A DNA stretch of 64,000 nt, taken from positions 638,309-702,308 of the forward strand of contig CAWKAO010000003.1 of assembly GCA_963847665.1 (NCBI GenBank), in the 5' to 3' direction. This document shows positions 1 to 64,000 of the stretch, piece by piece; within the stretch, counting starts at the first letter, position 1, and the number at the start of each line of letters is the position of its first letter. This DNA comes from an uncultured Actinomycetes bacterium. GTDB lineage: Bacteria; Actinomycetota; Humimicrobiia; Humimicrobiales; Humimicrobiaceae. The position numbers and the translations under genes were made by a program. The notes under the pieces are model-generated. The model saw only the letters and a program-made list of their open reading frames with translations. It did not search any database and was not told where the DNA came from.

Positions 1-798
1 TTACACAAAGAGATGGTCCTGAAAGCTGCAGCAGCAAAAAAACACATTTTTTGCGAAAAACCCCTTGCCTTATCTTTAGAACAAGCAGATGAAATGCTGA
101 ATGCAGTAAATAAAAATAATGTAAAAGCTATGGTAGGTCATGTATTAAGATTCTGGCCAGAATATGTAAGAATAAAAGAATATATTGATTCCGGGGTGCT
201 GGGAAAGCCGCTTCATGCTTTCTGTCAAAGGCTTGCTGTCACACCAGACTGGCATCAGGGTGACTGGGGAGCAAGTGAAAAATTTGGAGGTGGCGCTGCT
301 CTTGACCTGCACATCCATGACCTTGATTATCTCATCTGGATGTTTGGCAAACCGTCGATAGTGATGGCACAGGGTGTATTTGATCCTGCTAAAAAAGCAT
401 CAGGAGGTTTTGTTCATATTGCCACAACTGTAGAATTTAAGAATAAAGTCGGAGCTCTAGCAGAAGGAGGATGGGAATTTAAAGGAGCATTCCCATTTAC
501 TATGGTTTTAAGGATCCTATGTGAGAAAGGTACTGTGGAGTGGATTTTCAGAGCCGGAAAAAATATAGAGGAGAGGGCACAACAAGCTGAAGTCACAGTT
601 TATAAGGCAGATGGTTCTGTTGAGTTATTAAAGGCTGGTAATGAGGATGCATTTTTCCAGGAACTCGATTACTTTGTTGATTGTTTAGAGAATAACAGGC
701 CAATAAAAAATGCTTCTTTTAAAGACGGAAGAGATTCTCTCGAACTGGCGCTTGCAGCGATCAGATCTGCAAAAGAACATTGTGCAATAAAACTATAG
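1..798 (+). CDS. Gfo/Idh/MocA family NAD(P)-dependent oxidoreductase (5' end outside window)
   Basis: Frame is open from nt 1 (LHKE precedes the first Met at 13). HIFCEKPLAL matches the family EKP motif. Paralogue at 9068..10075. Confidence 0.8.
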   Translation, partial: LHKEMVLKAAAAKKHIFCEKPLALSLEQADEMLNAVNKNNVKAMVGHVLRFWPEYVRIKEYIDSGVLGKPLHAFCQRLAVTPDWHQGDWGASEKFGGGAALDLHIHDLDYLIWMFGKPSIVMAQGVFDPAKKASGGFVHIATTVEFKNKVGALAEGGWEFKGAFPFTMVLRILCEKGTVEWIFRAGKNIEERAQQAEVTVYKADGSVELLKAGNEDAFFQELDYFVDCLENNRPIKNASFKDGRDSLELALAAIRSAKEHCAIKL

Positions 799-875
799 TA
801 TATTTAAGACAGGATCGAGTTTCCTGTTCATTGTGATATTGTATATTAAAATTTTAATAAGACTGGAGAATAATC

Positions 876-1790
876 ATGTCGTATTTCAAGGGTATTCTAA
901 CGCACCAGACTGTAAGTGAAGAAGATTTTAATAAATTAATGACTATGCCTTCTGATGAAATAAAAAGCTGCGCTAATGTCGGTATCGATATTGTTGAAAA
1001 TGCAGGGATCCTTTATGAAAAGATGGCTCGTTCGATCGCAGATGTGATAATAAGAAATAATAATGAAGGTGCGAATACAAAAATAATTCTTCCTGTTGGT
1101 CCAACACCACAATATAAAATTTTATATGAGTATATAAACGTTGAAAAGATCGATCTGAAAAATGTCTGGATATTTTTCATGGATGAATATCTAGATTGGG
1201 AATGTAGATGGATACCTGAAAATAATCCTATGAGCTTTAGAGGGTACATGTCGAAAAACTTTTTTGATATGGTAGATAAGACTCTGGGGCTGGATAGATC
1301 ACAGGTAATATTTCCTAACCCATCAGACCTTGATTTCAATGAAAATAAGATAGAGGAACTCGGTGGTATAGATGTCTGCTACGGGGGACTTGGTTATCAC
1401 GGCCATATTGCCTTTAATGAACCTTTTGATACATATTACAGAAGAATGACAATTGAAAGGTTCCTTAATTCAAAAACAAGGATAATCGATTTAAACAGTG
1501 ATACTTTTGTAATAAACAGCTTGTGTGGAATAGGCGGGAATTGCTACGGATTGCCCCCAAAAGCAGTGACCATAGGAATGAAACCGATAATTAATGCTAA
1601 AAGGATAGAGATCTACTGTGATGGTGGTGACCTGAACTGGCAGCTCGCAAGTTTCAGGTTAGGTGTGATGCACCCACCCACCCTGGACCGTCCAGGGACT
1701 TTACTTCAACTTCATCCTGATCCAAAGGAGACTGTACTGTTTGTAGCAGACAGGTTAACAGCACGTCCTATTATTGTTGCCCCAAAATAA
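876..1790 (+). CDS. glucosamine-6-phosphate deaminase/isomerase-like protein (NagB/6-phosphogluconolactonase fold)
   Basis: 304-aa ORF with GGAG about 9 nt upstream. GGLGYHGHIAFNEP resembles the NagB active-site His region. It is longer than a canonical NagB. Confidence 0.6.
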   Translation: MSYFKGILTHQTVSEEDFNKLMTMPSDEIKSCANVGIDIVENAGILYEKMARSIADVIIRNNNEGANTKIILPVGPTPQYKILYEYINVEKIDLKNVWIFFMDEYLDWECRWIPENNPMSFRGYMSKNFFDMVDKTLGLDRSQVIFPNPSDLDFNENKIEELGGIDVCYGGLGYHGHIAFNEPFDTYYRRMTIERFLNSKTRIIDLNSDTFVINSLCGIGGNCYGLPPKAVTIGMKPIINAKRIEIYCDGGDLNWQLASFRLGVMHPPTLDRPGTLLQLHPDPKETVLFVADRLTARPIIVAPK

Positions 1791-1792
1791 CT

Positions 1793-2935
1793 ATGAGCAT
1801 AGAATCTAAAAAACTGATAGTTGATTGTATAAGACACAAGAATATAGGCAAAGTCCCAACAATGTATAGAGGTGAGCCATCAACAAATGAAAAGCTTATT
1901 GATTTTTTTAACCTAAACAGGCTTGAAGACGATTGGGAAAAACTAATTGAGCTGCTTGGAGCTGATAACTATTCTGATGGAGAGACACTTGGAGGATTCA
2001 CCACTTATTTTCCAAAATATACAGGCCCTGATTTTAAAAGCTTGTTTGAAGTAAACAGATTTGACATCTGGGGGATAAAATCTGAAGAGGTCTATATTGG
2101 AAGAGAAAGGCATATTGTTTTTTCAAAAACACCTCCATTAAGCATGAAGGACGATGTTTCCGCTCTGCATGATTACCCATACCCTAAACTTGAATGGTTT
2201 GATTTTAGTATTTATAAAAACAATACCGAACAGGTCTCACATAAAAGTGATAATGAGCAACAGGAGATCAGATTATCTGATTTTAAAAGATCAGAGACCT
2301 ATTTTTTAAACACAAGTTGCCTTAACAGTATATTCATGGTCTCTACATATATGAGGGGGCTGGAAAAGTTATTTATAGATTTTTTATTAAATCCGTTATA
2401 TGCAGAAACCCTGCTTGTAAAGATAGGCGATTTTATGGTTGAATTTAACCGGAAAAATCTTGCTACAATCGGGAAATTCATTGATCTTTATGGAATCTGG
2501 GATGATTTTGCTGACCAGGAAGGTCTCCTCATCTCCCCAGATCTATGGAGAAAGTTATATAAGCCCTGGTATATAAAATTTATAAATGAAGCAAAAAAGC
2601 ATGATTTATTGATCTGCTTTCATGTTTGTGGAAACTGCTCGGATATAATCGGTGATTTAATTGAAATGGGAGTGGATATTCTTGACCCGATCCAGGTTTC
2701 TGCAAAGAATATGGATCTGGAGAACCTTAAAGCAAAATTTGGTAAAAATATATGTTTTCATGGTGGATTGGATACACAAAAATTTCTACCCTTTGTTACA
2801 AAAGAAGATGTAAAAAAAGAAGTCAGAAGAATAAAAGATCTCTTTAATAAAACCGGCGGCTTGATACTTGGCCCTTCCCATTATTTAACTTCTGATATAC
2901 CAGTTGATAATATATTAGCTATTTACAGTGAATAA
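1793..2935 (+). CDS. uroporphyrinogen decarboxylase (URO-D) family protein
   Basis: 380-aa ORF starting 2 nt after the upstream stop. The C-terminal half (FHVCGN, DILDPIQ, FHGGLDTQ) looks like a URO-D/MtaA-type TIM barrel. Clear paralogue of 32126..33268, also 380 aa. Confidence 0.6.
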   Translation: MSIESKKLIVDCIRHKNIGKVPTMYRGEPSTNEKLIDFFNLNRLEDDWEKLIELLGADNYSDGETLGGFTTYFPKYTGPDFKSLFEVNRFDIWGIKSEEVYIGRERHIVFSKTPPLSMKDDVSALHDYPYPKLEWFDFSIYKNNTEQVSHKSDNEQQEIRLSDFKRSETYFLNTSCLNSIFMVSTYMRGLEKLFIDFLLNPLYAETLLVKIGDFMVEFNRKNLATIGKFIDLYGIWDDFADQEGLLISPDLWRKLYKPWYIKFINEAKKHDLLICFHVCGNCSDIIGDLIEMGVDILDPIQVSAKNMDLENLKAKFGKNICFHGGLDTQKFLPFVTKEDVKKEVRRIKDLFNKTGGLILGPSHYLTSDIPVDNILAIYSE

Positions 2936-2975
2936 TCCTATGGGATTTTAAGCTATATAAAAAGGTTATTATCAC

Positions 2976-3914
2976 ATGCTAAAAAAGAAGAGTGGCTTTC
3001 GAATCGAATATTTTCTAATGCTTATAGTCTCGTTTTTCTGGGCTATCGGTCATCCTTTAGGGAGGATCATCGTACAAAGTGTTCATCCCTTCCAGATCGG
3101 TACCTTAACCCTAAGCACTGGATTCATCGGGCTGCTCATATTCTTAATTATTTCTGGCAGGATCAGGGGGATAAAAAAATTTTCATACCGGGATGTGCTC
3201 TTTTCTCTGGGGCTTGGTGTGTTCGGTTTCTTTTTTTATCAGATACTGACATTTAGTGCCCTTGCCCGTATTCCTGCTTCCATGAATGCAGTACTTATAT
3301 CCAGTAATGTAGTTTTTATCACCCTTCTCGCAGCCCTTATTCTTAAAGAGCGTATTAAGCCTGCAAGTATTGTAGGCATAATCCTTGCATTATGTGGGGT
3401 AATACTTGTGACATTCAACAAAGGTCTATCTTTTGGAGAGGGAACAGGAAGAATGGATTTACTTGGATTTTCCTTCTCTCTACTGGCGGCTTTATCATTT
3501 GCACTCTATTCAGTCCTTGGAAAAAGAATACTTGCCTCCAACGATACCCTTATTGTGGCTGCCCTTGCGCTGTTTTCGGGAGCAGTTTTATTGACTGTGC
3601 TTACAGCGATCACAGTCGGTTTTACAGAGATAGCTTTAGCAGGTTGGTCCACGATTCTCATCATGGTATTTCTTGGCCTCACCATGATCGGTATCGCTTA
3701 TCCACTCTGGTTTACCTGTATCAAGAAGCTTCCTGTATCGCACGTTTCTATTTATATCTACCTTACTCCGGTTTTTGCTGTTATTCTCTCACTCATTATT
3801 TTAAATGAGCGATTTTCCTGGTTATTCTGGGTCGGTGGTGCAGTTATTATGGGAGGTATCATCATTACCAATGTATTTGCATCAGGTAAACCTGCAATAA
3901 AGGAAAAAAAATAA
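2976..3914 (+). CDS. EamA/DMT family transporter
   Basis: 312 aa, about ten hydrophobic helices in two similar halves, Gly-rich helices typical of EamA repeats. Confidence 0.8.
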   Translation: MLKKKSGFRIEYFLMLIVSFFWAIGHPLGRIIVQSVHPFQIGTLTLSTGFIGLLIFLIISGRIRGIKKFSYRDVLFSLGLGVFGFFFYQILTFSALARIPASMNAVLISSNVVFITLLAALILKERIKPASIVGIILALCGVILVTFNKGLSFGEGTGRMDLLGFSFSLLAALSFALYSVLGKRILASNDTLIVAALALFSGAVLLTVLTAITVGFTEIALAGWSTILIMVFLGLTMIGIAYPLWFTCIKKLPVSHVSIYIYLTPVFAVILSLIILNERFSWLFWVGGAVIMGGIIITNVFASGKPAIKEKK

Positions 3915-4343
3915 TTTATTTACAGAAATTTTATAATTAAAAGAAAATGAGATTATCAATATATTTTTTCTGAGAAATTAAACAATTTTTTTAGTATTTC
4001 ATATTTCTTTAAAAGCTGGAATAATTGTTATATTATATGCAAAATAAATATAATTTTATCAAATAAAACTATTACGCATTTTTTTAGATGGTTCCTTTAT
4101 AGCCAATAACTTGGTACTTAATTAATTTTAACCGATACTTGAAAAACTAAAAAATTCGCTATTTAGAAAGATTGGAGGTGATAACAAAAAAAAATGCAAG
4201 CAGAAAGGAGGTGTTATCTTTATGGGCAAAGGATAAGATTTAGTTATTATAAAAGGAAACTAATAATTATAGTGAATTTACTAAATCTTAAATAAGAAAT
4301 GTTCAATTCTAGAAAAAATTAATTAACTTGAAAGGGGTTTATA

Positions 4344-5522
4344 GTGAAACGATATATATGGTTATCACTTGTCTTAGTAGTATCTATATCGATGTTGGTA
4401 AGTTTTACTCTTGTTGGTTGTAAACAAGCAACCACTACGGCAGAAGAGACTACAATGGCTGAAGAAACTACAATGGCTGAAGAAACAGCTGCCGTAGAAG
4501 AAGGGCCAGCTGAGCTTGTTGACGTTACCTGGATCAGTCCCAGAGGAACACTGGATGTAATGGATGATTATAATATATGGGTTGCAATTGAGATGGGTTA
4601 TTTTGCGGAACTTGGCATTAATCCAATTATGGAACCAGGACCCAATGAAGCACTTGCAACATGTAAGTTTGTAAGTGAAGGACAGGCAGATATCGGTTAT
4701 CCATCACCAGGAGTCTTGACCTCAAGTGTTGATACAGGTATGGATGTTATAATGGCTATGGAATATATAAAGGACCAGGTCTTTAATTTTGCTGTTAAAG
4801 AAGATAGCGATATACAGTCTGTCCAGGAATTGGCCGGCAAAACAATATCCATATGGGCTCCAGGTGGAGAGGTAGTGACTATCCCGATATTAAAAGAAGT
4901 AGGAATTGACCCTGATGGTGTAAATTTTGTATATGGTAGTAACTGGGGCCAAATGGTAACTCTTGGAGAAGCTGATGCAGCTCAATCTTGGGCAGGATTA
5001 GGACCGCAATGGGACGCTGTCGGGCTTGGCTTAAGATATTTTTATGGTACTGATTATTCGACAATGCCATCCAATGGTTATGCGGTCAGAAAATCAGATC
5101 TAGCCGATCCTGCAAAGAGAGAATTACTGGTGAAGTTTTTAAGAGCATCAGCAATGGGTATAGAATTTGCGCGTCAAAATCCACGTGCTGCAGCTCAAAT
5201 TACTTATGATAAGTTTGCGACTGTTAGAGAGCAAATGGAACCCCAGCTTGCACTTGCATCACTTCAGGAGCTGCATTGGCTTTATACAGGCAGTGAAAGA
5301 GAACTTGGCGGGTATGGAACTGCTCCAGAATCATGGAATACGTATCTTGAAATAATTTACGAACTGGGACAAACTCAAAAGAAACTTACATTTGAGGATG
5401 TTGCTACTAACGAGCTGGTACCTGAGATAAATGATTTTGATAAAGCTAAAGTTAAGGCTGATGCGGAAGCCTTTGAACTTAACGACACATGGAAAGATGT
5501 AGAAGTCGTCGGCAACTGGTAA
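4344..5522 (+). CDS. ABC transporter substrate-binding lipoprotein (NMT1/THI5-like, NitT/TauT family)
   Basis: GTG start after AAAGGGG. Signal peptide ending in lipobox LVGC, then a Thr/Glu-rich linker. Followed by the cognate ATPase and permease genes. Confidence 0.7.
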   Translation: MKRYIWLSLVLVVSISMLVSFTLVGCKQATTTAEETTMAEETTMAEETAAVEEGPAELVDVTWISPRGTLDVMDDYNIWVAIEMGYFAELGINPIMEPGPNEALATCKFVSEGQADIGYPSPGVLTSSVDTGMDVIMAMEYIKDQVFNFAVKEDSDIQSVQELAGKTISIWAPGGEVVTIPILKEVGIDPDGVNFVYGSNWGQMVTLGEADAAQSWAGLGPQWDAVGLGLRYFYGTDYSTMPSNGYAVRKSDLADPAKRELLVKFLRASAMGIEFARQNPRAAAQITYDKFATVREQMEPQLALASLQELHWLYTGSERELGGYGTAPESWNTYLEIIYELGQTQKKLTFEDVATNELVPEINDFDKAKVKADAEAFELNDTWKDVEVVGNW

Positions 5523-5577
5523 AAAGATTATAAAATTATTAAAATCATGTACATTGATCATCTAAGATAGGAATTGG

Positions 5578-5620
5578 TAAGCTAACAGCTCAAAAATAAT
5601 CAAAATGGGCTGTTAGCTTA
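5578..5620 (+). promoter_or_regulatory. perfect 12-bp stem-loop between the SBP and ATPase genes (intra-operon attenuator or mRNA stabiliser candidate)
   Basis: TAAGCTAACAGC (5578-5589) and GCTGTTAGCTTA (5609-5620) are exact reverse complements around a 19-nt loop. No clean U-tract follows. Confidence 0.5.
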
Positions 5621-5640
5621 TATAAAAATAAGGAGATTTT

Positions 5641-6462
5641 ATGAATGATGAATTTATTATTGTTACGGAGAATGTCAGTAAAACTTACATAACCCAAAAA
5701 GAACCGGTACCTGCTATAAAAGATTTTTCGATGCAGATAAAAGAAGGGGACTTTGTAGCTATAGTGGGACCAAGTGGTTGTGGAAAAACAACCCTTCTTT
5801 GGGGTCTGACTGGCCTTCACCCCTTTACTTCTGGGAGAGCATTAATACTGGGAGAAGAAGTAGAAAAACCAAGAAAAGAAGTTGGGATAATCTTTCAGCA
5901 GTCTAATCTTTTACCGTGGAGAAATTTAATTGATAATATGTATTTTCCACTTGAAATAATGAGAGAAAACTTAAATGATTATAAAGAGCACGTTTCAGAG
6001 TTGATAGAAAGTGTTGGTTTGGGTGGTTTTGAAAAACGATACCCAAAAGAACTTTCTGGAGGCATGCAGCAGAGAGCGTCAATCGTAAGAGCATTATCAT
6101 ATGACCCAAAAATACTGCTGATGGACGAACCATTTGGGGCGCTTGATGCTTATACAAGAGATGAGATGGACACACTTATTTTAGGAATTTGGGAAAAGAC
6201 AAAAAAGACTATTGTCTTTGTGACACATAGAATAGAGGAAGCAGTTTACCTTGCAAATAAAGTATATGTTATGACTCCCCGGCCTGCAATAAATTCTGAA
6301 ACTTTCAATATTGATCTACCAAGGCCTCGTCCGGCTGGCATAACTATGGATAAGATATTTTTTGAGATTGTAGCAAAAATTAAGAAAAAAATTGTAGATG
6401 ATGTAGAGGCACAAAAAAAAGCTGGAAAATATGCAAGCCAGGCTTTCAGTACTGTAGCTTAG
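5641..6462 (+). CDS. ABC transporter ATP-binding protein (NitT/TauT family)
   Basis: Walker A GPSGCGKTT, signature LSGGMQQR, Walker B LLMDEPF. AAGGAG SD upstream. Confidence 0.9.
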   Translation: MNDEFIIVTENVSKTYITQKEPVPAIKDFSMQIKEGDFVAIVGPSGCGKTTLLWGLTGLHPFTSGRALILGEEVEKPRKEVGIIFQQSNLLPWRNLIDNMYFPLEIMRENLNDYKEHVSELIESVGLGGFEKRYPKELSGGMQQRASIVRALSYDPKILLMDEPFGALDAYTRDEMDTLILGIWEKTKKTIVFVTHRIEEAVYLANKVYVMTPRPAINSETFNIDLPRPRPAGITMDKIFFEIVAKIKKKIVDDVEAQKKAGKYASQAFSTVA

Positions 6463-6572
6463 AAAAAAATTATTTTGTATCTACCATCTATATAAAATTT
6501 AATTACGAAATAAAATATAGGAAGTAAATATTTAAGTTATAAATAGAATATAAAAACTACAGGAGTATATTT

Positions 6573-7433
6573 ATGAGTAACTATGACGAAGAATTAAAAG
6601 ATAAGATACCAGATTTCGAAGAGGCAGAGCACCATCATAAGCAGACAAGCAGCCTCGATATTTCTGCTACTGTGTCTGCCGTAAAAATACACGGATGGAA
6701 GCAAGTTGTAGGTATTTTAGTAATGGCAATTATCATCATAGGCCTCTGGGAGCTTCTTGTCAGGTTGTTTCACGTTCCGGAGTATGTCTTTCCGACACCA
6801 ACTGCAATTATAAAAGCGCTGATTACTTCTTTTCCAAATATATATCCCGATTTTTTATATACACTATCGGCACTTGTGTCCGGATATTTAATAGGAGCTT
6901 CGATAGGACTTATTTTGGCTGCTGTTCTTACCCAGATACCATTTATAGAGAAAATAATAACTCCTTATATAATTTTAATAATAACAACTCCAACGATTGC
7001 CCTGATTCCTTTACTTATGATAATGCTCGGGTTTAATATCTGGCCAAGAATAATAGCAGTTGCATTAGCTGTAGGGCCAATGGTCATGATCAATTCAGTC
7101 ACAGGTTTCAGGCAGACAGATCTGGCAAAGATCGCTCTTGCAAAATCTTATGGGGCGACTACTTTTCAAATATTTAGAAAGATCCGATTTCCTCTTGCAC
7201 TTCCTATGATCAATGTAGGGTTACTTGTCGGAGGTATTTTTGGTCTTATCACTGCAGTTGGAGCAGATATGGTTGGAGGTAAAATAGGGTTGGGCCATAA
7301 AATAGCATATTATTCTGCTCTTGCCAGAATGGGTAACTTTTTTGCTACAATACTTTTAGTTTCTATAATAGGGATTTCTATATGGATCATTATGGCAAAT
7401 GTCGGGAGAAAATGGTCAAGCTGGAGCGAGTAG
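6573..7433 (+). CDS. ABC transporter permease (NitT/TauT family)
   Basis: 286 aa, multiple TM helices. The region SYGATTFQIFRKIRFPLALP resembles the BPD-transporter EAA loop. Sits in an operon with the SBP and ATPase. Confidence 0.85.
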   Translation: MSNYDEELKDKIPDFEEAEHHHKQTSSLDISATVSAVKIHGWKQVVGILVMAIIIIGLWELLVRLFHVPEYVFPTPTAIIKALITSFPNIYPDFLYTLSALVSGYLIGASIGLILAAVLTQIPFIEKIITPYIILIITTPTIALIPLLMIMLGFNIWPRIIAVALAVGPMVMINSVTGFRQTDLAKIALAKSYGATTFQIFRKIRFPLALPMINVGLLVGGIFGLITAVGADMVGGKIGLGHKIAYYSALARMGNFFATILLVSIIGISIWIIMANVGRKWSSWSE

Positions 7434-7696
7434 AAGTCCTGAATTGATTAATAATAGTATTTTGTTTAAAAAGAACTATGAAGGTTCCAGTGGTAATTAT
7501 TCACTTGGAAGATCTAGAAGTTTTTTGTATAGGAAAATGTGCTCATAAGAATATAAATATTTTAGGGCAGATTGATCCAGACCTGTTTATCACTCAAAAT
7601 ACAAATAAATTAGTTTACGAGTCTTCTTATCATCCAAATCTTAAAGTAAACACAAAAAATAAAAATATTTTTGTATCTTGATCTGAAGGAGGAAAC

Positions 7697-8500
7697 ATGA
7701 AAAGTACAATAGGAGTTGTGACTTCTACTTATCCTAATTTCAGTGGTGTTGAAGCTATGGAAGGTATATCAAAAGCAGGTTTTAAGTATATAGAGCTGGC
7801 GTCAGCACCCGCATTTTTCGAGCACATGCCAAGACCTGAAAAGAGTACTGATAAGAATATAGTGGATGGAGTTCTAGATTTATGCAAAAAATACAATCTG
7901 ACCCTGCAAACTATTGCTGGACACACAAGGATGATGAAGGAAGATTCAGTTAAGAATTTTAAAACTGTCATAGACTTTGCAAACCTGGCAGGAGTAAAAT
8001 TTATAACTACAGATGCTGGAGATGTTAATGGAAAGGATGACGAGAAAAAGTTTTATGCTGATGTATCAGAGCTTTCAGAATATGCACAAGATAAAGGGAT
8101 AAGCATATGTTTTGAGATGCATGGAAACTGGTGTAATAACGGTAAGAACGGTGCAGAGATAATAAAAGTGATAAACCGTCCGAATATAAGATTAAATTAT
8201 GACACTGGTAATGTTATTCTTTATGGTAAAACCAGACCTGAAGAAGACATAAAATATGCTCTCCCATATATGGGGCATCTACACATAAAAGACCATGGAA
8301 GTGGTAAGATAGGAGAATGGAATTTCCCTGCGCTTGGTGATGGAGTGCTTGACTTTGATAAAATTTTTGACCTCTTAGAGGATTACACCGGACCTTCAAG
8401 TGTCGAGGTTGAGTTTGAAGGGAAAGAGCATACTTTAGATGAAATAAACCATGCAGTAAAAAAGTCTTTTGATTTTTTAAAAGGTTATGGATATGTTTAA
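7697..8500 (+). CDS. sugar phosphate isomerase/epimerase (xylose isomerase-like TIM barrel)
   Basis: 267 aa, GAAGGAGG SD. Pattern of AGFKYIEL, CFEMHG, NYDTGN and HLHIKD is typical of AP endonuclease 2/xylose-isomerase-like TIM barrels. Confidence 0.8.
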   Translation: MKSTIGVVTSTYPNFSGVEAMEGISKAGFKYIELASAPAFFEHMPRPEKSTDKNIVDGVLDLCKKYNLTLQTIAGHTRMMKEDSVKNFKTVIDFANLAGVKFITTDAGDVNGKDDEKKFYADVSELSEYAQDKGISICFEMHGNWCNNGKNGAEIIKVINRPNIRLNYDTGNVILYGKTRPEEDIKYALPYMGHLHIKDHGSGKIGEWNFPALGDGVLDFDKIFDLLEDYTGPSSVEVEFEGKEHTLDEINHAVKKSFDFLKGYGYV

Positions 8501-8567
8501 TAAAGAATCAGAGTAAAAAAGTCTAGACCATACTTAATTGAATAATTAAAATTTAGGGAGGGGTAAA

Positions 8568-8918
8568 ATGGAATTTGATCATGTAGGATTAATAACAGAA
8601 AAAAAGAAAGATAATGAGGACTGGGTAGAGGATACTCGTGTATGGGTAACTAATCCAAAAGACCATCCCTTTCACGTTGAATGGCTTCGTTGGGAACCGG
8701 ATACTTCTGTTAAAGGTCCAGTTAAAAATGAACCACATATTGCTTACAGGGTAAAAAGTATAGCTGAAGCGTCTAAGGGGTTAAAAGTGTTACTTGAACC
8801 TTTTGAAGTAGGTGGATTTCTACGCGTTGGATTCTATGAGTACAAAGATGGCACAGTGATCGAGCTCATGGAGTATCTTAAAGGCGATAATCAGTGGTTT
8901 GGTAAGGAAACAAAGTAA
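8568..8918 (+). CDS. VOC (glyoxalase/bleomycin-resistance fold) family protein
   Basis: 116 aa. The N-terminal FDHVGL and later HIAYRV resemble the two metal-ligand strands of VOC proteins. GGGAGGGG SD. Confidence 0.5.
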   Translation: MEFDHVGLITEKKKDNEDWVEDTRVWVTNPKDHPFHVEWLRWEPDTSVKGPVKNEPHIAYRVKSIAEASKGLKVLLEPFEVGGFLRVGFYEYKDGTVIELMEYLKGDNQWFGKETK

Positions 8919-9067
8919 GAAAGGCGGTATAGAAAGTTCAAAAAAATCAAGTCTAAGAGGATATTAAAGATTTTTATATTCTTTGTATAAGATTATAACC
9001 TTAATAAAAGTATGTTTAGACTGGGCATTAAAATTTTATTATTTGAAATTAAACAAGGAGCATAAGA

Positions 9068-10075
9068 ATGAGAAGGATAAAATGTGGAGTAATTGGACTT
9101 GGATGGTTTGGAGAGCATCACATAGATACTCTCAAAGAATTACCACTCGCTGAGGTCACGGCTATTTGTACAAGGCGTGAAGAGCACTTAAAAAATATTG
9201 CCAGGAAATATGATATACCTGAATACTATACTGATTATCATGAACTCCTGGCTAATGCTGAAATAGACCTGGTATCCATAGTCACACATGTAAAAGACCA
9301 TAAGCAGATCGCCATAGATGCACTCAAGGCGGGAAAACATGTTTTCCTTGAAAAACCAATGGCGGATACCCCGGAAGAATGTGACGAGATTATAAAAGCT
9401 GTTAAAGAAACAGATAAATTTTTTATGGTCGGTCATATTTGCAGGTTTGGAGTAGATTATGCCATCGCGAAAGAAGAAATTGAGGCTGGTAAGATCGGTA
9501 AGATATTGTCAATACATGCCAAGAGAAACCTTGCTGGTTGGATAACTGAAAGTCACCTACACAAAATCAGTGCATTGTTTGGAGATGGAGTACATGATCT
9601 TGATCTTGCGCTATGGTATACAAAATCAAAACCAGTTAGTGTCTATGCCCAGACCAGGAAAACAAGAGCATCTATTGTTTATGATGATCTTGGCTGGGCG
9701 ATGTTTACCTTAGAGGATGGAACAATAGTTGTCATAGAAAATATCTGGTGCCTGCCTGACAATGTACCATTTGCAATTGGTGCAAACATGCAGATAATAG
9801 GGACAAAAGGCACGATATCTATCGACCACTCTGGTGAAAATTTTAAGGTACTGACAGAAAAAGGCCTTGAATATCCACCAACAGTTTACTGGCCTAAAAT
9901 ACATGGATTAAGAAGGGGATTGTTAAAAGAAGAATTCGATTATTTTCTCAAATGCATCTTAAATAACAATAAACCTGATGTAATAACACCTGAAGAATCA
10001 AAAGCAGTGATACAGGCCATGAGAATAGCCGAGAAAGCTGCTGATGAAAATAGGGTAATAAAATTTAATGAGTAG
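9068..10075 (+). CDS. Gfo/Idh/MocA family oxidoreductase
   Basis: N-terminal Rossmann motif GVIGLGWFG and EKP motif HVFLEKPMA. 335 aa. Confidence 0.85.
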   Translation: MRRIKCGVIGLGWFGEHHIDTLKELPLAEVTAICTRREEHLKNIARKYDIPEYYTDYHELLANAEIDLVSIVTHVKDHKQIAIDALKAGKHVFLEKPMADTPEECDEIIKAVKETDKFFMVGHICRFGVDYAIAKEEIEAGKIGKILSIHAKRNLAGWITESHLHKISALFGDGVHDLDLALWYTKSKPVSVYAQTRKTRASIVYDDLGWAMFTLEDGTIVVIENIWCLPDNVPFAIGANMQIIGTKGTISIDHSGENFKVLTEKGLEYPPTVYWPKIHGLRRGLLKEEFDYFLKCILNNNKPDVITPEESKAVIQAMRIAEKAADENRVIKFNE

Positions 10076-10087
10076 GGAGGGGTAGAA

Positions 10088-11254
10088 ATGCGAATAGAAA
10101 ACTTACCTAATAGCGAATATGATCTCAGGGTCAAAAAATTACAGAAAAAACTTGAGGAAAACGATTTTGATGCTCTTATATGCTATAGCAGTGAATGTGA
10201 GTCCGGCGCACTCAGGTATTTTACAGGATTCTGGCCTTTTTTTGACTTTGCCTCACTAATAATCCCAAGAGAGGGAAAAGCTGTGCTGGTAACTGGAGGT
10301 CCTGAGTCATTGGATTTTGCTGAAGAGTTTTCAAAGATCTCAGACATAAAAGTAAACCCTCTTCTCGTAGAGACATCAGCACCGGAATGGGTCAGGGATG
10401 TAACAGAAGAAAATTTTTCAGGAATATTATCAGATATCTTTAAGGGCACCCCTAAAAAGATCGGGATCTCAAATATGAATATATTCCCTCATATACTTTT
10501 TCTCGATCTACAAAAAGCTTTGCCTGGTGCGGAGTTTATACCTGCAGACAACCTGGTATGGGAAGTACAGGCGATTAAAAGTGAAGCAGAGATCCCTTTT
10601 ATAGTAGAATCCTACAAAATCACTGAAGAATCTTTTAAGGCAGCATTGAGCTCAGTAAAGGTAGGGATCAGGGAATGGGAGATTGAAGCAGTTGCCAGGA
10701 CAAAAATGATTTCGCTTGGAGCAGAAGGAATGCCCTACCCTTCCTGGGTATGCTCTGGCAAAAATACCAGATTAAGCCTCTGCAGATCTACTGACAAAAA
10801 AATTGAAAAAAATGAATTAGTCCAATGTTCTTTTGGTACAAAATATATGGGTTATTGTGGAAATATTGGAAGGGTATTTACTATAGGCGAACCCCCAAAA
10901 AGAATATCAAAACTTATGGATGCTGGTCTTGAAGGTCTGTTCTACGCCCTTGAAGCGATCAAACCAGGAGTAAGGGCAAAGGATGTCTTTAAAGGTTTTC
11001 ACAAGATATTATCTAAATATGACCTGGAAAAATTTGCCCTGTACGGTCCTGCACATGGCACAGGCCATTCAGAAGTGGAGGGGTTATGGCTTTCCCAAAA
11101 TGCTGATTTTATTATACAACCTGGAATGCTTTTTAATATCGATATCTGGCTGTCTGATGGTGAATACGGTTTAAGATATGAAGATGGGATACTGGTGACT
11201 CAAAAAGGGATAAAAGAACTGACATCTTTTAAAAGGGAAAAAATTATTCTTTAG
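10088..11254 (+). CDS. M24-fold (Xaa-Pro peptidase/creatinase family) protein
   Basis: 388 aa with a creatinase-like N-domain and pita-bread C-domain (GPAHGTGH, PGMLFNID, GLRYEDGILVT). Three of the five canonical metal ligands appear substituted (see findings). Confidence 0.7.
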   Translation: MRIENLPNSEYDLRVKKLQKKLEENDFDALICYSSECESGALRYFTGFWPFFDFASLIIPREGKAVLVTGGPESLDFAEEFSKISDIKVNPLLVETSAPEWVRDVTEENFSGILSDIFKGTPKKIGISNMNIFPHILFLDLQKALPGAEFIPADNLVWEVQAIKSEAEIPFIVESYKITEESFKAALSSVKVGIREWEIEAVARTKMISLGAEGMPYPSWVCSGKNTRLSLCRSTDKKIEKNELVQCSFGTKYMGYCGNIGRVFTIGEPPKRISKLMDAGLEGLFYALEAIKPGVRAKDVFKGFHKILSKYDLEKFALYGPAHGTGHSEVEGLWLSQNADFIIQPGMLFNIDIWLSDGEYGLRYEDGILVTQKGIKELTSFKREKIIL

Positions 11255-11277
11255 ATCACAAAGGGTGATTGCTTTAA

Positions 11278-12576
11278 ATGGCAGACATAAAAGATATTGA
11301 TAACTGGGTCAATAAAAATAAAGATGACATATTAACGACACTTTCTGATCTTATAAAAATAAAGACAGTTAATCGTCCGCCTGATGGTGGTGAAAAACCT
11401 GGACAGGAATATCTCTATAATAAGATTTCAAGATTTATTCCCGAGGATTCTATTGACTTATTTGATGTAATCGATGTTGAAGGGATCCATCAAAACAATC
11501 TTTTTGAACCTGTGATCGATGGTATAGAAAGAAACTATAGGGACAGGCCAAATCTGGTGGCCAAACTGAAGGGTAGTGGTGGAGGCAGATCTTTAGTATT
11601 TTCCGGCCACATGGATACAGTCGGTGTAAGAGAAGAAGAATGGGAAGTATTCAAGGACCCCTTTAGCGGAGATATTAAAGATGGAAAAATGTATGGCAGG
11701 GGTATTCTGGATATGAAAGCTGGACTAATATCAGGATTTTTTGCTTTAAAGTGTCTGAGTGATTTAAAAATCAAATTAAAGGGAGATGTTTTTGCGGAGA
11801 GTGTGGTTGACGAAGAGTTAGGCGGTATGAATGGGACTATTGCCTGCAGGATCAAATATCCTGATATTGATTTTGCAATACTGCCCGAACCCACTAATCT
11901 GACACTTGGTATCGAGAATAGGTGCGGAAGTGTTTGGAAGGCATCAGTAGTTGAAAAAGGCCCAGGGGGATACTCGCAAAATATAAATCCGATCAACAAG
12001 TTAGGTGAATTTGTAGAGTTACTGGAAGACTATGACTCCTACCGAAATAAAAAAATGGTTTTTCCTGATAATTTCAATGGAGAGAAACTTCATAAGTTGC
12101 TTATATTTTTAATATATTCCGGGGGTACAAATTACATAGAAAATGCATCATATGTACCAATGGATGGACATCTTTATTTCTATATCCCCACACGTCCATA
12201 TACTGAAGAAGGAGAATTGTGGGGGGAATTTTTAAGTTTTATGGATAAGAGATCAAAAACCACCAGATACTTAAAGGATGGATTACCAGAATTTAAAAGG
12301 ATTTTAAGATATTTTAATGGAAATATAACTGATGTTACTCATCCGGTTTTCAATAATTTAAAGCAAGCATATAACCTAAATAATTTAGAATATGAAGAAA
12401 AGGCATGCTCATTCTTTTGTGATGCAGAGGCATTCAAACTGGTTGGCGGAACCGAAGTAGTACTTATCGGCCCGAAAGGCGACAGACTTCATGGAATGGA
12501 CGAATATGTTGAAGTAGAGAGTATCTTTAGCCTGATCAAGATACTGGCCCATACAGCAATTGATTTCTGTAGTTAG
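11278..12576 (+). CDS. M20 family metallopeptidase (ArgE/DapE/acylase-like)
   Basis: SGHMDTV, GRGILDMKAG and VVDEELGG match the M20 zinc-ligand and catalytic motifs. Confidence 0.75.
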   Translation: MADIKDIDNWVNKNKDDILTTLSDLIKIKTVNRPPDGGEKPGQEYLYNKISRFIPEDSIDLFDVIDVEGIHQNNLFEPVIDGIERNYRDRPNLVAKLKGSGGGRSLVFSGHMDTVGVREEEWEVFKDPFSGDIKDGKMYGRGILDMKAGLISGFFALKCLSDLKIKLKGDVFAESVVDEELGGMNGTIACRIKYPDIDFAILPEPTNLTLGIENRCGSVWKASVVEKGPGGYSQNINPINKLGEFVELLEDYDSYRNKKMVFPDNFNGEKLHKLLIFLIYSGGTNYIENASYVPMDGHLYFYIPTRPYTEEGELWGEFLSFMDKRSKTTRYLKDGLPEFKRILRYFNGNITDVTHPVFNNLKQAYNLNNLEYEEKACSFFCDAEAFKLVGGTEVVLIGPKGDRLHGMDEYVEVESIFSLIKILAHTAIDFCS

Positions 12577-12604
12577 TGCCAGAATATAAAAATAAGGAGT
12601 AAAA

Positions 12605-13907
12605 ATGTTTAGAGATGAAAAACTTTATGAAGAAATAAGTAAAGCCGTTTTTTCTATCCCAATATTTGATACACATGAACATATTTTGGATGAGAAAGAC
12701 AGGCAGGGATCTAATCTTGATTTTTCCTTGTTCTTTATGCAGTATGCCGGCACTGATCTTTTGACCTCTGGATTGTCAGAAGAGGAATTTGCCGACTTTC
12801 AGGACCCAAAAACAGATTTAGAAAAGAAATGGGATTATTTTGCAAAACACTGGCTCAATATTAAAAATACTTCTTACTGTAAGTTGGTCCTTGAGGCAAT
12901 AAAAGATTTATATGGTTTTGAGGGTATAAACGAGAAAAACTATAAAGAACTTTCTGAAAAAGTCCGAAACACAAAAGATGTCAAGTGGTATGACCGGGTA
13001 ATAAAAGAAAAAAGCAATATAAAGATGATACTAAATCACTTAGAAAATATACCACAGGCAAATACTACAGTTTTGGATAGGGAAGATTTCAGACCGGTAA
13101 TAAACCTGGATGAGATTATTTGCACGTGCTGCAGGGAGGACATTTTAGCATGGGAAAAAAGATTTAATATTAATATATATAAGCTACAGGACCTGCTTAA
13201 AGCTATCGATCTTATTTTTGAAAAAAAAGATGAAAGTGGTTATAAGGCAGTAAAAACCACTATAGCTTATATGAGATCCCTAAAATTTGAAGAAACAACT
13301 TTTGAAGAAGCTGATAAAGTATTTTCTGGCCTTTTTAAACTTAACAGTTTTGGCTTCCTGGAAAAAAAAGACTTTCTCTCTAAAACTGAATTAAAACCTT
13401 TCCAGGATTTCATGGTCCATTATATAATCCAAAAAGCTGTAGAGTATGATCTACCGGTGCAGATACATACCGGTATATTTGAACTTCTCTATAATGATGT
13501 ATCCAATTCTAATCCTGCCTATCTTATAAATCTGTTTTTTAAATACAAGAAATGCAAATTTGATATTTTTCACGCAGGCTTATCCATATTCTGACCAACT
13601 CATATCCATTTGTAAGCAATTCCCCAATGTGTATTTTAATATGTGCTGGATCGTTAATATCTCTGCTTCTCTATACAAAGATATCCTCAACAGGCTTATC
13701 GAGATCATTCCTTCCAATAAGATATTTGGTTATGGGGGAGATTATATGTTTGTAGAAGGCTTATACGGAAGTCAGAAAATGGTCAGGAAATCCATCACAG
13801 AGCTGCTTTATAAAAAAATCGAACAGAAATATTTTACTTTCGAAGAAGCTTTGGATCTTGCTGAGAAGATCCTTTATTTGAATCCTAAAAATGTTTATCG
13901 ATTATAG
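12605..13907 (+). pseudogene. amidohydrolase-family (metal-dependent TIM-barrel hydrolase) gene interrupted by one frameshift
   Basis: ORFs 12605..13594 and 13560..13907 overlap and are two halves of one protein. FDTHEHIL lies at the N-terminus. FHAG in frame 1 continues as YPYSDQL in the +1 frame at about 13577-13582 (GGC T TAT). Confidence 0.6.
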
Positions 13908-14035
13908 AAATAATTTTAAGATTTAATATACATCCTGAAATGTAAGAGTTCGCTAGTAAAACAAATTTTTCTAGAATTCAATCATTCTATTCTGGTTAGA
14001 ATAACTGCAATGCTGATTGTTGGGAGGCAAGAACT

Positions 14036-15215
14036 ATGCAAGAGACAATAGTCTTTAGAGGAGGGACTCTAATTACACCTGCAGAAAAGGTTCTTTGTGA
14101 TTTAGTGATCACAGAACGGTATTATAACGGAAATCCGCAAGCCGGGAGAATTCAAGGATGATGAAAGATCAGTAGAATGTAGAGAATTGTTTATTGGACC
14201 AGGTTTAGTCGATATACATGTCCATGGTGGAGCAGGCAATGATTTTGTCACTACAGATGTTGAAGAGATCATTAAGGGTGCCGAATATCATCTTTCACAA
14301 GGTACGACTAGCCTGACACCTTCGTCAATCAGCATCCCTTTTGCTGAGTTGGATAAAACAATTGATGCAGCAAGACAGGCATCTAAAAGTTGTACAAATA
14401 TACTTGGTTATCATGTCGAAGGAGGGTATATAAACCAGGAATATCGGGGTGGACATTTAAGTGATTATGTTCATGACCCTGATCCAGCTGAATATGAGCC
14501 GATAATAGAAAAATATGGTGATTTTATTACTGAGTGGACTCTTGCGCCAGAATTATCGGGAGCAATTAAACTTATACTAGCCTGCAAACAAGCAAAAATC
14601 GTATCCTCAGCTGGCCATACAAATGCAACTTATGAACAGATGATGGAAGCAATGGGAGCAGGGCTTTCACACAGTACACATTTTGCATGTGCCATGGGCA
14701 CATTAAGGTTTGAAGCTCTAAAAGAAAGCACCGGTAAAGGTTTTGCACCTGGTGTAATGGAGACAATATTACTCGAAGAAGGAATAACGACAGAGGTTAT
14801 TGCGGATGGATTCCATCTTCATAAGGGGATAATAGCACTTGTTTTGAAATGTAAAGGAGCTAATAAAGTCTCTCTTATTTCTGATGCAATGAAAGGAGTG
14901 GGTTTGCCTGATGGAGAATATGTGATAGGCGGACAGGATTGTATAGTTAAAAAAGGGATTGCACTGATTAAAGACAGGCCTGGTATCATAGCAAGTTCTG
15001 TAACTCCTTTGATCGATATGCTTAGAAACGCACATCATCATTTTGGGCTTTCACTTACTGATGCCTGGACAATGGCTTCACTAACTCCAGCAAGGATAAT
15101 TGGTTTTGATGACCATAAGGGAAGTCTATCTGCTGGTAAAGACGCAGATATCTTAATATTGGATAAGAATTTAAATATTAAAGATATTTATATAAGGGGA
15201 AAAAAAGTCAATTAG
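14036..15215 (+). pseudogene. nagA: N-acetylglucosamine-6-phosphate deacetylase with an N-terminal frameshift (alternatively a TTG-started truncated CDS 14187..15215)
   Basis: GGGAGG SD plus ATG at 14036 gives MQETIVFRGGTLITPAEKVLCDLVI. This continues in the +1 frame as NGIITEIRKPGEF...GPGLVDIHVHGG (NagA HxH motif). The body 14187..15215 is NagA-like throughout. Confidence 0.6.
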
Positions 15216-15231
15216 ATTATTATCATCAAGA

Positions 15232-15906
15232 TTACTCTCCAATAATAACGCGGCAGGGCAATCCAGTAGTATTTAAAATTTTTAATGGGCAGACAAATAA
15301 CTTAACTTTAAACTTACTGATATTTTCAACATTTGTTAATGGGGCCACAATATATATATTATTTTTAAAGATCATCGGCCACAACCCCTGTTCATTGTTT
15401 ACATTATCTATAGAAGGAGTATCCATAGCCAGAATAAATGGCTTTTTACTTAAAATATATTCTAATGCATCCTTTTTGAGAAACCAGCAATGTGTTAAAA
15501 AATCAGGTTTTTCCCAGTGTTTACCCCATCCAGTAGCAAAAATGATATTTGCCTCTTCTGGAATAATTTCTTTTTCTGCTCTTTTTACATCTTCTAATGA
15601 TATATAAGGTCGATTACCCTCTTTAGAAAGATTTTCAAGTTCAAATTTTAAAACATATGCATCAACTCCAAATAATTTTTCTAATGGTACTTCATGGATT
15701 GGTCCAGCTTTTTTTAAACCTAAACAATGTGCTGGACCGTCAATATAGGTACCGGTAACCATAGAAAATCCATCAAATGCCTGAGAATAAGCCTCAAATT
15801 CTAACCAGTCTGGGTGTTCAAGCTCTCTTATCTTGAAGTCCGGGAAAGGTTGGCCGTAGGACCACATTCCTTCATATATAGGACCTGATGCATCTATAAA
15901 TTTCAT
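15232..15906 (-). CDS. putative cyclase/arylformamidase-family protein (ligand motif degenerate)
   Basis: 224 aa. VTGTYIDGPAH aligns to the family motif HxGTHxDxPxH, with the first two His replaced. Confidence 0.45.
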   Translation of the reverse strand: MKFIDASGPIYEGMWSYGQPFPDFKIRELEHPDWLEFEAYSQAFDGFSMVTGTYIDGPAHCLGLKKAGPIHEVPLEKLFGVDAYVLKFELENLSKEGNRPYISLEDVKRAEKEIIPEEANIIFATGWGKHWEKPDFLTHCWFLKKDALEYILSKKPFILAMDTPSIDNVNNEQGLWPMIFKNNIYIVAPLTNVENISKFKVKLFVCPLKILNTTGLPCRVIIGE

Positions 15907-15926
15907 TTTGTTTTGACTCCTTTCAA

Positions 15927-17132
15927 TTAAAGATTTACTTCAAAATAATCAGAGATCCTGCCATTCTTGGCAAGGATTGCATGCACTTTTTCAAGCTCAT
16001 CAGGGATCGCTATCTCCTGGGGACATTTTTCAATGCATTTATTGCATTTCGTACACATCGATGCATTTCCATTTGGATCTTTTTTATTAAGGCGATCTTT
16101 AGAACCAGCCAGATGCCTGTATCCTCTTTTTGTCAACCATCCCCTGAATTTGCTGCTGTCCAAATAAACGTCGTTTAAAATAGCAAAATTCTCCGGAATG
16201 TTTACCCCAGACGGACAGGGCATACAGTACTCGCATGCAGTACAGGGAACCAGTATCTTTTCCTGGTAGACCTTAGCCAGTTTTACAATAGTCTCTTCGT
16301 CCTCCCCACTAAGAGTATTTATGCCCGACCGGTCAGCAATATCACAATTCTGGTCGACCATCTGCTGTGAACCCATGCCACTTAGCACTGCTGCGACCTC
16401 GGGGCGGTTCCAGAGAAACTGTAATGCCCATTCGACAGGTGACCTTTTATTTTTTGCTTTTTTCATCACTTCAAGTGCTTCAGCAGGCGGGTTTACCAGC
16501 CGGCCTCCCTTTAGCGGCTCCATGATCACCACTGCAATGCCTTTTGAATGTGCATAGACAAGGCCATCTGTCTTAGCCTGGAAATTAGTATCCATATAAT
16601 TATACTGGATCTGGGCAATGTCCCAATTGTAATAATCGATGATCTCCTTAAATACTGGTAATGTATCATGAAACGAAAAGCCTATATGCCTGATAAGGCC
16701 TTTTTCTTTTGCCTTTTCCATTTTGCTGATCAGGTCCAGGTCTTTGATCTTATTAAAAGAACCCTTATTCAGTCCATGGAAAAAATATCCATCTAAATAA
16801 TCTGTCTGCAGTCTTTTAAGCTGCTGATTGAGAAAGCGGTCAAAATCTTCTGTCTTTCTTACTATCTGGATCGGTAATTTGGTCACAAGGTGTACCCTGT
16901 CACGATAACTGCCCTTTAGGACCTGGCCAAGGATTTTTTCACTGTCTCCAAGATGATAGAACCATGCAGTATCAATATAATTGATCCCGCGGTCTATACC
17001 ATGCCTGATGATCTTTATTGATGATTCTGTATCGGCTCTCAAACGGTTAAGCTTGCGGGATGGCAGTCTCATGCAACCGAACCCAAGCGCAGACACTTCC
17101 CAGTCAAGTGAACCCATTTTCCTGTATTTCAT
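15927..17132 (-). CDS. aldo/keto reductase with C-terminal 4Fe-4S cluster-binding domain
   Basis: N-terminus MKYRKMGSLDWEVSALGFGCMRLP is typical AKR. The C-terminus carries Cys clusters CTACEYCMPCP and CTKCNKCIEKCP. Confidence 0.8.
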   Translation of the reverse strand: MKYRKMGSLDWEVSALGFGCMRLPSRKLNRLRADTESSIKIIRHGIDRGINYIDTAWFYHLGDSEKILGQVLKGSYRDRVHLVTKLPIQIVRKTEDFDRFLNQQLKRLQTDYLDGYFFHGLNKGSFNKIKDLDLISKMEKAKEKGLIRHIGFSFHDTLPVFKEIIDYYNWDIAQIQYNYMDTNFQAKTDGLVYAHSKGIAVVIMEPLKGGRLVNPPAEALEVMKKAKNKRSPVEWALQFLWNRPEVAAVLSGMGSQQMVDQNCDIADRSGINTLSGEDEETIVKLAKVYQEKILVPCTACEYCMPCPSGVNIPENFAILNDVYLDSSKFRGWLTKRGYRHLAGSKDRLNKKDPNGNASMCTKCNKCIEKCPQEIAIPDELEKVHAILAKNGRISDYFEVNL

Positions 17133-17175
17133 ATTGTTTTACCTCTTTTTATTAAACTTATTTTTCATACTTTCT

Positions 17176-18969
17176 TCATTCTGTCTGCAATTGATACTGG
17201 AATTTATATAACTTATAGTATACCCCTTTCAGGGCTAAAAGTTCCTTATGTGTACCACGCTCAACTATCTGCCCATGGGAGAGTACGATTATATTATCTG
17301 CATTTTTTATAGTGGAGAGCCTGTGGGCGATGACGATCGTTGTACGGTTTTTCATTATTCTGGACAGTGCATCCTGTATCAGTGCCTCTATCTCAGAGTC
17401 TATGCTCGAAGTAGCTTCATCAAGTACAAGAAGTATTTCCGGGTTGAAGACAAGTGCCCTTGCAAACGCGATCAGCTGCCTCTGTCCTACTGACAATATC
17501 TGGCCGCGCTCCCTTACATCGGTATCGTACCCATCCGGCAGCTTTTCTATAAATTTATGGGCATTGACATATTCTGCAGCTTCTCTGACTTTTTCAAGGG
17601 AAATATCTTTATTTCCGAGCCTTATATTGTCCAGGATCGTACCTGAAAACAAGAACACATCCTGCATTACTATCCCGATGTGCCTTCTCAGGTCAGCCAG
17701 GTCAAATTTCTTTATATCAATATCATCAAGACAGATACAGCCTTTCTGTATGTCATAAAACCTGTTTAGTATATTTATTATTGAAGTCTTGCCTGAACCG
17801 GTAGCGCCGACTATTGCAATGCTGTTTCCACCTTTAAGTTCAAAGCTTATATCCTTTAAAATGTAGTTGTCCTCTTCATAAGCAAACCAGACATTATCAA
17901 ACCTGATATCTCCGTTTACATCTTTTATCTTAACTGGAGTATCAGGAGAGACTATAGTGGATCTTTCAGCAAGCAGGGAGAAAATGCGTTCTGATGCTGC
18001 AATAGCTTCCTGAAGGATCCCGAATTTTTCGCTGAGGTCGCTCAACGGGTGAAAGAATTTTTCTATGTACTGGACAAATGCGACAAGGGTCCCGAGTGTT
18101 ACAATACTCTTTATCACCTGGCCTCCTCCATACCAGATAATAAGTGCCACTGCTATTGTGCTTATAAAGGATACCGCAGGGAAAAACACAGAATAATAAA
18201 AAATAGTTTTAAGATACTGGTGGGTATAGTCTGCATTAAGTTCATCAAACTCTTTTTCATTCTGCTTTTCTCTTGTAAATATCTTAATAGTATTTATTCC
18301 TGTTATTGCTTCGTGCACATAAGAATTCATGTTTGATATCTTTGCCCTGATTATCTTAAATGATATCCTGACCTTTTTCCTGAAGATAAAAGTCGCTATT
18401 GCAAGAAGGATTAAAACCGAAAATGTCACGAGGGAAAGTTTCCAGTCAAGCGATAGCATTACTACCATTACTCCGACTATCATGAAGATATCTCCAAAGA
18501 AAGTCACAATTCCGCTTGAAAGCATCTCATTTAAAGCCTGGACATCGGTGGTTACCCGTGTCAGGGTCCGGCCGACAGGATTTTTATCAAAAAATGACAT
18601 CTGCATCTTCTGGATGTGCCTGAAGATGTCCATCCGCATATCATACATTATTTTCTGTCCAAGAAACTCTGTAAGATACTGCTGTATGTACCTTAGGATA
18701 AACTCTCCTATAAGGATTGCCCCGAAAAGGATGACGATATATATAAACCCCTCAAGCTGTCGGGGTGTCAGATAGCTGTCGATTGCTACTTTTATAAGAT
18801 ATGGGCCCGCTATCTCGAGTGCAGCTATTAGCAGAAGCAGGAAAATCGTAATTGCAAGCATAAATTTATATGGGCCTACATAACGGAGTAGGCTCAAAAC
18901 CGTTCTCCTGTCAAGCTGCTTTTCTTCTATATCTTTTTCGAAAAAGCTACCCCTATTTGGTTTTTCCAT
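17176..18969 (-). CDS. ABC exporter permease/ATPase, heterodimer subunit with non-canonical signature
   Basis: Six-helix TMD plus NBD. Walker A GATGSGKTS, Walker B LLVLDEATS, signature LSVGQRQ (degenerate). Confidence 0.9.
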   Translation of the reverse strand: MEKPNRGSFFEKDIEEKQLDRRTVLSLLRYVGPYKFMLAITIFLLLLIAALEIAGPYLIKVAIDSYLTPRQLEGFIYIVILFGAILIGEFILRYIQQYLTEFLGQKIMYDMRMDIFRHIQKMQMSFFDKNPVGRTLTRVTTDVQALNEMLSSGIVTFFGDIFMIVGVMVVMLSLDWKLSLVTFSVLILLAIATFIFRKKVRISFKIIRAKISNMNSYVHEAITGINTIKIFTREKQNEKEFDELNADYTHQYLKTIFYYSVFFPAVSFISTIAVALIIWYGGGQVIKSIVTLGTLVAFVQYIEKFFHPLSDLSEKFGILQEAIAASERIFSLLAERSTIVSPDTPVKIKDVNGDIRFDNVWFAYEEDNYILKDISFELKGGNSIAIVGATGSGKTSIINILNRFYDIQKGCICLDDIDIKKFDLADLRRHIGIVMQDVFLFSGTILDNIRLGNKDISLEKVREAAEYVNAHKFIEKLPDGYDTDVRERGQILSVGQRQLIAFARALVFNPEILLVLDEATSSIDSEIEALIQDALSRIMKNRTTIVIAHRLSTIKNADNIIVLSHGQIVERGTHKELLALKGVYYKLYKFQYQLQTE

Positions 18970-18972
18970 CGA

Positions 18973-20841
18973 TCAGACCTCTTCTTCAAGTTCCTCAGCT
19001 AGCTGCTGTCTGTAGTACAGTTTTTGATAAATACCGCATTTTTTCATAAGGTCATCATGTGAACCTATCTCATTTATTTTTCCCTCTTCCATAACTATTA
19101 TCCTGTCAGAATCTTTTATGGTCGAGATCCTGTGTGAGATTATAATGGTTGTGAGTTGCTCAGTCTTTTTACGGAGATCATTTAGTATAAGTTCTTCAGT
19201 GTTTGTATCGACATTTGAAAAAGAGTCATCAAGTATCAATATTTTTGGTTCCGTTATCAGTGCCCTTGCTATTGCCAGCCGTTGCTTCTGTCCTCCTGAG
19301 AGTGTTATCCCTCTTTCTCCAACGACAGTTTCATATCCTTTTGGAAAGTCCTTAACGTCCTCATCCAGATGGGCAATTCTTGAAGCTTCCATAATAAGCG
19401 CTTCCAGTCCATCATCAGAAAGGCTTGAAAGAAACTCTTCTTTACCAAAGATGATGTTTTCCCGTATTGTCTTTGAGAAGATAAAAGGATCCTGGGTCAC
19501 GTATCCGATTTTTTTGCGGATAAGATCAAGAGGAAGTTTTCTTATATCATGCCCATCTACCAGTATAACACCCTTCTGGGGGTCATAGAACCTGGGCAGA
19601 AGATTTACCACAGTTGATTTTCCTGAACCAGTAAAACCCACAATACCAAGTTGTGTACCTGCCTCTATCTCAAAACTTATATCTCCAAGGACCCAGTTTT
19701 TATTTTTATTGTCATTTCCAGAGATGCCTCTGGCTGACTTTTTTCCGGCATCATCTTTTAAAGAATTTCCTTTTCCAAGAGACTCAAAATCAGGATGTTT
19801 TGGGTATTTAAAAAATACTTTTTTAAATGAGATACTACCGATGATATCATGGACCTTTACAGGATTTTTGGGCTCATCAATATCAGGGGTGATGTCGAAG
19901 ACTTTGTTAAGCCTGCCCATTGATACCTCACCCCTCTGGATAAGGTTAATCACCCAGCCAAGTGATATAAGGGGCCAGGTTATTGCGATTATATATGCAC
20001 TGAACTGTACAAACTGCCCAAGAGTCAATGTCCCTGATATGACCTGTCTTCCCCCCAACAGCAACACTACAAGAGCGCCGATCCCACCTATAAGGATCAT
20101 CAACGGCCAGAAAATGCTTCTTACCCGAGCAAGTGCCATATTCTTATTGATATAATCCTGGTTTAATCCGGAAAATACCTCTATCTCATTATTTTCCTGG
20201 GTAAAGGATTTAACGACTTTAATTCCCGCTATGCTTTCCTGGGTCCTTGCAGAAAGTGAGGCATATTGCTCCTGTGATAATTTAAACCTGCTGTAAAGCA
20301 TCGAACTCAATCTTGCAACAATGACAGGGAGGACCGGGATTGCAATAAGGGCAAAAAGCGTGAGCCTTACATTTATGAAAAACATAACTGTAAGGGTCGA
20401 TAAAAATACAAAAATAGTATTAAAAAAATTCATAAGACCTGGCCCGAGGAAGTTTCTTACAGCATCCATATCATTTGTCATCAGGGCCATGATGCTTCCT
20501 GTTCTATTGGACTCAAAAAAAGAAGAGTCAAGCCGCTGCAGGTGGGCAAAAAAATCGGACCTTATGCTGTATTCGATCTTTCTTGATACACCTATGATAA
20601 GCCGGCGCATATAAAACCTGAACACACCTTCTAAAGCAGAGATGCCAATAAGGATCAGGCTATATTTTATTAGCTGTGGCTGGGAATCCGGATAGTTCTT
20701 TAAGCTGTCTATAACTATTTTTAAAAGCCATGGGATTGCTAATGCAGCGACATTTGTTGCAATGATATATATTATACTTCCTGCAATCGCAAGCCTGTGC
20801 TTTCTAAAATATTTTAAAAGAGTCCTCAGCTGTTTTATCAT
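18973..20841 (-). CDS. ABC exporter permease/ATPase, heterodimer subunit with degenerate catalytic site
   Basis: Walker A GFTGSGKST, canonical signature LSGGQKQR, Walker B ILILDD followed by S (catalytic Glu replaced by Asp). Hydrophilic insertion of about 35 aa before Walker A. Confidence 0.9.
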   Translation of the reverse strand: MIKQLRTLLKYFRKHRLAIAGSIIYIIATNVAALAIPWLLKIVIDSLKNYPDSQPQLIKYSLILIGISALEGVFRFYMRRLIIGVSRKIEYSIRSDFFAHLQRLDSSFFESNRTGSIMALMTNDMDAVRNFLGPGLMNFFNTIFVFLSTLTVMFFINVRLTLFALIAIPVLPVIVARLSSMLYSRFKLSQEQYASLSARTQESIAGIKVVKSFTQENNEIEVFSGLNQDYINKNMALARVRSIFWPLMILIGGIGALVVLLLGGRQVISGTLTLGQFVQFSAYIIAITWPLISLGWVINLIQRGEVSMGRLNKVFDITPDIDEPKNPVKVHDIIGSISFKKVFFKYPKHPDFESLGKGNSLKDDAGKKSARGISGNDNKNKNWVLGDISFEIEAGTQLGIVGFTGSGKSTVVNLLPRFYDPQKGVILVDGHDIRKLPLDLIRKKIGYVTQDPFIFSKTIRENIIFGKEEFLSSLSDDGLEALIMEASRIAHLDEDVKDFPKGYETVVGERGITLSGGQKQRLAIARALITEPKILILDDSFSNVDTNTEELILNDLRKKTEQLTTIIISHRISTIKDSDRIIVMEEGKINEIGSHDDLMKKCGIYQKLYYRQQLAEELEEEV

Positions 20842-21148
20842 ATATCTTCCATCTCAGGGATTACCGGATCTGGTATTTTGTTATTATAATGGATTTGGAT
20901 TATTTTGCATTTGTTTAATACAACCTAAACAAAACACCTATCTTTTTTCGTTTTAATCAATATAAGTAAGTTGTTTTTTATAAGGATAATAAAGGGCTAA
21001 AAATAAATTTGCATAAATTTATTTTATAACTACACTAGTAACGATTATTATTAACAGGTTAAAAGAAATACGGGTATAAATTATTTTTTGTATTCAGGAG
21101 CCAGTATTTTTTTTTGTAAAGATTTAGACATAGAACAGTGTAGTTTAA

Positions 21149-21724
21149 ATGGATAATATTTATAAATATTTAGTCAATTATAAAAGAAGTGGTGAAAAAA
21201 AATGGTTTGATAAGATCTATTATCATTTCTTACCCAAAATCTATAACTATTTTTATTTTAATACATTTGACACCCATATTTCAGAAGATCTTGCAAGTGA
21301 AGTTTTTTTTAAAATATATAAGAACATAAAAGACACAAAATTAAATAGCAGGACTTTAAATTCATGGATCTATAAAATAGCAAAAAATCATCTGATAGAT
21401 TACTTTAGGAAGAAAAAAATTTATACAGACAACATTTTATTGACTGACAATTATGATGATATTAATGATGACAAATTAATTGATACTGATTTTTTTATAA
21501 AAAATAGTATTTTATTAAGAAAAGAATTTAGTTTTGAAAACCAGAAACTTATAAAAGCTATGGACCGGCTGACTTTGCTTCAAAAGAATATAATAATATT
21601 AATATTTATTATGGACCTGGACTATAAGACGATTGCAGATATCCTGATGAAAAAGGAGTCTACGGTCAGGGGTATATTGTTTAGAGCATTAAATATATTA
21701 AAGAGTGAAATCGATTATGACTGA
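21149..21724 (+). CDS. ECF-type RNA polymerase sigma-70 family factor
   Basis: 191 aa. Region 2 (IYKIAKNHLIDYFRKKK) and region 4 HTH (DYKTIADILMKKESTVRGILFRALNILK). Very AT-rich gene. Confidence 0.75.
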   Translation: MDNIYKYLVNYKRSGEKKWFDKIYYHFLPKIYNYFYFNTFDTHISEDLASEVFFKIYKNIKDTKLNSRTLNSWIYKIAKNHLIDYFRKKKIYTDNILLTDNYDDINDDKLIDTDFFIKNSILLRKEFSFENQKLIKAMDRLTLLQKNIIILIFIMDLDYKTIADILMKKESTVRGILFRALNILKSEIDYD

Positions 21725-22595
21725 AAAAGAACTGACTGACAGACAAATAGAAAAGATCTTATATAACTGTATCAACCTAATGAGAAAAGGTTACGATCTT
21801 CAGTACTGTATGGACAAATTTAGTAAGTATAAAGATATTCTATCTGAATACTTTTTAATAATGAATAGTTTTAAGATGTTAGATAAAAAGGCTATAGATC
21901 ATGTAATGGAGAAAAGGATCTTAAATAGTATATATTCAGATGAAGTTTCCCCAAATGACCATGATGAACAGGTTGCAGTACAGATCCCAGATCAAAGAAG
22001 AAAGGTTTTTTTTCGGATATTAAAACCTGCAATAATATTTTTATTTGTATTTGCCTTACTTAATTTTTCATTTATTGGTTTTAGTTATGCATCCCAAGAC
22101 AGTATTCCAGGCGATACCTTATATTCAACAAAGAGGAATATAGAGCAATTGAAATTGGTAATTTATCCCAAATCTTCGAAAAGCATAATTCATTTTCAGA
22201 TTTTAAATAGTAGGATATATGAAGCCGAAAAATTATTTAATTCCAATAAAGCCCAAAAAACTGTTACAGATGTCCTCATCAGAGAAGCAGAAGAGGAGTT
22301 TGACCAATGCAAGAAATATGAGTATTTTGATGGTGCATCTGAAGAAGAATTTGAAGAAGCTATTCTGGATATAAAAGAAAGATCAGAAAAAGAATTCAAT
22401 GAAGAGGCAGAAGAAAAATATGAAAATAATGATAATATAAAAGAAGATTCGAGTAAATCAGAAAAAGATTCAAATGAGTCAGAAGACCAGGAAAGTATTG
22501 AAGAGGAATCAAATGATACTTTAGATGAGGATAATAGCCCGGAAAAAGCTGAAGAAAAAGAAGATGAACATTCTGAAGAATCCGATCATGATTAA
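21705..22595 (+). CDS. putative anti-sigma factor (single TM, DUF5667-like extracytoplasmic domain, poly-acidic tail)
   Basis: Likely start is ATG 21717, overlapping the sigma stop (ATGACTGA). One TM helix (ILKPAIIFLFVFALLNFSFIGF), then PGDTLYSTKRNIEQLK typical of DUF5667. The last 85 or so aa are E/D/S-rich. Confidence 0.5.
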   Translation: MKSIMTEKELTDRQIEKILYNCINLMRKGYDLQYCMDKFSKYKDILSEYFLIMNSFKMLDKKAIDHVMEKRILNSIYSDEVSPNDHDEQVAVQIPDQRRKVFFRILKPAIIFLFVFALLNFSFIGFSYASQDSIPGDTLYSTKRNIEQLKLVIYPKSSKSIIHFQILNSRIYEAEKLFNSNKAQKTVTDVLIREAEEEFDQCKKYEYFDGASEEEFEEAILDIKERSEKEFNEEAEEKYENNDNIKEDSSKSEKDSNESEDQESIEEESNDTLDEDNSPEKAEEKEDEHSEESDHD

Positions 22596-22795
22596 AAAGA
22601 TAAAATAATTTTTTTAAGAAGCTAAACAAAAACCGCACTCTCTTTCGTTTATATACATAATAGTAATATAATCGAAATAATGATTAACTTTATTTTTAAC
22701 TAAATAATTAATAATATAATTATTTTTTTATTTAAAATTATATTCATTATTATTTCAATAATTAATTTTCAGTTAATTTATTAAAGGAGAGAATA

Positions 22796-23857
22796 TTGAA
22801 AACAAAGATCCATTTTAAAAAGATATTGGTATCCTTTTTTGTGGTATTGGGCTTTATTTTTTATGGAGTCTATCAGAGGATAGATTCCAGCTTCCAAAAT
22901 TTGGCAGGAAATTCTCCAGGAAACTCAACAGTTGCTGAATCTATACTTGAACCAGAAAGTAATACTGCAAAAAAACAGCTGAAAGCTGAAGAAATTGAGA
23001 TAAGTACAGCTGGTGAAACTGCAAATGCGCCAAAGAGTAAATTTAAAGATGGACAATATACTGGAAGCATAGAAGATGCTTATTATGGACTGGTCCAGGT
23101 CAAAGGGATTATCCGGAACGGTAAGCTCACTGACGTCCAGTTCCTGAATTATCCAGACGAAAGGAGCTATTCAGTCGAGATAAACAAATTTGCTATGCCC
23201 ATATTGACATCTGAAGCAGTTGAAACACAGAGTGCCCAGGTTGATATCGTTTCTGGAGCCACTAATACAAGCAGAGCTTTTATTGCTTCTCTGTCAACTG
23301 CTCTTAACCTGGCAGCAGTAGATAAAGATATGAATCCAGTAATCCAGGTACAGGTGCCAAAGGTAGACGCAGTTTCCAGTGCCACAAATGTTGCAAGTAG
23401 CTCCACAGGAGTGATCTCAGCAAGTCTTAGCCAGAGTGTCTGGACTGATGCAGTTTCCGGTGCCACAAATGTTGCAAGTACTTCATTGGGTGCACTTTCA
23501 GTAAGCTTGGGTCAGATTTTTGGGACAGATGCAGTTACTGGAGCGACAAACGTCTTAGATACTTCTACGGTTTTAACATCATCAGATCAAAATCAGAATA
23601 GCCAGATAGATATAATTTCTGGAGCAACGAATATTGCAGATGCTTCTGTAAATCCAGCGTCAATAGTTCAGGAACAGACTTCACAGGTCGATGTGGTCTC
23701 AGGAGCTACTAATACAGGTAGCGGTTCAACTACAGTCACAAGTTCCGATCAGTCTGACAGCGAACACGATTCTGATGATGAACACGATTCTGATGATGAA
23801 CACGATTCTGATGATGAACACGATTCTGATGATGAACACGATTCTGATGATGATTAA
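22796..23857 (+). CDS. membrane-anchored FMN-binding protein with six ApbE flavinylation motifs and an (EHDSDD)x5 tail
   Basis: TTG start 5 nt after AAAGGAGAG. K-rich N-terminus plus one TM helix. One full FMN_bind-like domain (aa 84-170 approx) ends in DIVSGAT. It is followed by DAVSSAT, DAVSGAT, DAVTGAT, DIISGAT and DVVSGAT. Confidence 0.75.
   Translation: MKTKIHFKKILVSFFVVLGFIFYGVYQRIDSSFQNLAGNSPGNSTVAESILEPESNTAKKQLKAEEIEISTAGETANAPKSKFKDGQYTGSIEDAYYGLVQVKGIIRNGKLTDVQFLNYPDERSYSVEINKFAMPILTSEAVETQSAQVDIVSGATNTSRAFIASLSTALNLAAVDKDMNPVIQVQVPKVDAVSSATNVASSSTGVISASLSQSVWTDAVSGATNVASTSLGALSVSLGQIFGTDAVTGATNVLDTSTVLTSSDQNQNSQIDIISGATNIADASVNPASIVQEQTSQVDVVSGATNTGSGSTTVTSSDQSDSEHDSDDEHDSDDEHDSDDEHDSDDEHDSDDD
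23366..23770 (+). repeat. five tandem 81-nt (27-aa) coding repeats, each starting with D-x-[IV]-[ST]-[GS]-A-T-N
   Basis: The motif Asp codons sit at 23366, 23447, 23528, 23609 and 23690, exactly 81 nt apart. The first 34 nt or so of units 1 and 2 are nearly identical. Confidence 0.85.
23762..23851 (+). repeat. perfect 18-nt x5 tandem repeat GAACACGATTCTGATGAT encoding (EHDSDD)5
   Basis: Five identical copies read directly from the sequence, in frame, ending 6 nt before the stop codon. Confidence 0.95.
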
Positions 23858-23893
23858 TTAAAATTAATTCGGAGAACATTAATAAATATATCT

Positions 23894-24691
23894 TTGAGCT
23901 ATAGATTGACAATTACGCCTGTGAAACAAACAAGAGATCAAATGGGAATGACTATAACGGTAGAGATAGTAGATGGATTTGCTTCCCAAGCAGACATAAA
24001 CGATATCTATTCATATTTTCGTAGTGTCGAAAAGAGATTTAGCGTATTTAATACCAACAGTGAGATTTCTAGAATAAACAGGGGTGAAATTAAAAAGGAA
24101 GATTTTAGCAAGGATATGATCTCTGTCTTTGAACTTGCAGAAAAGACAAAAAACCAAACAGGCGGATATTTTGACATAATTACAAAGGACAAAAAATATA
24201 ATCCTTCCGGGATAGTCAAAGGTTGGGCTATTTATAATGCCTCAAAGATATTGCTGAGCCAGGGATATAAAAACTTCTATATAGATGCTGGCGGAGACAT
24301 ACAGGCTCATGGAAAAAATAAATATGGATTTGACTGGAAGATTGGGATAAAAAATCCCTTTTCTCAGACACAAATAGTGAAAGTGATCGGTCTTAAAAAT
24401 ATGGGTATAGCGACCTCCGGCACATATATCAGGGGCCAGCATATCTATGATCCCTTTAATAGAAGCAAAGTTTTAACAGAGATCATCAGCTTAAGCGTTA
24501 TAGGCCCGGATGTCCTCGAAGCAGACAGATTTGCGACAGCAGCTTTTGCAATGGGAAAACAGGGAATCGACTTTATTGAAAATGTTGAATTTCTGGAAGC
24601 ATATATGATAGATAAAGACGGATTTGAAGTGAAAACTTCTGGTTTTGAAAAATATTATATTTCTAAATCTGATCAGTTTAAAAATGTTTAG
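23894..24691 (+). CDS. apbE: FAD:protein FMN transferase (ApbE family), no signal peptide
   Basis: MGMTITVEI, PSGIVKGWA, IDAGGDI, IATSGTYIRGQHIYDP and EADRFATAAF match conserved ApbE blocks. The hydrophilic N-terminus starts (TTG) only 12 codons after the in-frame TAA of the upstream gene. Confidence 0.8.
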   Translation: MSYRLTITPVKQTRDQMGMTITVEIVDGFASQADINDIYSYFRSVEKRFSVFNTNSEISRINRGEIKKEDFSKDMISVFELAEKTKNQTGGYFDIITKDKKYNPSGIVKGWAIYNASKILLSQGYKNFYIDAGGDIQAHGKNKYGFDWKIGIKNPFSQTQIVKVIGLKNMGIATSGTYIRGQHIYDPFNRSKVLTEIISLSVIGPDVLEADRFATAAFAMGKQGIDFIENVEFLEAYMIDKDGFEVKTSGFEKYYISKSDQFKNV

Positions 24692-26210
24692 AAAGATAGA
24701 CAATATATTAAATAAAATAACTATGTACCAGACGGTACTATACTGCCTGTTGGTAATTCTTTTTTCAGCGTTTGTGTTGAGTTTTTTTGGACTTATGCCT
24801 TTTAAATCTTTTGATTTGATCTCATCTTCAGTATTTATTTTAGCTGTATGTATCCTTTCCAATGCTGTATTTGCATGGGCATTTGAAGCTCCGACTAATA
24901 TTGAATCCGTTTATATAACAGCTCTGATCCTGACTCTTATCATCAACCCTACGGATCCTATGAAAAACCTTATATTTCTATTCTGGATCTCAGTTTTAGC
25001 TATGGCTTCAAAATATATTTTTGCTACGGGAAAAAAACACCTATTCAATCCTGTCGCAATTTCGGTAGTACTAGTAAGTGTGGTTGCAGGCAAAGCTGCC
25101 AGTTGGTGGATAGCAGGCCCATATATGTTGCCTTTTGTATTTTTATTCGGCCTTCTTGTGGTGAGGAAAATAAAACGTTTTGACATGGTTGCTAGTTTTT
25201 TAATAACAGCACTTATTACAGTTACTGTTTTTAATTTTATACATAATCAGAATATTTTCTCAGGGTTGCAAAAAACATTTCTATATTCACCTCTTTTATT
25301 TTTTGCGTTTATAATGCTGACCGAACCGATGACTATACCTCCTTCTAAGATTATGCGGATACTATATGGCATGATAGTCGGTTTTTTATTTGCACCACAG
25401 GTACACATAGGTTCTGTTTATTTTACTCCCGAGATGGCACTGGTTCTGGGAAATATATTTTCCTATCTTATAAGTCCAGATAAAAAACTGATACTGACTC
25501 TCGATAGAATAGTAAAATTGACTCCAGATATATATGATTATGAATTTATATCTGACCAGAAAATCGAATTTGTACCTGGGCAATATATGGAATGGACTCT
25601 GGAACATCCTAGCCAGGATAGCAGGGGGATAAGACGATATTTCACAGTAGCTTCTTCCCCAACAGAGGAAAAAATACATCTTGGAGTAAAATTTTATAAT
25701 AACTCCAGCAGTTTTAAAAAAAACCTGTTAAAAATGAAAGAAAAAGAAACAATAGTGGCGTCTCAATTATCAGGCGATTTTACTCTTCCTAAAAATATAA
25801 ATAAAAAACTGGTCTTTATCGCTGGTGGTATTGGTATAACTCCATTCAGGAGCATGATAAAGTACATGTTAGACAATAATGAAAGAAGGCCTGTTGTCCT
25901 ATTTTATTCAAACTGGAAATATGATGATATTGCATATAAAGATATTTTTGATAAAGCAAATCAACGACTAGGAATCAAAGTAGTGTATTCAATAGTGGAC
26001 GATACGCCACTGGATACTAAAGAGGGTTGTTTTTATTGTGGTTTTCTAAAAAGTAAAAATATTATAGAAGAGGTCCCGGACTACAAAGAAAGGATTTTCT
26101 ATATTTCCGGTCCACCTTCAATGGTCACATCTTTCGTAAATACCCTTAGAAAGATCGGGGTCAAAAAGACACATATTAAAACAGATTATTTCCCGGGTTT
26201 TGCATCTTAA
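24684..26210 (+). CDS. RnfD/NqrB-like polytopic membrane domain fused to FNR-type FAD/NAD(P)H oxidoreductase domain
   Basis: Preferred start is ATG 24684 (overlaps the ApbE stop, ATGTTTAG); the ORF track start is 24645. HLFNPVA and MLTEPMT resemble RnfD/NqrB motifs. The C-terminal RRYFTVAS (RxY[ST] FAD motif) and FIAGGIGITPF (NAD(P)H motif) are FNR-like. Confidence 0.7.
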   Translation: MFRKIDNILNKITMYQTVLYCLLVILFSAFVLSFFGLMPFKSFDLISSSVFILAVCILSNAVFAWAFEAPTNIESVYITALILTLIINPTDPMKNLIFLFWISVLAMASKYIFATGKKHLFNPVAISVVLVSVVAGKAASWWIAGPYMLPFVFLFGLLVVRKIKRFDMVASFLITALITVTVFNFIHNQNIFSGLQKTFLYSPLLFFAFIMLTEPMTIPPSKIMRILYGMIVGFLFAPQVHIGSVYFTPEMALVLGNIFSYLISPDKKLILTLDRIVKLTPDIYDYEFISDQKIEFVPGQYMEWTLEHPSQDSRGIRRYFTVASSPTEEKIHLGVKFYNNSSSFKKNLLKMKEKETIVASQLSGDFTLPKNINKKLVFIAGGIGITPFRSMIKYMLDNNERRPVVLFYSNWKYDDIAYKDIFDKANQRLGIKVVYSIVDDTPLDTKEGCFYCGFLKSKNIIEEVPDYKERIFYISGPPSMVTSFVNTLRKIGVKKTHIKTDYFPGFAS

Positions 26211-26386
26211 ATCTTTTATACCTGTTTATATAGATCATCTATTCCACAGGCCAGGTTGCCTTTTTTTGAAAAAAGAGTATTATTCTCAAAGTTATTTTAC
26301 AGGTTTTTTATTCAAAACCACCAAAGCTAAAATCAGAAAACCTGTAAATTATTCCGGTTTAAAATTATTAGAAAGCTGCTAAAGCG

Positions 26387-26938
26387 ATGTTTGAATTTAA
26401 TACAGAAATATTGTTCTGGTCCGCTATAGTTTTTGTCGCGATGATGGCCCATGTCCTTACAGGCACTGTGAGGCTTATCATGATGGTAAAGGGAAGGAAA
26501 GCACTTGCTGTAATAGTAGGATTTTTTGAAGCTGCAATCGGTATTACCAATATCATACTTGTCATCTCGAATGCTGTAAGATCGGGAATAAATATTTTTA
26601 TAATCCTTTTTTATGCTATTGGATTTGCTGCGGGCCTGACTCTTGGGATGCTAATCTCCCAGAAGATCTCAAAAGATATTTTGAGTATAAATATAGTGAC
26701 AAAAAACCAGGATACTTCCCTGGCAGATCTTCTCCGGTCCAGGGGATTTGGCGTGACCTGTTATGAGGGCAGTGGAAGAGAAGGTAACCTGAAAGTCTTG
26801 AATGTCGTATGCCAGAAGACTAAACTACTCAGGTTAAAAAAGCTTGTCACATCTGTCGATGAAAAAGCCATGCTCACAATACACACCCTTGAGGGCTTGA
26901 GTGGCGGCTTTATCTTTGATATAAAAAACAGGATATGA
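26387..26938 (+). CDS. UPF0316/DUF2179 family membrane protein
   Basis: 183 aa with three N-terminal TM helices and a C-terminal soluble domain (RGFGVTCYEGSGREG...LEGLSGGF), as in the UPF0316 family. Confidence 0.65.
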   Translation: MFEFNTEILFWSAIVFVAMMAHVLTGTVRLIMMVKGRKALAVIVGFFEAAIGITNIILVISNAVRSGINIFIILFYAIGFAAGLTLGMLISQKISKDILSINIVTKNQDTSLADLLRSRGFGVTCYEGSGREGNLKVLNVVCQKTKLLRLKKLVTSVDEKAMLTIHTLEGLSGGFIFDIKNRI

Positions 26939-26961
26939 TCATAAAGCAAAAGGACTTTAAA

Positions 26962-28056
26962 ATGAATAAAAAGTCATTTAAATTATTAATAATCAACCCG
27001 GGTTCCACCGGTATAAAGGTCTCTATCTTTGATAATGAAAATGAAATAACCTCTTCAAAGATCAGTTGCGATTATTCTGAAGCACAAAAAGGTGATAAAA
27101 AGGTATTAACCGATGTTGCAGCAGATATCGTGAAATGGCTGAAAGATAATCAGTATTCCTGCGACAGAATAGATGCAATAGTAAGCAGGGCTGGTCTGCT
27201 CTGTCCAATTCCAAGTGGCGTTTATATGATCGATGAAGACGTAGTCAAAGACCTTAACAAAAATACCATGGGCTGGCATGCATCAAATATGGGACCGTTG
27301 ATCTCTAATATTATCGCAGAACAAAATGGTCTAAAGGCTTATTTGATGGATCCTGTTACAGTGGATGAGTTGAAACCAGTCGCCAGATTAACAGGCCTGC
27401 CTGGTGTAAAACGTAAAAGTATTTTTCATGCGCTCAATCAGAAAGCTGTTGCACGAAGGGCCTGTAAAGATAGAGGGATAGATTACGAGGATGTAAATCT
27501 AATAGTCGCTCATCTGGGCAGTGGCATAACGGTCGGGGCACACGAAAAGGGAAAAGTTGTTGATGTGAATAATGGCCTGAATGGCGAGGGTCCGTTTTCT
27601 ACCGAGCGATGTAATGATATCCCAAATTGTGACTTAATAGACCTGTGTTTTTCCGGTAAATACAACCGGGAACAGGTCCTCTCTTTTATCAGCAGTGAGG
27701 GCGGTCTTTATGCTTACTTCCAAACAAAAGATGAAGCAAAGATCAGAGAATTGGCCGATGAAGGCGATGAATTAGCGCAAAATGTATTATCGGCACTTGC
27801 TTATCAGGTGAGCAAGGAGATATGTAAAAATGCTGCAGTCTTAAAAGGCAATATCGATGCAATAATCCTGACCGGTGGATTAGCACGTGACCGGCAATTG
27901 ATAGATGATATTTCTGAAAGGGTAAAGTTTTTAGCGCCGATATGGAAATATCCGGGTGAAGAAGAAATGCTTGCACTCTGTGAAGGTGGGTTGTCTGTTT
28001 TGCGGGGAGAAAGAGAGGCATTTAAATATGCAGATCATAAAAATAAAAAGATCTAA
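26962..28056 (+). CDS. buk: butyrate kinase
   Basis: MNKKSFKLLIINPGSTGIK is the acetate/butyrate-kinase N-terminal phosphate motif. 364 aa from ATG 26962; the ORF track offers 26935, overlapping the upstream stop. No ptb gene is adjacent. Confidence 0.85.
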   Translation: MNKKSFKLLIINPGSTGIKVSIFDNENEITSSKISCDYSEAQKGDKKVLTDVAADIVKWLKDNQYSCDRIDAIVSRAGLLCPIPSGVYMIDEDVVKDLNKNTMGWHASNMGPLISNIIAEQNGLKAYLMDPVTVDELKPVARLTGLPGVKRKSIFHALNQKAVARRACKDRGIDYEDVNLIVAHLGSGITVGAHEKGKVVDVNNGLNGEGPFSTERCNDIPNCDLIDLCFSGKYNREQVLSFISSEGGLYAYFQTKDEAKIRELADEGDELAQNVLSALAYQVSKEICKNAAVLKGNIDAIILTGGLARDRQLIDDISERVKFLAPIWKYPGEEEMLALCEGGLSVLRGEREAFKYADHKNKKI

Positions 28057-28351
28057 AGAGCTTTGAGAACTGTTATTTCAGAAATCTTTTCTTGAATATA
28101 TAAACACTGAGGCTTTAAACGAAACAAATAAAATGACCGCCAATACACCTGAAACCAGCACGGATGCCAGAGTCACTCCAATAAAGAAAAACTATATGAA
28201 AAGGGCATCGGACTCATCGATAGTATTATTATAATCCCCTCGATTAAAAATGATCTCAGGATATGGGCACTTGATAAAAAATTGAGAAATATATTAGATC
28301 CAGAAAACATTTACAATTACTGAATCTCTTCAAAGTCATCATTGAAAGAAG

Positions 28352-28386
28352 ATGATACTTCTATTATTATTAAAAAGAAGTATCAT
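28352..28386 (+). promoter_or_regulatory. 11-bp inverted repeat 36 nt upstream of pspA
   Basis: ATGATACTTCT (28352-28362) and AGAAGTATCAT (28376-28386) are exact reverse complements around a 13-nt A/T loop. Confidence 0.35.
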
Positions 28387-28422
28387 TAAAAATATAATTT
28401 TAATAATGGAAAGGAAAACATA

Positions 28423-29091
28423 ATGGCAATTTTTGCAAGATTAGCCGATCTTCTGAAAGCAAACATCAATGACCTCATAGATAAGGCAGAAGACCCCGAA
28501 AAGATGGTCAAACAGATCATAATCGATATGGAGGAGCAACTACAGAAAGCTATCCAGGGTGTAGGATCAGTAATGGCTACTGAGCGCCAGGTAAAAAAAC
28601 AATTGGAGGAAGCTGAAAATGATTCAAAGTTATGGGAAGGCCGGGCAAGAGAGGCACTTAAATCTTCAAATGAAGAGATGGCAAAACAGGCAGTGGATAA
28701 TAAACTGAAAGCTGATGAGAAGATAAAACAATACCGGAAAATGCATGAGGAAATATCTGTCCAGTTAAACACTTTGAAGGGACATGTCTCGATTTTGAAG
28801 GATAAGCTTCTCGAAGCAAGAAGTCGTCAGTCCATGCTTATAGCCAGGGATAAAGTCGCAGATGCAAGAAAACAGGTATCGGACGCTGTCGGTGATCTTG
28901 ACAGTTCCGGCGCATTTGCAAAGATGGATAAGATGGAACGCAAAATAGCAGAAAAAGAAGCTCAGGCAGATGCAGTTTATGAGATATCTGGAATAGATGA
29001 AGAACAAAACGACCCATTTGCTGAGGCCGAAAGGGAAAAAGCAGCCGAAGATGAACTGGCACGTTTGAAAGACGAATTATCCAAAGAATAG
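28423..29091 (+). CDS. pspA: PspA/IM30 family protein
   Basis: MAIFARLADLLKANINDLIDKAEDPEKMVKQII is the hallmark PspA N-terminus. 222-aa coiled-coil protein. Confidence 0.9.
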   Translation: MAIFARLADLLKANINDLIDKAEDPEKMVKQIIIDMEEQLQKAIQGVGSVMATERQVKKQLEEAENDSKLWEGRAREALKSSNEEMAKQAVDNKLKADEKIKQYRKMHEEISVQLNTLKGHVSILKDKLLEARSRQSMLIARDKVADARKQVSDAVGDLDSSGAFAKMDKMERKIAEKEAQADAVYEISGIDEEQNDPFAEAEREKAAEDELARLKDELSKE

Positions 29092-29110
29092 AAAAAGGAA
29101 GGGGCGCGGA

Positions 29111-29902
29111 ATGATACAATATATTATTGGTGGAGTGATGGTCGCTGCTGGTGTTTTTGTAAGCCTCTTTATTCCATGGAAAATAAAAAACAGGATAATA
29201 GAGATCAAGTATTTAAAAACGACACCTATATCAGAGTTGCGGGGCATCTTAAATGACAGTTCTGCGGCCGGCTTGGGCAGTTACAGGCATTATGTCGAGA
29301 TAAATGGTTCAGCTGGTTCCGATACACCACAGAAAGCACCTTATTCACAACGGGTTGTTGCTTATTTCGATGCAAAGCTTTACCAGGTATTTGAAGAGAC
29401 AGAGACTTACAGGGACAGCAGTGGAAATACTCATACCCGTATGAAAAAAAGCGAGACACTTCTTTCAGAGCAGAAAAGTTCCGGCCTTGTCACGATCAAT
29501 GAACCACAATCTGGTGAAAAAGTATATTGTGATATATCGCAGAAAGGTCTTCGGCTTGAGACTTTAAAGACTCTGGATAAATTTGAACCTTCAGCTAATT
29601 TAAACCAGAATAGTTTTTTTGCTAATTTCAGTTTTAAGCCGATGGGTGCAAGGACTCTTGGGATGAGGATGGTAGAAAATACGATACCACTAGGACGTGC
29701 ACTTTATGCAATAGGCGAAGCCTGGTTAGAAGGCGAAAAGATAATTTTTGGCAAACCAACGGAAAGTAAAAATCCTTTCATTTTATCTGTCAGAAGCGAG
29801 TCTGAAATATTACAGTCAAATAAAAAAGGTTCTACTGTAGCACTGGTGCTTGGAATAATCCTTGCAGTAGCAGGTCTTGCAGTAATGATATTTGTGCGCT
29901 GA
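29111..29902 (+). CDS. membrane protein with N- and C-terminal TM anchors (GIDE-domain-like architecture)
   Basis: 263 aa. TM helices at both ends flank a soluble region of about 200 aa. Starts 19 nt after pspA. The family assignment is tentative. Confidence 0.35.
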   Translation: MIQYIIGGVMVAAGVFVSLFIPWKIKNRIIEIKYLKTTPISELRGILNDSSAAGLGSYRHYVEINGSAGSDTPQKAPYSQRVVAYFDAKLYQVFEETETYRDSSGNTHTRMKKSETLLSEQKSSGLVTINEPQSGEKVYCDISQKGLRLETLKTLDKFEPSANLNQNSFFANFSFKPMGARTLGMRMVENTIPLGRALYAIGEAWLEGEKIIFGKPTESKNPFILSVRSESEILQSNKKGSTVALVLGIILAVAGLAVMIFVR

Positions 29903-29914
29903 TATGATTGCAAT

Positions 29915-31186
29915 ATGATAAGAGAAAACTTAAGAAGTTCAATAATTAAGGATATAGATTCTCGGGACCAGCAATTAATAGACCTGGCAAAAAAGCTTGT
30001 TTTAATAAAAAGTGAAAACCCGCCTGGTGACGAATCTTCTTTAGCAGAATTCATAAAAAATTTTGGACAAAAATGGGGTCTGGGCAGACCAGTAGTCATA
30101 TCCAAGGAGAAAAATAGGCCAAATATCTTTTTTACTCTTGGAAAGAAAAATTCTTCTTCAGAAAAATCTCTTGTTTTAAACGCACATATGGATACCAAAC
30201 CAATTGGCGATAGAGATTGTTGGAATTATGATCCAGAAGATCCTGTAATAAAAGATGGCAGATTATATGGCCGTGGGTCCACAGATATGAAGGGCGCTAT
30301 TGCTGCTATAATTGCAGCCTCCTCTTCCATATTAAGAAAAAAGATACCCTTAAAAGGACAGCTCATCCTTATATTTTCTGCAGACGAGGAAGCAGGAAGT
30401 GCTTTTGGAGCGAGAGTTATTACTGAAAAGGGGCTTGATGCAGACGCCATACTCATTGCAGAACCTTCTGGAATTGAAAAAGATTTTGACAGTCTTGGGA
30501 TCGCGTGCAGGGGTGCATTACTTGGAAAAATAGTAGTCCACGGAACCCAGATGCACAGTAGTATCTCGGATAAAGGAGGATGCATAAATGCCAGTGTAAA
30601 GATGGCGGAAGTCATGATCGAATTTGCAAGAAACTTAAAAAATAAGATAAGTTATGAACCACATTATTTATATCCTGATGGACCGACTGTAAATCCAGGT
30701 GTAACTCTCAAAGGTGGAATATTTTATGGTGTTATACCAGGAGAAGCAAGTTTTGGTTTTGATATAAGGACTATTCCAGGCATGGAACACAGAAAGCTTG
30801 AAAATGAGATCAAAGATTTTTTAAAGGAACTTATGCAAAAAGACTCTGAACTGAAGGCAGAGCTTATTATCGAAAAACCGCCTCTTAATGATCTGCTACC
30901 TGCAGAGATAAATAAAGATCACGAACTTGTTAAAGCATGCGCAGCAGCTGCCAGGGAAGTACTGGGCTTTGAGCCACAACTCATGGGTGTGCCTTTCAGT
31001 ACAGATGCAATATATTATACTAATCAGTTAAAGATACCTACCATCCCTTCATTCGGCCCTGGACTTATTAAGCTGGCGCATTCCCCTGATGAATATATAA
31101 ATATCAAGGCTGTGCTCGATGCTGCAAAAATATTTGCGATAACCGCTTTAAAATACTTAAATCCCGATCTATTAATGGAGGATTAA
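29915..31186 (+). CDS. M20 family metallopeptidase (ArgE/DapE-like)
   Basis: NAHMDTKP, GRGSTDMKGA and SADEEAGS motifs. 423 aa. Confidence 0.75.
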   Translation: MIRENLRSSIIKDIDSRDQQLIDLAKKLVLIKSENPPGDESSLAEFIKNFGQKWGLGRPVVISKEKNRPNIFFTLGKKNSSSEKSLVLNAHMDTKPIGDRDCWNYDPEDPVIKDGRLYGRGSTDMKGAIAAIIAASSSILRKKIPLKGQLILIFSADEEAGSAFGARVITEKGLDADAILIAEPSGIEKDFDSLGIACRGALLGKIVVHGTQMHSSISDKGGCINASVKMAEVMIEFARNLKNKISYEPHYLYPDGPTVNPGVTLKGGIFYGVIPGEASFGFDIRTIPGMEHRKLENEIKDFLKELMQKDSELKAELIIEKPPLNDLLPAEINKDHELVKACAAAAREVLGFEPQLMGVPFSTDAIYYTNQLKIPTIPSFGPGLIKLAHSPDEYINIKAVLDAAKIFAITALKYLNPDLLMED

Positions 31187-32112
31187 TGGAACAGAGCAAT
31201 GAAACAAAATATGCTTTTTTCAATGGTGAAATAATAAATATTGATAAAGCAAACATCAATATCAGGTCCATAATATTACATTATGGCATTGGAGTATTTG
31301 AAGGAATAAGATCTTACTGGAATAAGGAAGAAAATAAAGGGTATCTTTTCAGGATAAGGGAACACTATGAAAGAATGATCAAAAACGCAAAGATAATTGC
31401 AATGGACATCCCATATTCTGCTGAAGAATTGATAAATAAGACTAAGGAACTTTTAACAAGGGAAAATTTCAGGCAGGATACTTATGTACGGCCACTCGCA
31501 TATTATGCTTCTCAAAACATACTAGAAAAACTCCATAGTGACAAGTACGGGTTTTTTATTTTTGCATTTCCTATGTCATCAATATTAAATGACGAGTCCG
31601 GACTATCAGTATGCGTCTCCTCCTGGACCCGGATCAATGATAACATGACAGCACCCAGGGGAAAGATCGTCGGAGCATATGTGAATATATGCCTAGTTAA
31701 TTATGAAGCCAAGATCAACGGTTATGATGATGGAATAATACTTACCCAGAATGGTTTTGTATCTGAGGGTGCAGGCCAGAATGTTGCGATCGTAAGAAAC
31801 AATAAAATAATTGCACCACCAGTATATGATGATATTCTTGAAGGCATTACTCTCGATAGCATAGAAAAGATCGCTAAGGAAGAAATAGGAATAGATGTTC
31901 TGAGAAGATCGATCAACCGGACTGAACTTTATATAGCCGATGAAGTTTTCTATCTTGGGACAGGTGCGCAGGTCACCCCTATAATATCGATAGATAAAAG
32001 AAAGATCGGGACCGGAAGACCGGGTATGATAACAAAAAAACTGCATGAAAAATACTTTGAAATAGTGAGAGGCAAAAACGATAAGTACCGGGAATGGCTT
32101 ACCCCGGTATAG
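31186..32112 (+). CDS. ilvE: branched-chain amino acid aminotransferase (class IV)
   Basis: 308 aa. GIGVFEGIRSYW and the C-terminal GTGAQVTPI pattern are typical of class IV aminotransferases. The start overlaps the upstream stop. Confidence 0.8.
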   Translation: MEQSNETKYAFFNGEIINIDKANINIRSIILHYGIGVFEGIRSYWNKEENKGYLFRIREHYERMIKNAKIIAMDIPYSAEELINKTKELLTRENFRQDTYVRPLAYYASQNILEKLHSDKYGFFIFAFPMSSILNDESGLSVCVSSWTRINDNMTAPRGKIVGAYVNICLVNYEAKINGYDDGIILTQNGFVSEGAGQNVAIVRNNKIIAPPVYDDILEGITLDSIEKIAKEEIGIDVLRRSINRTELYIADEVFYLGTGAQVTPIISIDKRKIGTGRPGMITKKLHEKYFEIVRGKNDKYREWLTPV

Positions 32113-32125
32113 AGAGCAAAAAAGA

Positions 32126-33268
32126 ATGGATTCAAGACAACGTTTGATAAGCGCTTTAAATCACAAGGAACCTGACAGGATCCCGATAGACCTGGGCGGT
32201 GTATCTGTTTCACTTATACATCAAAATGCTCAAAAAAATCTGGCAGAGTATCTTGAAATATCTGATCCTCAGGAAAAGATCCATAATCTGATGACAATGT
32301 GTGTATATACTGATGAGAGAATAAAGCAAAGGTTTCATTCAGATATTGAATTGATCCAACCTGGAAAACCTGATTCCTGGGAACTGACAATCGACCCTGG
32401 AACAGGCAAATGGTCTGATGATTGGGGAGTAGTATATAAGAAACCAGAAAATGTCATGTATTATGAATGGGATTTTCAACCTCTGCAGAATGCGAAAGAT
32501 ATAAGCGATATAGATAAATATATTATGCCTGACCCTTCCGATCCGGGAAGATACCGGGGGACTAAAGAAAAAGTGGAAGATATTTATAATAACACTTCAA
32601 AAGCTATGCTTGTAAATAGCGCTTATGGTATATGGGAACAGACCATGACTATCAGGGGGCTGCAGAACTCACTGATGGATCTGGCAATGAATAAAAAATT
32701 CATCGAATATCTTGCAGAAAAGCTGCTTGATTGGTTGCTTGTCTATTATGATAAAATGCTCAGCCTTGTAGGAGATTTTGTACAGGTAGTAAAAATGGAT
32801 GATGACCTGGGTTTTAAAAACGGACCTCTGATGTCCCCGGAAATCTATAGAAAGATATACAAACCAAGGCATAAGACAATAGTAGATTTTATCAGAAGTA
32901 AGACAGATGCAAAAATATTTATACACTCTGATGGAAGTATTTATGACTTCATTCCTGATTTTATAGACCTTGGGATAGACATAATAAATCCTGTGGAGGT
33001 CACTGCAGCAAATATGGACAGCAGCAGATTAAAAAAAGAATTTGGCAGAGATATAAGTTTTTGGGGCGGTGGATGCGACAATAAGATATTAGAAAAAGGT
33101 ACTCCCGGGCAGATAGAAGCAGAAGTAAAAAAAAGGGTAAGTGATTTTTCTCCAGACGGGGGTTTTGTATTTGGGAGCATACACTGCATCCAGCCTTTTG
33201 TACCACCAGAGAACATAGCAGCGTTGTTTGATTCAGCTTATAAATATGGTTTTTATAAAAGTGATTGA
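32126..33268 (+). CDS. uroporphyrinogen decarboxylase (URO-D) family protein
   Basis: 380 aa. Alignable by eye along the C-terminal half with 1793..2935 (YKP..., H.DG/CGN, DI.NP/DP.Q/EV, F.GG). Confidence 0.65.
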   Translation: MDSRQRLISALNHKEPDRIPIDLGGVSVSLIHQNAQKNLAEYLEISDPQEKIHNLMTMCVYTDERIKQRFHSDIELIQPGKPDSWELTIDPGTGKWSDDWGVVYKKPENVMYYEWDFQPLQNAKDISDIDKYIMPDPSDPGRYRGTKEKVEDIYNNTSKAMLVNSAYGIWEQTMTIRGLQNSLMDLAMNKKFIEYLAEKLLDWLLVYYDKMLSLVGDFVQVVKMDDDLGFKNGPLMSPEIYRKIYKPRHKTIVDFIRSKTDAKIFIHSDGSIYDFIPDFIDLGIDIINPVEVTAANMDSSRLKKEFGRDISFWGGGCDNKILEKGTPGQIEAEVKKRVSDFSPDGGFVFGSIHCIQPFVPPENIAALFDSAYKYGFYKSD

Positions 33269-33288
33269 TCAGGTTTTTTAAATTATAG

Positions 33289-34314
33289 ATGGAGATTTTT
33301 ATGGATTTTAAGATTTCAAAAGAGACTGCACAAAAGCTTTACCGAAAAATGAGGCTTACCAGGAGGTTTGAGGAAAAAGTCATAGAGCTTGTCAATTTAA
33401 ATGAGATATACGGAACCACGCATGAATATGTCGGACAGGAAGCTGTAGCAGCAGGGATCTGTACCGCACTTGTTTCCACAGACTATATAATGAGCACTCA
33501 TAGAGGCCATGGCCATATTATTTCAAAAGGTGGGGATATTAAGTTTATGTTTGCAGAGCTGATGGGAAGGTCTAATGGTTATAACAAAGGTAAGGGTGGC
33601 TCCATGCATATAGCTGAACCAGCTGTCGGAGTACTGGGGGCAAATGGGATCGTAGGTGCCGGACTTCCAATTGCTGCAGGAGCTGCACTTGCTATAAAAC
33701 TGGATAAAAAGCCCCAGATAGTTGTTGTATTTTATGGAGACGGAGCTGCAAATCAGGGCGTGGTGCATGAAGCAATGAATATGGCAGCTATATGGGATCT
33801 TCCAATATTATTTGTATGCGAAAACAATATGTATGCTGTGAGTACTCCATCAAGCTACTCATCAAAGATTTCTGATCTAAGTTTAAGAGCTGCTTCTTAT
33901 GGATTTGAAGGCTTTACAATAGATGGTATGGATGTGATGGAAGTATATGAGACTGCAAAAGGACTGATCGAGAAGATCCGCAATGGGGGTGGTCCTTTTT
34001 TACTTGAATGCAAGACATACCGTTACAGTGGACATTTTACTGCAGAACCGATGCTAGGTTTAAATTACAGGTCCAGCGCAGAGATCGAATACTACAGGTC
34101 AAAAGACCCGATTATAAATTTTTATTCTCAACTTTTAAAAGACAGTATATGTTCAGAACAGGAACTTAAAAAAATAGATTCTGAGATAGATGACCTGATA
34201 TCCGAAGCTATAGAGTTCGCAAGAAAAAGTCCGTTACCAAAACCGGAAGATGCACTAAAAGACATGTATGCATCAGAGATCGCAGGTATTCCTATGAAAG
34301 GATGGCAGAGATGA
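33289..34314 (+). CDS. thiamine-diphosphate-dependent 2-oxoacid dehydrogenase E1 alpha subunit
   Basis: GDGAANQGVVHEAMNMAAIWDLPILFVCENNMYA is the ThDP-binding motif of E1 alpha (acetoin/pyruvate/BCKDH type). Confidence 0.85.
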   Translation: MEIFMDFKISKETAQKLYRKMRLTRRFEEKVIELVNLNEIYGTTHEYVGQEAVAAGICTALVSTDYIMSTHRGHGHIISKGGDIKFMFAELMGRSNGYNKGKGGSMHIAEPAVGVLGANGIVGAGLPIAAGAALAIKLDKKPQIVVVFYGDGAANQGVVHEAMNMAAIWDLPILFVCENNMYAVSTPSSYSSKISDLSLRAASYGFEGFTIDGMDVMEVYETAKGLIEKIRNGGGPFLLECKTYRYSGHFTAEPMLGLNYRSSAEIEYYRSKDPIINFYSQLLKDSICSEQELKKIDSEIDDLISEAIEFARKSPLPKPEDALKDMYASEIAGIPMKGWQR

Positions 34315-35285
34315 GATCACTATGGTATTTAAAAGCAGTTTCTGAAGCATTAAGACAGGAAATGGAAAGAGATCCAAAAATAATAGTCCTGGGGGAAGAT
34401 GTAAGACAGAGCCTGAGAGGGATAACTAAAGGTTTTGTCGATCTGTTTGGAGAAGATAGGGTTATAGATATTCCTATCTCAGAAGCTGCTTTTGTTGGAG
34501 TGGGTACAGGTTCCTCTCTTCTTGGAATGAGGCCTGTACTTGAATTCCAGATAAACGAGTTTGTCTTTTTTGCTTTTGACCAGCTGATCGACCAGGCTCA
34601 GAAGATGAGATATATGTCTGGAGGCAAGCTCAGCGTCCCTGTCACATATATAATAGCAGGTGCAGGTGCTAAGGGCGGAATGGCGGGGCAGCATTCTGAT
34701 AACCCCTATCCTTATCTAATGCATGGAGGAATGAAAACCGTTATTCCCTCCACACCATACGATGCCAAGGGGCTCACAATCTCAGCTATAAGGGACAATG
34801 ATCCTGTTGCAATATTCTTACCCATAAATATCACAGGCTCGAAAGGAGAAGTACCTGAAGAAATATACTCTATACCTCTTGGAAAGGCTGAGATAAAAAA
34901 GGAGGGAACAGACTGTACGGTTGTTGCAACCGGCCACCTGGTAAAAGCTGCTCTTGAAGCTTCAAAATCCCTGGAGGAAAAAAGGGTTTCCATTGAAATA
35001 TATGACCCAAGGACACTCCTGCCTTTAGATAAATATCTTTTGGCCAGATCAATTAAGAAAACTGGCCGACTTGTGATCTTTGATGACTCTAACAGGACAT
35101 GCGGGTTTGCTGCTGAAGTTAGCGCTGTAGTAGCCGAGGAATGTTTTGATAGCCTTAAAGCACCGATAAAAAGGATTACAAGGGCAGATGTACCTGTTCC
35201 CTTCAGCAGGGTTATGGAACCTTATGTCTTGCCGGACACAGAAAAACTGGTAGAAACAGTACTGGGGATGTTTGATAAGAATTGA
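34302..35285 (+). CDS. 2-oxoacid dehydrogenase E1 beta subunit
   Basis: 327 aa, typical E1 beta blocks (LGEDV, DIPISEAAFVG, the EFQ region). Overlaps the E1 alpha gene by 13 nt. Confidence 0.85.
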   Translation: MAEMRSLWYLKAVSEALRQEMERDPKIIVLGEDVRQSLRGITKGFVDLFGEDRVIDIPISEAAFVGVGTGSSLLGMRPVLEFQINEFVFFAFDQLIDQAQKMRYMSGGKLSVPVTYIIAGAGAKGGMAGQHSDNPYPYLMHGGMKTVIPSTPYDAKGLTISAIRDNDPVAIFLPINITGSKGEVPEEIYSIPLGKAEIKKEGTDCTVVATGHLVKAALEASKSLEEKRVSIEIYDPRTLLPLDKYLLARSIKKTGRLVIFDDSNRTCGFAAEVSAVVAEECFDSLKAPIKRITRADVPVPFSRVMEPYVLPDTEKLVETVLGMFDKN

Positions 35286-35368
35286 CGATCAGTAGAAAAG
35301 AACTCTAAAAGTCATTTACAATATACAATAGTCGTTTTACTAATATTGAGCTTTTTAAGGAGTGAAAA

Positions 35369-35599
35369 TTGCCGGAAATAATAATACCAAAAGTCGGAAT
35401 GGGAATAACAGAAGTAGAGATCACCGGGTGGAAAGTCAGGGTCGGGGACAGGATAAGTATAGGGACGCCCCTTCTTGAGATTAGTACTGAAAAAGCTTCT
35501 GCAGAAATAGAGTCAGAATATAGCGGGACTGTAAAAGAGCTTTTATATGAAGAAGGAGAGATGGTCGAGGTCGGTACAGTAATATGCATTTTAGAATAA
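35369..35599 (+). CDS. stand-alone lipoyl-attachment domain protein (no E2 catalytic core)
   Basis: 76 aa, TTG start after AAGGAG. ISTEKASAEIES corresponds to the lipoyl-Lys motif (E/T-D/E-K-A). The ORF stops right after the lipoyl domain. Confidence 0.7.
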   Translation: MPEIIIPKVGMGITEVEITGWKVRVGDRISIGTPLLEISTEKASAEIESEYSGTVKELLYEEGEMVEVGTVICILE

Positions 35600-35665
35600 T
35601 ACTTAAAATAATATTAGAAATCGAACATTAAGACTTTAACCAGAAGACACCTGGGGGAGACCAAA

Positions 35666-36412
35666 ATGAAAATAAATGAAGATATCTTTCTTATAGGAAG
35701 CGGGCAGTTTGCAGTATCATCATCACTTGATTGTCATATTTATCTGATCAGGGATGGAAGAGAAAATATCATAATAGATACTGGCGCAGGAAAGTTTGAA
35801 AAAGATGTAGATGTGATCATTAAAAATATTGAGGATCTTGGCATCAGCACAACCGAAAAATTCAACCTGTTGTTGACACATGGTCATTCTGATCATTCAG
35901 GCGGCGGCAGCTTTTTTAAAGAAAAGCTTAATTGTAAGATCTTTGCAAATTCGACAACAGCCGGATTTGTAGGCAGGGGCAACGAGAGTGAACTTGGTCT
36001 TGATTATGCAAAAAGAAACGGCTTTTATGGAGATGATTACATATTCCATACATATAAAGTTGATAATATTTTAAAAGATGGTCAGTCCTTAAAAATAGGG
36101 AATATAAATATCAGATGTATCCTTACTCCCGGTCACAGTACGGATTCGATGTGTTACCTTATAGAGAAAAATAATATAAGGATGCTTTTTACGGGAGATG
36201 TGGTAAATCATGGCGGCAAATTCATTCTTCTAAACTGCTTTGGATTTGATCTCAAAGATTACAGGGAGAATATAATTAAACTAAAAGACCTTGAAATAGA
36301 CATGCTATTCCCGGGTCATGGAGTCTTCACATTAAGCGGTGGACAGAGTCATATAGACATACTCATAGACGCTTTTGATAAACTTATTATAAACAGCAGC
36401 CTGATAATATAA
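35666..36412 (+). CDS. MBL-fold metallo-hydrolase
   Basis: THGHSDHSGG (HxHxDH motif) and later PGHS and PGHG His residues. Confidence 0.8.
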   Translation: MKINEDIFLIGSGQFAVSSSLDCHIYLIRDGRENIIIDTGAGKFEKDVDVIIKNIEDLGISTTEKFNLLLTHGHSDHSGGGSFFKEKLNCKIFANSTTAGFVGRGNESELGLDYAKRNGFYGDDYIFHTYKVDNILKDGQSLKIGNINIRCILTPGHSTDSMCYLIEKNNIRMLFTGDVVNHGGKFILLNCFGFDLKDYRENIIKLKDLEIDMLFPGHGVFTLSGGQSHIDILIDAFDKLIINSSLII

Positions 36413-36415
36413 TAA

Positions 36416-36492
36416 TGGTGGGCGATATTGGATTCGAACCAATGACCTCTGCGATGTCGACGCAGCGCTCTAACCAGCTGAGCTAACCGCCC
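36416..36492 (-). tRNA. tRNA-Val (anticodon GAC), encoded CCA, unusual C33
   Basis: Manual cloverleaf on the reverse complement: acceptor GGGCGGU/AUCGCCC, D arm GCUC/GAGC, anticodon stem CUGCG/CGCAG, loop UCGACAU, T arm AUUGG-UUCGAAU-CCAAU, then ACCA. Confidence 0.8.
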
Positions 36493-36588
36493 ACTATTCA
36501 AACATAATAAAAGAACTTCATATTTTGGCTGTTATTAATAATAAAAAAACCAACCAGGATAAATATATTACCAGAATTGTCTTATAAT

Positions 36589-37368
36589 TCAAAGGACCGA
36601 ACCCTCTTCTGTTATCTCTTTTCCTGCAAGATAACCGCCGTCGACGATAAGCATCTGGCCGGTAATATATGTCGCAAGGTCTGAGCATAAAAAAGCAGTG
36701 CTTTTTGCTATCTCTTCAGGTCTTGCCCATCTGCCAAGAGGTATATAAGACTCACTTTTTTTCCTCTCTCTGCTTTTTATATGCTCATTTATTTCAGAAT
36801 CACACACGCCAGGTACAATGGCATTCACAAGTATTTTGTACTTTGCAAGGTCAATTGCAGCATTTTTTGTAAAAGTATTAATGGCCCCCTTTGTTGCAGC
36901 GTAGGCGCTGCAATTAAGTTTTCCGGTAATTCCTATTATCGATGATACATTTATTATCCTGCCTCCCTGGCCATTTTTTATCATTTCCTTAGATGCAAGT
37001 TTTGTCCCATAGAAGATGCTGTTTAGATTGACATCAAAGATCCTCCTCCATCCTTCCGGTTCTATATCAGGTAAAGACCCGCCGGCAAATATACCTGCAT
37101 TATTTATCATGAAATCTATCTTTTTAAATCTACTGACAGCTGCAGCTATAAGATCAGACATCTGGTCATAACTTGTCACGTCAGTTTTCTTATAAAGGCA
37201 ATATTTTGTTATCTTTTCAAGCTCTTTAATCGTCCTGTCTCCAATTGCCTCATCCCTTGCCGCAATAACGACCTTAGCTCCATATTTTGCCAGTTCCATT
37301 GCCATAGCTTTTCCAAGTCCCCGGGTTCCACCAGTTATGACTGCAACTTTTCCTTCTATACCAAGCAT
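36589..37368 (-). CDS. SDR family oxidoreductase (FabG/glucose dehydrogenase-like)
   Basis: TGGTRGLGKA cofactor motif and YAATKGA (YxxxK) catalytic motif. Confidence 0.85.
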   Translation of the reverse strand: MLGIEGKVAVITGGTRGLGKAMAMELAKYGAKVVIAARDEAIGDRTIKELEKITKYCLYKKTDVTSYDQMSDLIAAAVSRFKKIDFMINNAGIFAGGSLPDIEPEGWRRIFDVNLNSIFYGTKLASKEMIKNGQGGRIINVSSIIGITGKLNCSAYAATKGAINTFTKNAAIDLAKYKILVNAIVPGVCDSEINEHIKSRERKKSESYIPLGRWARPEEIAKSTAFLCSDLATYITGQMLIVDGGYLAGKEITEEGSVL

Positions 37369-37508
37369 AAAGACCTCACAAATTTCATTTTTAGTTTTTT
37401 CTAAATCTTTTATTAAGTTATAATGTTGGATAACAGAAAATACCAGTTTTAACTATATTTTAATCAATTAAAAATTATTTAAAAGCTTAGGACTATTGGA
37501 GGGACAAG

Positions 37509-39035
37509 ATGGCATATTTGATAGGTATGGATATAGGTACAAGCTCCACGAGGGCAATAATAATCGATGAAAATGGCACTCTTATAGCTTCTGCCACAAG
37601 TGATTATCCACTGATAACTCCAAAACCTGGATGGGCTGAACAGAATCCTGATGACTGGTGGAATGCATCTGTAAATGTCATAAAAAAAGTAATAGAAGTC
37701 TCGGGAATAAATGCAAAGGATATTGCTGCCATAGGGCCATCCGGTCAGATGCATGGAAGTGTTTTTCTTGACAGGGAGGGCAATGTGCTGCGGCCTGCAC
37801 TTCTATGGTGTGACCAGAGGACCCAGAAACAATGCGATGAGATCTATGAGATATTTGGATATGAAGGATTTATAAAGCTTTCATATAATAAAGCTTTAAC
37901 AGGTTTTACTGCTCCGAAGATATTGTGGTTGAGAGAAAATGAACCGGAAAACTATAAAAAAATATACAAGATACTCCTTCCAAAGGATTATATAAGATTC
38001 AAGCTGTCGGGTGTATATGCAACAGAGGTGTCTGATGGTTCAGGCACTATTCTGATGGATATAGCAAAAAGGACATGGTCCGAAGAAATACTTAAAGGCC
38101 TGAAAATAGACAGGTCCCTTCTACCGGATCTTTACGAGTCTCCCGAGATAACATCAAAAGTCAGTGCGGAAGCGGCAAGATTAACAGGCCTTGTCGAAGG
38201 AACACCAATAGTCGGTGGGGCAGGAGACCAGGCAGGAGGGGCTGTCGGTTCAGGAATTGTAATACCAGGACTTATTTCTGATTATGTCGGTACTTCAGGT
38301 GTAGTGTTTTCATATAGTGAAAAACCGGTTTATGATACCCAGGGCAGGCTGCATTCTTTCTGTCATGCCGTACCCGGTAAATGGCACCTGATGGGTGTTA
38401 CGCTTTCAGCCGCAGGTTCCCTCAAATGGTATGATGATAATTTTGGTCCAAGCAACAGGATAAAAGAGAAGTATCCTGATAAAAAAAGTTATAAGCTTCT
38501 GGATCTCCAGGCTGAAAACATCGCTGCCGGTGCAGAAGGTCTTATTTTCCTGCCATATCTATCTGGAGAGAGGACGCCATATGCTGATCCCAATGCAAGA
38601 GGAGTGTTTTTTGGCCTGTCATACCTGCATGGACAGGATCATTTTGTAAGGTCGATACTTGAAGGAGTATCATTCAGCCAGTTTGACTGCCTCTCCCTGA
38701 TGAAAGAGGTGGGGGTAACTTCTGACAAGGTCGTTCTTTTTGGAGGAGGAGCAAGAAGCAGACTCTGGAAGCAGATCATTGCAGATATATTCGATACAAG
38801 GATAGTGACCCTGAATGTAGAGGAAGGCCCGTCTTATGGCGGTGCTATTCTTGCCGGTGTGGGATGCGGGATCTATAAAAGCGTCCAGGAAGCAGCAGGA
38901 AAAGTCATAAAAGAGGTCGAGGAAATAATGCCGCGACAGGAAAATACCGAAACCTATAAGAAGATATATAATATTTACAGAGCACTCTACAGGGACCTGA
39001 AAAATAATTTTGCAGAACTTGCTGCCATATCATGA
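37509..39035 (+). CDS. xylB: xylulokinase (FGGY carbohydrate kinase)
   Basis: IGMDIGTSSTRAIIID, EQNPDDWW and GGGARSRLWKQIIADIF are FGGY/XylB hallmarks. 508 aa. Confidence 0.8.
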   Translation: MAYLIGMDIGTSSTRAIIIDENGTLIASATSDYPLITPKPGWAEQNPDDWWNASVNVIKKVIEVSGINAKDIAAIGPSGQMHGSVFLDREGNVLRPALLWCDQRTQKQCDEIYEIFGYEGFIKLSYNKALTGFTAPKILWLRENEPENYKKIYKILLPKDYIRFKLSGVYATEVSDGSGTILMDIAKRTWSEEILKGLKIDRSLLPDLYESPEITSKVSAEAARLTGLVEGTPIVGGAGDQAGGAVGSGIVIPGLISDYVGTSGVVFSYSEKPVYDTQGRLHSFCHAVPGKWHLMGVTLSAAGSLKWYDDNFGPSNRIKEKYPDKKSYKLLDLQAENIAAGAEGLIFLPYLSGERTPYADPNARGVFFGLSYLHGQDHFVRSILEGVSFSQFDCLSLMKEVGVTSDKVVLFGGGARSRLWKQIIADIFDTRIVTLNVEEGPSYGGAILAGVGCGIYKSVQEAAGKVIKEVEEIMPRQENTETYKKIYNIYRALYRDLKNNFAELAAIS

Positions 39036-39120
39036 ACATTTAAAAAAGTGATGAGCATCATTAAAAAATAACTAAATATCAAATAATATTTTTATTTGTA
39101 TTACCCTGAAAGGATGAGTT

Positions 39121-40344
39121 ATGAGAAAAAATAAAAATGAGAATCCCAGAATTGAAGTAGAAAAGATCCTGTCTGATAATGTCTTAAAACTTGAGGAAAG
39201 CCCCACTTTTGCGCTTGAAAAAAAGGTAGATGAGATCGATGCAAAGCTAAAGCAAAAAGGCGATTATGTTGTAAGGTTTGGTATAGGCCAGCCGGATTTT
39301 AATACTCCTGATAATATTAAAGAAGCTGCAAAAAAGGCGATCGATGAAAATAAGACAAAATACACAGCATCTACTGGCATCAGGGAACTTAAAATAGCAA
39401 TTACAGAAAAACTTAAAAGGGATAACGGCCTTGATTATGGTATTGAAAATATTTTTGTAGGAAATGGCGGCAAGCAGGTCCTTGATGCGATAATGCGGGC
39501 TTTTATAAATCCCGGGGATGTCGTTCTTGTACCAAGACCTTACTGGGTAAGCTATACACAGCAGGTGATCCTATCAGCGGGAATTCCTGCTGAAGTCGAT
39601 TTTAATTCCTCTTTAAAGATCGATATCGGCCACCTGAAAGATCTGGTAAGACAATACAGTGGGAGGATCAAGCTGCTTATTTTAAACAGTCCCAATAATC
39701 CTACAGGTGCTGTCTATAATAAAGATGAGATGGAAGCTGTTGCAGAGATATGCCTCGCCAACAATATTTTTATTATCTCGGACGAGGTATATGAAAAATT
39801 TATCTTTGGTGATTCAAAACACATAAGTACTGCAAGCCTTGGAAGTGATATAAAAAGGATCACGCTTACGGTAAATGCTGTTTCAAAGACATACGCGATG
39901 ACAGGCTGGAGGATCGGTTATATAGCGGCAGACAGTCCCATCATTGCCCAGATGACAAAGATCCAGGACCAGTCCACATCAAATCCATCGACCCCTGCAC
40001 AGTGGGCAGCAGTGGAAGCTATCACAGGGGACCAGGGCTCTGTTGAGGTCATGAGACAGGAATATGAAAAAAGAAGGGACTATATATATAAGAGGTTAAA
40101 CAATATAAAGGGTATGAAATGCGGCCTGCCTGAAGGGGCATTTTATGCATTTCCTGATGTGTCGAACTTCTATGGAAAGGATATAAAAAATTCATTTGAT
40201 TTTTCTGCAAAACTGCTGGAAGAAGCTTATGTCGCTGTTGTCCCTGGCGGTGCCTTTGGTGACGACAGGTCTGTAAGGATAAGTTATGCGACATCACTCG
40301 ATAAAGATAAAAGAGGGTATGGACAGGATAGAGAGATTCTGTGA
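39121..40344 (+). CDS. pyridoxal-phosphate-dependent aminotransferase (class I, aspartate aminotransferase-like); C-terminal 13 codons probably frameshifted
   Basis: PLP-Lys motif SKTYAMTGWRIGY. After RISYATSLDK the +1 frame reads IKEGMDRIERFCDSII-stop (40355-40357), which fits the family C-terminus better than the in-frame DKRGYGQDREIL. Confidence 0.85.
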   Translation: MRKNKNENPRIEVEKILSDNVLKLEESPTFALEKKVDEIDAKLKQKGDYVVRFGIGQPDFNTPDNIKEAAKKAIDENKTKYTASTGIRELKIAITEKLKRDNGLDYGIENIFVGNGGKQVLDAIMRAFINPGDVVLVPRPYWVSYTQQVILSAGIPAEVDFNSSLKIDIGHLKDLVRQYSGRIKLLILNSPNNPTGAVYNKDEMEAVAEICLANNIFIISDEVYEKFIFGDSKHISTASLGSDIKRITLTVNAVSKTYAMTGWRIGYIAADSPIIAQMTKIQDQSTSNPSTPAQWAAVEAITGDQGSVEVMRQEYEKRRDYIYKRLNNIKGMKCGLPEGAFYAFPDVSNFYGKDIKNSFDFSAKLLEEAYVAVVPGGAFGDDRSVRISYATSLDKDKRGYGQDREIL

Positions 40345-40367
40345 CTCAATAATATAAAAATAAAAGG

Positions 40368-41701
40368 ATGTTGATGAAAAAATCAGTTTTTTTGAACTTC
40401 ATCTTGATGGTTGCCCTTTTATTTTCTTTTTTTAATTTAACTGCCTGCAGTGTCAGATCTGGATCAGAAATAGGCCTGAGAGCTGACAGCCCTTCTATCG
40501 TGTGAAAAGTACCAGTATTGATATCCTTACCCAGAACACTATGTTAATACCATTTGGTTTTGTTGCACCCTCTTTTAAGGGAGAGGTCAGAGCTTATCGC
40601 GGATCTGCTGCCATCTTCTGATTTTGATATTATCGGCCTGCAGGAGGTCTTCTGGGATAGGGCACAGACAGACATAATAAGATCATGGTATGGATCATTG
40701 GAACTGTCAGATAAAAATATATATAGAATGAATCTTTTAGCTCGGATGAATATCTCTAGACAGGTCCACTGAAATAAAAAATGCTGAAGACGTTAGCGAA
40801 CTTTCTGCCAAAGACAATCCATGGGGGATAGAGGTCCTGGATGTCCGGCCTTCAGGAAATAAAGAAGCCGCAAGGATAACTTTTGGACCTTATCATGTAC
40901 TCGGACCTGATACTGGAAGTATTAATTTTTTAAAGCAGGATGGCGGGCTGCTCATCCTCTCCAGATATCCGATCATAGCTGCAAGCGCGTTCAGTTTTTC
41001 AGAACTTAGCGGTTCCGACAGGCTCTCAAATAAAGGTGTGGTCTATGCAAGGATAAAGATAGGGGACGAGCCCGGACGATTATATACATTTTTTTAATAC
41101 ACACCTGCAGTCCCACAGTTATCCAGAAACACGGTTTAATAATCTGAAAGAACTTTTTGAATTTGCCGGTAATATAATCTCAGGTGACCTGAAATATAAT
41201 AAACATATAAACCCGGTTATAATGGTCGGCGACTTTAATGTTAAAGCGGACATGCCAGATGGGTGGGTAAAAAAAGCAGGGATCATTTCGGCTGGAGACG
41301 ATTTCAGCCTGCCTGATGATTATGATGGATCTTTAAACAAGTCTGAAGATTTTGCCACATTTATGCAGATGTTTTCCGACTTTTCGGGATCCATAGAGAC
41401 ATATACAGAAACTGGTTCTTTCAATATGAAGGACCTGTGGGGCGAGCTTTTGCCTGAAGAACCGGGTTTTACCTGGATCGGTAAGGACTGGAAAGTAAAG
41501 GCATCCAACTCTTATGGGACAGACGGCAATACAGTAGCAACAGAGAAAGGTCCACCGGAAAGAATAGATTACATTTTTTATTTTGATGGTGCCGGCAATT
41601 TTAAAATATCACCCCAGTCGGCCTCCCTTTTTCCTCAAAATGAATCAGGTCTGCAGATATCTGATCATCTGGGCCTGCAGGCAAGCTTCAAGATTGATTG
41701 A
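40368..41701 (+). pseudogene. endonuclease/exonuclease/phosphatase (sphingomyelinase-like) lipoprotein gene with at least 4 frameshifts
   Basis: Signal peptide with lipobox NLTAC (40368-40505). Homologous blocks then continue in shifting frames: IDILTQNTMLIPF, DFDIIGLQEVF, DGGLLILSRYPI, NKGVVYARIKI...LYTFF, NTHLQS, VMVGDFN, RIDYIF and SDH. Confidence 0.7.
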
Positions 41702-41767
41702 TCAATATCGAATTTCTCCCTGTCTTTTTCAAGAACTTTTTAAATCGAGTAAAGCTATGTAACTATA

Positions 41768-41784
41768 TTTCACTTTAAGTGAAA
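41768..41784 (+). promoter_or_regulatory. 8+8 inverted repeat TTTCACTT-T-AAGTGAAA upstream of the chaperone operon (candidate operator)
   Basis: Perfect palindromic arms read directly, 41 nt upstream of the putative -35 box. Confidence 0.3.
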
Positions 41785-41824
41785 AATATTTTTATATTTA
41801 TATTAAAAAAACTTTGAAAAATAC

Positions 41825-41853
41825 TTGACAATCAATTTCATATGAATTAAACT
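41825..41853 (+). promoter_or_regulatory. sigma-70-like promoter TTGACA-17 nt-TAAACT
   Basis: Consensus -35 at 41825-41830, 17-nt spacer, -10-like hexamer at 41848-41853, 30 nt before the MerR-family gene. Confidence 0.4.
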
Positions 41854-41883
41854 TTTTAACAAGATAAAGGTTGGTGATAAGTA

Positions 41884-42198
41884 TTGTTTAACAATACTGA
41901 TAAAAGCTATCCTATAGAGCTGGTCGCAGAATTCTTAGGGATAAATAGCAGGACATTATATTATTACGAAAGATTCAAACTGGTCGTACCTATGAGGAGA
42001 GGCCGTAAAAGGTATTACTCCAAACTGGATATAAACTGGCTTGAATATGTCCGTGAGCTTATGTATGAACAGGGGATGAATTTACGCTCTATTATCATAC
42101 TGATAAGAAGGCGTGATGATGTGATATTGCAGATGTGCCCGGATGATGTTGTGGATTGTTTTAAGAACTATCTTGCACGTCTTGAAGACCAGTTTTAA
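41884..42198 (+). CDS. MerR family transcriptional regulator (HspR-like by context)
   Basis: 104 aa, TTG start after GGTGA. N-terminal HTH YPIELVAEFLGINSRTLYYYERFKLVVP. Sits immediately upstream of dnaK. Confidence 0.65.
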   Translation: MFNNTDKSYPIELVAEFLGINSRTLYYYERFKLVVPMRRGRKRYYSKLDINWLEYVRELMYEQGMNLRSIIILIRRRDDVILQMCPDDVVDCFKNYLARLEDQF

Positions 42199-42255
42199 TA
42201 CAAATAAGATAAATGAGTGAAAGAAAAATTATAATCAAGAAAGGAAAGATTTGAA

Positions 42256-44208
42256 ATGGGAAAAGCAGTAGGAATTGACCTGGGAACAACAAACTCCTGT
42301 ATTGCAGTGATGGAGGGAGGAAAACCTGTAGTCATCACTAATACAGAAGGTGGAAGGACTACGCCTTCAGTTGTGGCCCTGACAAAAAAAGGAGAGAGGC
42401 TTGTGGGACAGCTTGCAAAAAGGCAGGCAGCATTAAACCCTGAAAATACAGTCTACTCCATAAAAAGGTTTATCGGCAGAAAGTACAGTGAGGTGGAAAG
42501 TGAAAGAAAAATAGTATCTTACGAGGTACTTGACGGCAAGAACGGTCTTGCTGAGGTAAAGATGGCTGATAAAAATTATACACCTGAGGAAGTATCGGCA
42601 ATGATCCTGCAGAAATTAAAAGCTGATGCAGAATCATATCTCGGTACAGAGGTAACCGATGCTGTCATAACTGTACCTGCATATTTCAATGATGCACAGA
42701 GGCAGGCAACAAAAAATGCAGGCAAGATCGCTGGACTTAATGTTCTGCGTATTATAAATGAACCGACAGCGGCTTCTCTTGCTTATGGACTTGATAAAAA
42801 GAAAGAAGAAAAGATACTGGTATTTGACCTCGGTGGAGGTACTTTTGACGTTTCGGTCCTTGAAGTAGGAGAAGGTGTGTTTGAGGTAAAGTCCAGCCAT
42901 GGGGACATGCACCTTGGTGGTGATGACTATGATAACAGGATAATGAATTTTGTCGCTGATGAATTTAAAAAAGAACAGGGTATCGACCTTCGAAGCGATA
43001 GACAGGCCCTTCAGAGACTTATAGAAGCTTCTGAAAAAGCAAAAATAGAGCTTTCAAGCGTGACTGAGACAAATATCAGTCTGCCATTTATAACGGCTGA
43101 TGCAAACGGACCAAAGCATCTTGAGATCAAATTGACCCGTTCAAAATTTGAGCAGTTGACAGCAGATCTTACTGACAGGTGCAAAGGACCTATGGAAAAA
43201 GCACTGAAAGATTCAGGATATAAGGTATCAGAGCTTGACGAAGTCATACTGGTCGGTGGTGCAACAAGAATGCCTGTCATCCAGGAATTGGTAAAAAGTA
43301 TTACAGGTAAAGAGCCAAACAAGAGTGTCAACCCTGATGAAGTCGTAGCAGTCGGCGCAGGTATTCAGGCTGGTGTATTGATGGGCGACGTAAAAGATGT
43401 AGTGCTTCTTGATGTCACACCACTTTCACTTGGTATAGAGACCCTTGGCGGTGTTATGACTAGGTTGATCGAAAGAAATACGACCATACCTACAAAGAAA
43501 AGTGAGATATTTACAACTGCTGCAGACAGCCAGACAAGTGTGGATATACATGCGCTACAGGGCGAGCGTGATATGGCAACAGATAACAAGACTATTGGAC
43601 GGTTCAGGCTGGATGGTATCCCACCAGCACCGAGAGGAATACCGCAGATCGAGGTCACTTTTGACATAGATGCTAACGGTATAGTAAATGTCAGTGCCAA
43701 GGACATGGCAACAGGTAAGGAGCAGAAGATTACGATTACTGCTACCTCACACCTGACAGATTCTGAAATAGAAAAAATGGTCAACGAAGCAAAAGCTAAT
43801 GCAGATGCAGATAAGAAAAAGAGAGATATTGCAGAAGCACATAATAAGGCTGATAACCTGGCATACTCTGCTGAAAAATTATTGAAGGACCTTGGTGATA
43901 AAGCACCTGCAGACCTGAAGACAAAAATTGAGGACCAGATAAAAGTTGTCAGGAAGACCATGGAAACTAATGATCCTGAAGCCATCAATAAGGAAGTCGA
44001 GACGCTGCAAAACCTGCAGAATGAACTTTCTCAGAAGATGTATGCCCAGAGCGGCGCGCAGGCGGGCCAGGGTGCAGGACCTGGAGGCCAGGAACAGGGT
44101 CAACAGGCAGGACCAGACGCAGGTAGCGGCTCAGGCAGTGGACATGGAAATGGTGTCGATAATGAGGAGGTCATCGATGCAGAGTTTGAAGCAAAAGACG
44201 AAAAATAA
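42256..44208 (+). CDS. dnaK: molecular chaperone DnaK (Hsp70)
   Basis: [17 protein letters not shown] and VGGATRMP signatures. 650 aa. Confidence 0.97.
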
Positions 44209-44262
44209 ATCTGCAAAGTAAATAATGATCTGCTCTTTTAAACAATAAAGAACAAATAAGAA

Positions 44263-44296
44263 TCTGCCCATAGCCTGTTTACAAGCTATGGGCAGA
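44263..44296 (+). terminator. perfect 12-bp hairpin between dnaK and the J-protein gene (attenuator or partial terminator candidate)
   Basis: TCTGCCCATAGC (44263-44274) and GCTATGGGCAGA (44285-44296) flank a 10-nt loop. An A/T-rich tail follows, without a clean U-run. Confidence 0.5.
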
Positions 44297-44327
44297 ATTA
44301 TATTAAAAATAAAAACAGGTGAAATGC

Positions 44328-45353
44328 ATGGAATATAAGGATTACTACAAAATATTAGGAGTAACTAAGACTGCTTCACAGGATGATATAAAAAAGGCCT
44401 ACAGGAAACTTGCAAGGCAGTATCATCCTGATGCCAATCCGGGTAATAAAGAAGCTGAAGAAAAATTTAAGACCATTGGTGAGGCCTATGAAGTATTGAA
44501 GGACCCTGAGAAAAGATCAAGGTATGACCAGCTTGGTTCAAACTGGAAGCAATATTCCCGGGCAGGTCAGGGTCAGGGCCAGCAGAGCTATACATATGAT
44601 TTTAGCGGAAGCGGATTTAACTTTGGTGATGTCGGCGGCGGATTTTCTGATTTTTTTGAGATGTTCTTTGGCAGTGGTTCTGACGAAAGATTTTCCAGCA
44701 TTTTCGGAAACAGGGGAGGTTCAAGCAGCAGAAGTGCTGGTTCCCAATCTGGCGGCAGCAAGGGCAGCCAGCAAAGCGGAGGATTCTGGGGAGCAGGAAC
44801 AGCACAGAAAGGCCAGGATTTTCAGCATGACCTGACCATTACTTTGAGGGAAGCATATTCCGGTACCCAGAGAGCCTTGAGCTTTCAAAAAGGCGGTAAA
44901 GTAAGGACTGTGAACGTAAAGATCCCAAAAGGGATAAAAGAGGGAGGCAAGGTAAGAGTAAAAGGTGAAGGTGGACAGGGAACAAGAGGCAGTGAAAGCG
45001 GTGACCTGTACCTGAAGGTCAGTATTACACCCCATAACTTCTTTACAGTCAAGGGCAGCGACCTTTATTGCGAACTGCCTGCCAGCATCGGCGAAGCGCT
45101 TTTTGGAGCAAAAATAGATGTGCCTACTTTTGATGGTGATGTATCAATGACTCTTCCCGCCGGCACACAGAGCGGCAAGACATTACGGTTGAAGGGAAAA
45201 GGAATGCCAAGTCTAAAAGGAGATGGCTCTGGGGATCTATACGTCAAGATAAAAATAGTCATCCCGGAAAAACTGACAGGGGAACAAAAAAAATACCTGG
45301 AGCAGTTTGCAAAATCTTACAGTGAAAACCCGAGGCAGGGGGTAAAGTTATGA
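44328..45353 (+). CDS. J-domain co-chaperone, class B (CbpA/DnaJ-like, no zinc-finger domain)
   Basis: DYYKILGV...HPD J-domain, G/F-rich linker and DnaJ C-terminal domains. No CxxCxGxG repeats. ATG 44328 sits 5 nt after AGGTGA (the track start 44319 is a GTG). Confidence 0.85.
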
Positions 45354-47944
45354 ATTTTGAAAAATTTACAGTAAAGGCACAGGAAGCGATAGCAAATTCC
45401 CAGGTAATAGCTTCTGAGAACGGCCATCAGACAATAGAGGATTTTCATCTGGCCAGGGCCCTTCTTGATCAGCAGGATGGAGTAGTCATCCCGGTCATTA
45501 AAAAAATGGAAATAAATATAGAAGATCTTAATTCAAAGATCGATGGGTTTATTAAGGACTTTCATAAAGTGACCGGGCAGAACGTCCAGGTATTTATGAG
45601 CCCTGAAATGAACAATATATTAAACAATTCTTTCAAGGAAGCTGAAAAACTAAAAGATGAATACGTAAGTACAGAGCATCTGCTTATTGCACTATCAGCC
45701 AGTTCCGGAAAAATAGGTCAACTGCTAAAACAATATGGCGTCTCAAGGGATTCAATATATAAGATCTTGCAGCAAATAAGGGGAAACCAGAGGGTCACGG
45801 ACCAGAATCCGGAAGACAAATACCAGGCACTTCAGAGATTCGGCAAGGATATTACCGAACTTGCAAGGAAACAAAAACTTGACCCTGTGATCGGCCGTGA
45901 TGATGAAATAAGAAGAGTCATCCAGGTCCTTTCAAGAAGGACAAAAAACAATCCTGTGCTCATCGGTGACCCTGGCGTGGGTAAGACTGCGATAGTGGAA
46001 GGGCTTGCCCAGAGAATAGTCTCGGGCGACATTCCGGAGGGCCTGAGGGACAAAAAAGTCGTGGCAATAGATATGGGAGCTATGCTGGCCGGTGCTAAAT
46101 ACAGGGGGGAATTCGAAGACAGGTTAAAAGCTGTGTTAAAAGAGGTCACAAGATCTGAAGGTAAAATAATAGTGTTTCTTGATGAACTTCACACGATCGT
46201 CGGGGCAGGTGCAGCTGAAGGTGCAGTGGATGCTGCAAATATGTTAAAACCAATGCTTGCAAGGGGGGAACTCCATGCAATAGGCGCCACAACCCTTGAT
46301 GAATACCGTAAATATATAGAAAAAGATGCAGCACTTGAGAGACGTTTCCAGCCTGTTATGATAAATGAGCCATCGATAGAAGATACCATATCTATACTGA
46401 GAGGGTTAAAAGAAAAGTACGAGGTCCACCACGGTGTCCGTATAAAGGATTCTGCGCTGATAGCAGCAGCAATGCTTTCAGAAAGGTACATTGCTGACAG
46501 ATTCTTACCGGATAAGGCAATAGACCTTATCGATGAAGCTGCATCAAGGCTCAGGATAGAGATAGACAGCCTTCCTACAGAGATAGATGAGATTGAAAGA
46601 AAAATAAAACAGTTGGAGATTGAGGAACAGGCGTTAAAGAAAGAGAAAGACAAGGCTTCCAAAGACAGGATGGAGAAAATAAAGAAAGAGCTTTCTGACC
46701 TTGGTGAAAAAAGTTCAGCAATGAAAGCTCACTGGCTCCAGGAAAAGGAATCGATAAGCAATATAAGAAAACTTAAAGAAGAGATTGAGAAAGCAAGACT
46801 TGCTGCTGAACAGGCTGAGAGGGATGCGGACCTGGCAAAAGCTGCTGAACTTAAATACGGCAAACTCATGGAATTGAACAAGAGCCTTGAAGGTGAAAAT
46901 AAAAAACTTGAAGATCTTCAAAAAGGCCAGAAAATGCTTAAAGAGGAAGTGGATGAGGAAGACATTGCTGAGACTGTCTCAAAATGGACAGGTATACCGG
47001 TCTCAAGGCTTGTCGAGGGTGAGATCGAAAAACTTATCCATATGGAGGAAAGGCTGCAGCAGAGGGTTGTCGGACAGGACGATGCCATAAAGGTCATCTC
47101 AGATGCCATCAGAAGGGCAAGGGCAGGATTACAGGACCCAAACAGACCCATAGGCTCATTTATTTTTGTAGGGCCGACCGGTGTAGGAAAAACCGAACTG
47201 GCAAGGGCTCTAGCAGAATTCCTGTTTGATGACGAGCATGCAATGATCAGGATCGATATGTCCGAATATATGGAAAAACATACTGTTTCAAGGTTAATAG
47301 GAGCCCCTCCAGGTTATGTTGGTTATGACGAAGGCGGTTATCTTACTGAAGCAGTCAGAAGAAAACCCTACAGTGTTATACTGCTTGATGAGATCGAGAA
47401 GGCACATTCAGATGTCTTCAATATCCTTCTTCAGATTATGGATGATGGCCGTCTTACTGATGGTCATGGAAGGACAGTTGATTTTAAAAATGCATTGATT
47501 GTCATGACTTCAAATATTGGAAGCCAGTGGATAGTCGAACTCGGTCAAAAAGATGAAAAAGAGATGGAAAAAAGAATAAACGAAGCAATGAGATCTAACT
47601 TTAAACCCGAGTTTTTAAACAGGGTAGACGATATAGTAATTTTTCACAGGCTGGGAATAGACGAGATAAAGAAGATCGTGGACATCCAGATCCTTAAATT
47701 AAAGGAAATGCTCAAAGGAAAAAAGCTTGAACTGGAAATAACAGATCCTGCAAAAGAGCTGCTGGCAAAAGAGGGTTTTGATCCTGTATATGGCGCAAGG
47801 CCTTTAAAGAGAGTGATACAGAACGACGTGCAAAATATTCTTGCAATGAAAATACTAAACGGTGAGATCAAAGAAGGCAACAAAATAAAGATAGATGTAA
47901 CAGGTCCCCAGGGGAAAAAGCTTGATTTTCTGGTGGTCAGGTAA
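45350..47944 (+). CDS. clpB: ATP-dependent chaperone ClpB
   Basis: 864 aa. Two AAA+ modules ([16 protein letters not shown]) separated by the long coiled-coil middle domain. ATGA overlap with the upstream gene. Confidence 0.95.
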
Positions 47945-48833
47945 TATTACCCGTATTCTGTATCAGGCCGTCTTCATCAATTTCGTCAGGAAGTAATGCT
48001 CCTGTTTCATCATCATCTGTGATTTTTTCAGAATATAATTTCTCTTTGATGACTGCACCTGTTTTATTTTTTAACTGTTTTTCATTATCGTCCATATATT
48101 CAGCTTCGTCTTTAAGTTCTTTGAATTCTTCCAGAAGTTTATAATTTATTTTTTCTATGATTTCTTTATATGTGTCTTTATCTGTAATTTCTCTAAGTTC
48201 TTCAAGCATGTTTTCAGCTATAGGATCTATAGGATCGCCAATAAAGACATTGATCCTGCTAAAAGTATTTGCGATCAGCGCAAAAATCCCTTCCCAGACG
48301 GGTTTGGCTCCAAGTTTTGAATTTAGGTCCAGACCTTTTCGATTGTTATGGATGTAAACAGGAATAATAGGCAGCCTGGTCTTAAAGCTGAGATACGCAG
48401 CTCCCCCATGAAATTTCCCGAATTTACCGTCTTTGCGTAACTGGCCTTCAGGAAATATTCCAAAAAAGACTTTTTTACTTTTAGTCTTTGAGAATAATTT
48501 CTTAAAGCTGCCAAGATTTTTTGAAAATTCTTCTTTAAAGACCGGGATGCTGTTTGTGAAATTTTTCATAAAAAATGCAGAGAACCTGTTTTTGAATCTT
48601 GCTGCATCCGCAACAAAATATATTTTTTTTCGGAGAGCACCGAGGACTATTATCGGGTCTGCTCCGGTCGTATGGTTGAATGCAAAAATAGCGGATTTAT
48701 TTTCAGGAAGTTTGCCAGCATAATGGACTTTTATTTTCACGACAAACAGCCTGTAGAAATTAATAAAAAGAACCCTGGGTATACTATAAATAATATTCAG
48801 CATCTTATCTTTTAAAGATCTTAAGCTGTTCAT
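47937..48833 (-). CDS. 1-acyl-sn-glycerol-3-phosphate acyltransferase family protein (PlsC-like)
   Basis: HxxxxD acyltransferase motif FNHTTGADP and FPEG block. Acidic C-terminal extension. The 3' end overlaps clpB by 8 nt, convergently. Confidence 0.7.
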
Positions 48834-48989
48834 AATAGAGATACTCCAAAATAATTTCTTTTTTTATATCACAGTGCCAGCTTACAAGTCAATTATAATA
48901 ACTTCTTATTAAATAGCGTATTTTGACTTGCTACTATATCAGACGAACAGATAAGATAAAGGTTATATTATTATGATTTCTTTTATTTA

Positions 48990-49460
48990 TTAGTATTTAT
49001 TATTGATCTTTGTGAAGATTAAGTCCATATTATCCGGATGGGTGCCCTTCCAGTAATATTTTCTACATTGACTGCAATATTTAAAAGATTTCTGCGTTTT
49101 AAAGACATAGGGAGGTACTTTGTCTTCCACATCTTCTTTTTGGATTTTTTCAAGCAGCGAATTGCAGTCTATGCATCTTATCAGATTGGTTTTAAGGACC
49201 AAGCCCAGCTCATCTTTTACCTGCAGAAGCTGTCCCATAATATCATCTTTATTTATTAGAAGAGATTTAATGACCTTGTTCTTGCAGTCTTTTCTCTCCA
49301 GCATGAGAGTGTCCCTTGTTAGTATTATCCTGTTTTCTTCTTTTGCGATTTTTAATATGGTTTCATCATCATCTTTATTACTGTACAGGACATCATTGCC
49401 AGCCATCCTCAGGTATCTTGCAAGTCTTCCAAGCATGACATCTGCAATAAACTTCTCCAT
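48990..49460 (-). CDS. Mut7-C RNase domain (DUF82) protein
   Basis: FIADVMLGRLARYLRMAGNDVLY and a C-terminal Cys pair pattern (CIDCN...CSQC) typical of the PIN-like plus Zn-ribbon DUF82 family. Confidence 0.7.
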   Translation of the reverse strand: MEKFIADVMLGRLARYLRMAGNDVLYSNKDDDETILKIAKEENRIILTRDTLMLERKDCKNKVIKSLLINKDDIMGQLLQVKDELGLVLKTNLIRCIDCNSLLEKIQKEDVEDKVPPYVFKTQKSFKYCSQCRKYYWKGTHPDNMDLIFTKINNKY

Positions 49461-49648
49461 CAGTCCTCACCGGTAATCTTGACCAAAGTAAATAATAAAT
49501 CAAGGAATAAAATCCTTAATTAATAGTATATAATATATTAAGAATTACTATTATTTATTATTCTTGTCATATTTATTCTGCTGATAAGTGTTTAACCAAC
49601 TTCAGCAAGTAAATGATCTGTAAAATAATAATAAGATAGGAGAAGTCA

Positions 49649-50773
49649 GTGTTTAAATCTTCAATAAAATTATTTACTATCGCCGGAATAGAGATAAGGC
49701 TCGACTACAGCTGGTTCATTATTTTTGCTATCCTTGCATATTATTTTGGTTTTAATTATTTCCCGGCTCTTCTTCCAGGCCTTAACAAGGGATTTATTGC
49801 GCTTATCACAATAATAACAGTGCTCTTATTTTTCAGTTCGGTACTTATCCATGAGTTAAGCCATTCACTTGTTGCAAAAAGCAGGGGCCTGTCGGTCAAA
49901 AGGATATCATTATGGATCTTTGGTGGTATGGCTCAAATAGAAAAAGAACCGGAAAATCCAAAGACTGAACTTTTAATGTCACTCGTCGGTCCCGGTGCAA
50001 GTTTTGTGCTGGCAGGAATATTTGGGCTTGTCTGGTATTTTACCAGGACAATACTACCCCTAAGCGTACCTTCCGGATATCTGGCTACAATAAATCTTGT
50101 ACTTGGTATTTTTAACCTCATTCCAGGTTACCCACTCGATGGGGGCAGAGTCCTTAGATCTATAATCTGGAAAACGACCGGAGACTTGAGAAGAGCTACT
50201 TTTATCGCATCGACAACCGGCAGAGTTTTCGGTTTCATATTGATAGCAGTAGGGATATTTTTCTTTTTCAGAGGCAGCTATTTTAATGGCGTCTGGCTCG
50301 CATTTATAGGATGGTTCCTTCAATCTGCTGCTTATATGAGCTACAGGCAGCTTATATTTGAGATATCTGTAAAAGGTGTAAAAGTGAGGGATATTTTAAA
50401 GGATGATCTGGTAAAAGTGCCCGGTAATATGACTATTGAGGAACTTGTGGATGATTATTTCATGAAGTACAGGTTTTCAAGGTTTCCTATTGTTTCGGAT
50501 AAACACTCAAACAGGATAATAGGCGTAGTCTCGATCCATGACATAAAAGCATTTCCAAAAGAAAAATGGGATTCGGTCACGCTGGGTTCTATTGTAAAGA
50601 CTCTTTCTGAGAATGAAAAAATTAATATCGGCAGTGAGGTCTCCGATGCATTCAGGCAGATGAGCAGCAACAACCTTGGTCATCTTGTTGTCTTTGAAGG
50701 TAACAGGATAAAGGGAATGATAACAAAAACAGACGTGATGAATTACATCAAGTTCTATTCAGATCTTCATTGA
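49649..50773 (+). CDS. site-2 protease family (M50) zinc metalloprotease with tandem CBS domains
   Basis: HELSHSLVA (HExxH), NLIPGYPLDGGR, and two C-terminal CBS-like repeats. Confidence 0.8.
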   Translation: MFKSSIKLFTIAGIEIRLDYSWFIIFAILAYYFGFNYFPALLPGLNKGFIALITIITVLLFFSSVLIHELSHSLVAKSRGLSVKRISLWIFGGMAQIEKEPENPKTELLMSLVGPGASFVLAGIFGLVWYFTRTILPLSVPSGYLATINLVLGIFNLIPGYPLDGGRVLRSIIWKTTGDLRRATFIASTTGRVFGFILIAVGIFFFFRGSYFNGVWLAFIGWFLQSAAYMSYRQLIFEISVKGVKVRDILKDDLVKVPGNMTIEELVDDYFMKYRFSRFPIVSDKHSNRIIGVVSIHDIKAFPKEKWDSVTLGSIVKTLSENEKINIGSEVSDAFRQMSSNNLGHLVVFEGNRIKGMITKTDVMNYIKFYSDLH

Positions 50774-50951
50774 GGCCGTAACCTTGATTTATGAAAGCTG
50801 CTTGATTTCTAAAGGCGATTTATCCTGTAATTTTTTAATAATAATTTAATATTTATTTTACTTTTTTTTAACAAAATTATTCTTCAGGCTGATAGACTTA
50901 CTGGGGATATTTGAGAAACCACAACAAATTATTAGAAAAGGAGAAAATTAT

Positions 50952-51926
50952 ATGGTGACAAAAAGAAGTAAAATATGGTTATGGATTGCTGTTACAGTAG
51001 TAACAGTTTTTCTAGCCATGACTGTTTTTGCAGGCTGTAACCAGACTGCAAAAACTGATACCAAAGCAGCTGAAACTACTATGGCAGCAGAGACTTCTTC
51101 AGTTGAGAGTGAAGGTGCAGAAATGAATTATGATGGACAATCACTTACAATTTCTGGTTCTACAACTCTGCTTGAAGTATGCCTGGCCTGGTCTGAAGCT
51201 TTCATGGCAAAATTTGGTGGAGAGATCAGTGTTAACGGGGGCGGTTCCGGTGTAGGTATTGCTGACGTTATAAATGGCGCTGCAGATATCGGTAATGCTT
51301 CAAGGTCTATTAAGGACTCTGAAAAAGAGGATGCATCTGCAAACGGAGTCAACATTCAGGAATTTACAGTGCTTTTTGATGGTATTTCAGTAGTGACCAG
51401 TGCAAACATCGATGTAGATACTCTGACAATAGAGCAGCTCTCGGGGATATATACCGGTGAGATCACAAACTGGTCAGAAGTAGGCGGTCCTGATGCCGAT
51501 ATAATAGCTGCGGGAAGAGATTCCTCTTCAGGGACTGGCGAGTATTTTCTTGAAAGAGTTCTAACTCTTAATAAGACCAATGAAGACCTTGATTATGGCG
51601 ACAATGTATTAAGGCTTCAGTCAAATTCTGATGTTGCAAACCAGGTCGCTGGGAATGATGACACTATAGGTTATATAGGCCTTGGGTATCTCAAATCTGC
51701 AACTGATGGCGGTGCCAATGTAGTTGCAGTAAAAGATGGAGATGCAGAAGCAGTTTTGCCGAGTGTTGCAACTGTAAAAGATGGATCCTATCCTATTTCA
51801 AGAGGTCTATTTGATTATGTCAATGCTGACAAGTTTTCAGGAATAGCAAAAGCATATATTGATTTCGTTATGAGCCAAGAGGGCCAGGCAATTGGTGAAG
51901 AATCAGGATTTGTTGCTGTGAAATAA
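50952..51926 (+). CDS. pstS: phosphate ABC transporter substrate-binding lipoprotein
   Basis: Lipobox FAGC and the SGSTTL...GGGSGVGI...GNASR pattern of the PstS family. Confidence 0.85.
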   Translation: MVTKRSKIWLWIAVTVVTVFLAMTVFAGCNQTAKTDTKAAETTMAAETSSVESEGAEMNYDGQSLTISGSTTLLEVCLAWSEAFMAKFGGEISVNGGGSGVGIADVINGAADIGNASRSIKDSEKEDASANGVNIQEFTVLFDGISVVTSANIDVDTLTIEQLSGIYTGEITNWSEVGGPDADIIAAGRDSSSGTGEYFLERVLTLNKTNEDLDYGDNVLRLQSNSDVANQVAGNDDTIGYIGLGYLKSATDGGANVVAVKDGDAEAVLPSVATVKDGSYPISRGLFDYVNADKFSGIAKAYIDFVMSQEGQAIGEESGFVAVK

Positions 51927-51993
51927 TACGATAAAGAATAATTAATATATACTGAGAGATCTAAGGAGTTTTCCACCATAGCAAATCAAACAG

Positions 51994-52027
51994 GCAGGGG
52001 TTATGGATAAATATCTGTAACCCCTGC
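51994..52027 (+). terminator. 10-bp GC-rich hairpin downstream of pstS
   Basis: GCAGGGGTTA (51994-52003) and TAACCCCTGC (52018-52027) around a 14-nt loop. No U-tract, so its function is uncertain. Confidence 0.35.
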
Positions 52028-52111
52028 TGGCATTATGCGGGACTGTCAAACTTTGCTATAAGGTATTAAAAGCTGTTTATATGCTGTCTAAACTGGTAGA
52101 ATTATGGACTT

Positions 52112-52978
52112 ATGGAAAAATATAAATCATTTGATGATTACAGGGAAAAGTTAAAGAGTGACCTTTCGATCCGTGTCATCTATACAGATCTTGATGGTAC
52201 ATTGCTCAATGATAAAGGATGCCTGGTTAAAGATGCTGATGAAAATTTCTTCTATGACGGTGCATTGCTACTTGAAAGATTTGAAAAGAAGGGCTGGGAC
52301 CTGGTCCTCGTTTCAGGGAGGAATAAACTACAGCTAAGGTATAATGCGATGCTCATGGGCCTGAAGAATTATATTCCCGAGCTTGGTTGTGAAGTAGTCC
52401 ATGATCTCGGCAAAAAAGTTTATACCACATTTGATAAGGATAATTACCATTATGAGGTGACAAGGGGCGGCAAGGATCTGGTAAAAATAATAGATATATT
52501 AAAAAGGGAGTTCCCGCAAAAAATTGAAAGTAAGCTCGAATGGAGCATGGAGAGATCCTATAATGCACTTTTTTTTGGAGATATCGACCTTGAAAAGGCA
52601 AACAAGCTGCTGCGTGACAATGGGTATGAAGGTCTCTCCCTTGTGGATAATGGTTTTTCCAATCTGCTGAGCGTGGATCTTGATGTAGAGCATCTGAGGA
52701 TCTATAACCTTGTCCCAAAGGGTGTCAATAAAGCAGTTGCCATAAAACTGGACAGAAGATTAAGAAACCTGGATAAAAAAGATTGCATCGCTCTCGGAGA
52801 CTCACCGGAGGACCTGAAGATGGCTGAAGAAGTAGGTGCATTTTTCCTGATGCCGGATGCAGTCAACAGGGATAGTCTCGATATAAAAGAAAGTTTAAAA
52901 AAATATGATAATGTATATATTGTGGGAGAGAGGATGAACCGGGGTTGGACCGAAGTAATGAAGTATTTCCTCGAATAA
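52112..52978 (+). CDS. HAD family hydrolase (Cof/IIB-like)
   Basis: IYTDLDGTLLND (DxD nucleophile motif), VSGRN, and the C-terminal GDSPEDLKM. Confidence 0.7.
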   Translation: MEKYKSFDDYREKLKSDLSIRVIYTDLDGTLLNDKGCLVKDADENFFYDGALLLERFEKKGWDLVLVSGRNKLQLRYNAMLMGLKNYIPELGCEVVHDLGKKVYTTFDKDNYHYEVTRGGKDLVKIIDILKREFPQKIESKLEWSMERSYNALFFGDIDLEKANKLLRDNGYEGLSLVDNGFSNLLSVDLDVEHLRIYNLVPKGVNKAVAIKLDRRLRNLDKKDCIALGDSPEDLKMAEEVGAFFLMPDAVNRDSLDIKESLKKYDNVYIVGERMNRGWTEVMKYFLE

Positions 52979-53032
52979 TCCCAAGGGCTGACTTGCGATA
53001 AGCTTTATATAAATTTATAATACTTAGTTAGT

Positions 53033-53305
53033 ATGGTAAAAAATAGAAACAAAAATTCAAGTGGGAGAATAATAAGAGATATTTTTATTATTAGTATGCT
53101 TTCAGCATTCTCAGGTTTTATACTGGGCCTTATTTTTGCCCCCGAATCCGGAAAGAAATTCAGAAGAAGGATCCTATCACAGTTAAAGGAGGCAGTGGAC
53201 AGAAGCAAGTTTGCTGTAGTTGAAGCCAGAGTAAAAGCAGAAGAGATAATCGATAAAAGCAAGAGCAAATCTGAGGATATTTCTTCTAAAAAATCAATTG
53301 AATAA
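53033..53305 (+). CDS. YtxH domain-containing protein
   Basis: 90 aa. TM segment followed by GLIFAPESGKKFRRRI, typical of YtxH. Confidence 0.6.
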   Translation: MVKNRNKNSSGRIIRDIFIISMLSAFSGFILGLIFAPESGKKFRRRILSQLKEAVDRSKFAVVEARVKAEEIIDKSKSKSEDISSKKSIE

Positions 53306-53322
53306 CGTAAGACTCGTTCTTA

Positions 53323-53351
53323 TTGACATCACTTTTTTACTATAGTAAAAT
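53323..53351 (+). promoter_or_regulatory. sigma-70-like promoter TTGACA-17 nt-TAAAAT for the tRNA array
   Basis: Consensus -35 at 53323-53328, 17-nt spacer, TAAAAT at 53346-53351, 33 nt upstream of tRNA-Lys. Confidence 0.55.
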
Positions 53352-53384
53352 TTGCGTTTGCGTGCCATTGTACCTTCAGAGAGG

Positions 53385-53460
53385 GGGCCGTTAGCTCAGT
53401 TGGTAGAGCACCGGACTTTTAATCCGGGTGTCGAAGGTTCGAATCCTTCACGGCTCACCA
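53385..53460 (+). tRNA. tRNA-Lys (UUU), encoded CCA
   Basis: Manual cloverleaf: acceptor GGGCCGU/ACGGCUC, anticodon stem CCGGA/UCCGG, loop CUUUUAA, T loop UUCGAAU. Confidence 0.9.
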
Positions 53461-53490
53461 TTATATAGGTGTTTTGATTTTTAAATATTC

Positions 53491-53565
53491 GGCCCGTTCG
53501 TCTAGGGGTTAGGACAGCAGATTTTCAATCTGCCAGCAGGAGTTCGATTCTCCTACGGGCTACCA
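53491..53565 (+). tRNA. tRNA-Glu (UUC), encoded CCA
   Basis: Acceptor GGCCCGU/ACGGGCU (G1-U72), anticodon stem GCAGA/UCUGC, loop UUUUCAA, T loop UUCGAUU. Confidence 0.9.
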
Positions 53566-53641
53566 GGGCGATTAGCTCAGCTGGGAGAGCACCTGCCTTA
53601 CAAGCAGGGGGTCGTAGGTTCAAACCCTACATCGCCCACCA
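53566..53641 (+). tRNA. tRNA-Val (UAC), encoded CCA
   Basis: Starts the base after the CCA of tRNA-Glu. Acceptor GGGCGAU/AUCGCCC, anticodon stem CCUGC/GCAGG, loop CUUACAA. Confidence 0.9.
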
Positions 53642-53665
53642 TTTAAAAATTTATGATTTTTTTGC

Positions 53666-53742
53666 GGAGCTGTCGTCTAGTGGTTTAGGACACGTGCCTG
53701 TCACGCACGAGGTCGCGGGTTCGAATCCCGTCAGCTCCGCCA
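53666..53742 (+). tRNA. tRNA-Asp (GUC), encoded CCA
   Basis: Acceptor GGAGCUG/CAGCUCC, anticodon stem CGUGC/GCACG, loop CUGUCAC, discriminator G. Confidence 0.9.
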
Positions 53743-53750
53743 GTAAATTT

Positions 53751-53816
53751 GATTAACATTTAGTTAGGTATGCTGTAAAACATGACAGTGTCATGTTTTA
53801 AGGGATTAACATTTAG
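53751..53816 (+). repeat. 13-nt direct repeats GATTAACATTTAG flanking a 12-bp palindrome
   Basis: DR copies at 53751-53763 and 53804-53816. Palindrome TAAAACATGACA-G-TGTCATGTTTTA at 53776-53800. Located between tRNA-Asp and tRNA-Phe. Confidence 0.8.
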
Positions 53817-53829
53817 CTCTAACAGTTAT

Positions 53830-53905
53830 GGCGAGATAGCTCAGTTGGTAGAGCAGTGGACTGAAAATCCATGTGTCCGCAGTTCAATTCTGCGTCTCGC
53901 CACCA
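53830..53905 (+). tRNA. tRNA-Phe (GAA), encoded CCA
   Basis: Acceptor GGCGAGA/UCUCGCC, anticodon stem GUGGA/UCCAU, loop CUGAAAA, T loop UUCAAUU. Confidence 0.9.
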
Positions 53906-53921
53906 CACTTTTAAATTGCTT

Positions 53922-55109
53922 ATGGACCTTTTTCAAATATTAACAATTATTTTTTCACTTATCACTATTTCCCTCATTGTCTGGTTCTTATTTCTACGGC
54001 AAAGCCAGCATCAACTGATAAAAAAATTAACAGTTGAGCAGGATAAAATAAAGAATGAGCTCCACGACATAATGTCCCTTGAAAAGGCACAGATCAGGAT
54101 GGTAGATGTCATCATCGGTAACTTACCCTATGGTATTCTTATGCTTGATAGCAGTTTAAAAATAGCAAGAATAAATGACAGTGCTGCAAATCTTTTCTAT
54201 CTTGATAAAGAAAAAGCTATTGGCTCAAAGACTATTCTGCTGTTTAACAATAAGAATTTGGAAGACCTGATAGACGGTGCCATAGTTAAAAAGAGCCCCC
54301 AGAAAAAAGAGATATTGTTTTATGGAGATGAGGACACGACTCTTGATGTTGACGTCATACCGCTTGATTTTGAAAACTATTCCCTGCTTATACTCTTTAG
54401 AAATACCACGCAGGAAGTGGAGTTTTCAAAGTTAAGGAGCCAGTTTGTCGCAAACGTATCTCATGAGATGAGGACCCCATTGACTTCAATAAGAGGTTAT
54501 ATCGAAACATCCATAGAAAATGATTTAAAAGATAAAGATAAGATAAAAAAATATCTTATTAAGGCAATGGATGAAGTAGACAGGCTGAGCTACCTGATAG
54601 AGGATGTGCTGAACCTCTCCAATATTGAATACAAGAGAAATGTCATATTAAAACAGAGTTGCGACCTTGTAACTATAATAGATGAATGCATCGAGTCGCT
54701 TTCTTTTTTAGCGGAAAAAAACAGAGTCAAGATAGAATTCAAACATGACACGGACACTATAAGTATATTAACAGATGAAGAATTGACCCAGCAATTATTT
54801 AGCAACCTGCTGGAAAACTCGATTTTTCATGGTGGGAAAGGTATAAATATAAAAATAATATTAGGTCAGAATGACTCAGATGCCACAATTGAAATTATAG
54901 ACAATGGAGTGGGCATCAATAAGAAGGACCTGCCATTTGTTTTCCAGAGATTTTACAGAGGTAAAAATATATTCTCCACACGAAAAATAGGTTCTGGCCT
55001 CGGACTTTCCATTGTCAAACATATCGTTGAGCTTCACAAGGGGAAAATAACTGTTTCCAGTGTACCTGGCAGTGAAACCAGGTTTACGATTATAATACCA
55101 AAGGAATGA
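53922..55109 (+). CDS. sensor histidine kinase (PhoR-like)
   Basis: The ORF-track start 53871 lies inside tRNA-Phe, so ATG 53922 (MDLFQILTIIF, TM helix) is used. H-box SHEMRTPLTSI, N/G boxes, and a PAS-like middle region. Pho context. Confidence 0.8.
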   Translation: MDLFQILTIIFSLITISLIVWFLFLRQSQHQLIKKLTVEQDKIKNELHDIMSLEKAQIRMVDVIIGNLPYGILMLDSSLKIARINDSAANLFYLDKEKAIGSKTILLFNNKNLEDLIDGAIVKKSPQKKEILFYGDEDTTLDVDVIPLDFENYSLLILFRNTTQEVEFSKLRSQFVANVSHEMRTPLTSIRGYIETSIENDLKDKDKIKKYLIKAMDEVDRLSYLIEDVLNLSNIEYKRNVILKQSCDLVTIIDECIESLSFLAEKNRVKIEFKHDTDTISILTDEELTQQLFSNLLENSIFHGGKGINIKIILGQNDSDATIEIIDNGVGINKKDLPFVFQRFYRGKNIFSTRKIGSGLGLSIVKHIVELHKGKITVSSVPGSETRFTIIIPKE

Positions 55110-55131
55110 TACCAGACTACAGGTGTTTAAG

Positions 55132-55851
55132 ATGAAAAAATTGATATATATCGTTGATGATGAAGAGAATATCCTTGAGATCATAAGTTTTAACCTCGAG
55201 AAAAATGGATATGATGTAAAAAGTTTTATTAATGGTAAGACTTTTTTTGAAGAATTCGATTTCAGAAAACCAGATCTCGTCGTACTGGATCTCATGCTAC
55301 CTGATATGGATGGTTATGAAATATGCAAGCAGATAAAAAGAACAGAGACTCTTCCTGTGCTGATATTGAGCGCAAAGGGGGAAGAACTGGATAAAGTGTT
55401 GGGACTTGAACTTGGCGCGGACGATTATATGGTCAAACCTTTCGGTATAAGAGAGCTACTTGCAAGAGTAAAGAACATTTTTAAGCGCACGGAAAGGTTC
55501 CAGAAAGAGATCGAATCAAGACATTTAAAGGAGAAATACATGTTTGAGGAGATCGTACTTACACTTGACGAAGAGAAGCATGAGATATCAATTGATGATG
55601 AAATCATTCTGCTAAATCCGAAAGAGTTTCAGATTCTCTCTGTCCTTTTAAAAAACATAAACAATCTGACTACAAGAGCCGACCTCATAAGGATTGTATG
55701 GGGAGATGACTATTTTGGTGATACAAGGACACTTGATGTCCATATCAGGAGGATAAGGGGAAAAATGTCATTTAAGGGATTTGGAAAATCATTTATCAGA
55801 ACTGTACATGGACTTGGCTATAAAGTAGTAGATTCCATAAAGAAAATTTAA
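55132..55851 (+). CDS. OmpR/PhoB-family response regulator
   Basis: Receiver domain (DDEE, VLDLMLPDMDG, K at MVKPF) plus winged-helix output (TRTLDVHIRRIRGK). ATG 55132 follows AGGTG. Confidence 0.9.
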   Translation: MKKLIYIVDDEENILEIISFNLEKNGYDVKSFINGKTFFEEFDFRKPDLVVLDLMLPDMDGYEICKQIKRTETLPVLILSAKGEELDKVLGLELGADDYMVKPFGIRELLARVKNIFKRTERFQKEIESRHLKEKYMFEEIVLTLDEEKHEISIDDEIILLNPKEFQILSVLLKNINNLTTRADLIRIVWGDDYFGDTRTLDVHIRRIRGKMSFKGFGKSFIRTVHGLGYKVVDSIKKI

Positions 55852-55952
55852 CATTTTTTTAACCTTTTAGTTCTTTTTTATTAGTATAATCTCATTATTA
55901 TTTTATATTCATTTGTAATATTTATTCAGGTCAATACTATCGGGAACATAAG

Positions 55953-56852
55953 ATGACTTCTGGGGATAGGTCAATAAAAAGGACATTATTTTCTAAAGTA
56001 AGACTTTTTCTTATTGAAAAAGCAGTATTTATCGCAGGTATCCTGTCCATTATTATCCTGGGGATGATCCTTGCCCTGCTTTTATATAATTCAATAAGGT
56101 TTTTTATTGATTACTCTCCTGTAGACTTTTTCAGTGGCTTGAAATGGTCACCTACAAAGGAGAAGTTTGGTTTTGTACCGCTTATTACAGGCTCCATGCT
56201 GGTCACATTTGCCTCGATAATATTAGCAGTACCACTTGGTCTGGGTGCTGCGATATATATTGGTGAACTTGCCCCCAGGTTTATGAGAGAAATATTAAAA
56301 CCTATTATTGAAATACTTGCCACTATTCCTTCCGTTGTAATAGGATTTATCGGATTAAAGATAATAGCGCCTGTCATTAAAAATATATTCGATCTCCCGA
56401 TCGGGTTGACTGCACTTGCCGGAGCTATCATGCTGGCTTTTATGAGCCTGCCTACCATAATCTCGATTTCGGAAGACGCTATTAATGCTGTACCGGACAG
56501 GTTAAGGCATGCTTCCCTTGCTCTCGGTGCTACAAAATGGGAGACAACAATAGGAGTAGTTATCCCAACAGCATCATCCGGGTTATTAGCTGCTGTTATG
56601 CTTGGACTCGGCAGGATAGTGGGTGAGACTATGACAGTTTTGATGCTCACAGGTAATTCACCAAGGGTCGTCTTTTCGCTTTTACAGCCTGTTAGGACCA
56701 TAACTGCCACAATTGCAGCAGAAATGGGGGAAACTGCCCAGGGAGGCCTTCATTATTCTGCACTTTTTGCAATCGGCCTTATTCTGTTCCTGATAACTTT
56801 TGCAATTAATTATATTGGAGATACTTTTATAAAAAGGATAGGTAATATCTAA
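55953..56852 (+). CDS. pstC: phosphate ABC transporter permease PstC
   Basis: 299 aa, six TM helices. EDAINAVPDRLRHASLALGATKWET is the PstC-type EAA loop. Confidence 0.9.
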   Translation: MTSGDRSIKRTLFSKVRLFLIEKAVFIAGILSIIILGMILALLLYNSIRFFIDYSPVDFFSGLKWSPTKEKFGFVPLITGSMLVTFASIILAVPLGLGAAIYIGELAPRFMREILKPIIEILATIPSVVIGFIGLKIIAPVIKNIFDLPIGLTALAGAIMLAFMSLPTIISISEDAINAVPDRLRHASLALGATKWETTIGVVIPTASSGLLAAVMLGLGRIVGETMTVLMLTGNSPRVVFSLLQPVRTITATIAAEMGETAQGGLHYSALFAIGLILFLITFAINYIGDTFIKRIGNI

Positions 56853-56856
56853 GCTG

Positions 56857-57732
56857 ATGCCTGGAATGAATAGGACAATAAGCATTAGAAGAAAAAGGAT
56901 AAATGAGCGGATAGCTTATGCGTTGCTTCTATTTATCACCCTGATAGTCGTCGCATTTGTGATCGGTATAATTGTATACCTGATAGTAAAAGGTGCGGGC
57001 GCTATCTCGTGGGAATTTCTTTCACAAAAACCCTCTAACGGTATGAGGGAAGGAGGTATTTTCCCTGTTATTCTAGGTACCCTATACCTTATTATCGGTA
57101 CAATAATAATATCCCTGCCAATAGGTATTTTTGCAGCTATATACCTGAATGAATATGCAAGGAAAAACAGGCTTACAAGAATAATCAGGTTATCTATTGT
57201 AAATATGGCAGGAGTACCTTCAGTTGTCTTTGGTCTATTTGGCCTGGCCTTTTTTGTACTGCTTCTTGGTTTTGGCAAGTCCATACTTGCAGGTTCACTT
57301 ACTCTGGCTTTTTTGATCTTACCGGTAATAATCACCTCAACTGAAGAAGCAATAAAAGCTGTACCGGATTCTTACAGGGCAGCTTCTCTTGCTCTTGGCG
57401 CAAATAAATGGCAGACTATCATAAAGGTCATACTGCCGCAGGCTTTTCCAGGAATAATAACAGGCTCGGTTATCGGTATCGGAAGAGCCGCCGGCGAGAC
57501 AGCGCCAATAATGTTTACGGTAGCAGCATTTTCACAGCCCAATCTGCCCAATTCGATCTTCAGCCAGGTAATGGCATTACCGTTTCATCTTTTTACACTG
57601 GCTACCCAGGTGACCAATCCACCGGAAGACAAACAATGGGGCACCGCACTTGTATTGCTTATGCTTGTCTTGTTCTTTGCAATTATCGGCACAGCATTGA
57701 GGACACGTGCAAGACTTAGAAGAAAAGAATAA
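56857..57732 (+). CDS. pstA: phosphate ABC transporter permease PstA
   Basis: 291 aa. EEAIKAVPDSYRAASLALGANKWQT EAA loop, directly downstream of pstC. Confidence 0.9.
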   Translation: MPGMNRTISIRRKRINERIAYALLLFITLIVVAFVIGIIVYLIVKGAGAISWEFLSQKPSNGMREGGIFPVILGTLYLIIGTIIISLPIGIFAAIYLNEYARKNRLTRIIRLSIVNMAGVPSVVFGLFGLAFFVLLLGFGKSILAGSLTLAFLILPVIITSTEEAIKAVPDSYRAASLALGANKWQTIIKVILPQAFPGIITGSVIGIGRAAGETAPIMFTVAAFSQPNLPNSIFSQVMALPFHLFTLATQVTNPPEDKQWGTALVLLMLVLFFAIIGTALRTRARLRRKE

Positions 57733-57817
57733 ACCTTTAGTGTATGGATAAAAAATTAATTTTTTATTATATTGGTATTGTAGAAATTAAAATTCAGATC
57801 TAGATCAGGTGGTATAA

Positions 57818-58489
57818 ATGAGAAAGACGTTTCATGAAAAGCTGGACGAATTGAACGAAGAATTGATAATGATGGGCAGTCTTGTACAGGATGCTGTAAA
57901 TAAATCTATAAATGCTCTCTTAAACGAAGACACTGAAATGGCACAGGATGTAATTGAGGGAGACACAAAGATAGATGATTATGATATAAAGATTGAAGAA
58001 AATTGTATGTATGTCCAGGCTGAACACCAACCTGTAGCAAAAGATCTAAGGCTGATACATAGTATGTATATAATTGTGATCTATCTTGAAAGGATAGGGG
58101 ATATATGCGTAAGTATTTCAAAGCTGACAAAAAGGCTTTACTTAAAAGAAAAAAAGCATATCAATAAGGAAATACTCGACATCATAAATGAAATGGGTAA
58201 TGTGGTTAAATCAATACTTGATAAAGCATTAAAAGCTTTTAAAAATAAGGATGCAAAGCTTGCTTCAAAATTGGATAAGATCGATGATACAATAGATGAT
58301 CTCCAGAAAACGATTTATCATTTAATTTACTCCATCCATTCAAAAGATGAGAACTATATAAGGCTTGTAACGAACATCTCATTATTGACCAGATACCTTG
58401 AAAGAATCGGGGATAATTCAGTAAATATAGGTGACAGGGTAGTATACTATTTGACGGGAGATTTTGGTGCTATTCATAGCGAAGGATAG
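57818..58489 (+). CDS. phoU: phosphate signalling complex protein PhoU
   Basis: 223 aa with two PhoU repeats (each with an ERIGD motif: YLERIGDICV and YLERIGDNSV). Confidence 0.9.
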   Translation: MRKTFHEKLDELNEELIMMGSLVQDAVNKSINALLNEDTEMAQDVIEGDTKIDDYDIKIEENCMYVQAEHQPVAKDLRLIHSMYIIVIYLERIGDICVSISKLTKRLYLKEKKHINKEILDIINEMGNVVKSILDKALKAFKNKDAKLASKLDKIDDTIDDLQKTIYHLIYSIHSKDENYIRLVTNISLLTRYLERIGDNSVNIGDRVVYYLTGDFGAIHSEG

Positions 58490-58559
58490 GCGTTATAATA
58501 ACTATTACTATTTGACTGTATTACTGTTTTTTATTGAAAGGATTTAAAAGGAGGCTAAA

Positions 58560-59069
58560 ATGCTAAAAGATAACAGTAAAAAAACACTGGAGAACTTAAA
58601 GGAAGCTTTTGCAGGTGAGTCACAGGCTAACAGAAAATATCTTGCTTTTGCAGCTAAGGCTGATCAGGAGGGGTATCCGCAGATAGCCAGATTATTCAGG
58701 GCAGCTGCAGATGCAGAAACAATCCATGCGCATGCACATCTTCGTGCGATGGGAGGGATAAAAGATACAAAGGAAAACCTGATGGCGGCAGTCGGTGGTG
58801 AGACCTTTGAGTTTAAAAACATGTACCCGGCTATGATCGAGCAGGCTACTGCAGATAGTGAAGATGAAGCACAGAATAGCTTTATGAATGCAAACGCAGT
58901 GGAGCAGGTACACGCAGCCCTTTACCAGAAATATCTGGACAACATCGGTAATGTCCCGGCAACAGAAATATATGTTTGCCAGATATGCGGAAATACTGTT
59001 GAAGGTGCACCACCTGATGTGTGCCCGGTATGTGCATCACCAAGTTCAAAATTTAAAAAAATCGATTAA
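58560..59069 (+). CDS. rbr: rubrerythrin
   Basis: N-terminal diiron four-helix motifs (ExxH twice) and C-terminal rubredoxin-like CQICGN...CPVC. Confidence 0.9.
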   Translation: MLKDNSKKTLENLKEAFAGESQANRKYLAFAAKADQEGYPQIARLFRAAADAETIHAHAHLRAMGGIKDTKENLMAAVGGETFEFKNMYPAMIEQATADSEDEAQNSFMNANAVEQVHAALYQKYLDNIGNVPATEIYVCQICGNTVEGAPPDVCPVCASPSSKFKKID

Positions 59070-59138
59070 TTTAAGGCCACATAAGAAAATAATCAATATA
59101 AGTCTATTAAGACAAAAATTGCCTTAAAATTTATAAAT

Positions 59139-59188
59139 AAAGCTGGTTCCTGTTATAATTTAAAAAATCAGGGATCAGCTTTTTATTT
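59139..59188 (+). terminator. rho-independent terminator after rubrerythrin
   Basis: 14-bp stem AAAGCUGGUUCCUG / CAGGGAUCAGCUUU (two G-U pairs) followed by TTTTTATTT. Confidence 0.7.
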
Positions 59189-59235
59189 AAGATACAGGAC
59201 CTATTTGTTTAAACCCATTATTTTGATTTTAAATA

Positions 59236-60114
59236 ATGAAAGATGGAATAAAAAAAGGTGGTAATGCAGGCAGTGCAGTCGGTGGAACACTATTTGTATG
59301 TGCAACTCCGATCGGCAATCTAAGTGATGCAAGCTTTCGTTTGATCGAGACACTAAAAAAAGTCGATATTATAGTTGCTGAAGATACAAGGACTGTAAGA
59401 AAGATCCTATCAAGGTATGAGATATCCCGGGCATCCGGAAGCATTATCAGTTACCAGGACCATTCAGGCAAGAAAAAGTCAGACAAAATTTTACAAAGCC
59501 TTAAAGAAGGGTTGTCTGTTGCGCTGGTCTCAGAGTCAGGACTTCCTGTGATCCAGGACCCCGGTTATAAGTTACTTGTCCAGTGCATTTCTGAAAATAT
59601 TGGTATGACAGTTATCCCCGGTCCAAATGCTGCGCTGAGCGGCCTCTTATTATCCGGTCTACCTGCAGACAGTTTTCTTTTTGCAGGATTTCTTCCAAAG
59701 GCAACATCAAAACGGCTTGATAAATTATCCGAATTGTCTTTTTTGCCATATACACTAATATTTTATGAATCACCGCGCAGGATAAAAGGATTGCTTGATG
59801 ATATCCTTACAAAAATGGGAGACAGACAGGCCTGTATTGCGCGCGAGATGACAAAATTATTTGAAGAAGCCATCCGTGGCAGCATTTCAGAGATCATAAG
59901 TAAAATAGAAGGAAGAGAGTTAAAAGGTGAAGTTGTACTGGTGGTCGAGGGCCATCAAAAAGAACTTATAAGTGATTTTACAGAGAAAGATATAGAAAAA
60001 GAGTTATTAAAGCTTCTTGGGAATAATATTCCTAAAAAGAGCGCATTAAAGATCATTAAGTCAAGATATGAAATAGACAGACAAAAATTGTATAATATTG
60101 CAACCAGATTTTAA
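59236..60114 (+). CDS. rsmI: 16S rRNA (cytidine1402-2'-O)-methyltransferase
   Basis: LFVCATPIGNLSD N-terminus of tetrapyrrole-methylase-fold RsmI. 292 aa. Conserved rsmI-metG-tatD-rsmA context. Confidence 0.85.
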   Translation: MKDGIKKGGNAGSAVGGTLFVCATPIGNLSDASFRLIETLKKVDIIVAEDTRTVRKILSRYEISRASGSIISYQDHSGKKKSDKILQSLKEGLSVALVSESGLPVIQDPGYKLLVQCISENIGMTVIPGPNAALSGLLLSGLPADSFLFAGFLPKATSKRLDKLSELSFLPYTLIFYESPRRIKGLLDDILTKMGDRQACIAREMTKLFEEAIRGSISEIISKIEGRELKGEVVLVVEGHQKELISDFTEKDIEKELLKLLGNNIPKKSALKIIKSRYEIDRQKLYNIATRF

Positions 60115-60139
60115 AATCTCCATATAAAAAAGAGGGGTT

Positions 60140-61681
60140 ATGGATAAAAAGAAATTCTATATTACAACAGCTATTCCCTACATGAATGCCAAACTGCATC
60201 TTGGCCAGGTATATGAGTTTATACTTGTCGATGTGATGGCACGATATAAAAGGATGATGGGTTTTGACACCTACTTTCTTACAGGATCTGATGAGCATGG
60301 ACAGAAGATCTATAAAAGTGCGGAATCCAGGGGAGTATCACCCCAGGAATATGTGGACCAGATGGTCGGTGACATGAAAAGAATACTGACTCTTTATAAT
60401 ATCAGTAACTCTGAATTCATAAGGACCACCGACAAAGAACATGAGAAAGCTGTCCAGAACATACTGTTTATGCTTAAGGAAAACGGTGATATTTATAAAA
60501 GTACATATGAAGGCTGGTATTGCACTATAGACGAGAACTTCCTGCTTGATTCCCAGCTTGTGGAAGGAAAATGCCCTCAATGCTCCAGGGAAGTCGAAAA
60601 AATAAAAGAAGATAACTATTTTTTCAAGCTTTCGAAATACCAGGATAAGCTCATAGAGCATATTGAAAAAAATCCTGATTTTATTATTCCTGAAACAAGA
60701 AGAAATGAGGTGCTCGGGCTTTTAAAGCAGGGGCTCAAGGACATCAGTATATCAAGGACATCCGTGACCTGGGGGGTACCCATTCCCTTTGACTCTGGAC
60801 ATTATAGTTATGTATGGGTAGATGCTCTAATAAATTATATATCGGCCCTTGGTTACAGCCTGGGGGATGACAGATTATTTTCAAAGTACTGGCCTGCCGA
60901 CCAGCATCACATAGGCAAGGATATCCTCAAGTTTCATGCTGTCATATGGCCCGCACTCCTTATGTCAATAGGAGTCGAGATACCAAGGCATATTGCGGTA
61001 CATGGCTGGATAATGAAGGGGGAAGAAAAGCTATCAAAATCTAAAGGCATTACCCTTGATCCTGATGAGATGGCTCTGAACTATGGATCTGATGCGATAA
61101 GATACTTTTTCACAAGAGAGATCTCTTTCGGGCTCGACGGCTCTTTTACTGAAGAGGCAATGAAGAAAAGATATAATGCAGATCTCAGTAACGATTTTGG
61201 GAACCTTGTTTCAAGATCGGTTGCAATGATAGGAAAATACCGCGATGATGTAATTCCAGTGAAAACACCTGGAGACTCTGGGCTGAAGACGAAATGGGAA
61301 AAAACAAAGGCCGATACTATAAAGTCAATAAATGATATTAATTATTCTGAGGCACTCGCTGCAATATGGGATTTCATAAATGCAGCAAATAAGTATATTG
61401 AAGACAGCAGACCCTGGGAACTGGCCCGCAGTACAGATACAGGTGACGTCACAAGGCTTGATGATGTACTTTACAGTCTCGCTGAATCGATCAGGCTTTC
61501 AGCAATACTTGTCTTCCCGTTTATGCCCTGGGTGTGCCAGAAAATATTTGACCAGCTTGGAATAGAAAAAAAACTTGACGATATTACAATTGAAGAGTAT
61601 AGCAATTGGGGTGATTTTACCGGTGGGACCAGGATCGGCAAGAGGGAGATATTATTTCCCAGAATAGAAGACGAAAAATAG
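60140..61681 (+). CDS. metG: methionine--tRNA ligase (short form without C-terminal tRNA-binding domain)
   Basis: Class I motifs PYMNAKLHLGQ (HIGH-like) and KLSKSKG (KMSKS), Cys knuckle CPQC. 513 aa. Confidence 0.95.
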   Translation: MDKKKFYITTAIPYMNAKLHLGQVYEFILVDVMARYKRMMGFDTYFLTGSDEHGQKIYKSAESRGVSPQEYVDQMVGDMKRILTLYNISNSEFIRTTDKEHEKAVQNILFMLKENGDIYKSTYEGWYCTIDENFLLDSQLVEGKCPQCSREVEKIKEDNYFFKLSKYQDKLIEHIEKNPDFIIPETRRNEVLGLLKQGLKDISISRTSVTWGVPIPFDSGHYSYVWVDALINYISALGYSLGDDRLFSKYWPADQHHIGKDILKFHAVIWPALLMSIGVEIPRHIAVHGWIMKGEEKLSKSKGITLDPDEMALNYGSDAIRYFFTREISFGLDGSFTEEAMKKRYNADLSNDFGNLVSRSVAMIGKYRDDVIPVKTPGDSGLKTKWEKTKADTIKSINDINYSEALAAIWDFINAANKYIEDSRPWELARSTDTGDVTRLDDVLYSLAESIRLSAILVFPFMPWVCQKIFDQLGIEKKLDDITIEEYSNWGDFTGGTRIGKREILFPRIEDEK

Positions 61682-61693
61682 GGTAAAAATAAC

Positions 61694-62485
61694 ATGGAAA
61701 CAAAACAGGACTTCTATTTTATAGATACCCATGCACACCTTGATATGCTCAAACAAATGACCCCGGATTTTGCTGTGGAAGAATCAATAAAAGAGGGTGT
61801 GAAATACATAATCAATATAGGTTCCAGCCTCTCGGGCAGTAGAAAAGCCGCAGAATATTCAGGATTATATCCAAATGTTTTCGCATCTGCAGGTATACAC
61901 CCTCACGATGTAGAGGGGTTTAGCGATCACGATATAAGTTTGTTAAGACAGATCATTAATGAGAATGAAAAAATCGTAGCTGTAGGTGAAATAGGCTTCG
62001 ACTATTTCAGGAATCTAAGCCCCAGGGAAGACCAGAAAAAAGCATTTATTTCCCAGATAGAGCTGGCACTGCAAAACGATCTTCCTGTGGTGATCCATGA
62101 CAGGGAAGCTCATGACGATACTCTTGAAATCTTAAAGTCATATGCTGCTGATAAAAAATTCAGGGCCGTCATACATTGCTTCTCAGGAAGTACTGGATTT
62201 GCACTGGAATGCATTGAGCTCGGCTTTCATATTTCTTTTACCGGGGTCATAACCTTTCCCAATGCAAAAGCCCTTTCAGAGACAGTCAGGGAAGTACCTA
62301 TTGAAAGGATGTTTCTTGAAACTGATGCACCTTTTCTTGCGCCTCAGCAGAAAAGGGGGCAGGAGAATTATCCAGGTTTTGTCAAATTCATTGCATCAAG
62401 GATCGCAGAAATAAAGGATATCAGTATTGAGGAGGTAGCAAAGACTACATCCCGGAATGCTGTGAAATTTTTTGATCTAAAATAA
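61694..62485 (+). CDS. TatD family hydrolase
   Basis: FIDTHAHLD start and conserved His/Asp/Glu pattern (GEIGFDY, VIHDREA, ETDAPF). Confidence 0.9.
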   Translation: METKQDFYFIDTHAHLDMLKQMTPDFAVEESIKEGVKYIINIGSSLSGSRKAAEYSGLYPNVFASAGIHPHDVEGFSDHDISLLRQIINENEKIVAVGEIGFDYFRNLSPREDQKKAFISQIELALQNDLPVVIHDREAHDDTLEILKSYAADKKFRAVIHCFSGSTGFALECIELGFHISFTGVITFPNAKALSETVREVPIERMFLETDAPFLAPQQKRGQENYPGFVKFIASRIAEIKDISIEEVAKTTSRNAVKFFDLK

Positions 62486-63411
62486 TGTCTAAAGAAAAAC
62501 CAAAAATAATACAATACTCAATTAAAAAAAATCTGCAAAATCACAACTATATAAGCTCTCCTGGCAACACTGTAAAGATACTTAAAAAATACGGCATAAA
62601 GTTAAAGAAAAGTCTTGGCCAGAATTTCTTGATAGATACAAATATACTTAAAAAGATCGTCCGTTCTGCGCAGCTTAAAAAAGACGAATCTATAATAGAG
62701 ATAGGATGTGGCATAGGTTCACTTACAGATATACTAGTTCAAACAGTAAAAAAGATCATCTGCATCGAAATAGACCGGGATCTGAGCATTGCTTTTAAGG
62801 ATGTTTTCAGTGATAAGATCGGGGGGCAGATAAGCCTTGTAGAAGCTGATGCCATGAAGATAGATTACAAAGATATCTCGGAAAAAAATAGTATTAAAAA
62901 AATAGTCTCCAACCTGCCCTATAAAATAGCGGCACCATTGATCCTAAAAATACTGCTTAAGGCAGAAAATATAGAAAAGATGTATTTTACGATTCAGAAA
63001 GATATTGCAGCAAGATTAATGGCGGGACCTGGTGATAGCAATTACAATGCTTATTCAGTAAAAACCAGCTATCTTGCTGAATTTAAGACAGTTTTTCCTA
63101 TTTCAAGAAGCTGTTTTATACCAGTCCCTCACGTAGACTCAGTTTTTATTGAGATCCATAAAAAGAAAGTGACCAAAAAAAAGACAAACAATATTGATAT
63201 TGAAGATTTCTTTAATTTTATAGATGCATGTTTTTTACACAGAAGAAAGAAAATGATAAATTCTATTCAAAATTCGGGCAGGGCATCTTTAGTTGACAAA
63301 ATAGATTTAATAGTTAAAATGCTACATGGTATCGGAAAAGACACTTCTGTAAGAGCTGAAAGTCTGGCTTTAAGCGATTACATAAATTTATATTTGTCTT
63401 TAAAAAAATAA
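62485..63411 (+). CDS. rsmA: 16S rRNA (adenine1518-N6/adenine1519-N6)-dimethyltransferase
   Basis: LGQNFLID, EIGCGIGSLT (SAM motif) and SNLPYKIA motifs of KsgA/RsmA. Confidence 0.9.
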   Translation: MSKEKPKIIQYSIKKNLQNHNYISSPGNTVKILKKYGIKLKKSLGQNFLIDTNILKKIVRSAQLKKDESIIEIGCGIGSLTDILVQTVKKIICIEIDRDLSIAFKDVFSDKIGGQISLVEADAMKIDYKDISEKNSIKKIVSNLPYKIAAPLILKILLKAENIEKMYFTIQKDIAARLMAGPGDSNYNAYSVKTSYLAEFKTVFPISRSCFIPVPHVDSVFIEIHKKKVTKKKTNNIDIEDFFNFIDACFLHRRKKMINSIQNSGRASLVDKIDLIVKMLHGIGKDTSVRAESLALSDYINLYLSLKK

Positions 63412-63412
63412 T

Positions 63413-64000
63413 ATGACGAGTAATAAAAAACTATCCATTAGTTCTGCTGCAAAGATAAATCTTTATTTAAATGTATCCAAAATCTTAAGACCTGACGGCT
63501 ACCATGAAATAAAGTCGATCATGCAGAGTGTCAGCCTTTCTGATGAACTTCATTTTGAAGTAAATACCAATTCCGGTCATCAAGAAAACCCTGACAATGG
63601 TAATGGTATTTCGATATCATGCAATAATATGGAGATACCCTTGAATGAAAAAAATCTTGTACACAAAGCGGCGCTACTGATGCTTAGAAATTTTGGACTT
63701 ATGGATCAATATAGAATAAAAATCAATATAAACAAAAGTATTCCGATCGGTGCCGGGCTGGCAGGCGGAAGCACCAATGCTGCAGCCACGATAGTTGCCA
63801 TAAATGAGCTCTTTGATCTAAAGTTATCTGATGAAGATATGAAAAAACTCGGAGGTGAAGTAGGGTCTGATGTACCATTTTGTATAGAGGGAGGTACAGC
63901 TCTAGTAGAAGGTAGAGGAGAAAAAATATCCAGGCTCCCGGCTCTTCCCTTTTACTGGGTTATAATCGCAATAAATGGAAAAAAGTTTTTATCAGGAGAT
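63413..64000 (+). CDS. ispE: 4-(cytidine 5'-diphospho)-2-C-methyl-D-erythritol kinase (3' end outside window)
   Basis: ATG at 63413, open to the window edge. AKINLYLNV...RPDGYHEI and the GHMP motif PIGAGLAGGSTNAAA. Confidence 0.85.
   Translation, partial: MTSNKKLSISSAAKINLYLNVSKILRPDGYHEIKSIMQSVSLSDELHFEVNTNSGHQENPDNGNGISISCNNMEIPLNEKNLVHKAALLMLRNFGLMDQYRIKININKSIPIGAGLAGGSTNAAATIVAINELFDLKLSDEDMKKLGGEVGSDVPFCIEGGTALVEGRGEKISRLPALPFYWVIIAINGKKFLSGD

Follow-up and report, generated by a model that had tools for sequence, protein, structure and literature searches.

The NQR/RNF-like flavinylation system, which has been defined bioinformatically (Meheust et al. 2021, eLife, PMC8238504; Huang et al. 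2024, mSystems, PMC11334425), occurs in Actinobacteria and the candidate phyla radiation and has been represented by an AlphaFold-multimer model for Ktedonobacter racemifer. Electrons in this class are proposed to pass one way, from NAD(P)H to FAD, through an RnfD-like domain and on to extracytosolic covalent FMN (PMC8238504; PMC11334425). Multi-flavinylated proteins include SaFMN3 and CbFMN4 (Tong et al. 2023, PMC10339131) and the 'beads on a string' proteins of Meheust 2021 (PMC8238504) and Huang 2024 (PMC11334425), and in the Flavin-tag approach, as outlined in PMC12052999, ApbE flavinylates bare motifs down to 7 residues (Tong et al. 2021). In the multi-flavinylated proteins P0242 and P0243, identified in the present analysis, each site lies in a complete FMN_bind domain.

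Flavin-based extracellular electron transfer in Listeria (Light et al. 2018) reportedly involves PplA, FmnB, Ndh2 and EetA/B, with electrons of the quinone pool leaving via Ndh2 and EetA/B; PplA is said to be a lipoprotein with two full domains and FmnB to be exported. The Listeria system is not known to be under ECF control. SigW-RsiW and RpoE-RseA are the classical pairs of an ECF sigma factor and a single-pass anti-sigma factor.

A five-gene module of an uncultured actinobacterium-like genome was analysed here in a 64-kb window, the whole stretch of DNA under study. It is fairly likely to be an autoregulated, ECF-sigma-controlled pair of operons that exports NAD(P)H electrons to covalent FMNs arranged as a tethered string. 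The sequence-only reading had not recognised this exact combination, an opinion that stands for the ECF control, the motif-only repeats and the acidic tail, which appear to be undescribed, and falls for the last three genes (FMN_bind protein, ApbE and RnfD::FNR reductase), which belong to the published NQR/RNF-like system. The main text of PMC8238504 does not contain the word 'sigma' (0 occurrences), and ECF control and the extra motif sites or tail are mentioned neither there nor in PMC11334425.

Organisation of the locus

The features of the module, all on the + strand, are as follows.

20928..20953, +, predicted ECF-type promoter P(sig), AACAAAA-N14-CGTTT, 196 nt 5' of the sigma ATG
21051..21080, +, tentative housekeeping-type promoter, TTAACA-N18-TATAAA, lying after the ECF motif and before the sigma start
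21149..21724, +, ECF (group IV) sigma-70 factor, 191 aa (profile matches and orthologues)
21717 (or GTG 21705)..22595, +, putative single-pass anti-sigma (position, topology, DUF5667-like domain)
22625..22650, +, predicted ECF-type promoter P(fmn), AACAAAA-N14-CGTTT, 146 nt 5' of the FMN-protein start
22796..23857, +, predicted membrane-anchored extracytosolic flavoprotein, 353 aa (FMN_bind match, hydropathy, homologues)
23087..23308, +, its FMN_bind domain, aa 98-171, flavinylation motif DIVSGAT with Thr156 (Pfam match)
23360..23764, +, five 27-aa (81-nt) repeats, V/T-D-x-V/I-S/T-G/S-A-T-N, predicted flavinylation sites Thr197, 224, 251, 278 and 305
23762..23853, +, acidic His/Asp tail, (DSDDEH)x5 (perfect 18-nt tandem repeat)
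23894..24691, +, compact signal-less ApbE-type FAD:protein FMN transferase (ApbE profile, 140 bits)
24684..25499, +, N-terminal polytopic NqrB/RnfD-like membrane domain of the reductase (NQR2_RnfD_RnfE, 32.2 bits)
25500..26210, +, C-terminal cytosolic FNR/NqrF-like FAD/NAD(P)H domain of the reductase, with RRYFTV and GGIGITPF (NAD_binding_1, 50 bits)

The five coupled same-strand genes described by the sequence-only reading are present as tightly packed ORFs at 21149-26210, and so are both overlaps that it had pointed out: the 8-nt ATGACTGA (21717-21724) joins the sigma stop to the anti-sigma-like ORF and the 8-nt ATGTTTAG (24684-24691) joins the ApbE stop to the reductase ATG (24684). The spacing fits an operon, with gaps of 36-63 nt plus an 8-nt overlap, and no terminator above chance level was found inside the module; a gap of 200 nt, rich in AT, divides the sigma/anti-sigma group from the FMN protein/ApbE/reductase group. 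Between the FMN protein and the ApbE ORF, which lies in the same frame, there are one TAA and 12 codons, a spacing that had been reported correctly. The shared frame itself is a coincidence, since the orthologous pairs in L012 and L003 use different frames.

The AT-richness claimed for 20.9-22.8 kb was borne out, GC being 22-29% across 20.75-22.75 kb compared with 35-44% on either side. In orthologous loci the genes for sigma and anti-sigma are as AT-rich as those of the window; the composition is therefore a property of the genes and no sign of recent insertion, which was rejected as its source. No gene hinting at an electron acceptor was found among the neighbours of the module.

The membrane reductase and ApbE

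The module shares with the NQR/RNF-like system its two-subunit core, formed by an NqrB/RnfD-like::PF00175 NAD-binding fusion and an NqrC/RnfG-like FMN_bind partner, as well as the ApbE gene in the cluster and a membrane domain without a covalent-FMN site. It departs from that system in the five extra motif-only sites and acidic tail of its FMN subunit, and in its place downstream of a dedicated ECF sigma/anti-sigma pair with matching predicted promoters. The RnfD::FNR fusion, previously taken to be unusual, is the defining protein of the published system and has more than 7,800 database relatives. Profile searches upheld the earlier domain calls, except that FAD_binding_6 (17.8 bits) and DUF5667 stay under their cut-offs in the window proteins; DUF5667 passes in orthologues. 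The best solved-structure matches of the reductase C-domain are the FAD/NAD domains of toluene-4-monooxygenase reductase and NqrF.

A profile of 17 reductase orthologues aligns to NqrB 134-207 and 273-393, with 18 reductase residues facing the 66 NqrB residues between the aligned stretches (208-272), where the flavinylated Thr236 of NqrB presumably falls. The reductase contains no [ST]GA[TS] motif, and its membrane domain lacks the NqrB/RnfD flavinylation site and probably holds a non-covalent flavin instead. Homologous NqrB/RnfD, NqrC/RnfG and NqrF-type FAD/NAD modules and maturation by ApbE are shared with Na+-NQR and Rnf. Unlike these complexes, the window reductase has no 2Fe-2S domain, the NqrB segment with the covalent-FMN site of Na+-NQR is absent from it, and the electron path is presumably one-way rather than semicircular; no NqrA/D/E or RnfA/B/C/E genes were found in the module or its flanks. 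The electron path claimed earlier, from NAD(P)H through FAD and the RnfD-like domain to external FMN, agrees with the published proposal (PMC8238504, PMC11334425).

Orthologues of the ApbE (241-258 aa) begin 6-8 residues ahead of the MGT motif, and the window protein aligns with V. cholerae ApbE from the first residue of the mature enzyme onward (residue 15 in 6nxi); by homology, the true start is likely to be GTG 23921. DAGGD, TSG and the His at which PDB entries 6nxi (H) and 6nxj (G) differ are retained. Hydropathy analysis detected no hydrophobic segment in the protein, and the absence of a signal, which had been considered peculiar, proved ordinary, for a short signal-less ApbE is present in 11 of the 11 orthologous clusters examined, Patescibacteria included. 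It nevertheless counts against the main reading: with an ApbE lacking an export signal and a substrate predicted to be N-in/C-out, the flavinylation step is topologically unaccounted for. The module resembles the Listeria system in combining an ApbE-family enzyme with a surface FMN protein that would send electrons outward across a Gram-positive-type envelope, and differs from it in that its ApbE is signal-less, unlike the exported FmnB, and its FMN protein has one full domain, unlike the two-domain lipoprotein PplA.

The FMN protein

The FMN protein starts at a TTG preceded by a strong ribosome-binding site, AAAGGAGAG, and consists of an N-terminal signal-anchor, a low-complexity linker, one NqrC/RnfG-type FMN_bind domain, five motif-only repeats and an acidic tail, an architecture found in ~20 database homologues. 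Its sole hydrophobic segment is N-terminal and follows a K/H-rich N-terminus, which predicts an N-in/C-out orientation. Pfam matches FMN_bind (37.4 bits) in one stretch only, aa 98-171, and the domain shares 65-72% identity with the single-domain FMN_bind proteins that serve as partners in sigma-less clusters; since Pfam counts one such domain, the protein falls outside the domain-count definition of multi-flavinylated proteins. There are six motifs of the form D-x-x-[ST]-[GS]-A-T, the first residues of which are 150, 191, 218, 245, 272 and 299, the last five exactly 27 residues apart.

No Pfam domain was found within the five repeats, and the consensus retained in each unit is the flavinylation motif only, V-D-x-V-S-G-A-T-N. 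The motif residues are 56-89% identical between units of the window and the others 11-50%. Among 70 non-redundant repeat units of the homologues, the information content of a column is 3.2-4.3 bits within the motif and 1.1-2.0 bits within the linkers. The flavinylation motif is selectively conserved inside the repeats across units, and the five extra repeats are predicted to carry covalent FMN. The window repeats have drifted down to 37-67% DNA identity and yet kept the motif, an observation counted for the main reading. Confidence in the AlphaFold2 model is low (mean pLDDT 58; repeats 54-76), and a fold search returned no significant match.

The protein has in common with SaFMN3, CbFMN4 and the 'beads on a string' proteins several ApbE target sites per extracytosolic polypeptide, for which longer-distance electron transfer is proposed. 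Whereas SaFMN3, CbFMN4, P0242 and P0243 have a full FMN_bind domain per site, five of the six sites here lie in 27-residue units without a pocket, and the repeat flavins would therefore be solvent-exposed. A bare motif outside a flavin-binding fold is also the ApbE target in the Flavin-tag (PMC12052999); that is an engineered single tag, whereas the window protein would be a natural tandem array.

The tail is encoded by 5.1 copies of an 18-nt repeat with 100% matches (Tandem Repeats Finder). In homologues the tail is acidic as well, measures 23-91 aa and mostly ends in -EDD; His is not conserved there. The description of an unusual His/Asp tail thus holds for its acidity, apparently undescribed and kept in the subfamily, and not for its histidines.

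The sigma factor and the putative anti-sigma

Sigma70_r2 (40.5 bits), Sigma70_r4 (Sigma70_r4_2, 32.8 bits) and TIGR02937 sigma70-ECF (75.6 bits, cut-off 42.9) all exceed their cut-offs in the sigma protein, and orthologues occur in L013-L016 and L021-L023 (E 1e-68 to 1e-75). The next protein has a cytosolic N-domain of ~95 aa, one TM helix (aa 97-115), an extracytosolic DUF5667-like helical domain and an acidic C-terminal tail, as judged by hydropathy. DUF5667 scores 24.8 bits, slightly under the cut-off of 27, and reaches 31-35 bits in orthologues; an alignment of seven sequences has 44 invariant columns and variable acidic tails. Position and topology suggest that this DUF5667 protein is an anti-sigma factor. 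As in SigW-RsiW and RpoE-RseA, the sigma factor consists of domains 2 and 4 only, the gene of the membrane anti-sigma overlaps it downstream, and the predicted autoregulated promoter has an AAC block and a CGT block. Unlike those pairs, the sensor comprises a DUF5667 domain and an acidic tail, with no known anti-sigma domain detected by profile search; the sigma factor has no equivalog-level match to a named ECF group in the HMM search; and the only predicted targets seen are its own operon and the redox module.

Gene order and promoter motifs

The order FMN_bind - ApbE - reductase was found in 10 of the 12 loci first fetched (Patescibacteria and Humimicrobiaceae MAGs), and the sigma/anti-sigma pair in none of the 12 loci whose FMN protein has a single motif. 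In Humimicrobiia-like metagenome contigs the pair is found again, and so are the motif-only repeats and the acidic tail. The anti-sigma lies directly 5' of the multi-motif FMN protein in every locus found via either (L013-L021, L023, L024), the sequence of L022 ending before that position, and the sigma gene precedes the anti-sigma in every related locus whose contig extends that far; this order is thus conserved wherever sequence is present. The full five-gene order recurs in L018, and also in L017 and L019/L020, where the sigma gene is cut by the contig end. ApbE is absent from L013, and both ApbE and the reductase are absent beside the trio in L014-L016, so that the conserved unit is the trio and not the five genes.

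The exact pattern AACAAAA-N14-CGTTT occurs twice in 64 kb against 0.07 expected, both times on the + strand and upstream of the sigma and FMN-protein genes; since the pattern was derived from the very loci in which it was counted, its specificity rests on absence elsewhere and on conserved positions. Allowing one mismatch adds a single site in 64 kb, inside coding sequence and with the CGT broken. The P(sig)-type motif lies 215-227 nt 5' of sigma in L013, L014, L015, L022 and L023, and the P(fmn)-type motif 80-119 nt 5' of the FMN-protein genes of L013, L014/L021, L015/L016, L019/L020 and L024; the 12 sites aligned, from 8 loci, are always at the same two positions, and none was found in sigma-less loci. 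P(sig) is proposed to be an autoregulatory promoter and P(fmn) a sigma-dependent target. The second motif is absent from L017, L018 and L023, in which the gaps between anti-sigma and FMN-protein genes are short and read-through from the sigma promoter is assumed to transcribe the latter. The ECF gating claimed by the sequence-only reading thus gains comparative support from the conserved order and the shared motif. At the place of the tentative housekeeping-type promoter, orthologous leaders conserve TTGnnA-N16/17-TATAtA; the window copy is weaker and was not reported by the consensus scan.

Proposed mechanism and alternative explanations

The anti-sigma would keep the sigma factor at the membrane until an extracytosolic signal, sensed by the DUF5667 domain and acidic tail, frees it. 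The freed sigma would fire the AACAAAA-N14-CGTTT promoters at its own gene, adding positive feedback to a basal housekeeping-type promoter, and at the FMN-protein gene, from which the transcript would read through into ApbE and the reductase. The products would amount to the published NQR/RNF-like system in an inducible form. NAD(P)H would reduce the FAD of the cytosolic FNR-like domain; the NqrB/RnfD-like domain, probably with a non-covalent flavin, would carry the electrons through the membrane to the covalent FMN of the docked NqrC/RnfG-like FMN_bind domain; and they would pass on to five more FMNs, attached by ApbE to the 27-residue repeats, along an exposed tethered string terminating in a cation-binding acidic tail. 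The tethered flavins would most likely reduce an extracellular acceptor kept close to the tail, such as Fe(III), some other metal or a soluble oxidant.

The repeats might instead be flavin-free, a Ser/Thr/Gly-rich spacer or wall-spanning stalk derived from a duplicated C-terminal segment of FMN_bind, leaving an ordinary NQR/RNF-like subunit with one FMN. The single Pfam domain, the low-complexity linkers, the modest model confidence of the repeats (54-76) and the impossibility of fitting a flavin pocket of ~80-120 residues into a 27-residue unit all favour this view, which we regard as unlikely; a spacer is not expected to keep V-[DN]-[IV]-V-S-G-A-T-N nearly invariant amid drifting surroundings, ApbE accepts bare motifs (PMC12052999), and the N-terminal linker of the same proteins is already a spacer, without motifs. 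There is very little probability that the sigma/anti-sigma pair is a mere neighbour and that the FMN protein, ApbE and reductase genes use their own housekeeping promoter, independently of sigma. The AT-rich gap of 200 nt between the gene groups, the abundance of sigma-70-like hexamers across AT-rich DNA (29 found, 26 expected) and the lack of a sigma factor in most NQR/RNF-like clusters would fit such independence, but the adjacency is kept in all related loci with sequence downstream of the anti-sigma, though the downstream partners vary, and each of the two units is preceded by the two-block motif, both in the window and in orthologues, with no further copy in the 64 kb.

Alternatively, the whole system might face the cytosol, with the FMN protein flavinylated by the signal-less ApbE in the cytoplasm and the flavin string serving an intracellular redox role on the inner face of the membrane. 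The lack of a signal or anchor on ApbE throughout the 11 clusters agrees with this, and cytosolic ApbEs with cytosolic substrates are documented (PMC12052999); we nevertheless hold it to be quite improbable, because the Lys/His-rich N-terminus before the only hydrophobic helix predicts the opposite orientation of the FMN protein, its FMN_bind domain is homologous to the periplasmic NqrC/RnfG subunits and the published model puts the FMN_bind partner outside (PMC11334425). The long Ser/Thr/Pro-rich linkers and acidic tails also seem typical of wall-exposed regions.

Module organisation and genomic context

The module comprises five open reading frames (ORFs), identified by ORF calling between 21149 and 26210:

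21149-21724, + strand, sigma factor
21717-22595, + strand, putative anti-sigma factor
22796-23857, + strand, FMN protein
23894-24691, + strand, ApbE
24684-26210, + strand, reductase

The close packing, the two overlaps, the shared reading frame and the AT-richness described in the sequence-only reading are all present. The sigma stop overlaps the following start as gattATGACTGA (21717-21724), the ApbE stop is overlapped by the reductase ATG (24684) as ATGTTTAG, and one TAA and 12 codons lie between the FMN protein and the in-frame ApbE ORF. The FMN protein, ApbE and reductase genes are spaced by 36-63 nt and by an 8-nt overlap. GC content is 22-29% across 20.75-22.75 kb as against 35-44% on both flanks. 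A foreign island was considered for this AT-rich stretch and ruled out, since the orthologous sigma and anti-sigma genes are equally AT-rich relative to their neighbours. Read-through or fusion between the FMN protein and ApbE was likewise rejected, because orthologous pairs lie in other frames or overlap (loci L012 and L003) and because the starts of the ApbE orthologues coincide with GTG 23921. The shared frame is judged a coincidence and GTG 23921 the likely ApbE start.

Four terminator-like hairpins were found within the module against 2.7 expected, which is chance level, and a candidate terminator 3' of the reductase (hairpin and T-run, ~26245-26270) was discarded as folding no better than shuffled sequences (z = -0.78). 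An FMN riboswitch or other known RNA in the long leaders was considered, and Rfam gave no match of any weight across 20700-26500. None of the flanking genes (a divergent ABC exporter pair, a DUF5698/DUF2179 protein, an acetate/butyrate-kinase family protein, PspA, a GIDE-like protein and an M20 peptidase) is related to the module, and orthologous loci have other neighbours; the module is therefore delimited to ~20.93 kb to 26.21 kb. The PspA/IM30 gene and the following GIDE-family membrane protein gene (28423-29902), an envelope-stress pair lying on the same strand 2 kb downstream, carry no ECF motif, and their adjacency to the module is not kept elsewhere.

Reductase and ApbE

Profile searches support every domain previously assigned to the five proteins, with DUF5667 and FAD_binding_6 sub-threshold in the window. 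The reductase matches PF03116 (NQR2_RnfD_RnfE; 32.2 bits, cut-off 27.7) and PF00175 (NAD_binding_1; 50.1 bits, cut-off 22), with FAD_binding_6 below threshold; directly before it, also on the + strand, are the genes for an FMN_bind protein (37.4 bits) and an ApbE (140 bits). A profile built from the membrane domains of 17 orthologues aligns to Vibrio cholerae NqrB residues 134-207 and 273-393, with 18 profile residues standing opposite the 66 NqrB residues between the two stretches; the skipped segment, 208-272, is the one with the flavinylated Thr236. No [ST]GA[TS] motif was found in the reductase protein, and the flavinylation site of NqrB/RnfD is missing from its membrane domain.

A fusion of PF03116 and PF00175 beside FMN_bind or ApbE genes is the definition of the 'NQR/RNF-like' clusters, for which a one-way flow of electrons from NAD(P)H to extracytosolic FMN has been proposed (Meheust et al. 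2021, PMC8238504). Their membrane domain does not carry the flavinylation site of NqrB/RnfD, and modelling with AlphaFold-multimer brings the FMN of the partner subunit close to the vacant flavin site (Huang et al. 2024, PMC11334425). By their profile matches the three downstream genes are members of this known, purely bioinformatic class, and the mechanism suggested earlier for the module largely agrees with the proposals of these two studies. The module is not a bona fide Rnf or Na+-NQR complex, as none of the remaining subunits (RnfA/B/C/E or NqrA/D/E/F) is encoded among the five genes and the ten flanking genes scanned.

Relatives of the reductase number more than 7,800 database proteins, those from Humimicrobiaceae being 62-68% and those from Patescibacteria and Anaerolineae 50-57% identical to it; between Patescibacteria, Anaerolineae and Humimicrobiia, these RnfD::FNR reductases are at least 50% identical. 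The order FMN_bind - ApbE - reductase is kept in 10 of the 12 loci first fetched (L001-L012, which encode single-motif FMN proteins), and a scan of a genome collection with the reductase returned only sigma-less clusters, that is, clusters without the sigma/anti-sigma pair. In quick neighbour-joining trees, built without bootstraps, sigma-linked clusters do not separate from sigma-less ones by either reductase or ApbE, so that no specialised reductase paralogue is claimed.

The window ApbE (PF02424) aligns with V. cholerae ApbE at DAGGD, ATSG and GQHIYDP, and one of its His residues falls at the site where PDB entries 6nxi (H) and 6nxj (G) differ. It aligns to mature V. cholerae ApbE from residue 15 onwards and starts at the counterpart of the mature N-terminus; a signal peptide or lipobox of the exported ApbE type is absent and hydropathy analysis gave no hydrophobic segment, as also in 11 orthologues. 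The ApbEs of these clusters are always short (241-258 aa) and start 6-8 residues before the MGT motif. Those of the window, L002-L012 and L017-L020 are compact, with neither an N-terminal signal or anchor nor ~55 residues of V. cholerae ApbE (positions 97-153).

Five parts of the module had been singled out as unusual from the sequence. The ECF control, the motif-only repeats and the acidity of the tail of the FMN protein retain that standing, the His residues of the tail not being conserved; the fused RnfD-FNR and the signal-less ApbE prove to be family traits, since the fusion defines the published class and the short signal-less form occurs in all these clusters. In the searchable literature there appears to be no description of control by the sigma/anti-sigma pair and its promoter motif, of the array of motif-only flavinylation sites or of the acidic tail.

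The motif array and acidic tail of the FMN protein

The FMN protein has one FMN_bind domain only (Pfam; aa 98-171, 37 bits) and, by hydropathy, a single N-terminal hydrophobic segment that looks like an uncleaved anchor. FMN proteins of the sigma-less clusters (164-242 aa) have an N-terminal anchor, then a low-complexity linker and then a single FMN_bind domain, with ...VSGATxTSxAFxxSLxxAL at its end. The window protein runs on with five units of exactly 27 residues (motif starts 191, 218, 245, 272 and 299), and six ApbE recognition motifs of the form D-x-x-[st]-g-A-[TS] are predicted in it, at residues 150, 191, 218, 245, 272 and 299. Each unit begins V/T-D-x-V/I-S/T-G/S-A-T-N and resembles a degenerate version of the domain's final 27 residues, comprising the motif and the C-terminal helix. 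The units are considered old, as their DNA identity is 37-67% and the five were not detected by Tandem Repeats Finder.

About 20 database proteins (P0121-P0141, 287-413 aa), whose named sources are Humimicrobiaceae or Actinomycetota MAGs, share this architecture of one FMN_bind domain followed by 2-5 motif-only units mostly 25-30 residues apart and an acidic tail of 23-91 residues, usually ending -EDD. Motif residues are 56-89% identical between the units of the window protein as compared to 11-50% for the other residues, and in a set of 70 non-redundant units the information content per column is 3.2-4.3 bits for the motif and 1.1-2.0 bits for the linker. In these alignments, such high conservation of the motif and low conservation of the linker is the pattern expected from selection on the ApbE recognition site. 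In many of the orthologues (P0121, P0122, P0124-P0127, P0129, P0132, P0134-P0138) the motif within the FMN_bind domain itself has Ala in place of Ser/Thr (DIVAGAT, DIFAGAT or DVIAGAT), and their tail motifs are still [DN]-I/V-V-S-G-A-T.

Bare motifs down to seven residues are modified by ApbE (PMC12052999). Multi-flavinylated proteins are by definition those with more than one FMN_bind domain in one extracytosolic protein (Meheust 2021, PMC8238504). A single FMN_bind stretch is found by Pfam in the window protein, P0121 and P0123, and two in P0128; with a single domain, the motif-array proteins fall outside the published definition, and the window protein may work like the multi-flavinylated class though it is no member by domain count. 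That the repeats hide cryptic full FMN_bind domains is ruled out by their 27-residue length and the Pfam result. When the repeat region was searched exhaustively with phmmer against 1.84 billion representatives, two family members and two canonical multi-domain proteins were the only matches, so that such arrays are rare as far as phmmer can see.

The AlphaFold2 model of the protein has a mean pLDDT of 58 and draws the repeats as beta-hairpins (pLDDT 54-76), a rendering that may be an artefact of repeat modelling; the hairpins (23351-23720) place the S-G of the motif at the turn. A Foldseek search of the PDB with this model returned nothing at E <= 0.001, the best of the weak matches being the FMN domains of SaFMN3 and CbFMN4. 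Non-significant matches for the repeats are beta-solenoid-like (ice-binding proteins, FapC).

The acidic tail is encoded by a perfect repeat:

23762-23853, (DSDDEH)x5 acidic tail, 18-nt unit GAACACGATTCTGATGAT, 5.1 copies, 100% identity, in frame

Being perfect, this repeat is recent, and since an 18-nt repeat is prone to copy-number change by slippage, the length of the tail probably varies between strains. In the relatives its acidity is conserved. Nearly all of P0121-P0141, including the two-domain P0128 and P0131, end -EDD, -DD or -ED whatever the length of the tail (for example EYEDD, DEKDD and EYQDD), which may be a conserved signal or binding motif at the C-terminus.

The sigma/anti-sigma pair and conservation of gene order

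The sigma factor contains Sigma70_r2 and Sigma70_r4/_r4_2 only and scores 75.6 bits with TIGR02937 (cut-off 42.9), as expected of an ECF (group IV) member. The putative anti-sigma is the overlapping downstream single-pass membrane protein, which accompanies the sigma factor in every orthologous locus; profile searches detected no known anti-sigma domain in it. DUF5667 scores 24.8 bits in the window protein (cut-off 27) and 31-35 bits in the orthologues, which are made up of a cytosolic domain of ~95 residues, one TM helix, a conserved DUF5667-like domain and a variable acidic tail. A homologue search with the window protein by a word-index method of limited reach returned the query alone. The tail (22400-22595 and its counterparts in the orthologues) is long, variable, rich in Asp, Glu and Ser and extracytosolic, and in the window it ends ...EDEHSEESDHD, resembling the tail of the FMN protein, its presumed target. 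The searchable literature holds no mention of DUF5667 and no relevant link of flavinylation or ApbE to an ECF sigma or anti-sigma factor; entries in the supplement of Meheust 2021 place ECF sigma genes near some flavinylation clusters of other phyla, without comment in those entries.

Gene order was compared in the loci reached through the multi-motif FMN protein or the anti-sigma. The anti-sigma gene lies directly upstream of the multi-motif FMN protein gene in L013-L021, L023 and L024 (L022 ends before this point), and the sigma gene is upstream of the anti-sigma gene wherever the contig reaches that far. ApbE and the reductase follow in the window, L017, L018 and L019/L020, the reductase alone in L013 and neither in L014-L016. 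As the downstream partners vary, the conserved unit is the trio of sigma, anti-sigma and multi-motif FMN protein; the gene order noted in the window thus recurs in its relatives, as this trio, where the sequence reaches. No sigma/anti-sigma pair was found in the 12 loci with single-motif FMN proteins. In L014-L016 a NapH-like Fer4_5 membrane iron-sulfur protein is transcribed divergently from the sigma side:

L014, 58-933, - strand, NapH-like Fer4_5 protein
L015, 2879-3754, - strand, NapH-like Fer4_5 protein
L016, 879-1754, - strand, NapH-like Fer4_5 protein

Alongside it is a gene, also divergent from sigma, for a 245-aa protein of no assigned family, and the two may be another route of electron input. 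The ECF motif was not found on this side of the three loci.

A predicted ECF promoter motif

Comparison of the regions upstream of the sigma and FMN-protein genes gave a shared two-block element, cc-AAACAAAA-N14-CGTTT(T/A)(A/T)(A/T). An AAC block and a CGT block at such spacing are the usual form of an ECF promoter, and autoregulated sigma genes usually have a copy in front of them. In the 64-kb window the pattern AACAWAA-N13/14-CGTTT has exactly two matches where 0.07 would be expected, and none of 100 shuffles reaches two:

20928-20953, + strand, ECF-type motif, 196 nt upstream of the sigma ATG
22625-22650, + strand, ECF-type motif, 146 nt upstream of the FMN-protein start

Allowing one mismatch adds a single site, inside an ORF and with the CGT broken. 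The eight loci with the motif have twelve sites between them, each in one of the two positions seen in the window, namely 196-227 nt upstream of sigma (window, L013, L014, L015, L022, L023) and 80-146 nt upstream of the FMN protein (window, L013, L014, L015, L019 with a CGTAT variant, L024). The window and five orthologous leaders thus carry the element where an autoregulatory AAC (-35)/CGT (-10) promoter is predicted. The pattern was derived from these same sequences, and its weight therefore lies in the positional conservation and the absence elsewhere, no copy being found in the sigma-less loci. The second motif, on the FMN-protein side, was not found in L017, L018 and L023, where the gaps of 66-160 nt between the anti-sigma and FMN-protein genes are compatible with read-through.

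Between the ECF site and the sigma start, a housekeeping-type TTGnnA-N16/17-TATAtA is conserved in the orthologues and present in weaker form in the window (21051-21080), an arrangement that suggests a basal and an inducible promoter in tandem. The conserved sigma leader is better explained by such tandem promoters than by a known RNA. In orthologous leaders (L013 ~6060-6080, L014 ~1455-1475, L015 and L023; leader alignment columns 165-180) a near-palindromic TAGTATATACTA overlaps the housekeeping-type -10. It is not clearly present in the window and may serve a different regulator as operator.

Probable mechanism and significance

The module is fairly probably, taken as a whole, a sigma-gated exporter of electrons from NAD(P)H through tethered FMNs to an acceptor. 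An extracytosolic cue would free sigma from the DUF5667 anti-sigma, and the freed sigma would amplify its own operon and switch on that of the FMN protein, ApbE and reductase. NAD(P)H would then reduce the FAD of the FNR-like domain, and electrons would cross the RnfD-like domain to the FMN_bind flavin and from there to the five FMNs, tethered and exposed, and to an acceptor close to the acidic tail. Comparative evidence stands behind the gating, homology and the published model behind the passage from NAD(P)H to the FMN_bind flavin; the last step and the acceptor are what we infer. Fe(III) or another cation is favoured as the acceptor on account of the Asp/Glu/His tail and the VIT1 iron transporters linked to some NQR/RNF-like clusters (PMC8238504).

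The main difficulty of this reading is a paradox drawn from the predicted topologies: the ApbE is of the cytosolic type and its substrate is predicted to be N-in/C-out. The unfolded chain may be flavinylated before export, there may be an unrecognised export route, or the orientation may be cytosolic. A more elaborate version, which we regard as unlikely, joins the first of these to the array and the anti-sigma. The protein would carry bare 'flavin tags' in a natural array, and the signal-less ApbE would flavinylate them in the cytoplasm, before export. Its six covalent FMNs, ~27 residues apart on a flexible or hairpin-stacked stalk, would form a leash of tethered flavin shuttles with a metal-binding acidic tip, and the acidic extracytosolic tail of the anti-sigma would sense whichever cation or mineral is reduced by the flavin string.

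NQR/RNF-like systems are among the commonest predicted flavin-based electron exporters of Patescibacteria and of some Actinomycetota and Chloroflexota, and the inducing signal of a dedicated sigma/anti-sigma switch with a defined promoter motif would reveal the purpose of the system. The pairing of a cytosolic-type ApbE with an exported substrate is a clear case that sharpens the question of where and when flavinylation occurs. A natural protein with ApbE sites outside any flavin-binding fold offers a test of electron relay by exposed, tethered flavins and is of interest to flavin-tagging technology; if its repeats are indeed flavinylated, surveys that count FMN_bind domains underestimate multi-flavin proteins.

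Outside the window, the same contig apparently also encodes a sigma-less paralogous NQR/RNF-like set, consisting of a reductase (P0014) 64% identical to that of the window and a 237-aa single-motif, single-domain FMN_bind protein (P0168). If so, the genome would hold a standard copy of the system in addition to the sigma-gated copy in the window.

Follow-up and report, generated by a model that had tools for sequence, protein, structure and literature searches.

The protein described here is encoded in a 64,000-nt stretch of DNA (the window) from an uncultured Actinomycetes bacterium (contig CAWKAO010000003.1, assembly GCA_963847665.1). Its gene lies on the forward strand at 22796..23857 (353 aa plus stop) and begins at a TTG start codon with AAGGAG just 5' of it. 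Residues 1–28 (22796..22879, +) read as an N-terminal membrane anchor, a Lys-rich N-terminus followed by a hydrophobic helix that looks uncleaved on reading the sequence, and that is without a lipobox because this region contains no Cys. The anchor is helical in both AlphaFold models and is conserved among homologues; the positive-inside rule and the precedent of RnfG/NqrC suggest an N-in/C-out topology. At the other end the protein finishes in an acidic, His-containing tail, (SDDEHD)x5 followed by SDDD (23771..23854, +), the DNA for which is a perfect 18-nt tandem repeat of 5.1 copies (23762–23853; Tandem Repeats Finder). Acidic tails with a terminal DD are found in nearly all of the multi-motif homologues described below. 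A 99-residue reverse-strand ORF overlapping the gene (23167..23466, −) had no support and was disregarded.

Between anchor and tail lies a full FMN_bind domain (aa 83–175; 23042..23320, +), delimited by Pfam and a structure model. The PF04205 match covers aa 98–171 (E 4e-9, 37.4 bits against a cut-off of 22), and in the AlphaFold model built from 121 sequences the domain has a pLDDT of 86–97. Its best Foldseek match is 8p2a, domain 2 of SaFMN3, with a target TM-score of 0.93 and an rmsd of 1.0. The expected D-x-x-[S/T]-G-A-[S/T] motif is present as DIVSGAT at 23243–23263 (aa 150–156), before the last helix of the domain. By sequence, the protein would belong with the RnfG/NqrC-type FMN_bind proteins that are predicted substrates of ApbE. 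A paralogue search revealed no second copy of this domain, of ApbE or of RnfD elsewhere in the 64-kb window.

The domain is followed by five tandem units of 27 residues (81 nt) that carry the flavinylation motif only (23366..23770, +), as defined by the sequence itself, a motif scan and comparison of the units. Each opens with D-x-[VI]-[ST]-[GS]-A-T-N: in order, DAVSSATN (23366), DAVSGATN (23447), DAVTGATN (23528), DIISGATN (23609) and DVVSGATN (23690), all on the + strand. The positions of these motifs and of DIVSGAT, the spacing (exactly 81 nt in all four cases) and the Ser/Thr/Ala/Val-rich character of the connectors (S29, V19, T18 and A15 among 141 inter-motif residues) are all as an earlier, sequence-only reading of the window had described them. 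That reading also held 27 residues to be too few for an FMN_bind fold, and the array taken alone indeed gives only a partial match to the FMN_bind profile, below the cut-off (15.1 bits, positions 40–67 of 77). With the domain motif, the protein has six motif matches as predicted flavinylation sites, unit 1 carrying Ser in place of Gly (DAVSSAT); translated in all six frames, the 64-kb window shows the pattern [DN]xx[ST]GA[ST] nowhere else. When the residues of aa 172–325 were shuffled 200,000 times, no shuffle contained more than two motif matches. The repeats are neither a product of chance nor a drifting linker.

A near-identity over the first ~34 nt of units 1 and 2 had been taken as a sign of recent duplication. 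The near-identity is real (32/34 nt), and these units are the most similar pair (70% at the nucleotide level), so recent duplication holds for this pair; the remaining pairs are 36–59% identical, and the full array is of old origin. The units are too diverged for Tandem Repeats Finder to pick up the 81-nt period (it returns only the 18-nt x5.1 repeat of the tail), and the analysis was therefore carried out at the protein level. At four-fold-degenerate third positions of the S-G-A-T codons there are only 8 agreements in 32 pairwise comparisons among the window units. Synonymous sites are saturated between units while the amino acids are kept, indicating purifying selection on each motif.

The origin of the units is apparent from comparison with single-domain relatives. 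Some 90 single-domain homologues end exactly 26 residues past the motif Asp, and the units align both to FMN_bind profile positions 40–67 and to the window protein's own domain. These alignments indicate that tandem duplication of the domain's final ~26 residues gave rise to the units. The duplicated piece takes in the final part of the long helix and the flavinylation loop (D-x-x-S-G-A-T-N), plus what is left, in degenerate form, of the helix that closes the domain. The outcome would be five extra putative ApbE target sites without a flavin-binding fold.

The same architecture is present in about 20 homologues from Humimicrobiaceae-like Actinomycetota, 35–46% identical overall (about 40%), which contain 3–6 motifs spaced 25–30 aa apart. 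Among 22 non-redundant 26-residue units from these homologues, S4, G5, A6, T7, N8, N21 and V26 are invariant and positions 11–18 are variable, and conservation extends past the minimal motif, with I-Q-N-Q-x-x-x-V before it and N-[IV]-S after it. The possibility, raised with the initial reading, that the region is a linker whose SGAT-like strings are not conserved is contradicted by the invariance of SGATN in these units. Of 17 aligned multi-motif proteins, 12 read AGAT at the domain site while their units keep the canonical SGAT. Copy number shifts by whole units, as in P0001 (5 motifs, 412 aa) and the near-identical P0012 (4 motifs, 386 aa), and some homologues (L001) contain nucleotide-identical units; decayed motifs (DIVNGTT and DIVTSAT) are seen in at least one relative, P0024. 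The array is present in about 2% of metagenome relatives (7/328) and in 1/220 in species-representative genomes. The short period is conserved within the family (25–30 aa, in ~20 proteins), and the repeat-profile search found none outside it: when the two-motif profile A2 was run exhaustively against 1.84 billion representative proteins, it recovered this architecture only in this family, and classical multi-domain hits had motif spacings of mostly 90–140 aa. Two short-period matches from outside the family were rejected, P0203 (17-aa period, GSRSGATNLSYF...), which looks like a translated DNA repeat, and P0129, a leucine-rich-repeat protein. We found no published description of motif-only repeat arrays within the open-access literature searched.

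Immediately downstream is a gene for an ApbE-family FAD:protein FMN transferase (23894..24691, +), whose presence beside the array had already been proposed and is confirmed by a Pfam ApbE match (E 1.2e-40) and an NCBIfam match. The longest possible ORF is 265 aa and no signal peptide or membrane segment is seen in its N-terminus on reading; the same is true of ApbE at the homologous loci L006 and L007. The next gene (24645..26210, +) encodes an RnfD/NqrB-like membrane domain fused to an FNR-type FAD/NAD(P)H-binding domain (PF03116, 32.2 bits; PF00970; PF00175, 50.1 bits). True NqrB/RnfD proteins carry a flavinylation motif, whereas a motif scan found no [ST]GA[ST] in the fusion. One protein with an N-terminal PF03116 and a C-terminal PF00175 domain, clustered with ApbE or FMN_bind, is the arrangement that defines NQR/RNF-like flavinylation clusters (PMC8238504); here both the ApbE and the FMN_bind gene are adjacent. 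The fusion is also present in L001, L006 and L007; among the other multi-motif loci, one has the ApbE and fusion pair and one the fusion only, and NapH-like Fer4_5 proteins adjoin other multi-motif genes.

Upstream are an ECF sigma factor gene (21149..21724, +; Pfam Sigma70_r2 and r4, TIGR02937 at 75.6 bits against a cut-off of 42.9) and, overlapping it by 20 nt, a gene for an anti-sigma-like membrane protein with one hydrophobic span, a DUF5667-like outer part and an acidic C-terminal tail (21705..22595, +). No anti-sigma domain model matched the latter, DUF5667 falling just under its cut-off (24.8 bits against 27), and DUF5667 matches are on record for its homologues in L001 (faint) and L006; the assignment as an ECF sigma/anti-sigma pair is based on a sigma model above cut-off followed by a membrane-spanning partner. 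All multi-motif loci examined have an ECF sigma gene upstream of the one for the FMN protein, and the acidic tail on the anti-sigma-like protein is shared by L001, L002, L003, L006 and the window. The sigma pair is absent from L007, an orthologous locus encoding a single-domain protein. ECF-type promoter-like elements of the form TAAAC-N18-CGTTT have only two matches in the window, one upstream of the sigma gene (20926..20953, +; identified by motif match and alignment) and one, which aligns with the first, ~145 nt upstream of the FMN-protein start (22623..22650, +). In L001 and L003 the homologous genes are preceded by a similar element, AAC-N17-CGTTTATATA.

Published work on ApbE specificity bears on whether the units would be modified. 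ApbE needs no more than a 7-residue D-x-x-[S/T]-G-A-[S/T] tag, which may be terminal or placed in a loop (PMC12052999, PMC9400968). Flavinylation of a 12-residue tag is complete whichever terminus bears it, and its flavin retains the potential of free FMN (PMC9400968). FMN_red proteins, too, are flavinylated at motifs on an unstructured C-terminal tail (PMC11334425). Within the motif, Asp-to-Ala had a minor effect and Gly-to-Ala left about 50% flavinylation in a model protein (PMC12052999). Because ApbE needs only the 7-residue motif, which is exact in units 2–5 and is presumably accessible, acceptance of the five units by ApbE is plausible and their flavinylation likely. Some observations count against it. 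The SSAT of unit 1 lacks the Gly whose substitution cut flavinylation to about 50% in the model protein (PMC12052999); the ApbE is without a signal peptide while its substrate is predicted to face outwards; no ApbE is found on the contig in 3 of 5 distinct multi-motif loci; and at least one relative, P0024, has decayed motifs.

The region was initially pictured as a flexible tether. This is an assumption, and beta structure is hinted at instead by the composition, by the constant spacing and by AlphaFold models of low confidence. On the Uversky charge–hydropathy plot the repeat region lies among folded proteins, and unit length in the window array is unvaried despite the old divergence of the units. 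Two AlphaFold runs (the first with 17 sequences, a mean pLDDT of 41.7 and even the domain poorly modelled; the second with 121 sequences) model every motif as a beta-hairpin tipped by Gly-Ala, and the strand pattern is identical in every unit in both, at a pLDDT in the repeats of only 41–71. The repeat part has no significant Foldseek match, with hits to the SV2 luminal domain, a beta-helix, at a probability of at most 0.1; searches of PDB sequences with the repeat region and with the profile returned nothing beyond the one flavinylation loop of 3o6u, for which the E-values were not significant. One speculative arrangement, in our view a doubtful one, is that the five units stack into a regular beta structure with one coil or hairpin per 27 residues, in which the Thr residues would align a few ångströms apart to give a ladder of stacked flavins. 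The exact spacing, folded-side Uversky score and common strand pattern of the two runs are compatible with stacked units, as is the conservation of Asn, Gln, Gly and Val/Ile beyond the ApbE motif. We know of no description of a stacked covalent-flavin ladder; if true, the stacked units would be a protein-templated flavin wire.

Taken as a whole, the locus is probably best explained by an anchored protein of the RnfG/NqrC type in which five extra ApbE sites form a multi-flavin relay or reservoir, a reading we hold with moderate confidence. The protein would be fixed in the membrane by its N-terminal helix with its bulk outside the cytoplasm, and each motif Thr would receive an FMN from ApbE in phosphoester linkage, for a maximum of six per chain. 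NAD(P)H would donate its electrons, by way of the FNR-type domain, to the RnfD-like protein, whose gene is the second one downstream; some relatives instead have a nearby gene for a NapH-like iron–sulfur membrane protein. The electrons would then pass to the FMN of the folded domain and on to exposed array flavins near the potential of free FMN, with the array as a tethered relay or reservoir facing an acceptor outside the cell. The absence from the RnfD-like domain of the flavinylation motif of true NqrB/RnfD counts against this reading. Binding of cations or minerals is a possible role of the acidic tail, and the adjacent ECF sigma factor probably drives expression.

The hint of beta structure could also be read differently, with the units as a Ser/Thr-rich spacer or small beta-rich stalk that holds the acidic tail off the membrane, SGATN being kept structurally as a tight turn and not flavinylated in vivo. 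The hairpins with Gly-Ala tips at every motif in both AlphaFold runs, the folded-side Uversky position, the tight spacing (25–30 aa in the family, exactly 27 in the window) and the lack of an export signal on ApbE all suit such a stalk. We nevertheless consider it unlikely: the models are of low confidence and the repeat part has no significant Foldseek match, whereas the conserved core reproduces the ApbE consensus exactly, down to the acceptor Thr, matches the string in the protein's own domain and lies beside an ApbE gene. Moreover, in those 12 of the 17 aligned proteins the units keep SGAT where the domain site reads AGAT, and short exposed motifs are good ApbE substrates.

Flavinylated units need not form a wire; they might serve as a flavin store, as an O2-scavenging or peroxide-producing surface, or as a redox or metal sensor coupled to the anti-sigma protein. 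Consistent with this, SaFMN3, which carries three FMN, shows one potential for all of them, lacks directionality and is reactive towards O2 (PMC10339131). Linkage of the ECF sigma/anti-sigma pair to the multi-motif form is also strict, the single-domain locus L007 lacks the pair, and the FMN protein and the anti-sigma-like protein both have acidic tails. However, the dedicated NAD(P)H-linked membrane module nearby (NapH-like in relatives) fits sustained electron flow better than storage, and the promoter-like elements suggest that the operon is the target of the sigma factor and not its sensor, which makes these roles rather improbable to us. That the array is a neutral low-complexity expansion, a recent product of slippage with no selected function, is very improbable. 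The closely matching starts of units 1 and 2, the nucleotide-identical units of L001 and the perfect 18-nt repeat of the tail are what slippage would leave, but in the window the motif residues are kept at saturated synonymous sites, and across proteins about 40% identical a conserved core is set among variable connectors at unchanged spacing. Of the initial view of the array, the motif-only units are supported and their acceptance by ApbE is plausible; the flexible tether is an assumption, and recent duplication applies to units 1 and 2 only.

It has been suggested that multi-flavinylated proteins are to flavins what multihaem cytochromes are to haems. To our knowledge, every described case repeats the whole 80–90-residue domain. 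Like multihaem cytochromes, the array would hold several cofactors (its flavins being predicted) on short covalent-attachment motifs in one extracytosolic polypeptide; in the cytochromes the haems are packed at fixed distances in a defined fold, whereas any defined packing of the array's flavins is speculative. With known multi-flavinylated proteins, such as SaFMN3, on whose domain 2 the window's folded domain superposes, and CbFMN4 (PMC10339131), it would share an extracytosolic location, several ApbE sites per chain and an association with transmembrane electron-transfer modules (PMC8238504, PMC11334425, PMC10339131). Those proteins, however, repeat the entire ~80–90 aa FMN_bind domain, whereas the window units are 27 aa apart and have no fold, and because Pfam counts one domain the protein falls outside the published definition of more than one FMN-binding domain (PMC8238504). 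FMN_red proteins likewise carry bare motifs, flavinylated in experiments, on a C-terminal extension that is not part of the core fold, but these number one or two and fold back on a pre-existing non-covalent flavin pocket (PMC11334425), in contrast to the five extra sites here beside one pocket that already has its own motif. The Flavin-tag, a short D-x-x-S-G-A-T peptide without a domain and with an exposed flavin at the free-FMN potential (PMC9400968, PMC12052999), is artificial and single, whereas the array is natural, tandem and conserved beyond the minimal motif. The NQR/RNF-like clusters of Actinobacteria and CPR (PMC8238504) have the same RnfD/NqrB–NqrF-like fusion beside ApbE and an FMN_bind protein, and the same taxonomic range as the window family, but their usual partner is a single-domain protein of ~200–240 aa and not a repeat array.

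Multiple putative flavinylation sites can therefore arise by repeating only the ~26-residue attachment segment. Because Pfam sees one domain, domain-count surveys would miss this motif-only family and score its members as single-flavin proteins, and genomic multi-flavin carriers are therefore probably underestimated. The array offers a compact test system for the action of ApbE on closely spaced natural sites, for the role of exposed tethered flavins and for the effect of spacing, and is a possible template for dense flavin labelling in protein engineering. In the organisms themselves, the linkage to an ECF sigma/anti-sigma pair and the acidic tails on both the FMN protein and the anti-sigma-like protein could reveal the physiological acceptor.

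The multi-motif FMN protein is encoded on the forward strand by an ORF at 22796..23857 (353 aa) that begins with TTG; an AAGGAG sequence lies at the right distance before this start, and in alignment the start position is common to the homologues. A Lys-rich segment running into a hydrophobic helix (aa 1-28) and then a polar spacer precede a single FMN_bind domain (Pfam, aa 98-171, E 4e-9), which carries its flavinylation motif, DIVSGAT, at aa 150-156 (nt 23243). The last helix of the domain falls within the 41-aa stretch between this motif and five units of exactly 27 aa each, which start at nt 23366, 23447, 23528, 23609 and 23690 with DAVSSATN, DAVSGATN, DAVTGATN, DIISGATN and DVVSGATN; the positions of motifs and units in the sequence-only reading were all correct. 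The protein ends in an acidic tail, (SDDEHD)x5-SDDD (23771-23854), coded by a perfect 18-nt tandem repeat of 5.1 copies at 23762-23853.

A search among 5.8 billion clustered proteins recovered 141 relatives. About 90 of these are single-domain proteins, about 200-240 aa long, whose C-terminus lies exactly 26 residues past the motif Asp (...DIVSGATNTSNAFINSLSSALSQAKV), and about 20 are multi-motif proteins, 35-46% identical to the window protein and, where named, from Candidatus Humimicrobiaceae or Actinomycetota. The latter contain 3-6 motifs, 25-30 aa apart, and then an acidic tail, with DD as its last residues in nearly all cases. Across 22 non-redundant 26-aa units, no variation is seen at S4, G5, A6, T7, N8, N21 or V26 and almost none at V3, I19 or Q22, with positions 11-18 forming a variable Ser/Thr/Gly connector. 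This pattern contradicts the alternative that the repeat region is a variable linker whose SGAT-like strings are not conserved: the SGATN core is kept in the units of the homologues, and it is the connectors that vary. Copy number shifts by whole units, as seen in the homologues P0001 (5 motifs, 412 aa) and P0012 (4 motifs, 386 aa), which differ by one 26-aa unit and are otherwise nearly identical. These cases (P0001 against P0012; L010) represent copy-number polymorphism of the flavinylation units between closely related populations. Other variants comprise P0008 and P0011, with two full domains and a tail of the same kind, the locus L119, an intermediate form with one extra motif, and P0024, in which the motifs have decayed.

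No match to [DN]xx[ST]GA[ST] was found outside the FMN protein in a six-frame translation of the 64-kb window, and when the residues of aa 172-325 were shuffled 200,000 times, no shuffle gave more than two motif matches. The homologues' unit length of 26 aa is also that of the terminal segment of the single-domain proteins, and the conserved unit end, I-Q-N-Q-x-x-x-V, mirrors the I-K-N-Q-S-A-Q-V ahead of the domain's motif. Searched by itself, the repeat region has a sub-threshold match to the FMN_bind profile that is confined to positions 40-67 of 77, and the units are recovered by tblastn with the window's own FMN_bind domain as query. These comparisons show the array to be a product of tandem duplication, the duplicated part being the flavinylation segment at the C-terminal end of the domain; helix-forming residues were afterwards replaced by Ser/Thr/Gly. 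The earlier suggestion of recent duplication holds for units 1 and 2, which are alike in 32 of their first 34 nt, but not for the array as a whole. Nucleotide identity between units is 36-70%, with only units 1 and 2 close, and at the four-fold-degenerate third positions of the S-G-A-T codons 8 of 32 comparisons among the five units agree, no better than random, the amino acids nonetheless being kept. Each of the four spacings has stayed at exactly 27 residues, with connectors only about 30-60% identical. Given the diverged units, saturated synonymous sites and fixed spacing, the array is old, and its motif and spacing are both under constraint. The 18-nt tail repeat is a very recent expansion, lying just downstream of these old 81-nt units.

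A profile spanning a unit and the motif that follows it was compared, using no word index, with 1.84 billion representative proteins. Only two representatives matched it end to end, both members of the multi-motif family; about 170 other matches covered a single motif, nearly all in classical multi-domain proteins with motifs mostly 90-140 aa apart. The sequence-only reading had proposed to look for the repeat period elsewhere; a spacing of 25-30 aa was found across the multi-motif family, and no end-to-end match fell outside it among these representatives. Two apparent short-period matches outside the family are artefacts. P0203 (191 aa, representative library), with seven GSRSGATNLSYFLREFV copies at a 17-aa period, resembles a translated DNA repeat and not a flavinylation array. 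The array occurs in 1 of 220 relatives from species-representative genomes and in about 7 of 328 on JGI metagenome contigs; the single-domain form is broadly distributed, in Patescibacteria, Chloroflexota and Actinomycetota.

In an AlphaFold run with a 121-sequence alignment the FMN_bind domain was modelled at pLDDT 86-97, and the model can be superposed onto the crystal structure of SaFMN3 domain 2 (8p2a) with a target TM-score of 0.93 and an rmsd of 1.0 Å at 36% identity. The repeat region reached only pLDDT 41-71. In both AlphaFold runs each unit is predicted to form a strand at D-x-V-S and, after a turn at G-A, another that begins at the acceptor Thr, with a third strand in units 1 and 2. 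Foldseek returned only a non-significant resemblance of this region to the SV2 luminal domain, a beta-helix. The region is not Lys- or Arg-rich, and its Uversky mean hydropathy (0.503 against a boundary of 0.444) places it, like the domain, on the folded side. AlphaFold tends to over-predict regular beta structure in repeats, and the predicted beta pattern of the array is for this reason a lead and not a result; the array may be a flexible string or an ordered stack.

ApbE requires a motif of no more than seven residues, D-x-x-[S/T]-G-A-[S/T]; in mutants of this motif Asp-to-Ala had little effect, Gly-to-Ala gave about 50%, and Thr was preferred to Ser (PMC12052999). A tag of 12 residues is modified completely at either terminus and also functions in loops, its flavin retaining the potential of free FMN (PMC9400968), and FMN_red proteins are flavinylated at motifs on an unstructured C-terminal extension (PMC11334425). 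Units 2-5 match the ApbE consensus exactly, which, together with these published substrate rules, makes flavinylation of the units likely; ApbE may modify unit 1, with SSAT, less well. Of the 17 multi-motif proteins aligned, 12 (P0001, P0002, P0004-P0007, P0009, P0012, P0014-P0017) read D-I-V-A-G-A-T at the domain site itself, with Ala at the [S/T] position, and have canonical S-G-A-T in the mini-sites. The window array resembles a natural tandem series of Flavin-tags. FMN_red tails carry one or two motifs serving an existing pocket, whereas the array has five sites without pockets. It would share its working mode with multi-flavinylated proteins but falls outside their published definition of more than one FMN-binding domain, and Pfam-based surveys would count it as single-domain. 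No description of motif-only flavinylation arrays was found in the open-access papers searched.

Two genes follow downstream on the same strand: one for ApbE (23894..24691; Pfam E 1e-40), with 265 aa as its maximum ORF length, and one for a fusion protein (24645..26210) that joins an RnfD/NqrB-like membrane domain to an FNR-type FAD/NAD(P)H-binding domain. The same trio is found at the homologous locus L006, and L001 has the fusion without ApbE. In L002-L005 a divergently transcribed NapH-like Fer4_5 membrane protein takes the place of ApbE and fusion, encoded on the minus strand upstream of the sigma, anti-sigma and FMN genes (L002 58-933; L003 2879-3754), and may be an alternative electron-input module. 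L003 (2145-2882, minus strand) and L004 additionally encode an unannotated, membrane-anchored protein of 245 aa alongside it. No [ST]GA[ST] was found in the RnfD/NqrB-like domain (24645-26210), which, unlike the flavinylated NqrB and RnfD (PMC8238504), is probably not itself flavinylated. No signal peptide, lipobox or membrane segment was found in the cluster ApbE proteins (window 23894-24691; L006 2312-3064; L007 6687-7448), although the presumed substrate would face outward. Modification of the FMN protein would then have to precede export, unless there is some other route.

ECF sigma and DUF5667-type anti-sigma-like genes lie immediately upstream in all five distinct multi-motif loci; L007, a closely related single-domain locus (domain 70% identical, same FMN-ApbE-RnfD/FNR order), has no sigma pair. 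The window has two copies, and no more, of the ECF-type promoter-like element TAAAC-N18-CGTTT, both on the forward strand, one upstream of the ECF sigma gene (20926-20953) and one upstream of the FMN-protein gene (22623-22650); a similar element, AAC-N17-CGTTTATATA, stands ahead of the homologous genes in L001 and L003. This arrangement fits sigma autoregulation with direct control of the operon. Among window ORFs, long Asp/Glu-rich C-terminal tails occur only on the anti-sigma-like protein (21705-22595) and the FMN protein (23771-23854), and acidic-tailed anti-sigma-like homologues are encoded beside multi-motif genes in L001 (6747-7700), L002 (2141-3262), L003 (4957-6075) and L006 (203-1126). 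Acidic tails on both proteins hint at a shared ligand or interaction. The single-domain orthologue in L007 (5998-6690) has its low-complexity acidic segment (DDEEDYEIVDNEEDEEDEEEEDDEDY) not at the C-terminus but in the spacer that separates anchor and domain.

We propose that the FMN protein would sit anchored in the membrane, face outward and carry up to six FMN, its operon probably being switched on by the adjacent ECF system. Electrons from NAD(P)H would enter via the RnfD-FNR protein, and the extra flavins, exposed and near the potential of free FMN, would pass electrons on, as a tethered relay, or hold them, as a reservoir, on the way to an external acceptor, with the acidic, His-containing tail perhaps binding cations or mineral surfaces. 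Were the flavins arranged as an ordered ladder, the significance of the array would be much greater.

Follow-up and report, generated by a model that had tools for sequence, protein, structure and literature searches.

The gene at 24684-26210 (+ strand) of the window, by which the whole 64,000-nucleotide stretch of DNA analysed is meant, very probably specifies the membrane-spanning component of an Nqr/Rnf-like system for electron export, made up of an FMN_bind partner, an ApbE flavin transferase and a fusion of an RnfD-like membrane domain with an FNR module. The model put forward in the first-pass annotation, in which a single polypeptide would couple the oxidation of NAD(P)H to a domain of the RnfD type and feed the neighbouring flavoprotein, is supported by sequence and fold yet already published, being identical in outline to what is set out in the available text of PMC8238504 and PMC11334425. 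Added here are a residue-by-residue mapping that places two conserved motifs at the riboflavin site of NqrB, the deletion of the flavin-carrying loop, and the family-wide lack of a signal peptide on the cluster ApbE.

The gene cluster

The start codon of the fusion gene, an ATG at 24684, lies inside the open reading frame 24645-26210 (+ strand), and the resulting product of 508 amino acids has full-length relatives at 50-69% identity. The genes of the cluster and those directly upstream are as follows, with the evidence for each in brackets.

21149-21724, + strand, ECF sigma factor (Pfam, NCBIfam)
21705-22595, + strand, single-pass DUF5667-like protein (Pfam, NCBIfam)
22796-23857, + strand, membrane-anchored FMN_bind partner, NqrC/RnfG-like, 353 aa (Pfam FMN_bind, motifs, N-terminal helix)
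23894-24691, + strand, short ApbE flavin transferase, no signal peptide (Pfam ApbE, E 1.2e-40)
24684-26210, + strand, RnfD/NqrB-like::FNR fusion, 508 aa, probable transmembrane subunit of an Nqr/Rnf-like system (ORF, start, Pfam, relatives)

The FMN_bind and ApbE genes are separated by 36 nucleotides, the ApbE gene overlaps the fusion gene by 8 nucleotides, and the gaps at the two ends of the cluster are of about 200 and 176 nucleotides. Scanning 20800-26500 for promoters and terminators yielded no excess of sites over shuffled sequence, and it is therefore from spacing that the operon structure is read. No rnfA/B/C/E or nqr genes adjoin the fusion, whose other neighbours encode a DUF5698/DUF2179 protein and a butyrate kinase. 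The ECF sigma factor and the DUF5667-like protein are possible regulators of the cluster, although the association is weak, with a sigma-factor gene lying within the flanks, to the extent that these were retrieved, of only some 15 of the 80 related loci.

The N terminus of the FMN_bind partner carries positive charge followed by one hydrophobic helix, as is the case in 68 of 79 related loci. Six flavinylation motifs are present, one in the domain itself (DIVSGAT, its Thr being residue 156) and five more at a spacing of 27 amino acids, and they are followed by an acidic, His-rich tail, (EHDSDD)n, encoded by an 18-nucleotide sequence perfectly repeated 5.1 times. In these respects the local partner differs from most of its Nqr/Rnf-like relatives, since a single motif is found in the partners of 68 of 79 loci. 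The five extra motifs and the tail suggest a longer flavin relay, running towards a cation or a surface.

The true start of the short ApbE is likely to be the GTG at 23921 (VKQTRDQMGM...), its relatives beginning MKQTRxLMGMP. The protein retains the motifs ATSG and H-I-x-D-P, which we take to be those of the ApbE active site. No hydrophobic segment was detected in it, and a hydrophobic N terminus is absent in 62 of 63 relatives. The same genome also encodes an ordinary lipoprotein ApbE, adjoining its rnf operon. That the cluster ApbE lacks an export signal while the partner is predicted to face outward was counted against the electron-export model.

Distribution of the family and other copies in the genome

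FMN_bind, ApbE and the fusion follow one another in a conserved order, with all three genes present in most of the 80 related loci and at least the FMN_bind partner in all but three. These loci span the Patescibacteria, Chloroflexota and Actinomycetota. Among 185,579 species genomes, the scan found at least some 600 that encode a relative, concentrated in the Patescibacteria, the Chloroflexota and some Actinomycetota, in groups that are mostly uncultured; relatives from the Ktedonobacteria (L021, L064) share approximately 50% identity with the fusion. The Patescibacteria are generally regarded as poor in recognisable respiratory components.

The genome contains a second cluster with identical gene order. 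A third match (G000:C2, L006 8634-9317) is a stand-alone FNR-like ORF of 227 amino acids with 38% identity to the C-terminal half of the fusion; it was considered as a broken fusion, a reading that was rejected because no RnfD-like remnant lies upstream. A canonical rnfC-D-G-E operon is located on another contig, and its RnfD, which scores 373 bits, carries DAVTAAT.

Fold of the membrane domain

The segments of the membrane domain referred to below are listed here.

24684-25487, + strand, membrane domain with about 10 helices, aa 1-268, predicted RnfD/NqrB fold (hydropathy, model, Foldseek, VIA-align, profile)
25035-25058, + strand, K118-H119-L-F-N122-P123-V124-A125, aligned with R199-N200-F-L-N203-P204-A205 of NqrB (HMMER alignment, V. 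cholerae NqrB)
25089-25127, + strand, short outer loop, aa 136-148, GKAASWWIAGPYM, at the site of the flavinylated-Thr loop of RnfD/NqrB (hhalign, profile alignment)
25311-25328, + strand, I210-M-L-T213-E214-P215, aligned with F342-M-A-T345-D346-P347 of NqrB (HMMER alignment, V. cholerae NqrB)

The polytopic, RnfD/NqrB-like N terminus claimed in the first-pass annotation was borne out. Hydropathy places approximately 10 hydrophobic segments within aa 18-265, and PF03116 (NQR2_RnfD_RnfE) is matched at aa 157-263 with 32.3 bits (cut-off 27.7), a partial match that covers only profile positions 184-286 of 296 and exceeds the cut-off by 4.6 bits. With the membrane domain modelled by itself (mean pLDDT 81), Foldseek matched only RnfD and NqrB chains, which took ranks 1-15 with probability 1.00 and query-normalised TM scores of 0.57-0.74, the next match having an E of 0.5. 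VIA-align of the whole model gave Z scores of 22.9 to RnfD 8ahx_D from A. vinelandii (rmsd 2.9 Å, 240 aligned residues) and 21.8 to 7zc6_D from C. tetanomorphum. A profile of the membrane domain matched RnfD and NqrB exclusively in the PDB. It was these two approaches, VIA-align of the whole model and separate folding of the membrane domain, that settled the membrane fold; the whole-model Foldseek search was dominated by the FNR module, with no RnfD/NqrB chain among the matches listed. The models show the N-terminal half with the RnfD/NqrB fold, the same as in both RnfD structures and in V. cholerae NqrB (7xk3_B, 8a1t_B), but with a membrane domain of about 265 amino acids rather than the 327-415 of RnfD/NqrB. 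The quinone-binding N-terminal region of NqrB is missing from the alignment with the fusion.

Conserved motifs and the deleted flavin loop

The two strings singled out in the first-pass annotation, HLFNPVA and MLTEPMT, do correspond to RnfD/NqrB motifs and align to residues of the NqrB riboflavin site. Where NqrB/RnfD have G-x-N-x-x-N-P-A and F-M-A-T-D-P, the fusion family has K-H-x-F-N-P-A and I-M-L-T-E-P. In the fusion HLFNP begins at aa 119 and TEP at aa 213; across 199 distinct family members KH[ILV]FNP is nearly invariant, as is TEP, which is present in 195 of the 197 members scored. N200, N203 and A205 of V. cholerae NqrB are riboflavin-site residues (PMC9293633, PMC10643135), as are T345 and D346, the latter forming a hydrogen bond with riboflavin (PMC10643135). 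The alignments show the positions of this non-covalent riboflavin site to be kept, almost invariantly family-wide, as the predicted counterparts N122, T213 and E214, with the NqrB Asp replaced by an invariant Glu and H119 standing in place of N200.

The covalent-FMN site, by contrast with that of RnfD/NqrB, is not merely mutated: according to the alignments, its carrier loop, of roughly 40-50 residues, is deleted outright. On hhalign comparison with the canonical RnfD of the same genome, the DAVTAAT loop falls opposite a gap in the fusion, and in the alignment to V. cholerae NqrB, residues 206-271, T236 included, have only 18 profile positions as a counterpart. A search for [ST]GA[ST] across the entire 508-aa fusion gave no match, nor did the first 280 aa of any of the 199 distinct family members. 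The claim that the membrane domain lacks an S/T-G-A-T string therefore stands, and the missing motif and deleted loop support the further proposal that the domain is probably not itself flavinylated. The conserved x-S-A-S-W-W loop, which resembles S/T-G-A-T, was considered as a cryptic flavinylation site; it was rejected as an obligatory one because N or D takes the place of its last S/T in about 10% of the 199 members, the upstream Asp is absent, and [ST]GA[ST] occurs in 0 of 199. By the positive-inside rule, loop 136-148 is placed outside, since KKH (117-119) and RKIKR (161-165), both charged loops, are assigned to the inner side together with the C-terminal FNR module.

The FNR module

25485-26207, + strand, FAD/NAD(P)H module of the FNR type, aa 268-508 (Pfam, NCBIfam, PDB matches, Z, motifs)

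The C-terminal FNR motifs reported earlier were confirmed as R318-Y-F-T-V-A-S-S (RYFT at 318) and G381-G-I-G-I-T-P (GIGITP at 382). PF00175 (NAD_binding_1) is matched at aa 378-483 with an E of 4.8e-13 and 50.1 bits (cut-off 22), and PF00970 scores 17.9 bits, under its cut-off of 21.1. Sequence matches in the PDB include T4moF, NqrF and b5 reductase, and the module superposes on FNR-type domains with Z 26-28 in VIA-align (28.0 to 4eh1_B and 26.0 to the NqrF FAD domain 7qty_A). With both motifs, PF00175 and the two-domain fold, the C-terminal half belongs to the FNR superfamily and is predicted to bind FAD and NAD(P)H. All sequence and fold tests agree with a single polypeptide in which NAD(P)H oxidation would be joined to an RnfD-type domain.

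The two-lobed FAD/NAD(P)H fold is common to NqrF, T4moF, BenC, flavohaemoglobin and cytochrome b5 reductase, and the motifs RxY/F-T/S-x-A-S-S and GGxGxTP are shared with NqrF and other reductases of the superfamily. Unlike NqrF, however, the fusion has no 2Fe-2S ferredoxin domain, there being no Cys cluster and only 4 Cys in the whole protein. It is not an NqrF orthologue, as TIGR01941 (NqrF) gives 48.3 bits (cut-off 295) in a match confined to model positions 241-403. The C-terminal half is thereby shown to be a FAD/NAD(P)H module of the FNR type that is complete but has no iron-sulfur domain, so an electron from FAD would have to go directly to a cofactor of the membrane domain and not via iron-sulfur centres or NqrD/E.

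Relation to published Nqr/Rnf-like systems

'NQR/RNF-like systems' were described from genome comparison by Méheust et al. (2021, eLife; PMC8238504), whose available text defines them by one protein with N-terminal PF03116 and C-terminal PF00175, encoded in a flavinylation-associated cluster. The fusion combines both domains (32.3 and 50.1 bits), and FMN_bind (22796-23857) and ApbE (23894-24691) genes lie immediately upstream on the same strand. In the text available of Huang et al. (2024, mSystems; PMC11334425), the membrane domain is without the flavinylation site conserved in NqrB/RnfD, and the flavinylated Thr is likewise missing here. The same text proposes one-way electron transfer from NAD(P)H to the outside and presents an AlphaFold-multimer model for Ktedonobacter racemifer, in which the fusion is in close complex with its NqrC/RnfG-like partner, the FMN of the latter lying near the membrane flavin site. 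Architecture, ApbE and FMN_bind neighbours, loss of the flavinylated Thr and phyla (Actinobacteria, candidate phyla radiation, Chloroflexota) are all shared with these systems, and no difference in kind is apparent from the available portions of the two papers (PMC8238504, PMC11334425). Those portions make no mention of the FMN-loop deletion or of a cluster ApbE without a signal. No biochemical study of any member of the Nqr/Rnf-like family was found in the literature searched.

Pairing of a cytosolic FNR module with a membrane conduit for electrons, whose acceptors are flavinylated or extracytosolic, is also the logic of MsrQ-like::NAD-binding and PepSY-like::NAD-binding fusions and of bacterial NOX, as presented in the accessible part of PMC8238504. 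The MsrQ-like, PepSY-like and NOX conduits use haem, whereas the fusion is predicted to use flavins only.

Proposed electron path and alternative readings

In the electron-export system proposed here, NAD(P)H would reduce the FAD on the cytoplasmic module, from which an electron would move to a non-covalent flavin that the membrane domain holds in its inner half. The next carrier would be FMN attached by ApbE to the membrane-anchored partner; this FMN may dock at the place occupied in RnfD by that protein's own FMN, and the electron would then leave the partner FMN outwards to an acceptor. The proposal that the fusion feeds the neighbouring flavoprotein agrees with the conserved FMN_bind-ApbE-fusion order.

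A conventional RnfD (or NqrB) subunit of an Rnf/Nqr ion-pumping complex would have the same fold and account for the PF03116 match above cut-off, and 'RnfABCDGE type electron transport complex subunit D' is the NCBI name of some relatives. This is nevertheless highly improbable, since TIGR01946 (rnfD) gives 18.4 bits against a cut-off of 207.05 and PRK00816 (RsxD) 18.7 against 415, no NqrB model is among the curated family matches, the loop for flavinylation is missing, the protein carries a fused FNR module, and the gene stands outside any rnf/nqr operon in a genome that has a canonical one elsewhere. SpNOX, DUOX and NOX5 appear in the whole-model Foldseek list, and their membrane domain-then-FNR architecture is analogous, as would befit an enzyme of the NOX/ferric-reductase type with a haem membrane domain and an FNR dehydrogenase domain. 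Yet the VIA-align rows for SpNOX and NOX5 start no earlier than model residue 112 and cover about 220-270 aligned residues, approximately the extent of the FNR module, on which these matches therefore mainly rest; the isolated membrane domain matches RnfD/NqrB only, PF01794 (Ferric_reduct) gives no match in the fusion at E up to 0.01, and the probability of such an enzyme is close to nil. Canonical RnfD and NOX-like readings were thus both rejected on family scores, gene context and fold.

Coupling of cation movement to electron transfer through the retained NqrB-like flavin and channel region, which would make the pair a two-subunit redox-driven Na+ or H+ transporter and not a plain conduit, is unlikely. 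The half-channels for Na+ and their gate (F338, F342) are built from this region in NqrB, D346 was initially taken for a Na+ residue (PMC10643135, PMC9293633), and the aligned positions F206, I210 and E214 of the fusion are invariant or conserved; D346 is, however, now assigned to riboflavin binding, and coupling in Na+-NQR needs NqrD/E and large movements of NqrC (PMC10643135), subunits absent here. There is also little likelihood of an internal NAD(P)H:flavoprotein reductase that exports no electrons, either because the partner and its flavins work at the cytoplasmic face or because the short ApbE-like protein resides in the cytoplasm as a stable subunit. Such a reading would suit a cluster ApbE that in 62 of 63 loci has no signal peptide, in a genome whose Rnf is served by a lipoprotein ApbE, and some ApbEs are known to act in the cytosol on cytosolic targets (PMC12052999). 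Against it, the partner N terminus resembles a signal anchor with the remainder outside in 68 of 79 loci, the homologues NqrC and RnfG sit outside, the predicted topology has the vacated pocket of the RnfD-like domain opening to the outside, and ApbE has kept ATSG and H-I-x-D-P, as expected of an enzyme.

Implications

If the electron-export system is real, its path from NAD(P)H to the exterior, which would use flavins alone and neither haem nor iron-sulfur centres, would be the simplest known derivative of Nqr/Rnf, and it would offer a tractable two-protein model of how electrons cross NqrB/RnfD. More doubtful is the idea that the cluster ApbE is cytosolic in nearly every member, so that the partner would be flavinylated inside and then exported with its flavins, or that the two subunits, by virtue of the retained NqrB-like flavin and channel core, form a minimal redox-driven ion transporter; flavinylation inside followed by export, if true, would be a new maturation route.

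Domain composition and fold of the fusion

In the open reading frame at 24645–26210, translation from the ATG at 24684, where the gene shares 8 nt with the stop end of its upstream neighbor, gives a product of 508 aa (the fusion, an RnfD/NqrB-like membrane domain followed by an FNR-type FAD/NAD(P)H module). In Pfam, NQR2_RnfD_RnfE (PF03116) matched aa 157–263 at 32.3 bits (cut-off 27.7), the match being limited to the last third of the profile, and NAD_binding_1 (PF00175) matched aa 378–483 with an E value of 4.8e-13. PF00970 fell under its cut-off, as did all FNR-type matches in NCBIfam, where the RnfD/RsxD models matched very weakly, scoring 18 bits when 207 and 415 are required. Scripted searches placed ~10 hydrophobic segments within aa 18–265 and recovered all four motifs quoted in the first-pass annotation, HLFNP at aa 119, TEP at 213, RYFTVASS at 318, and GIGITP at 382.

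An AlphaFold2 model of the whole fusion was built with 35 homologues as input (mean pLDDT 81.9, pTM 0.70). Foldseek matches to this model were dominated by the FNR module, and VIA-align gave Z scores of 26–28 to FNR-type domains (26.0 for the NqrF FAD domain, 7qty_A), 22.9 to Azotobacter vinelandii RnfD (8ahx_D; rmsd 2.9 Å over 240 residues), and 21.8 to C. tetanomorphum RnfD (7zc6_D). When the membrane domain was folded alone (mean pLDDT 81.1), Foldseek retrieved RnfD and NqrB chains only, with a probability of 1.00 for ranks 1–15; the first match of another kind was an unrelated channel with an E value of 0.5. Because PF03116 scores above its cut-off and the modeled fold is that of RnfD/NqrB rather than a different one, the original RnfD-type reading of the membrane domain stands.

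Loss of the covalent FMN loop and retention of riboflavin-site residues

The first-pass annotation had found no S/T-G-A-T string in the membrane domain and considered it probably not flavinylated. A scripted search for [ST]GA[ST] bore out the observation across all 508 aa, and the string was likewise missing from the first 280 aa of all 199 distinct family members. Canonical rnfC-D-G-E genes form an operon on a different contig of the same genome, with DAVTAATPL in the RnfD (373 bits) and DAITGAT in the RnfG. In a profile alignment of the fusion family with this RnfD, the ~40-residue motif-bearing loop of the canonical protein has no counterpart in the fusion, which is gapped between aa 148 and 149. 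A membrane-domain-only profile (31 members, A3) searched against the PDB matched only RnfD (E value 8.4e-7) and Vibrio cholerae NqrB (E value ~0.01), with NqrB residues 206–271, including Thr-236, set against just 18 profile positions.

By hydropathy and the positive-inside rule, the loops KKH (117–119) and RKIKR (161–165) and the C-terminal FNR module are predicted to lie on the inner side. The shortened loop 136–148 would therefore face outward, like its counterpart in RnfD and NqrB. This predicted topology supports the loss of the covalent FMN loop. The shortened loop retains a conserved x-S-A-S-W-W string at aa 136–142 (25089–25109), in which A139, W141, and W142 are invariant and the Ser is Asn or Asp in ~10% of family members; it distantly recalls the S/T-G-A-T motif that the loop replaces.

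Profile alignment paired the following segments of the fusion and V. cholerae NqrB.

K118-H119-L-F-N122-P123-V124: NqrB R199-N200-F-L-N203-P204-A205
F206: NqrB F338
I210-M-L-T213-E214-P215: NqrB F342-M-A-T345-D346-P347

The riboflavin site of NqrB comprises G198, N200, N203, A205, F342, T345, and D346 (Tuz et al. 2022, PMC9293633; Hau et al. 2023, PMC10643135), with riboflavin towards the cytoplasmic and FMN towards the periplasmic side (Hau et al. 2023, PMC10643135). Because the aligned NqrB residues form this site, the HLFNP and TEP motifs of the fusion correspond in alignment to NqrB's non-covalent flavin pocket rather than to its covalent one. KH[ILV]FNP and TEP are almost invariant across the family.

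Gene cluster, paralogues, and related loci

Two genes adjoin the fusion directly upstream on the same strand.

22796–23857 (+): the partner, a membrane-anchored FMN_bind protein of 353 aa
23366–23770 (+): five extra flavinylation motifs of the partner, outside any FMN_bind domain (DAVSSATN, DAVSGATN, DAVTGATN, DIISGATN, DVVSGATN)
23762–23853 (+): perfect 18-nt repeat, 5.1 copies, coding for the partner's C-terminal tail, (EHDSDD)n
23894–24691 (+): short ApbE
24684–26210 (+): the fusion

The partner has an N-terminal anchor helix and one FMN_bind domain (motif DIVSGAT); its extra motifs (D-x-V/I-S/T-G/S-A-T-N) are spaced by exactly 27 aa, and its tail may be cation-binding or variable in copy number. 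Eighty related loci retrieved from genome contigs were compared for gene order. Most have FMN_bind, ApbE, and fusion in this order, and an FMN_bind partner was found in all but three. A single flavinylation motif is the rule (68 of 79 loci), but three to six motifs, with similar acidic tails, occur in a few Humimicrobiaceae/Actinomycetota relatives. The loci come from many Patescibacteria lineages, Chloroflexota (Dictyobacter, Ktedonospora, Anaerolineae, and Aggregatilineales), and Actinomycetota metagenome-assembled genomes, with Actinomycetota/Humimicrobiaceae assemblies the closest (65–69% identity) among the matches listed. Directly upstream of the cluster (21149–22595), an ECF sigma factor gene overlaps that for a single-pass DUF5667-like protein with a long acidic C-terminal tail; a sigma-factor gene lies within the examined flanks of only ~15 of the 80 loci.

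A second cluster of the same gene order lies ~84 kb away (locus L005, G000:C3:570000-588000), its fusion being 65% identical and followed by a response regulator and histidine kinase.

L005 7119–12046: second Nqr/Rnf-like cluster
L005 7119–7832: FMN_bind protein, one motif, long Thr/Ser-rich linker
L005 7829–8365, continuing in another frame: ApbE, apparently frameshifted near Pfam profile position 180
L005 8533–10131: fusion paralogue, 532 aa

Elsewhere in the genome (L006, G000:C2:100000-116000, 8634–9317), a stand-alone 227-aa FNR-like ORF, 38% identical to the C-terminal half of the fusion, is flanked by a sigma-70-family gene on one side and a flavodiiron-type (ODP plus flavodoxin) gene on the other, with no RnfD-like remnant upstream.

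The cluster ApbE is short here and in relatives (~245–256 aa). That of the window has no room for a signal peptide, and its Pfam match is in two pieces that skip profile positions 76–127. Its start is likely the GTG at 23921; relatives begin MKQTRxLMGMP, and a hydrophobic N terminus is missing in 62 of 63. The rnf-linked ApbE of the same genome (L090 1441–2472, minus strand) is a 343-aa protein whose lipoprotein signal terminates in FFMGC. Given the signal-less cluster enzyme, one option is that the partner, which would face outward, is flavinylated in the cytoplasm and then exported; another is that the cluster ApbE has a different role.

Relation to published systems and proposed electron path

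The fusion is real, was correctly read, and belongs to a published, predicted family. Observation and interpretation in the first-pass annotation agree with earlier work, since Méheust et al. 2021 (PMC8238504) and Huang et al. 2024 (PMC11334425) describe such a system. The former reports 127 such clusters, mainly from Actinobacteria and the candidate phyla radiation; the latter models the pair from Ktedonobacter racemifer, notes that the flavinylation site conserved in NqrB/RnfD is missing from the membrane domain, and suggests that the partner's covalent flavin visits the site of the membrane subunit's non-covalent flavin. No paper on the biochemistry of the system was found in the literature searched.

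The analysis establishes the domains of the fusion and their fold, the loss of the outer loop, the persistence of the riboflavin-site residues, and the conservation of the operon, whereas the electron path is proposed. NAD(P)H would reduce the FAD of the FNR module, from which an electron would pass to a flavin bound non-covalently among H119, N122, T213, and E214, the residues lining its pocket, then to the partner's covalent FMN, which would dock in the outer site left empty, and finally to an external acceptor. ApbE can flavinylate motifs of just seven residues (PMC12052999), and the five extra motifs of the partner could, speculatively, lengthen the relay; its acidic His-rich tail might point to a cation or a surface as target. 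The proposed path would follow the NqrB part of the NQR chain, which leads from FMN to riboflavin, in the opposite direction, with the FAD of the FNR module in the place that ubiquinone occupies at the inner end of NQR.
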